From: an uncultured virus (IMG/VR IMGVR_UViG_3300045131_000274)
Lineage: Duplodnaviria > Heunggongvirae > Uroviricota > Caudoviricetes
Virus record (IMG/VR): IMGVR_UViG_3300045131_000274
DNA: 20,000 bases
Reading direction: 5' to 3' (one strand)
Shown: piece after piece, positions 1-20,000 of the stretch
How the letters are laid out: each line of letters starts with the position of its first letter
Position numbering within the stretch: the stretch's first letter is position 1
The notes under the pieces: model-generated
Databases searched by the model: none
Told to the model about the DNA's origin: nothing
What the model saw: only the letters and a program-made list of their open reading frames with translations
Program-made: the position numbers and the translations under genes

Positions 1-654
1 CATGACTTTGACGGCCAAGCGGTCGGTTAGCGTTTCGTTCTGAGAAATCAGCTCGTCTACCATTTCCTGGCGGTGGTCTACGGCTGGCGGATCCGCAGGT
101 TTAGGCGCCTCAATCAGCGGCGCTTCTTTCGCTGGCTTGGCTGGCTTGTCTTTCTTTTCGGGCTTGCGCTTTTCGGCAACGTTACCCTTGGGTGTAATGT
201 ATTTCCGGACAGCTGGCGCGCTTTCCCCGCGCATCTTGGCAACGAACGGCGCAGATACGTGTAGCTGGCGAGCAATCTCTGCATTGCTCCAGTCGCCCCA
301 CTCAAAGTCCTCCACAAAAATCATTGTAATTTTGCGCTTGTCTGCGTTGTCCATGGGCTGACCGTGCAGATTATTGGCCGTGCTGCCGTAAAACAATGCA
401 TCCCTTGGGGTGCCGGTGTCTACTTCGCACAGGAAACTTTGAATGCCGATGCGCAGGGCCGCGTGATAGCGGTGAAATCCATCGGATAGCCAGTAATCTG
501 TGCCGTCATAAAACACCCGCATCGGGGGGAAGACTGCTCCGCCTTCCATGTCCGTGGCGTAGCGCATGACCGCCTCTTCTTTAATCGATGCGCGCACCTG
601 GGTGCCGCCGTCCAGCCTGATTAGTTTCAGTTCTAGTTCTTTTCTTTCTAACAT
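1..654 (-). CDS. ParB/Srx-like N-terminal domain protein with HTH (3' end runs off the window)
   Basis: Not in the ORF track; translated by hand. ATG at 654 with AAGGA upstream, open to position 1: MLERKELELKLIRLDGGTQVRASIKEEAVMRYATDMEGGAVFPPMRVFYDGTDYWLSDGFHRYHAA...ANNLHGQPMDNADKRK...WSNAEIARQLHVSAPFVAKMR. DGFHR is the ParB-N motif; SNAEIARQLHVS is HTH-like. Confidence 0.88.
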   Translation of the reverse strand, partial: MLERKELELKLIRLDGGTQVRASIKEEAVMRYATDMEGGAVFPPMRVFYDGTDYWLSDGFHRYHAALRIGIQSFLCEVDTGTPRDALFYGSTANNLHGQPMDNADKRKITMIFVEDFEWGDWSNAEIARQLHVSAPFVAKMRGESAPAVRKYITPKGNVAEKRKPEKKDKPAKPAKEAPLIEAPKPADPPAVDHRQEMVDELISQNETLTDRLAVKVM

Positions 655-663
655 GTCGTTCCT

Positions 664-909
664 TTAAAATGGTGCGTCGAAGCCTATAAATTCTTTGAGT
701 TTTTGCTTGTAATGCAATGCTTTTGCTGCGTCATCCGTGCCCTCTTTGCGGCCGGCTCGCATGCTGTATTTGATGATGTTGCCTTTCAGGTAGCCTATAA
801 ATTCCTGGCGGTTAAGCACAGATTCCATGACGGCCCAGGGCTGGATGCCGATCTTGTGATAGTGGTCGCCACCCACCTGATGCTCATCGGCCGTTGCTTT
901 TTCAATCAT
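664..909 (-). CDS. DUF3310 (SaV-like / T7 gp1.7-related) protein
   Basis: QVGGDHY...IQPW...FIGYLKGNIIKYSMRAGRK..DDAAKALHY matches the DUF3310 signature; GGAG RBS upstream. Confidence 0.88.
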   Translation of the reverse strand: MIEKATADEHQVGGDHYHKIGIQPWAVMESVLNRQEFIGYLKGNIIKYSMRAGRKEGTDDAAKALHYKQKLKEFIGFDAPF

Positions 910-931
910 ATTCTTGCTCCTATATATGTAA

Positions 932-1135
932 TCATCGCTTTAAGCTCCGCACATAAGCAGCAAAACTGCCCATAGTGTCCTTCTCAAACGCTTTAAAGTT
1001 GTCCACCTTTTTGGCCACCTCTTCCAAAGTATCGTTCCTGATCTTGTTGGATATGGGATCAAGTTGTTTGATGATCATCTGCCGCTTGCGCCACCCCAGC
1101 GCCTTCTCCCATATGCTTAATTGTGCTTCGCTCAT
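932..1135 (-). CDS. hypothetical phage protein (MSEAQLSIWEKALGWRKRQ...)
   Basis: Part of ORF 932..1186. The ATG at 1135 is preferred; the C-terminus RNDTLEEVA...FAAYVRSLK looks like other small phage proteins. Confidence 0.65.
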   Translation of the reverse strand: MSEAQLSIWEKALGWRKRQMIIKQLDPISNKIRNDTLEEVAKKVDNFKAFEKDTMGSFAAYVRSLKR

Positions 1136-1289
1136 TGTTTGCCTTTCTGTATTCCAATACTTCGTTGAGTAAACGTTCCATTTCATCAGCTGCCATCAAA
1201 TGAAATGGGCTGATCGGTTTGTGACTTGCCATTGAACGCATCATGCCAATGGTTGTCCTTGCTGTGGTTTCACTAAGCTTTGCCATCAT
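1059..1289 (-). CDS. hypothetical phage protein (MMAKLSETTARTTIGMMRS...)
   Basis: GGAG RBS precedes ATGATG at 1289/1286; overlaps the next gene by about 77 nt. Confidence 0.6.
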   Translation of the reverse strand: MMAKLSETTARTTIGMMRSMASHKPISPFHLMAADEMERLLNEVLEYRKANNERSTIKHMGEGAGVAQAADDHQTT

Positions 1290-1443
1290 CAATCTCCACT
1301 GGCCCGTTAAACATAGCCATGCCCAACTGACCAAGCATGACCGCCTTTAAACGCTCTCGATCTTCTTCTGGGAACTCAGAGGCAACGTCATTCATTATTT
1401 TTAGAATGTCCTGTGCCATTTTTTGTGGTGTGATGGCGGTCAT
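1273..1443 (-). CDS. hypothetical 56-aa protein
   Basis: Below the ORF-track cutoff: MTAITPQKMAQDILKIMNDVASEFPEEDRERLKAVMLGQLGMAMFNGPVEIDDGKA*. ATGA overlap with the upstream stop, AGGGGA RBS, and it fills the gap in the operon. Confidence 0.7.
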   Translation of the reverse strand: MTAITPQKMAQDILKIMNDVASEFPEEDRERLKAVMLGQLGMAMFNGPVEIDDGKA

Positions 1444-1463
1444 GCTTGTCCCCTTGCTCGGAT
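1439..1463. repeat. 25-bp direct repeat, copy 1 (gene junction IRARGQA*/MT)
   Basis: gtcatgcttgtccccttgctcggat, identical at 2443-2467. Confidence 0.95.
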
Positions 1464-1670
1464 TTCATTTGCTACTCCAGTTCTAGGCATACCATTGCTA
1501 TTCCAATTCTCAGCAATGTCGGCACACGCCTCACGCTCATGTTGTGCTATTAGCTTGGCAAAGGCTTCAAGTTCTGGAGTATGAATTATCCAAAAGCCAT
1601 TTTGCTCAGGGTCTACCTTGTCTTTGTCGCACGATGCTCTCAGCATCGCAATGATTTCATCTTTTGTCAT
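1440..1670 (-). CDS. hypothetical protein, EREACA...IRARGQA mini-gene family
   Basis: Start at 1670 (MTKDEII...) by ATGA overlap; paralogue of 1667..1873 and 2444..2671. Confidence 0.8.
   Translation of the reverse strand: MTKDEIIAMLRASCDKDKVDPEQNGFWIIHTPELEAFAKLIAQHEREACADIAENWNSNGMPRTGVANEIRARGQA
1522..1538. repeat. 17-bp direct repeat, copy 1 (encodes EREAC)
   Basis: gcacacgcctcacgctc, identical at 2529-2545. Confidence 0.92.
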
Positions 1671-1873
1671 GCTTGCCCCCTTTGGTCTATTGCCCGATAG
1701 CAAACAGCAACCGCCTCGTCAACAAATTGATTGCCTGTTTTCCATGTGCAAAGTTTTTTGCATTCTGCACGCTCGGCAGAAGCGACAAGGTTGGCAAACT
1801 TGGCAAGAAACTCAGGAGTAGCGTCAAAGCCACCCGCCTCCCGCGTCCATTGTTCAATGTCTTCTCTGTTCAT
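1667..1873 (-). CDS. hypothetical protein, EREACA...RGQA family (divergent)
   Basis: LAKFANLVASAERAEC...AIDQRGQA; ATGA-coupled at both ends, GGAGG RBS. Confidence 0.8.
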   Translation of the reverse strand: MNREDIEQWTREAGGFDATPEFLAKFANLVASAERAECKKLCTWKTGNQFVDEAVAVCYRAIDQRGQA

Positions 1874-2124
1874 TTCGCCTCCAGTTGTTTCTGCGGTAGC
1901 TTGTCAATGAATGCCTCCCCAAACCTTACGCTGTTGGCATCCTCAATAGTCGTGTCGTCAAGCATCGCCTCTTCCATATCGCCGTGACAGTACACACGAA
2001 ACCGCTTGCCTCCGTATGCAATGTCGTACATGGATTCCATGCGCTCAACAGGTTTGTTGCACACCGCACAGATCGGCACGTTATGCAACACCAGTTCGTA
2101 TTTATTTGTGGTGGAAATTCTCAT
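1870..2124 (-). CDS. hypothetical protein, possible Zn-binding (CAVC...YCH)
   Basis: GAGGAGG RBS, ATGA overlaps, CxxC plus CH. Confidence 0.75.
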   Translation of the reverse strand: MRISTTNKYELVLHNVPICAVCNKPVERMESMYDIAYGGKRFRVYCHGDMEEAMLDDTTIEDANSVRFGEAFIDKLPQKQLEAK

Positions 2125-2447
2125 AAAACCTCCTCAAGAATGCGCCACGATTCCAACTTGTTGCCGTTTAAAGTAACCTCAACTGGAATGCCAACCATGT
2201 CTGCACATGAAGTTACCTTGGCTTGCTCCATTAGCTTTGCCACACGACGGCACATCTCGCCCCAATGTTTAGTCTGATCCTCGACCGTCCACTGACAGTG
2301 CTGATCCGGAGTGCGTGTCCATGTGCCATCAAAGTCACCGACACCCCAACCTTTACCGCCTAGCGTGACCGACATACCAAACATTGCACCGTCATAGCCG
2401 CCAAGACCAACGTCAAACTTTTGTATTTTGCCTAGCTCTTTAGTCAT
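2121..2447 (-). CDS. hypothetical phage protein (MTKELGKIQKFDVGLGGY...)
   Basis: Start at 2447 by ATGA overlap with the RGQA junction; Gly/aromatic-rich and globular-looking. Confidence 0.8.
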   Translation of the reverse strand: MTKELGKIQKFDVGLGGYDGAMFGMSVTLGGKGWGVGDFDGTWTRTPDQHCQWTVEDQTKHWGEMCRRVAKLMEQAKVTSCADMVGIPVEVTLNGNKLESWRILEEVL

Positions 2448-2467
2448 GCTTGTCCCCTTGCTCGGAT
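2443..2467. repeat. 25-bp direct repeat, copy 2
   Basis: Identical to 1439-1463. Confidence 0.95.
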
Positions 2468-2671
2468 AGCTTCTGCAATAACTGTTGATGGGTGCGGATA
2501 ACCTACTGCCCACTCGTCTGAAATCTTTGCACACGCCTCACGCTCCTCGGCAACAACCATCTCAACAAGGGTCATCAGGTGCTTGGTACTTACGTGCCAC
2601 GACTTGTACTCTCGGTCTTTGTCTATGGCCTCAGCCAACATGTAGGTAATCTGTTCTGCGTTATAGGTCAT
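2444..2671 (-). CDS. hypothetical protein, EREACA...IRARGQA mini-gene family
   Basis: VAEEREACAKI...AEAIRARGQA; AGGAGG RBS, ATGA overlaps. Confidence 0.8.
   Translation of the reverse strand: MTYNAEQITYMLAEAIDKDREYKSWHVSTKHLMTLVEMVVAEEREACAKISDEWAVGYPHPSTVIAEAIRARGQA
2529..2545. repeat. 17-bp direct repeat, copy 2
   Basis: Identical to 1522-1538. Confidence 0.92.
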
Positions 2672-2895
2672 CTGGGTGCCTCCTGATTTTTGTTTAGAAG
2701 TTTTTCAAAGTATTCGTTTGCATCTTTGACTTCGTACATCAGCTCTACGAACTGCATCAGGCCAGCAAAGTCGCAACGAATCTCGATGTCTGTTATTGGC
2801 AAATCCTGTTGATCTTTTGGAATCAACCCCGCCAATACGGCGTGCGCAACTACGGCGCTAAGCTCTATGCTTGGAAGTTTGTTTTCATTGGTCAT
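2668..2895 (-). CDS. hypothetical protein
   Basis: AAGGAG RBS and ATGA overlaps at both ends. Confidence 0.75.
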   Translation of the reverse strand: MTNENKLPSIELSAVVAHAVLAGLIPKDQQDLPITDIEIRCDFAGLMQFVELMYEVKDANEYFEKLLNKNQEAPR

Positions 2896-3071
2896 GAATT
2901 TTTCTCCTTGTTAAAATACCACTTCCATCTACGCTGCTTGGCAATCAAACTAAGCATTTCTTTCGTATATCTTTCGAGTGCAACTCCCATCATGTTTGCA
3001 ACCTTTACGTCGGTTGCAGACAAAAGAATCTTGCCAACCTTGTCTTGGCCCCTGACCTTACGGACTATCAC
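2892..3071 (-). CDS. hypothetical 59-aa basic protein
   Basis: Below the ORF-track cutoff. GTG start overlapping the upstream TGA: MIVRKVRGQDKVGKILLSATDVKVANMMGVALERYTKEMLSLIAKQRRWKWYFNKEKNS*. Fills the gap exactly. Confidence 0.7.
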   Translation of the reverse strand: MIVRKVRGQDKVGKILLSATDVKVANMMGVALERYTKEMLSLIAKQRRWKWYFNKEKNS

Positions 3072-3415
3072 GCTTGCCCCAGTAACTTCAGACCTCGCTC
3101 CGCCAGCTTATCTTTAATTTCATTAAGACTTCTGCGGCCTAAATTGGGTACTTTTAGTAAATCATTCTCGGTGCATCTAAGCAGCTGGCTGACCGTTCGA
3201 ATGCTCTCCGCCTCCAGGCAAGACCTAGATCTAGCGCTTAGCTCCAAATTGGCAATATAAACATCGGCATTGGCGTCACGCAAAGTCCATTGCTCAATGA
3301 TGTGCCGTCTGCGCTCTAACATCTCCCCTGCAAGGTCATAAGACCTCACAAAACTATGCGGCGAAAGACGCAATATTTCTATTGCAAGTTGGTCCAGTAA
3401 CTCTTCTTTGTTCAT
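3068..3415 (-). CDS. RNA polymerase alpha-subunit C-terminal domain homologue with N-terminal helical extension
   Basis: aa 54-112 IANLELSARSRSCLEAESIRTVSQLLRCTENDLLKVPNLGRRSLNEIKDKLAERGLKL aligns without gaps to RpoA-CTD (E. coli, from memory: [58 protein letters not shown]). No alpha-NTD. Confidence 0.93.
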   Translation of the reverse strand: MNKEELLDQLAIEILRLSPHSFVRSYDLAGEMLERRRHIIEQWTLRDANADVYIANLELSARSRSCLEAESIRTVSQLLRCTENDLLKVPNLGRRSLNEIKDKLAERGLKLLGQA

Positions 3416-3711
3416 GTGTTCTTCTCCTTGAACTTTTCTTCCACTAACACTTTGAAAATAAACGTATTGAGGTGATCCGTCGTCCAGTTAGGCATCTGCT
3501 TGATGATTGCGTTTGTTTCACTGTTGGTCAGGTTCTTCCACCGCTTCTTGGCTGGGCGTGGTTCAAACACAGGCATCCTGGGGTCGGTAAAGAACTCAGG
3601 CTCATCTTTCCATGCTGCCCAGGTAAACAACCAGCGCCACATCATCTGCTCATTGCGGCAGGTGTATTGGTACTGCGCCATGCGTAAACATGCTTCTTGT
3701 CCTGGCTTCAT
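3412..3711 (-). CDS. hypothetical protein with C-terminal WxxLTxxE...KEKNT module
   Basis: GAGGAG RBS, ATGA overlaps; C-terminal module shared with 9294..9569. Confidence 0.78.
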   Translation of the reverse strand: MKPGQEACLRMAQYQYTCRNEQMMWRWLFTWAAWKDEPEFFTDPRMPVFEPRPAKKRWKNLTNSETNAIIKQMPNWTTDHLNTFIFKVLVEEKFKEKNT

Positions 3712-3938
3712 TTGTCACGCTCCTCTAGCATGGCATCGGCCGCTTTATATGCATCTGCTGCCAGTTCGTAACGATTGGGGTGTGAGCCTCCAGCCAACAA
3801 TGCTTGCATAGCTTTGGCTGCAAAATAATCCCGCAGCGACATGCCGTCTGTGTGAATTGAAAAGCCCAGGATCCGCGATTCATCATCGACCATGAACCTG
3901 GGTGTTGGGAATGCTGCGCCGCCTGTTTTCTCTCTCAT
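3708..3938 (-). CDS. conserved small phage protein (GMSLRDYFAAKAMQ family)
   Basis: GGAAFP...GMSLRDYFAAKAMQALL...AYKAADAMLEER is a widespread phage motif of unknown function. Confidence 0.85.
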   Translation of the reverse strand: MREKTGGAAFPTPRFMVDDESRILGFSIHTDGMSLRDYFAAKAMQALLAGGSHPNRYELAADAYKAADAMLEERDK

Positions 3939-4117
3939 GTTGATTCCTTTTTGTTTTCGTTTCTGATTGCCCTGCGCACAATTGTTTCTGTTACCCCAAA
4001 TCTTTCTGCAATTTGTCGGTATGAAAGCCCCTGTTTACGCAGCACGATTGCTCGCCTTACATCTACTGGTGTTGCCGGCCGGCCCGCGCCAATCCTAGCT
4101 CCGCCGTGTTTTGTCAT
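3935..4117 (-). CDS. small helix-turn-helix DNA-binding protein, first gene of the leftward operon
   Basis: GGARIGAGRP arm followed by LRKQGLSYRQIAERFGVTETIVRRAI (Hin/resolvase-type HTH); AAAGGAG RBS. Confidence 0.85.
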   Translation of the reverse strand: MTKHGGARIGAGRPATPVDVRRAIVLRKQGLSYRQIAERFGVTETIVRRAIRNENKKEST

Positions 4118-4143
4118 ACGCTTCTCCTTTAAACTTGAAATCG

Positions 4144-4172
4144 ACTATACACGTATTCAAGATACTTTGCAA
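4144..4172 (-). promoter_or_regulatory. sigma70-like leftward promoter
   Basis: TTGCAA (4172-4167), 17 nt spacer, TATAGT (4149-4144), just upstream of the HTH gene RBS. Confidence 0.75.
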
Positions 4173-4482
4173 CAGGTTGTTCCTGTTTATTTATAACAGG
4201 CAGTACGTATAGCGATAGCAGACCCCCGAGACTCCCGACCTGTACCCTTTGCACAGATATGTGGAAGTCACCAGCCAGTCGAAACCTGCTGCTCGCGGAA
4301 CGTCGTATTCAACTATCGACCGCCCGTGTCGTGGGCCAGACGCTGATTGTCGGTTTGCTTGGTCGTTTTATGCAGTCGCTACGAAACGCTGCGGCGCCGG
4401 GGGTCTATTAAAGCGCCATCGGTTTCTTGAGTACGGCCCCGACATTGGCCTATTAGCTAACGCGCTCTGACGAGTGGTGGCT

Positions 4483-4642
4483 AAAAAGCAAAAAACCCTT
4501 ATTGAAAGATACGAGCTTTAGGCTTGGTTGCCGCATAAGAGCCTGCGTTGACAGGGCATCCTAGCTTTGACGAAGCCCGCTCCTTCAATAAGGGTTCGGG
4601 ATGTCGTTTCAACGAACTACAACGGGTTACCAATCCGTTGAT
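4483..4642 (-). ncRNA. C4-like antisense RNA with leader hairpin
   Basis: 13-bp perfect inverted repeat (4494-4506 / 4584-4596) extended inward by G-U-containing pairs on the minus strand and followed by a U tract; inner stems UAGG/CCUA and CCUG/CAGG; leader hairpin at 4620-4640. Confidence 0.55.
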
Positions 4643-4648
4643 GGATGA

Positions 4649-4679
4649 ATTGTATCAAACAAATGTATAGATTTGTCAA
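4649..4679 (-). promoter_or_regulatory. sigma70-like promoter upstream of the C4-like RNA
   Basis: TTGACA (4679-4674), 19 nt spacer, TACAAT (4654-4649). Near-consensus hexamers but a long spacer that contains the inverted repeat ACAAAT-N6-ATTTGT. Confidence 0.55.
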
Positions 4680-4688
4680 TACCCTATG

Positions 4689-4812
4689 AAAAAATTGTTG
4701 GTGGGCACATGAAGCAGTGTGGGCGCTAAAACCGAACTAAGGAACAACGCGCGGCGCTAACCCGCTTACCACCAACACGACTGAGGACTGGCGCCAATCC
4801 CCATGCGTGTTG
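4689..4812 (-). ncRNA. candidate structured RNA with internal anti-SD segment
   Basis: Hairpin 4773-4812 with G-U pairs on the minus strand; 9-bp closing stem 4696-4704 / 4769-4777 followed by AUUUUUU; GUUGUUCCUU lies inside. Confidence 0.45.
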
Positions 4813-4820
4813 CCCCTGAG

Positions 4821-4848
4821 AAAAAAGCGGCCCCAGTTACGGAGCCGC
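4821..4848 (-). terminator. Rho-independent terminator
   Basis: GCGGCUCC-GUAACU-GGGGCCGC followed by UUUUUU on the minus strand. Confidence 0.85.
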
Positions 4849-4900
4849 AAAGCAATCAAAGGAGAAACGTAAACCAACAAACCAACCAGCCCTCTGGAAT
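4821..4900 (-). ncRNA. candidate ~80-nt anti-RBS small RNA
   Basis: Own promoter candidate, a GU-rich body containing UACGUUUCUCCUUUGA, and an intrinsic terminator. Confidence 0.55.
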
Positions 4901-4906
4901 GATTCC

Positions 4907-4935
4907 ATATTACACACATTTTTTTAAAACTTCAA
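4907..4935 (-). promoter_or_regulatory. sigma70-like promoter embedded in the 3' end of the VRR-NUC gene
   Basis: TTGAAG (4935-4930), 17 nt spacer, TAATAT (4912-4907). Confidence 0.5.
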
Positions 4936-5194
4936 CCGCATCTTCAACAGAATTAACAATAAATAAATTATTACCTGGCCATTCCTCGTGGAACTTCTGT
5001 TCCGCCGCCGTCAGATCGCGGGCCGATGCAGCCTTGCTTCCATCTTTTATTTCAAATAAAAGCGTATGGCCGTTGTAGTAAACCAACAAATCAAACAAGC
5101 CGGCGTGATTGATTGAGCGCACATAGGCACCGCAGTCCCGCAGAAATAGAACTATTTCGTTTTCATTGTCGTCGCGCCTGGCTGCTCGTCGCAT
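4910..5194 (-). CDS. VRR-NUC-like PD-(D/E)XK endonuclease (putative junction resolvase)
   Basis: MRRAARRDDNENEIV...GLFDLLV...LLFEIKDG...LTAAEQKFHEEW...IVNSVEDA; GAGGA RBS before the ATG at 5194. Confidence 0.85.
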   Translation of the reverse strand: MRRAARRDDNENEIVLFLRDCGAYVRSINHAGLFDLLVYYNGHTLLFEIKDGSKAASARDLTAAEQKFHEEWPGNNLFIVNSVEDAVEVLKKCV

Positions 5195-5243
5195 ACAAAA
5201 GTCCTCATGTTGATTAGCGTTTATACCAGATATAAAAAAACTG

Positions 5244-5272
5244 TTGACGTACATGGACCTACCTGTTACATT
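5244..5272 (+). promoter_or_regulatory. sigma70-like rightward promoter
   Basis: TTGACG (5244-5249), 17 nt spacer, TACATT (5267-5272), with extended -10 TGn and an A-tract upstream. Confidence 0.75.
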
Positions 5273-5303
5273 CACACACAGAACAACCAGTCAGGAGAAA
5301 CCA

Positions 5304-5546
5304 ATGGATAAACCGGAACTTCAATCAATGGGCACGGCATATGAGCTGGCCACGTACTTAGTAGATCACGCTATGGACAAAGCAAGCGGCAACGGCATGC
5401 TGGCCTCTCTCGCATTAGGCATGGCATACGCATCACTGATGTGTTCCAACCGTGTCGCAGAAGAGAAAGCCCAGGCCCTGATCAGCGGCGTCTACGAACG
5501 CTCAGCCCGCTTCGATGCAATGGGAGGCTCGCATGAAACTCACTAA
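5304..5546 (+). CDS. hypothetical protein, first gene of the rightward operon
   Basis: AGGAG RBS before ATG 5304 (MDKPELQSM...). Confidence 0.78.
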   Translation: MDKPELQSMGTAYELATYLVDHAMDKASGNGMLASLALGMAYASLMCSNRVAEEKAQALISGVYERSARFDAMGGSHETH

Positions 5547-6411
5547 CAACTACAACCTGCCCGAGACAATCGTCAACGTTTTAAAGCGCCCGACGTACAG
5601 CAAAGGCAAGGCAAACATATCGGCCACCGAACTACTCAACAGCCCCCGCGTTGTGCAGCTCAAACGCAAACACTGGGACGACATAGAAGAGGACGCGGCC
5701 GACATGGTTTGGTCCCTGTTTGGGACTGCTGTGCACGGCGTACTGGAACACGGCAAAGACGACCACCACATTGTAGAAGAGCGCATTCATACCGAGGTGG
5801 ACGGCTGGAAGATATCCGGCGCCATCGACCTGCAAGAGTTGACCGATGCCGGCACCATTCTGTCTGACTACAAAGTCACCAGCGCATGGGCTGTAATGAA
5901 TGAGAAACAAGATTGGCATTCACAGTTAAACCTGTACGCCTACCTGGTTGAAAGCGTCAAGAAAAAGCCGGTATGCAAGGCGCAGATCGTCGCTATCGTC
6001 CGGGACTGGTCGCGCCGGGACGCTAAGACCCGCGAGGGTTACCCGCAAGCACCGATTGTGGTAATTGACATACCCCTATGGTCATTTGAAGAAAGAGAAG
6101 CGTACGTAAAAGCGCGCGTCGCTTTGCACGAAGCAGCTTTCTTTGATGCAGAAACAGGCGGGAGCATTTCCGAATGCACCCCCGAAGAGATGTGGGAAAA
6201 ACCCACTATGTATGCCGTTAAAAAAGACGGCGCAGCCAGGGCCAAGAGCGTTCACAAGACGCTTGAAGAAGCTCAGGCAGCCCTAGAAGTCGCAAAGACC
6301 AAGGGCTACGGCATCGAGGTGCGTGAAGGCGACCGCACCCGCTGCTCAGGATTCTGTCAAATCGCCCAGTACTGTGATCAATACCAAACCTACCTCAAGG
6401 AGAAACCATGA
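5533..6411 (+). CDS. PD-(D/E)XK nuclease, Cas4/AddB-like phage exonuclease
   Basis: GTAVH, VEER, ISGAIDL, SDYKVT and QLNLY motifs; C-terminal RCSGFCQIAQYC; GGAGG RBS before ATG 5533; lies upstream of ERF and SSB. Confidence 0.88.
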   Translation: MKLTNNYNLPETIVNVLKRPTYSKGKANISATELLNSPRVVQLKRKHWDDIEEDAADMVWSLFGTAVHGVLEHGKDDHHIVEERIHTEVDGWKISGAIDLQELTDAGTILSDYKVTSAWAVMNEKQDWHSQLNLYAYLVESVKKKPVCKAQIVAIVRDWSRRDAKTREGYPQAPIVVIDIPLWSFEEREAYVKARVALHEAAFFDAETGGSISECTPEEMWEKPTMYAVKKDGAARAKSVHKTLEEAQAALEVAKTKGYGIEVREGDRTRCSGFCQIAQYCDQYQTYLKEKP

Positions 6412-6911
6412 ATGATGTTCATAAAGCATCGCTAGAACGAGCCATTAAAACTCTTACAGCTTTAGACTGTACCTTCGCCATTGTCGATTCAGCAAAAGAA
6501 TTGCACGGCAGCCCCCTGACCGTGTTAGATGAGCTGGGTTCTACCTATGCCGTCATTGACTTAGCCGGTGTACGCCACGGCCTGGTTAGCGCCGTCCTAG
6601 AAAAGATGGAATGCCAATACGTCATCACCACTAAAGATGGGATGAAGTACAGCAACACCATTGAAAAAACCCCGGAGCCGCCAGTTAGAGTGGCCCGAGA
6701 ATTCCCTCACGGTGACACGCGCGCATATGTCAAGTCGTTTGTTGGCTCCCTGCAGGTTGGTGATACAGTCTCCATCCCCGCAGACAAATATGGAGTGAGC
6801 AACATTCAAAACTCAGTAACTTCATGGTTTGTCAGCACGTACGGGAAAAATTCCTGTACTACTTTTCAAAACAAATCAACCAACGCCGTTGATGTATTGA
6901 GGATCGGATGA
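6408..6911 (+). CDS. hypothetical protein with three internal 24-aa repeats
   Basis: AAGGAG RBS, ATGA overlap; repeats visible in the translation. Confidence 0.8.
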   Translation: MNDVHKASLERAIKTLTALDCTFAIVDSAKELHGSPLTVLDELGSTYAVIDLAGVRHGLVSAVLEKMECQYVITTKDGMKYSNTIEKTPEPPVRVAREFPHGDTRAYVKSFVGSLQVGDTVSIPADKYGVSNIQNSVTSWFVSTYGKNSCTTFQNKSTNAVDVLRIG

Positions 6912-7093
6912 TGCTGCAACAACTTAAACACCAAATCAAAGAATTTTTTATGGAAGAGCCGCGGTTCTCTATTGAAGAAGAACTCAACGCCCTGCGCCGA
7001 CGCAACGAAGCCAGAGCTAAAGCGGCCATCGCAGAATTGGGCGAAAAGTGGATAGCCCACCCCAGTCACGCAGCACAAAGGATTAAACAATGA
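6908..7093 (+). CDS. hypothetical protein
   Basis: ATGA-coupled; AKAAIAELGEKWIAHP. Confidence 0.72.
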   Translation: MMLQQLKHQIKEFFMEEPRFSIEEELNALRRRNEARAKAAIAELGEKWIAHPSHAAQRIKQ

Positions 7094-7326
7094 AACGCAA
7101 CACGCAAGAAGCCGCGCCATGCTCGGCGCAAACGGCCTACAAACTTAAAGGTGTGACCTACGTCCCCCACTACCGCAACAACAGCGTGTATGTTGGACCT
7201 GGATACCCTACGCACAACAGGTCGCGGTATAGCGCAGACGAGCTGGTGCTTGCGGGCGCAGCCATGGTCACCGAGCTGCTGTGGGTGCGGGCCAATCACG
7301 GCATCTGTAACGAAATCAACCCATAA
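7090..7326 (+). CDS. hypothetical protein
   Basis: ATGA-coupled; YVPHYRN...YVGPGY. Confidence 0.72.
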   Translation: MKRNTQEAAPCSAQTAYKLKGVTYVPHYRNNSVYVGPGYPTHNRSRYSADELVLAGAAMVTELLWVRANHGICNEINP

Positions 7327-7334
7327 GGAAAATA

Positions 7335-8030
7335 ATGTCTGTTCACAAAAAACTAATGCAAGCTCGGGTAAAGCTGCAAGCTACAGAGATGAAGAAGTCA
7401 GGACTAAACAAGTTTGCGGGCTACAGTTATTTTGAGTTGGGTGACTTCATCCCCCACATCCAAACAATCTTTAATGATATTGGTCTGTGCGGCGTAGTGT
7501 CGTTTGATGCTACACATGCTACCTTGTGTATCACCGACACAGAAGACGGCTCACAGATCGTTGTGACCTCTCCTATGGCCGAAGCTAACCTGAAGGGCGC
7601 ACACCCCATCCAAAACCTGGGCGCCGTTTTGAGTTACCAGCGTCGCTACCTTTGGATGGCAGCTTTAGAAATTGTGGAACATGACATCATTGATGCCAGC
7701 CCCAACAACGAAGCTTCAGCCAAACCAGTAGTGCGAGCAGCGCCAAAGGCGGAAGAAAAGAAAGCGCCCGCCAAGATGGAAGGTGCCGACGCCCCCTGGT
7801 CGCTCAAGGTCACAGCCAAACCGGGCACTGATGTTGGCGAGTGGTGCTCATTGGTGATCGACATGGCGCGCATGGGCCTGACCCAGTGCGGCAGCGAAGC
7901 AGATGTCATGTCTATCTTCAAAGTTAACCGCGCAATCTTTGACCACCTCAAGGTGTCCGACGCAGACCGCTATGACGAACTCATGGCGGAATTTAAAAAA
8001 GCAAGAGCTAATCACAAGGAAGCAGCATGA
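7335..8030 (+). CDS. erf: ERF-family single-strand annealing recombinase
   Basis: KSGLNKFAGYSYFELGDF and QNLGAVLSYQRRYL (GxxxSYxRRY ERF signature). Confidence 0.9.
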   Translation: MSVHKKLMQARVKLQATEMKKSGLNKFAGYSYFELGDFIPHIQTIFNDIGLCGVVSFDATHATLCITDTEDGSQIVVTSPMAEANLKGAHPIQNLGAVLSYQRRYLWMAALEIVEHDIIDASPNNEASAKPVVRAAPKAEEKKAPAKMEGADAPWSLKVTAKPGTDVGEWCSLVIDMARMGLTQCGSEADVMSIFKVNRAIFDHLKVSDADRYDELMAEFKKARANHKEAA

Positions 8031-8404
8031 ACTCAATCACAGTGGCCGGAACCATCGGCAAAGACGCAGAAGTTAAAAGAATGGCCAACGGCGATGCCTT
8101 GTGCAATTTCTCCGTAGCAGACGGCCAGGGCAAAGACAAGCCAACCATTTGGTGGAACTGCAGTCTGTACGGCAAGCGCGCAGAAGCCCTGTCCCAGTAC
8201 CTCATCAAAGGTCAGGCGGTCACCGTGTCCGGCACAGTGTCCGAGCGCGAATGGACTGACAAAGAAGGCAGCAAGCGCAAGTCTATGGATGTTCGTGTGG
8301 GTGATGTAGCCCTGCAAGGCGGCCGCCGCGATGCAGAGCCGCAGCAAGAGCGCCGCGCAGCACCCAAGATGGACACGGCCGAAGACCAAGACATTCCCTT
8401 CTGA
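8027..8404 (+). CDS. ssb: single-stranded DNA-binding protein
   Basis: MNSITVAGTIGKDAEV...YLIKGQAVTVSG...REWTDKEG OB fold with acidic DQDIPF tail. Confidence 0.95.
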   Translation: MNSITVAGTIGKDAEVKRMANGDALCNFSVADGQGKDKPTIWWNCSLYGKRAEALSQYLIKGQAVTVSGTVSEREWTDKEGSKRKSMDVRVGDVALQGGRRDAEPQQERRAAPKMDTAEDQDIPF

Positions 8405-8406
8405 CC

Positions 8407-8826
8407 ATGAAGACCAACAACTTTGAAGCCGTCAAGATTGCGATGACGCAGAATCGTACCGGCTACGTGTTGACCTTGTCCGTCCACCCCGACGACGTGC
8501 CCGAAGACATCCTTCGTGACTTTGTTGGGGCACGGTACCAGGTTGTCATGGTCCGGCTAAACGCGCAAGAAGAACCAATGAACCGTGAGCATGAGTACTC
8601 ACGCGACCTGGTTCGCAGCGCCGGGATGCTGTGCCGTGACCCACTCTTTCAGAAGTTTCTGTGCCAAGCGGGCCAGACCTTTGGTGAAAGCGAAGAAGAA
8701 GCCCGGCAATGGATGCTGGCTGAATTCCAAATCGCCTCACGCGCAGAACTTAAAAATAACCCAGAAGCGGCCAGACAATACATGGCCGTGCAACAGGAAT
8801 ACCTAGCATGGAAACAAAGCGCCTAA
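8407..8826 (+). CDS. hypothetical phage protein
   Basis: In-operon ORF; AGMLCRDPLFQKFL...SRAEL. Confidence 0.8.
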   Translation: MKTNNFEAVKIAMTQNRTGYVLTLSVHPDDVPEDILRDFVGARYQVVMVRLNAQEEPMNREHEYSRDLVRSAGMLCRDPLFQKFLCQAGQTFGESEEEARQWMLAEFQIASRAELKNNPEAARQYMAVQQEYLAWKQSA

Positions 8827-9113
8827 TCCCTTATTCGGTCCACCTGCGGGAGGACATTTACCATCAGCTAAAAGACGCCGCAAGGGGCCGTAAAGCCAGC
8901 GGAATCGTGCGTGACGCCATCACCATGATCATCGAGGGCGACGACGCCTTTAACGCGGGGTTTAACAAAGGCCTACGCGAAGCCATGAAGGTAGTGCGTG
9001 ATGACGTTTGGGCCAAGAGCCTGTCTGTTCACGGCGAACTGATGTCAGAAGTATTGGCTGACCAGATCGCAGAAAAGATTGGGGGCGAAAATGGCAACAA
9101 GAAAAAAGGCTGA
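8808..9113 (+). CDS. putative ribbon-helix-helix DNA-binding protein
   Basis: IPYSVHL (beta) - REDIYHQLKDAA (helix) - KASGIVRDAI (helix), a CopG/Arc-like pattern. Confidence 0.6.
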   Translation: METKRLIPYSVHLREDIYHQLKDAARGRKASGIVRDAITMIIEGDDAFNAGFNKGLREAMKVVRDDVWAKSLSVHGELMSEVLADQIAEKIGGENGNKKKG

Positions 9114-9297
9114 AGGCATAGCAGCCCTGGCGCCCAAGCCGCACAACCCATCTATCCAGGACATTACGATGCTTGACTGGTATGCGATGGCTCTCACGAT
9201 TGCTTGGATTTGCACCGACGAAGATCACGGCGCGGAAGCCGAAAAGATCTTTGACATGGCAGAAGCCTTGATGGCCGAGCGGGAGAAACGAATATGA
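9091..9297 (+). CDS. small phage protein, divergent LRDYFA-family paralogue
   Basis: ITMLDWYAMAL...IFDMAEALMAER resembles 3708..3938; ATG 9091 follows GGGGG. Confidence 0.72.
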   Translation: MATRKKAEGIAALAPKPHNPSIQDITMLDWYAMALTIAWICTDEDHGAEAEKIFDMAEALMAEREKRI

Positions 9298-9569
9298 TCC
9301 AAGGCCTTGAACACGTAGGCACTGACCACAAGTGCAATGTATGCCAGTGTGACTTCACGGATGATGAAGGCGGCATTCAGGGCTACTTCGGTATTCTGCC
9401 GGTAGCGTTCTGCCCAACTTGTTACGCAAGCATGTGCGACATGGTAGGCCAGCTGGATGACCGCGAATGGGAAGGGCTGACGAATGAGGAGATCGACCAG
9501 CTGGGCCTAAGTAACTACCGGCAAGTTGTGCGTGAAACCGAATCCAAGCTCAGGGAGAAAAACACTTGA
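9294..9569 (+). CDS. Zn-finger protein with C-terminal WEGLTNEE...REKNT module
   Basis: CNVC...CPTC followed by the module shared with 3412..3711; GGAG RBS, ATGA overlap. Confidence 0.78.
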   Translation: MIQGLEHVGTDHKCNVCQCDFTDDEGGIQGYFGILPVAFCPTCYASMCDMVGQLDDREWEGLTNEEIDQLGLSNYRQVVRETESKLREKNT

Positions 9570-9841
9570 ACAACAAGCTAACCGCTAAGCACAGGCGCCA
9601 CTTGGCTTTGGTAAAAGCATTACCATGTAGCGTATGTGATGCACCAGGCCCCAGCGCTGCGCATCATGTAAAGCAGAACCAGCAGTACACCGCTGTCGCC
9701 CTATGCGCCGAATGCCACCAGGGCCCGGTCATGGGATGGCACGGTCAAAGGCGCATATGGGCCATCAAAAAGATGGACGAGCTGGATGCTTTAAATATCA
9801 CCATAGAAAGATTGCTGGATGAATCCATACAAAATAGATGA
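9566..9841 (+). CDS. DUF968/Ref-like His-Me finger putative nuclease
   Basis: LPCSVC...AAHHV...VALCAECHQG...WHG; TTG start overlapping the upstream TGA, GGGAG RBS. Confidence 0.75.
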   Translation: MNNKLTAKHRRHLALVKALPCSVCDAPGPSAAHHVKQNQQYTAVALCAECHQGPVMGWHGQRRIWAIKKMDELDALNITIERLLDESIQNR

Positions 9842-10655
9842 GCCTACCGTTATTAGTTTCTCCGGTGGCAGGACGTCAGCCTATATGTTGTGGAGGGTAT
9901 TGCAGGAAAACGGCGGCCTCCCATCAGAGGCCAAAGTTTGTTTTGCCAACACTGGCAAGGAGGAGGAAGCTACGCTACAGTTTGTCAATGACTGCTCGGT
10001 GAACTGGAGCGTACCCGTGACCTGGGTTGAGTATGTTTCCCACGAAGAAGCCGACCGTAGATTTAAAAAGGTAACCTACGAAACGGCCAGCCGTAACGGT
10101 GAGCCATTTGAAGAGGTCATTAGGCACTACGGCAAACTACCCAACCCAATAAACAAATCTTGCACTGCCGAACTAAAGATTCGGGCGGTGGCCAGGTACC
10201 TTAAGTCTATTGGATGGGAAGAGTGGACTGCAATGGTAGGGATCAGGGCGGATGAGCAAAGACGAGCCGCCAAATTAAGAGCCGATAGGAAGGCCGAAAC
10301 GCCCATTGCACCCTTGGCTATGGATGATGTGGATATCGCGCAGATAGAGGCGTTCTGGGCGACCCAGCCATTCAAATTAGAACTCACCACATTCAACGGC
10401 AAAACTTTGGCGGGTAACTGCGACCTTTGCTACCTAAAGCCAGCCGGGCAAATCCTATCTTTGATCCAAGAAAAACCTATGCGGGCGGTTTGGTGGGCAA
10501 AGATGGAAATGTTGGCAGCCACCATTACTGACGGCAACGCAAACAAGTTCAGGATCGATAGACCAAGCTACTCAGAAATGCTGAACTATTCCCAAAAACA
10601 AACCGACTTGTTTGACCCGGACGACGAAGGCATCGCTTGTTTTTGTGGTGATTAG
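9819..10655 (+). CDS. PAPS reductase (PP-loop) family protein
   Basis: ISFSGGRTS PP-loop, FANTGKE, CTAELK, VGIRADE, GNCDLC and terminal CFCGD. Confidence 0.88.
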   Translation: MNPYKIDEPTVISFSGGRTSAYMLWRVLQENGGLPSEAKVCFANTGKEEEATLQFVNDCSVNWSVPVTWVEYVSHEEADRRFKKVTYETASRNGEPFEEVIRHYGKLPNPINKSCTAELKIRAVARYLKSIGWEEWTAMVGIRADEQRRAAKLRADRKAETPIAPLAMDDVDIAQIEAFWATQPFKLELTTFNGKTLAGNCDLCYLKPAGQILSLIQEKPMRAVWWAKMEMLAATITDGNANKFRIDRPSYSEMLNYSQKQTDLFDPDDEGIACFCGD

Positions 10656-10670
10656 TACTACAAAATGCAC

Positions 10671-10696
10671 CGAGAACCGAAACGTTTTGGTTCTCG
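10671..10696. terminator. near-perfect palindrome between convergent genes (probable bidirectional terminator)
   Basis: CGAGAACCGAAAC|GTTTTGGTTCTCG, 12 of 13 positions complementary; no immediately adjacent U tract. Confidence 0.55.
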
Positions 10697-10710
10697 ATAC
10701 ACTTTAGTTC

Positions 10711-13700
10711 TCATTTAAGAGATTTGCGTAGTGACTCAGCTTGCTCGGCGTACATGCCAATCAACTCTTTCAAGCGGTCAATTTCTTCGCGTTTGTCTGA
10801 GCCGGACAGTCCTTCGTTGGCGTTGACTTCGCGGATCTGTTTACGTATCGCAGCCATCTTCTTGGCTGTCTGATCGTAAATTTTAGCCAAAGCAATCTTG
10901 TCGCCCTTCTCTTCCATGATCTGCATAACTTTATCCGTTTGATTGGATTCAGCATAGTGGCGCATGTCGGCAAAGGCTTGGCTAATCTGACGGTTGTTCT
11001 CATAGAACGCAGTGGCATAGCGCGACTGGTTAGATGGCAATGACTTAACCAACCCCAGACTAGCGCGGTCCAGCCACTTGGCATCAGGATAATCACCATC
11101 ATTAAACGGCATAACGGCGTAATGACTTGTAACCGCAGCCGTGCTACCCAGCCAACCAAAGTAGGCCTTGATTGCATAGTCCACCTGGACGGGCGACAGC
11201 TCGCCCTTCTCACCCAGGATTGCGGTCATACCGCCCAAAGCTATGGCCAGCGGGCTAGTTGTATCAGCTGCGCGCTCCTGCTTAGACAGGCGCTCCATGC
11301 CGGCGCTCTCAATAGGTGAGCCGGTAAAGCTATCTTTGTTGGCGTACAAATCCAGCACCGGTTTAAATATCTGCGGCACAGGATTCAAAGCAAACGTATC
11401 ACCCAGCATGCGCTTGATACTGTCGCCAAACTGTTTGCCTTCTGCTTCCTGGTCAACGATCTGCTCCAGGACGCGCTCGGCCATGGTTCCAAATGCGCCA
11501 ATTTCAAACGGCTTGGGTACACGGAATGCGAAGTCCATACCGGGCAACTTAAACCACCAGAAGTTATCGCGGTCCCATTCGTCTCTCTTCTTGTAGTCTT
11601 CGTCGTCTTTGAACATCATGTACAAAGCCATGGACGCACCGGCCACAGCTAGTGTGGTGTAGCCAAACGCTTCAGCTTTCTGCTTGTCCGTCTGCTCAAT
11701 GGGTTTGCCGGTCACGGTGTTGTACAAAACGCGCGCCGTAGGAGTTACACCATCACGGCCCAGCTTATACAAGCCTTGGACGCGGGCATTCATAAACGGC
11801 ACCACTTGGGTCACCAATCTAAACGCCGGCCACGAACCCTGCATTGAGAAGTCCAACAGATCCCTGGCAGCAAACGCCGCCTGGAGGTGCGTTAACTTAC
11901 GCTCGCGCATCTGGTTGTACAAAGCCATACGGTTAGCAGCTTCAGATTTGTTGCCCCATTCCTGGTACTTATCCCAAGCGACGTTCAGGCCGGCTTTAAT
12001 CTTTTCTTGGGTGTCCAAGATATGCTCACCCTTGACGCCCTGAGCCAGCAAACGCTTGATCAACCTGGACTGGTCGCCTTCATAAGCCGAGCCAAAGTTA
12101 AAGATTGCACCACCGGCCAGAGCAGAGATGTGCGCAGGATTGTTTTTATCCGTGGCGGCCCAGCCCTCAATCACGTTGGCAAATGGATTGCGCTTTAGGT
12201 CGCTAACAGCCAGCGCCTGGATTGAATCGCGAATCAAGTTGTTTACTTTGAAGCCGGGGGCAATCGTCACGCCGTATTGCAGTAGGTTCTTGAAGTCACG
12301 AGCAACATCCAGGAACTTTGACTTGGGGCCCAAGTAACCAATAGATGTAATGGAATCTAGCAGCATCGGATCCAGCACTTCAAAGTAAGCGGGCTGGCCG
12401 TTGATCATTGTCTTGACCATGCCTTTGCCGGCTTCCATATATTCTGGACGCAACGAACCATCCCCCACTACTTCCCCTGATTTAGTGGATACCACCTGAC
12501 CGTCTTCCCAAGCCAGGCCAACTTTTAGGTTTGGAATAGCAGCGCCAGCTTCCATTGCGGCATTGAGCGTTGCGTTGGACGCCTGGTTCTTCATCGACGC
12601 TGACAGGATATGACTCCAGTTGCGCAAAGTGTTTTCCATCAGGTCGCCAAATGGTTTATCGCTCTGGCCCTTCAGCTCAGCACTAAACTTCTGGCTAGTT
12701 AAACCGGAAGCCGTGGCCGCGTCTTGCAGGTCACCACTTTCCATTTGTTTATAAAAAGGAATGTAGAACAGATCCTGGGAGAAACGCTCATAAGCCGCCT
12801 TGTCCATTAGGCCGGCGTTGTACGCAACATCCAGCACAGATTTATTCAAGGCGTTCATGTCCTGCTGAACCTCTTGATACACCTCTAAGCGGGGTCTACC
12901 ATTGATTTCACCTTGCACCAATTGATCACGGTCAGCAAGCAGCGGGGCTAGATTGGGAGAACGCTTTTCAATAGGCAGGCGCGACTCACGACCCAGGGCA
13001 ATCCACATCATGTAGCGGTCTGTCTCAGCACCGACGGGCTTCATAGCTTCAAACAAACCTTTGGTCTTGCCTTTGATATCCAGGGCGCCACCGTTGTTGT
13101 AAACATGGCCGTGCATCAGCAAACCTTCTAGCGCACCGTCCACAGTCTTTGACAGGCGGGCCATCATGTAAGCCTCTTCGCTGTAGTCTTTGATGGTGCG
13201 GTACTGGTCAGCAATACCTTGGGCGGCACGGCGCCAGAAGCCATCCCTCATGCCGGCAATGCGGTCAATGATGGTCTTGGTCTGGGGGTTAAAGACTTCG
13301 CCTAGCTTTTTAACATAATCCGCATCCATGTCGGACAGGGCTTCGCGGTTAATAGGCTCACGCTTTTGTAGCTTCTGCTGGGCTGCAGCTTTGACGGATG
13401 CTGCAACCTTGGCGGCCGTGTCACCCGCTTCTTTCAGCATGAACATTTCCATCTGCGCATCTTGCGAGATGATTGGCGGAATCGTCATGTCCTGGGCTTT
13501 TTGAGCGGCTTCATTAGCAGCTTCCAAATACTTCTTGAACGTTTCGTTAGGCAGGTAGCCAGCATTCTTTACCTTGGCATAGAACGCACGAAGCGAATCA
13601 GCCAAGCGTTTAAAGAACTGCTCAACCACACCCACAGGCTTGTCGGACGTTAAAGCCCAACGTGAAACCTGGTCGGCATACCATTCTTTAAAGTTAAACC

Positions 13701-16700
13701 AATACGGATCCATGTGGGCAGCCATAGCGCCTTCACTAATGTCCGTGGTTTTTGCCGTTGTCTTGGCGCGCAAAGAATTTACCAGCTCGCGGGCGGTCTT
13801 GCCTTTGGTGGACGCCAACCACTTGTCGTACTCAGCTTTGATGGCCGCCTGGGTTTCAGCTGGTGCTTTGTTAAACACCTCAAACTGGTGCATGTGGCCC
13901 ATCTCGTGCGCCATAATTTCTAGCATTGACGTAATGCTAGAAGACGGCGTCATGGCAATGTAGTAATCTCCATTCGGCATCTGGCGCATCGAGCCTGCCA
14001 AACGGTAGTCCAGGGCGGCAGATCCAACGGCGCGCCACTGGCCCGTCATGTTGTGTGCATCTACGCGGGCATCAGGTATGGTGGTGATGTAGATGTTGTT
14101 ATTAATACCCAACATCTCTTTCCAACCCTTGACCACGCCAGCAATTTTAGGCGGCATGTTTTTGGAAAACGCCAACCCATTTTTGTCAAATTTGATAAAT
14201 GGATTCTCAGCTTCTGCCTGCGCGTCGGCAGTTTCCAGGTCCAACCTGACCTGACGCAACTCTTTAGTTTCAGCATCTGTTAAACCGTTGGTGCCTTGTT
14301 GCGTATCAATATCAAAGTTGTTGCGGGTAAAATCTTTGATGGCCACATAAACCGGATTGCCTGTTCGCTTATTCCAGCCGCGCACTAAAGCCAACGATCC
14401 GCGCTGCCAGACCACTTGGCCGTTGACACCTTCGGCGCCAGCATCTACAAACGCAATCTGCTCTGGCGTAGCATCCCGCAGCATGTACAAGAACTCACCG
14501 CGGTCGGAGTACTGGACATTTTTAGCCAGCACAAAACGGCCTATCTGGATGACGTCGTCAGCAGCTATCACGGGCTGCTTGGTTGCCCGGTCATAGAAGT
14601 AGGAGTGACGCAGCGGATCAAAGCTGACCTGTGACCATGCTTTATCTTTCAATAAGCGCTGGACCATTGCATAGGCTTCTTCAGGCGTAATGCTGACCCA
14701 GTTACCTTCCATCGTTTGCTGGGGTGACTTGTTGCCCTGGTCTACCTTGTTACCACTCTTGCTAATTGTCGGCTCAGCCTGGGTGGCCACCTTCATGGCA
14801 GCCTTTTGGTTACGAATAGAGAACCGTACGTTCTGTATGCGGGCAGCGCTTGAGTAACTGATGGGTGAATTAGGATTGTTTTCTGGATGGATAGCAACAA
14901 CGCTACCTGTCAGACCCTGAGATTTAGCGCGGCCCAGGGCATTAATATCCATGCGCAAACCAACCGGCGTACCGTCAGCAATCGGCGCATTCATTTTGGA
15001 TATCTGGTTAGTCTGCAAAACCAACTTCATGTCAGATTGAGACATGGGCCGCTCAGGGTTTGGAATCGTGCCAATAGGCATGTAGAAATCTACATACTCA
15101 TCAAACTGTTCTTTGGTAATGCGGCCAGCTTGTAGTTCGCGGGCAGCCAACACAACCTGTTGCTTACGGCCTTCTTTTGTCTTAAAGCCTTCGGGAGGCT
15201 TAAGCTCGGGAGGTGCCCTGGGCTTTGCTGGTTCTGCAAAGATATCTGTCTGACCAAGAGACGCAGCAACATCAGCATCCCGGTCGCTACCTGTCAGGAC
15301 AAAGTCAGCAGCAGCTTCGTCGGCTTTAGCTTTCTCTTCCGCCGCACGATCAACAGCTTTCCTGTCTTTTTCCGCTTTGATTGCAGCATCTTGCTTAGCC
15401 ACAATCTCTTCAACGGAAGGTTGGGTTAGCTCGAGCCCAGCTCCCTCATCGCTCGGTTGGCCAGTATCCTGGACGCTATCTTCACGGCCTGCGGTGATGG
15501 TGTCTTCGAGGGCTGACTTGAAGGCTTTGTAGTAGGCTTGGACGGACTGGTTTTCTGTTTCATAAAAGACCTCTTCTTGAATGGATGCCGTATCAATACC
15601 CAGCTCATCGGCTTGAGCCAACAGCGCGCGCACTTCAGCTTGAACATCAGGCTCGGCAGCGTCGTAGCCCGTACCGTCAAAGTCAGACATCTCATATCCC
15701 AACTCTTCATCAATAGGGGAATACAGGGATGCTTCTTCTTCTGCTTTTAGGTAATCAGCAAAGCGCTTTTCTTCGTCGCGCTTCGTCATTTCTTCCACGT
15801 CTTGTGGGCGGTACTGGGGCTTCTTGACGCTGTCCGTAATCATCTTGCGGGCATCGTTCTGGGTTGCGTTCTCACCCAGGTAGCCAGCTTCTTGAAGCTT
15901 GGTGTAAGCCTCTTCCATGCTGATGCCTTTGCCTTCGCCGGCAAATAGGAATCGGTTGCCAACACGAATGTTTTTGTCCATGCCCAGATCAGACATTTCA
16001 GATTTAACCAAGCCGCCTTCGCTGGTGATGTACTCATGCGCAGACATGGGCACACCTGTAGCCGACGTCTTGGCCAGGCCTAAACGTTTAGCTTTGGCTT
16101 CATCAGCAGCAATCTGCTTGGGCGTCTTGGGTGCCAAGATGAAACCCTTCTTATCCTTTGTGGGCAAGACGCGCATTTCAGGGTAGTTTTTACGCGCCAT
16201 ATCCGCTGACTTGCGGGATTTAAATGGTACGCCGCCTTCAGTAACGGGCTGCGGTGCTACCGCCAACTTACCCTTCTCGTCCAGCTCACGCTTGGCAGCT
16301 GCGTCGTGGCCAATGTTGTCAGGGTGATTAAAGTAATCCACCTTGGGCTCTTTAGGCGTAACCACCTTAGCGGGCGGGATCAGGCCCAGCTCATCTACTT
16401 CAGCTTGCGTAAGCGACGGATACTCTTCCCGCACTGCAGGCGTCGTGGTAACGGCCGGCGTCTCTGGCGGCTTTTCCAGCGTTAAAGATGTGGGTGTGAC
16501 GGCTGGTGTAGCCGGCTTAGGCTGGGGCGTCAGGTTACCCTTCTTGTCCAGCTTTAGCTCATATCCCAATTCACCCAACGCTTCACGCTGACGGGCGTTA
16601 TTCATGATCGGGTCACGGCTGTATGCGGTAGCCATAATCCCATTCACGCGTGACTGAATGTCTGTGGCTTCAGCAGCCTTCTTGTCTTGCTCAGCTTTAG

Positions 16701-18261
16701 CCGCGGCCGCAGCTTGGTCTGCCTGGCGCTGACGGATAGACGCCATTAAATCTTCGTTAGCTGTAGTCCCAGCCAGGGACTGACGCACCTCATCAGCCCG
16801 CCGGCCTTCAGCAATCTTTGCTTCTTGAGCCGCGCGCTCAGCCGCAATATCTCTACCCGCTGGCGGAATAGGAACAACAACATCGTTGCCTTGTTTATCC
16901 CTAGACATTTGGTAACCCAGGGTAGCCAGCTGTTCATCACGGCGGATGGCGTTAAGCGCTGGATCACCGCTGTACGTAGCGGCAGCAGTAGCTTTGGCTT
17001 CGGCATCACGCTTAGCTTTAGCTTCTTTCTCAGCCTGGACGCGCAACTCTTCATCGGCAGCAGCCTTCTCATCAGCACGAACCCGAGCGGCCTGCATTAA
17101 ATCTTCATTACGTGGGGCAGCTTGTTGCTCAAACAAACCAGCAGCGCGTTCTTGTGTAGCACGTTGTGCGTCCAGCTCATCTTGTCTAGCTTTAGCGGCG
17201 GCAGCTTCACGCTCACGGGCCGCACCCATGACATCAGCACCCATACCCTGACGGCCAGCAGCTTGCTCCCGGAACATCTCGGCGGGTGTTTTTCCGGTTA
17301 GGGAAACAGGCGGCTTGTATGCTTCTGGCTCAGGCTCAGGCGTAACGGTAGGTTTACGCAGCGCACCAGCAGCCGCACCACCCACACCACCAACAGCAGC
17401 AGCGCCAAAGAATGCCTCTTTGTATTCGCGCATAGCATCATCACCCTTGAGGGGTAAGCCTGCTTGCCAACGTTCACCCATCTGCTCAAGCACTTCAGTA
17501 GGCGCTTCGGCCACCACACCAACGGTAGCGCCAGTAGCAGCACGGACGCCGGCCCGTTTGGCTAACTCAGCCGCGACCTGCTGACCTAGAATCTTTTCTG
17601 GTACGTTACCAAACCCCAGCATTAACCTGTCGGCAAAGTAACCAATAGGCGCCGTAACCGCGGCAGTAGCGGCAGCTTTACCAGGCGCAAGGGTTTCACC
17701 AGTAGCGCCTTCTTCAGCCTGACGGCGCATGAAGTTACCAAACTGTTGTAGGCCATACGTACCAATACCCGCCACCGGGCCAACAATTGGGGCAAACGGG
17801 CCAGACACAGCAGCAGCGCCAATACCAGCGGCCAACGGCACAGCCATAGATGGAGCGCTTTGTAATACCTGCTCAGTCAGGTAGGATGGAACCTTCTTGG
17901 CCGCAGACAGTAGGCCCTGTTCTTGATATGCTTTTTCCAGATCAGCAAACGACACGCCCTGGGGTTTGTTTGCTTCCGCCTGCGCCTGGGCGCGAATGTC
18001 TTCTGCTTGTTTGCTGGCAGACTCCCGCATTCCCAGGGCAGCTTTAATGCCCAACCCAATGCCGGCAGCGCTTTCAGGCACGGCTTCAAAGCCACGGACA
18101 GCAGCAGCTTTAGCACTACCTAGAAAGGTGGGCTCCGCTGGTAGGGGCTCAGCCTGCCCCTGCATACTCTTGATGTATGTGGCTATTTGCGTGGCCGCCT
18201 GTACGTCACCCGCCGCATGCGCGTTTTGTAGCGCACGGTAAAGAGTCTGCATGTCTGCCAT
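10711..18261 (-). CDS. giant polyvalent / internal virion (ejected) protein, 2516 aa, with zincin metallopeptidase motif and LPD38-like C-terminus
   Basis: Gly/Ala-rich N-terminus with APTEVLEQ; AHEMGH...EWYAD; C-terminal DEDYKKRDEWDRDNFWW...RVPKPFEIG typical of LPD38. Confidence 0.85.
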   Translation of the reverse strand: MADMQTLYRALQNAHAAGDVQAATQIATYIKSMQGQAEPLPAEPTFLGSAKAAAVRGFEAVPESAAGIGLGIKAALGMRESASKQAEDIRAQAQAEANKPQGVSFADLEKAYQEQGLLSAAKKVPSYLTEQVLQSAPSMAVPLAAGIGAAAVSGPFAPIVGPVAGIGTYGLQQFGNFMRRQAEEGATGETLAPGKAAATAAVTAPIGYFADRLMLGFGNVPEKILGQQVAAELAKRAGVRAATGATVGVVAEAPTEVLEQMGERWQAGLPLKGDDAMREYKEAFFGAAAVGGVGGAAAGALRKPTVTPEPEPEAYKPPVSLTGKTPAEMFREQAAGRQGMGADVMGAAREREAAAAKARQDELDAQRATQERAAGLFEQQAAPRNEDLMQAARVRADEKAAADEELRVQAEKEAKAKRDAEAKATAAATYSGDPALNAIRRDEQLATLGYQMSRDKQGNDVVVPIPPAGRDIAAERAAQEAKIAEGRRADEVRQSLAGTTANEDLMASIRQRQADQAAAAAKAEQDKKAAEATDIQSRVNGIMATAYSRDPIMNNARQREALGELGYELKLDKKGNLTPQPKPATPAVTPTSLTLEKPPETPAVTTTPAVREEYPSLTQAEVDELGLIPPAKVVTPKEPKVDYFNHPDNIGHDAAAKRELDEKGKLAVAPQPVTEGGVPFKSRKSADMARKNYPEMRVLPTKDKKGFILAPKTPKQIAADEAKAKRLGLAKTSATGVPMSAHEYITSEGGLVKSEMSDLGMDKNIRVGNRFLFAGEGKGISMEEAYTKLQEAGYLGENATQNDARKMITDSVKKPQYRPQDVEEMTKRDEEKRFADYLKAEEEASLYSPIDEELGYEMSDFDGTGYDAAEPDVQAEVRALLAQADELGIDTASIQEEVFYETENQSVQAYYKAFKSALEDTITAGREDSVQDTGQPSDEGAGLELTQPSVEEIVAKQDAAIKAEKDRKAVDRAAEEKAKADEAAADFVLTGSDRDADVAASLGQTDIFAEPAKPRAPPELKPPEGFKTKEGRKQQVVLAARELQAGRITKEQFDEYVDFYMPIGTIPNPERPMSQSDMKLVLQTNQISKMNAPIADGTPVGLRMDINALGRAKSQGLTGSVVAIHPENNPNSPISYSSAARIQNVRFSIRNQKAAMKVATQAEPTISKSGNKVDQGNKSPQQTMEGNWVSITPEEAYAMVQRLLKDKAWSQVSFDPLRHSYFYDRATKQPVIAADDVIQIGRFVLAKNVQYSDRGEFLYMLRDATPEQIAFVDAGAEGVNGQVVWQRGSLALVRGWNKRTGNPVYVAIKDFTRNNFDIDTQQGTNGLTDAETKELRQVRLDLETADAQAEAENPFIKFDKNGLAFSKNMPPKIAGVVKGWKEMLGINNNIYITTIPDARVDAHNMTGQWRAVGSAALDYRLAGSMRQMPNGDYYIAMTPSSSITSMLEIMAHEMGHMHQFEVFNKAPAETQAAIKAEYDKWLASTKGKTARELVNSLRAKTTAKTTDISEGAMAAHMDPYWFNFKEWYADQVSRWALTSDKPVGVVEQFFKRLADSLRAFYAKVKNAGYLPNETFKKYLEAANEAAQKAQDMTIPPIISQDAQMEMFMLKEAGDTAAKVAASVKAAAQQKLQKREPINREALSDMDADYVKKLGEVFNPQTKTIIDRIAGMRDGFWRRAAQGIADQYRTIKDYSEEAYMMARLSKTVDGALEGLLMHGHVYNNGGALDIKGKTKGLFEAMKPVGAETDRYMMWIALGRESRLPIEKRSPNLAPLLADRDQLVQGEINGRPRLEVYQEVQQDMNALNKSVLDVAYNAGLMDKAAYERFSQDLFYIPFYKQMESGDLQDAATASGLTSQKFSAELKGQSDKPFGDLMENTLRNWSHILSASMKNQASNATLNAAMEAGAAIPNLKVGLAWEDGQVVSTKSGEVVGDGSLRPEYMEAGKGMVKTMINGQPAYFEVLDPMLLDSITSIGYLGPKSKFLDVARDFKNLLQYGVTIAPGFKVNNLIRDSIQALAVSDLKRNPFANVIEGWAATDKNNPAHISALAGGAIFNFGSAYEGDQSRLIKRLLAQGVKGEHILDTQEKIKAGLNVAWDKYQEWGNKSEAANRMALYNQMRERKLTHLQAAFAARDLLDFSMQGSWPAFRLVTQVVPFMNARVQGLYKLGRDGVTPTARVLYNTVTGKPIEQTDKQKAEAFGYTTLAVAGASMALYMMFKDDEDYKKRDEWDRDNFWWFKLPGMDFAFRVPKPFEIGAFGTMAERVLEQIVDQEAEGKQFGDSIKRMLGDTFALNPVPQIFKPVLDLYANKDSFTGSPIESAGMERLSKQERAADTTSPLAIALGGMTAILGEKGELSPVQVDYAIKAYFGWLGSTAAVTSHYAVMPFNDGDYPDAKWLDRASLGLVKSLPSNQSRYATAFYENNRQISQAFADMRHYAESNQTDKVMQIMEEKGDKIALAKIYDQTAKKMAAIRKQIREVNANEGLSGSDKREEIDRLKELIGMYAEQAESLRKSLK

Positions 18262-18270
18262 AGCCCAACC

Positions 18271-20000
18271 TTATTTTGCGTATTGATTCACTAAGTTAGC
18301 AATATTGTCTGGCAAATCGGGCATGATCCCAGCGCCACGCTCAATATCTTGCATGATAGCTTTGGCAGCAGCTTTTTTAGCAGGATCTTTAGCAAAATAG
18401 TATTGTTGCGCAGCGGTTTTATACGCTTCATTCTTTTCAACCAAGGCTTGACGCTGCAAAGTTACTTTATCTTGAGCCGTAGCGCCCCGAGTGCCGGTCT
18501 TGATGCGTTCAATGTCTTGCAACATTTTTTCAGCAGCCGCAGGATCTTTAGCCTTGAGCGCGCCGTATTGAGACAACAGACGCTCAGTTTCACCTGGTCT
18601 ATTAGCAACCGCTGCTTGAATACGTGCAACTTCCAACGAATTCAAATTGCGCTCTTTGGCAATCTGCATCTGCACTGCATTGCTAGATGCTTGGTTAGCC
18701 AAATTAATATTACCTTGCATCTGTGAGCCCAAGACGCTGGCGCCCGTAGTAGCAGATGTATCGCGCAATTTGCTTAATGTATCGCCGATTTTATTAGCTC
18801 CGGCAATGCCTTCTGAGCGGCGGGCAACATCAACTGCGTTACGCAAATCCATTTCTTGCTGCTGCATCTTCAAATCTTCAGCGCGCTTCTGGGCTTGCAT
18901 GGCTGTGTAAGCCGGGCCTAAGCCAGACAAACCTTTAGACTGACCAGCCTGGCCAAACACGCGAATTAAATCATCTAAGCCGGATGGTTTGGATTGGTTA
19001 TACAAATCACGCGCCGCCTGGATTCGAGCTTCTTGCTCTTCACCGCCACGACCTTTAATACCCATAGCGGTTAAGCGCGCTTGGTTTTCTGTCAACAAAG
19101 ATGCCTGATCCGGAGCTTTTAACGCCGTAGCGACAGCAGCGGCTGCGGCAGGATCGCTTAATCCAGGAATGTTTGGTGTGCCAGGTACGCCCACATTTAA
19201 AGGCTCTTGCACTGGACCCATCTGTTGGGTAGCAGGCTTTGCGGCTTGCTGCGTTACAGGTGGACGAGGAGGGGCAGGTGGGCGGGGAGGGGCTTCAGCC
19301 AACACGTTGGTTGCTTTGCTTTGGCCGTAAGGGATGATCATGTCTCCTGAAGCGGGCGCTGCAGCCATTAATTGCTTAAGGCCACCAACATCTTTGGCAC
19401 CTGTTGCGGGACGATCAGCCCCTGCAGCTGACATTTCTTTTGCGTATGCAGCCTCAACTGCAGTCACGGCAGCTTGCGCTTTTGCCAGTGCAGCTTGCGC
19501 CGCTTGGAAACCTTCTGGATCGTTCTTGCGCTGAACCAAACCATAGGTTCTAACTTTGGCTTGAGCTTCTTTGGCCGCTTTCCTGGCGCTGTCTACATCA
19601 CCACCAGAAGTAAAGGCAACAATGCCGCCGCCATCATAGTTAAACCGTACAGGTACGTTGGCTAATCCACCACGAGCCATCATCATTTCGGCATCTGGTT
19701 GCATCTCTGGCTCTGGCGTTCCCGCAGGTACCGGCCCGCCCATAGGCCGCTGAGCCATCTGCTGACTCTGCATCATTCGTTGCTGGGCTTGCTGCAAACC
19801 CATCAGGCCAGCCTTCTGTTCAATCTGTTCTTTTACACTGGGTTGCGGGCCCTGGACGCCGCCTTGCATAGCTCGCATTTTTTGCTCACGCTGCATCTGT
19901 GCCTGTATTTCGCCCGTTGCCAGCCAAGGCGGAATCAAATCAGGGGCAAATCCATCAGCAAATTTTTGTAATTGTGCTGGGCCCATGCCCTTGGCAAGCT
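18271..20000 (-). CDS. Ala/Gln-rich internal virion protein (5' end probably outside the window)
   Basis: The frame stays open from Met 19986 to the window edge (...LAKGMGP); low-complexity helical sequence with MARGGL / YDGGGIV / FTSGGDV motifs; directly upstream of the giant protein. Confidence 0.75.
   Translation of the reverse strand, partial: LAKGMGPAQLQKFADGFAPDLIPPWLATGEIQAQMQREQKMRAMQGGVQGPQPSVKEQIEQKAGLMGLQQAQQRMMQSQQMAQRPMGGPVPAGTPEPEMQPDAEMMMARGGLANVPVRFNYDGGGIVAFTSGGDVDSARKAAKEAQAKVRTYGLVQRKNDPEGFQAAQAALAKAQAAVTAVEAAYAKEMSAAGADRPATGAKDVGGLKQLMAAAPASGDMIIPYGQSKATNVLAEAPPRPPAPPRPPVTQQAAKPATQQMGPVQEPLNVGVPGTPNIPGLSDPAAAAAVATALKAPDQASLLTENQARLTAMGIKGRGGEEQEARIQAARDLYNQSKPSGLDDLIRVFGQAGQSKGLSGLGPAYTAMQAQKRAEDLKMQQQEMDLRNAVDVARRSEGIAGANKIGDTLSKLRDTSATTGASVLGSQMQGNINLANQASSNAVQMQIAKERNLNSLEVARIQAAVANRPGETERLLSQYGALKAKDPAAAEKMLQDIERIKTGTRGATAQDKVTLQRQALVEKNEAYKTAAQQYYFAKDPAKKAAAKAIMQDIERGAGIMPDLPDNIANLVNQYAK

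What the first reader, a model, noticed from the sequence alone, without database searches (positions are those of the whole stretch)
4821..4935. Candidate phage sRNA forming a 16-bp duplex over the RBS of the first leftward gene
Seen: on the minus strand, a promoter (TTGAAG-17-TAATAT), an ~80-nt body with no credible gene, and an intrinsic terminator. The body segment 5'-UACGUUUCUCCUUUGA (4871-4856) pairs at all 16 positions with the HTH-gene leader 5'-UUAAAGGAGAAGCGUA(UG) (4132-4117). Both non-Watson-Crick positions are G-U, which works only for these two minus-strand RNAs. The duplex covers the SD, the spacer and the A of AUG, so it goes well beyond a generic anti-SD match. The same segment can pair with the first rightward gene's leader (GUUUCUCCU/AGGAGAAAC, 2-nt bulge, GAUUG/CAGUC near 5288-5301) and with AAGGAGAAAC before 6408. 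Inference: a trans-acting sRNA that silences the lead gene of one or both divergent, translationally coupled operons, acting as an RNA switch where no CI-like repressor is visible.
Basis: partly seen in the sequence, partly recalled or inferred. Interest (0 to 1): 0.8.

Follow-up and report, generated by a model that had tools for sequence, protein, structure and literature searches.

The report
Phage small RNA blocking recombination genes
A group of uncultured phages carries a short gene, apparently for an RNA, whose sequence changes in step with the start signal of their DNA-recombination genes, suggesting it switches those genes off, though it has not yet been shown to be made.

Summary
The element is real: a sigma70-type promoter built into the end of an endonuclease gene, a U-rich anti-RBS body and a terminator. 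It recurs as 72 distinct units in related phages plus 16 in a second search; none of those scanned matches Rfam. The 16-bp helix with the HTH leader exists but is not the conserved interaction: its last three pairs are private to this allele, and helices of 16 bp or more are about as common in foreign RNA/phage pairs (36 of 480) as in cognate ones (7 of 60). Cognate pairs are about 3-4 kcal/mol better than foreign ones (p<=0.0007), both halves co-vary in register, and 10 new lineages replicate it (p about 0.002). The operon's other genes and control stretches show nothing. Most likely a trans-acting antisense RNA shutting off early recombination genes in probably lytic phages, with HTH a side target in this clade. 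Expression and repression are unshown, and the co-variation cannot exclude a DNA-level direct repeat.

The parts
4930..4935 (-). -35 hexamer TTGAAG, inside the last codons of the endonuclease gene
   Evidence: position conserved across 72 units
4907..4912 (-). -10 hexamer TAATAT; its first three bases are the stop codon of the endonuclease gene
   Evidence: last T in 64 of 72 units
4821..4900 (-). predicted sRNA of about 80 nt (5' end inferred from promoter spacing); family range 54-87 nt
   Evidence: transcript not shown
4853..4885 (-). pairing region: 5' part antisense to spacer/AUG/first codons, anti-SD core UCUCCU (4865-4860), 3' part GAUUG (4857-4853) antisense to the leader upstream of the SD
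4821..4848 (-). intrinsic terminator, preceded by a U-rich stretch
   Evidence: 51 distinct stems in 72 units; at least 2 U in the last 3 bases before the stem in 69 of 72
4910..5194 (-). 94-aa endonuclease / Holliday-junction-resolvase-like gene (called VRR-NUC-like from recall) that hosts the promoter
   Evidence: 8 of 10 relatives hit phrog_93 endonuclease, 7 of 10 phrog_5702 resolvase; the window's own protein has no hit
5244..5272 (+). rightward promoter TTGACG-17-TACATT with an ACCTG motif in the spacer
5288..5314 (+). co-evolving target: leader, SD (5293-5297), AUG (5304) and first codons of the first rightward gene
5304..5546 (+). first rightward gene, 80-aa three-helix protein of no known family; overlaps the exonuclease start
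5533..8404 (+). recombination genes downstream: exonuclease (5533-6411), Erf-like annealing protein (7335-8030), SSB (8027-8404)
4117..4132 (-). HTH-gene leader: 16-bp partner in this allele, likely a secondary, clade-limited target
3935..4117 (-). 60-aa HTH gene, lead gene of the leftward operon (promoter 4172-4144)

Best explanation
A phage-encoded, trans-acting antisense sRNA. Host sigma70 polymerase makes it from a promoter buried in the end of the endonuclease gene (inferred). It pairs in two parts with almost the whole 5' end of the divergent early transcript: its 3' segment takes the leader upstream of the SD, the core takes the SD, and the 5' segment takes spacer, AUG and first codons (computed; co-variation shown). 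This would block 30S binding to the first gene and, through coupling or polarity, turn down the exonuclease-Erf-SSB recombination operon (inferred). As RNA and target share a polymerase and the RNA ends in a stable hairpin, the likeliest role is a delayed shut-off or copy-number brake during lytic growth (inferred). The generic anti-RBS core also lets it bind other phage start sites, in this clade mainly the HTH leader.
For: The unit follows the endonuclease gene in all but 5 of 87 loci examined, 72 distinct. Anti-SD hexamer in 60 of 72 bodies against 3.7 expected from shuffles; anti-AUG at RBS spacing in 35 of 72 against 1.1; only 4 of 139 other terminators have the hexamer upstream. Double-centred cognate/foreign test, one locus per lineage: first rightward leader -2.6 to -3.25 kcal/mol, p<=0.0007, 25 lineages; non-lead genes of that operon, the endonuclease's own start and late genes not significant; second gene of the operon p=0.06-0.32. 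Both halves co-vary in register (p about 0.002 and 0.001); off-register pairings and two control stretches do not. Nearest-lineage swaps favour the cognate pair in 11 of 12 (p=0.0007). Out of sample, 10 new lineages give -3.2 to -3.4, p about 0.002, control not significant. The leader ranks first among own start regions in 9 of 37 loci (1.3 expected; 4 of the 9 are the window's clade). Pairing is kept in 11 of 11 loci of the window's clade. The lead gene is sometimes the exonuclease or another protein, so the target is the leader and not one protein.
Against: No transcript evidence: the 4 RNA runs laid were contigs, with no strand or ends. The opposite strands pair equally well, so the co-variation is Watson-Crick identity and fits a DNA direct repeat too. 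In 21 of 37 loci the leader is outside the top 3, in several in the lower half. With folding costs included the window's RNA prefers HTH (-27.3) and the 7090 gene (-25.8) to this leader (-24.6) among 36 starts, and its core is partly paired in the lowest-energy fold. Within the clade the own leader is often not the best partner (matrix). Lineages were cut at 80% identity and are not fully independent. The role was one of seven tested, chosen after seeing hits. Gene starts came from my own simple caller.
Confidence: 0.58

Rival explanations
1. A broad anti-RBS RNA that dampens many phage early and middle genes (and those of co-infecting relatives) with no single main target.
For: The best target differs between phages. 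Early and middle starts pair better than late ones (all-RNA mean -14.5 to -15.2 against -13.2, p=1e-9). Weak cognate fit for the distal early block (p=0.005-0.07) and the downstream block (p=0.02-0.12).
Against: The cognate signal is several times larger for the one leader and includes sequence upstream of the SD.
Confidence: 0.16
2. A DNA-level direct repeat: a duplicated gene start beside an ordinary terminator of the endonuclease gene, kept by gene conversion or as a recombination site, with no regulatory RNA.
For: On the + strand body and leader are direct repeats flanking the endonuclease gene; the opposite strands pair equally well. The block downstream is in opposite orientation in 25 of 61 loci.
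Against: The non-coding -10 T is conserved (64 of 72). The match is gapped and imperfect yet cognate across lineages whose lead proteins share 12-23% identity with the window's. ORFs after the mimicked ATG fall in all three frames with 5-94 codons.
Confidence: 0.11
3. One reading: the HTH leader is the main, co-evolved target, and the RNA switches between the two operons in place of a repressor.
For: 16-bp helix; HTH ranks first in 4 of 6 close relatives on the 27-nt core and first with folding costs in the window.
Against: Extension private to one allele, no compensatory changes, lost in two alleles; low ranks in distant homologues; permutation test not significant but only 3 lineages.
Confidence: 0.08
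4. A host-directed growth-inhibiting anti-SD RNA like the Burkholderia toxic sRNAs or NmsR, used for host takeover.
For: Weak Rfam alignments to NmsRb and suhB/MmgR through the CU core and terminator; such RNAs hit many RBSs and slow growth (PMC5688073; PMC5362039).
Against: The sequence tracks the phage's own leader; host unknown, host targets not tested.
Confidence: 0.07

Closest known systems
P22 sar antisense RNA (PMC12197685, text part 2 of 6 read)
   Same: Small phage RNA that pairs with a phage mRNA and blocks translation initiation.
   Different: sar is cis-encoded over the ant RBS (recalled) and serves lysogeny; this RNA lies about 400 nt from its target, pairs imperfectly, and its phages show no lysogeny genes in the three families searched.
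P1/P7 C4 antisense RNA (PMC5320573 passages)
   Same: Two-part recognition: one segment covers the RBS, another binds upstream and gives specificity; RNA and target vary together.
   Different: C4 is a three-stem RNA cut by RNase P and part of an immunity system; this is a primary transcript with one terminator hairpin and no Rfam c4 match.
Anti-SD sRNAs NmsR (RF02877), suhB/MmgR (RF00519), Burkholderia double-hairpin toxic sRNAs (RF02278)
   Same: 60-90 nt, CU-rich anti-SD segment ahead of a terminator, probably several targets.
   Different: Chromosomal, conserved seed, metabolic host targets; here the guide is hypervariable, often includes an anti-AUG, and follows a phage leader.
Lambda OOP RNA
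   Same: About 80 nt (length recalled), own promoter, antisense control of an early phage gene.
   Different: OOP is cis-antisense to cII and acts through RNase III decay.

Membership tests
NmsRb RF02877 | Score at or above the gathering threshold (52 bits) | tested here: not met
   19.7 bits, E=2.7; no hit at E<=10 in 9 of 9 homologues scanned
suhB/MmgR RF00519 | Score at or above the gathering threshold (41 bits) | tested here: not met
   16.4 bits, E=1.9; no hit in 9 homologues
Toxic sRNA RF02278 | Match to the family model / double hairpin | tested here: not met
   Not among matches at E<=10
Toxic sRNA RF02278 | Inhibits growth when expressed | not testable with these tools
   Needs expression in bacteria
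C4 antisense RNA RF01695 | Three-stem fold and model match | tested here: not met
   No Rfam match; the terminator is the only helix seen in all 7 folds shown
C4 antisense RNA RF01695 | Two-part pairing, RBS plus upstream specificity segment | tested here: met
   Both halves co-vary in register; computational only
cis-encoded antisense RNA (sar, OOP type) | Overlaps its target gene on the opposite strand | tested here: not met
   No conserved ORF opposite; target lies about 400 nt away
Trans-encoded base-pairing sRNA (class) | Own promoter and intrinsic terminator | tested here: met
   (comparative evidence only)
Trans-encoded base-pairing sRNA (class) | Discrete transcript | tested here: inconclusive
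   Only contigs were available
Trans-encoded base-pairing sRNA (class) | Single-stranded seed complementary to a start region | tested here: inconclusive
   Complementarity met; mean unpaired probability of the core 0.58 in 70 RNAs, partly paired in the window's RNA
Hfq-dependent sRNA | U-rich stretch, hairpin, poly(U) tail | tested here: met
   69 of 72 bodies end in at least 2 U of 3; module as described in PMC5362039 passages
Hfq-dependent sRNA | Hfq binding and dependence | not testable with these tools
   Host unknown

The most novel reading that the evidence does not exclude
A lytic phage group uses an RNA timer: a guide re-copied from its own target leader (the two are direct repeats around the resolvase gene, next to the phage's recombinase) accumulates with time and genome number and shuts the recombination operon in a lineage-specific way, so that co-infecting relatives silence each other's recombination genes only when their leaders match.
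Probability: 0.15. Interest if true: 0.82.

Novelty: new variant of a known kind. Interest (0 to 1): 0.62.

Why it matters
The phage sRNAs in the review text I read (part 2 of 6 and passages) are mostly from temperate phages and are either cis-antisense or aimed at host genes. This is a family of at least 88 distinct units in an uncultured, apparently lytic phage group, with a target assigned by natural co-variation across about 30 lineages and replicated out of sample. It offers dozens of natural RNA/leader pairs for cognate-versus-swapped reporter tests, and a candidate post-transcriptional brake on phage recombination genes.

Tried and rejected
Rfam at gathering thresholds: 0 matches in the window; none at E<=1 in three short loci, two of which were not homologues. 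blastn of 4100-5320 against 50,697 phage records: no match; best protein matches among those records under 60% identity, so no cultured close relative and no host. In 50 of 51 genome-contig loci inspected by eye, only the 3 closest (L316-L318) show the unit; genome G011 had no RecA over the cut-off and did not identify a host. A peptide on the opposite strand: rejected. The endonuclease's own start as target: no signal. A first clustering merged 53 of 72 units into one group and gave p=0.15 for the rightward leader with 7 clusters; it was replaced by 31 clusters at 80% identity. A stricter terminator scan found 22 other terminators, 0 with the hexamer; one search is the relaxed version. Other promoter-led genes: not significant, but only 5 lineages. 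RNA-library contigs cover the region in relatives but give no strand, ends or level. Fold of the target protein: no Foldseek match at E<=0.001; best VIA Z 6.7 (rmsd 3.1, 74 aligned) to 2jr2, atlas lead YejL/DUF1414 under the bar: a lead only. Earlier scan findings: none. Nine literature searches listed no paper that, by title and abstract start, describes this RNA; subscription journals are not covered, and the supplements of the Weinberg motif survey (PMC2864571) were not read and could hold related motifs.

Full report
CONTEXT. The window is part of a 26.7-kb virus record. Rightward from a promoter at 5244-5272 run an 80-aa gene (5304), an exonuclease, an Erf-like annealing protein and SSB. 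Leftward lie a 94-aa endonuclease/resolvase-like gene (5194-4910), about 790 nt without credible genes, and an HTH gene leading a run of small coupled genes. No close relative was found among 50,697 phage records; the host is unknown.

OBSERVATION. Promoter, body, terminator and the 16-bp helix are at the stated coordinates. The -10 box uses the stop codon of the endonuclease gene. With equal windows the RNA pairs about as well with the first rightward leader (-28.8) as with the HTH leader (-28.1); the next of 33 starts gives -24.0. With folding costs the order among 36 starts is HTH -27.3, gene 7090 -25.8, rightward leader -24.6.

IT IS A FAMILY. An alignment of ten endonucleases returned the best 80 of 498 relatives. 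I dropped 4 that duplicated whole contigs and added 11 contigs, the window's included. Five of these 87 gave no terminator (one, L296, has a long hairpin the script missed), and 72 distinct units remained. They are 54-87 nt long. The last -10 base, outside the coding sequence, is T in 64 of 72. The body reads as the reverse complement of a gene start: UCUCCU or UUCCUU in 60 of 72 (3.7 expected), with CAU at RBS spacing in 35 of 72 (1.1 expected). Only 4 of 139 other terminators in the same loci have the hexamer upstream. ORFs after the mimicked ATG on the other strand fall in all three frames at scattered lengths, so no peptide is conserved. A second search gave 54 new distinct loci: 16 with the unit and 38 without by the script, nearly all of the latter distant relatives in other gene contexts.

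THE HTH DUPLEX. It is unusual for this RNA (beats 1413 foreign starts, p=0.023) but not for the family: helices of 16 bp or more occur in 7 of 60 cognate and 36 of 480 foreign pairs, and in 6.4% of flank shuffles. In 8 alleles of the window's clade the UAC extension appears once, and changes in the leader are not matched. HTH still ranks first in 4 of 6 close relatives on the 27-nt core, second in one and 13th in one, but 3rd to 70th in 6 distant homologues. It is plausibly a side target here.

THE CO-EVOLVING PARTNER. A general test of best own target against foreign starts was only weakly positive (7 of 60 at p<0.05; binomial p=0.03; four self-overlapping ORFs masked). I then tested seven positional roles, one locus per lineage (31 lineages at 80% identity), with double-centred energies and permutation. 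The first rightward leader gave -2.6 to -3.25 kcal/mol (49 loci, 25 lineages, p<=0.0007). Non-lead genes of that operon gave about -0.2 (p=0.15-0.53), the endonuclease's own start about 0, late genes 0 (6 lineages), HTH not significant (3 lineages), the downstream block -0.3 to -0.5 and the distal early block -0.5 to -0.9. After dropping two mis-called starts and one locus without an anchor motif (46 loci, 23 lineages), the full guide gave -3.6 to -4.4 (p=0.0002); the 3' half against the upstream leader and the 5' half against spacer/AUG were each significant, while off-register pairings and two neighbouring control stretches were not. Swaps between nearest lineages favoured the cognate pair in 11 of 12. 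As the role was picked after seeing hits, I repeated the test on 12 new loci under 80% identical to any earlier one (10 lineages): -3.2 to -3.4, p about 0.002, control p about 0.4. In the window's clade all 11 loci (10 distinct alleles) keep this pairing, and it beats HTH in 6 of 8. The leader is short (median 22 nt in 44 loci), so the duplex covers most of it. The lead gene is usually a ~80-aa helical protein but sometimes the exonuclease or another gene.

RESULTS AGAINST. The opposite strands pair equally well (-21.5 against -22.5): on DNA, body and leader are direct repeats, and co-variation cannot separate RNA pairing from a DNA repeat. Strand polarity rests on promoter and terminator. The leader is outside the top 3 in 21 of 37 loci, and within the clade the own leader is often not the best partner. 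RNA data were contigs only.

MECHANISM. Shown by computation: the unit, its conservation, and leader-specific co-variation. Inferred: transcription by sigma70 polymerase, Hfq help (U-rich stretch, hairpin and U tail in 69 of 72), occlusion of the RBS, and polarity on the recombination operon. Five relatives, three at least 93% complete, lack tyrosine integrase, serine recombinase and S24 repressor domains, so timing within a lytic cycle is likelier than a lysogeny switch. A shared motif inside the rightward promoter (29 of 40 found among 72) points to a protein regulator as well; the 8808 gene is a weak ribbon-helix-helix lead (score 0.89; 44% of that cluster carry RHH_3).

COMPARISON. It works like an RBS-occluding antisense RNA: sar for the outcome (PMC12197685, part 2 of 6 and passages), C4 for two-part recognition (PMC5320573 passages), NmsR and the Burkholderia toxic sRNAs for the anti-SD core (PMC5362039 and PMC5688073 passages). 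It belongs to none by Rfam score. Of PMC2864571 I saw passages only. Nine searches, seen as listings, showed no description of this family.

VERDICT. New variant of a known kind; interest 0.62.

Noticed in passing
window 4680-4488 (-): Second promoter (TTGACA...TACAAT) and a long-stem RNA (fold z -4.5) resembling C4-type antisense RNAs (likeness from recall, no Rfam hit). Its sequence differs wholly among close relatives L002, L003, L006, L009, L010, each with a 5' segment that looks complementary to an inner loop; a candidate specificity module.
   Followed up: partly
window 4470-4200 (-): About 270 nt without a credible gene, nearly identical among close relatives, visibly more conserved than the neighbouring gene, and recognisable in the distant L011; folds at -96 kcal/mol, no shuffle control; covered by contigs of all 4 RNA-library runs. 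Possible structured RNA or origin.
   Followed up: partly
window 4812-4700 (-): Hairpin (4773-4812) followed by a GGGTTAGCGCC...CACTGCT motif that occurs a second time further downstream in relatives.
   Followed up: no
window 4171-4187 and 5250-5270: Operator-like AACAGG-N5-CCTGTT at the leftward promoter and a related site in the rightward promoter.
   Followed up: partly
window 8808-9113 (+): Conserved 101-aa protein, weak ribbon-helix-helix lead; candidate for the operator-binding regulator.
   Followed up: partly
window 3068-3415 (-): Phage gene with an RNA polymerase alpha C-terminal domain (PF03118, E=1e-21).
   Followed up: no
L003, L006, L009 downstream of the terminator: A glutaredoxin-like gene (CPQC motif; label from recall) sits between the sRNA and the C4-like RNA in several relatives but is absent from the window.
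   Followed up: no
G002, G003, G004 behind the rightward promoter: A tract of GG-containing pentamer repeats follows the promoter in place of an immediate gene start.
   Followed up: no
61 related loci: The gene block downstream of the sRNA is on the opposite strand in 25 and on the same strand in 36.
   Followed up: no
G001 and L282, first rightward gene: A 395-396 aa protein resembling RtcB RNA ligase (label from recall, not tested) is the lead gene, and the G001 sRNA still matches its leader.
   Followed up: no
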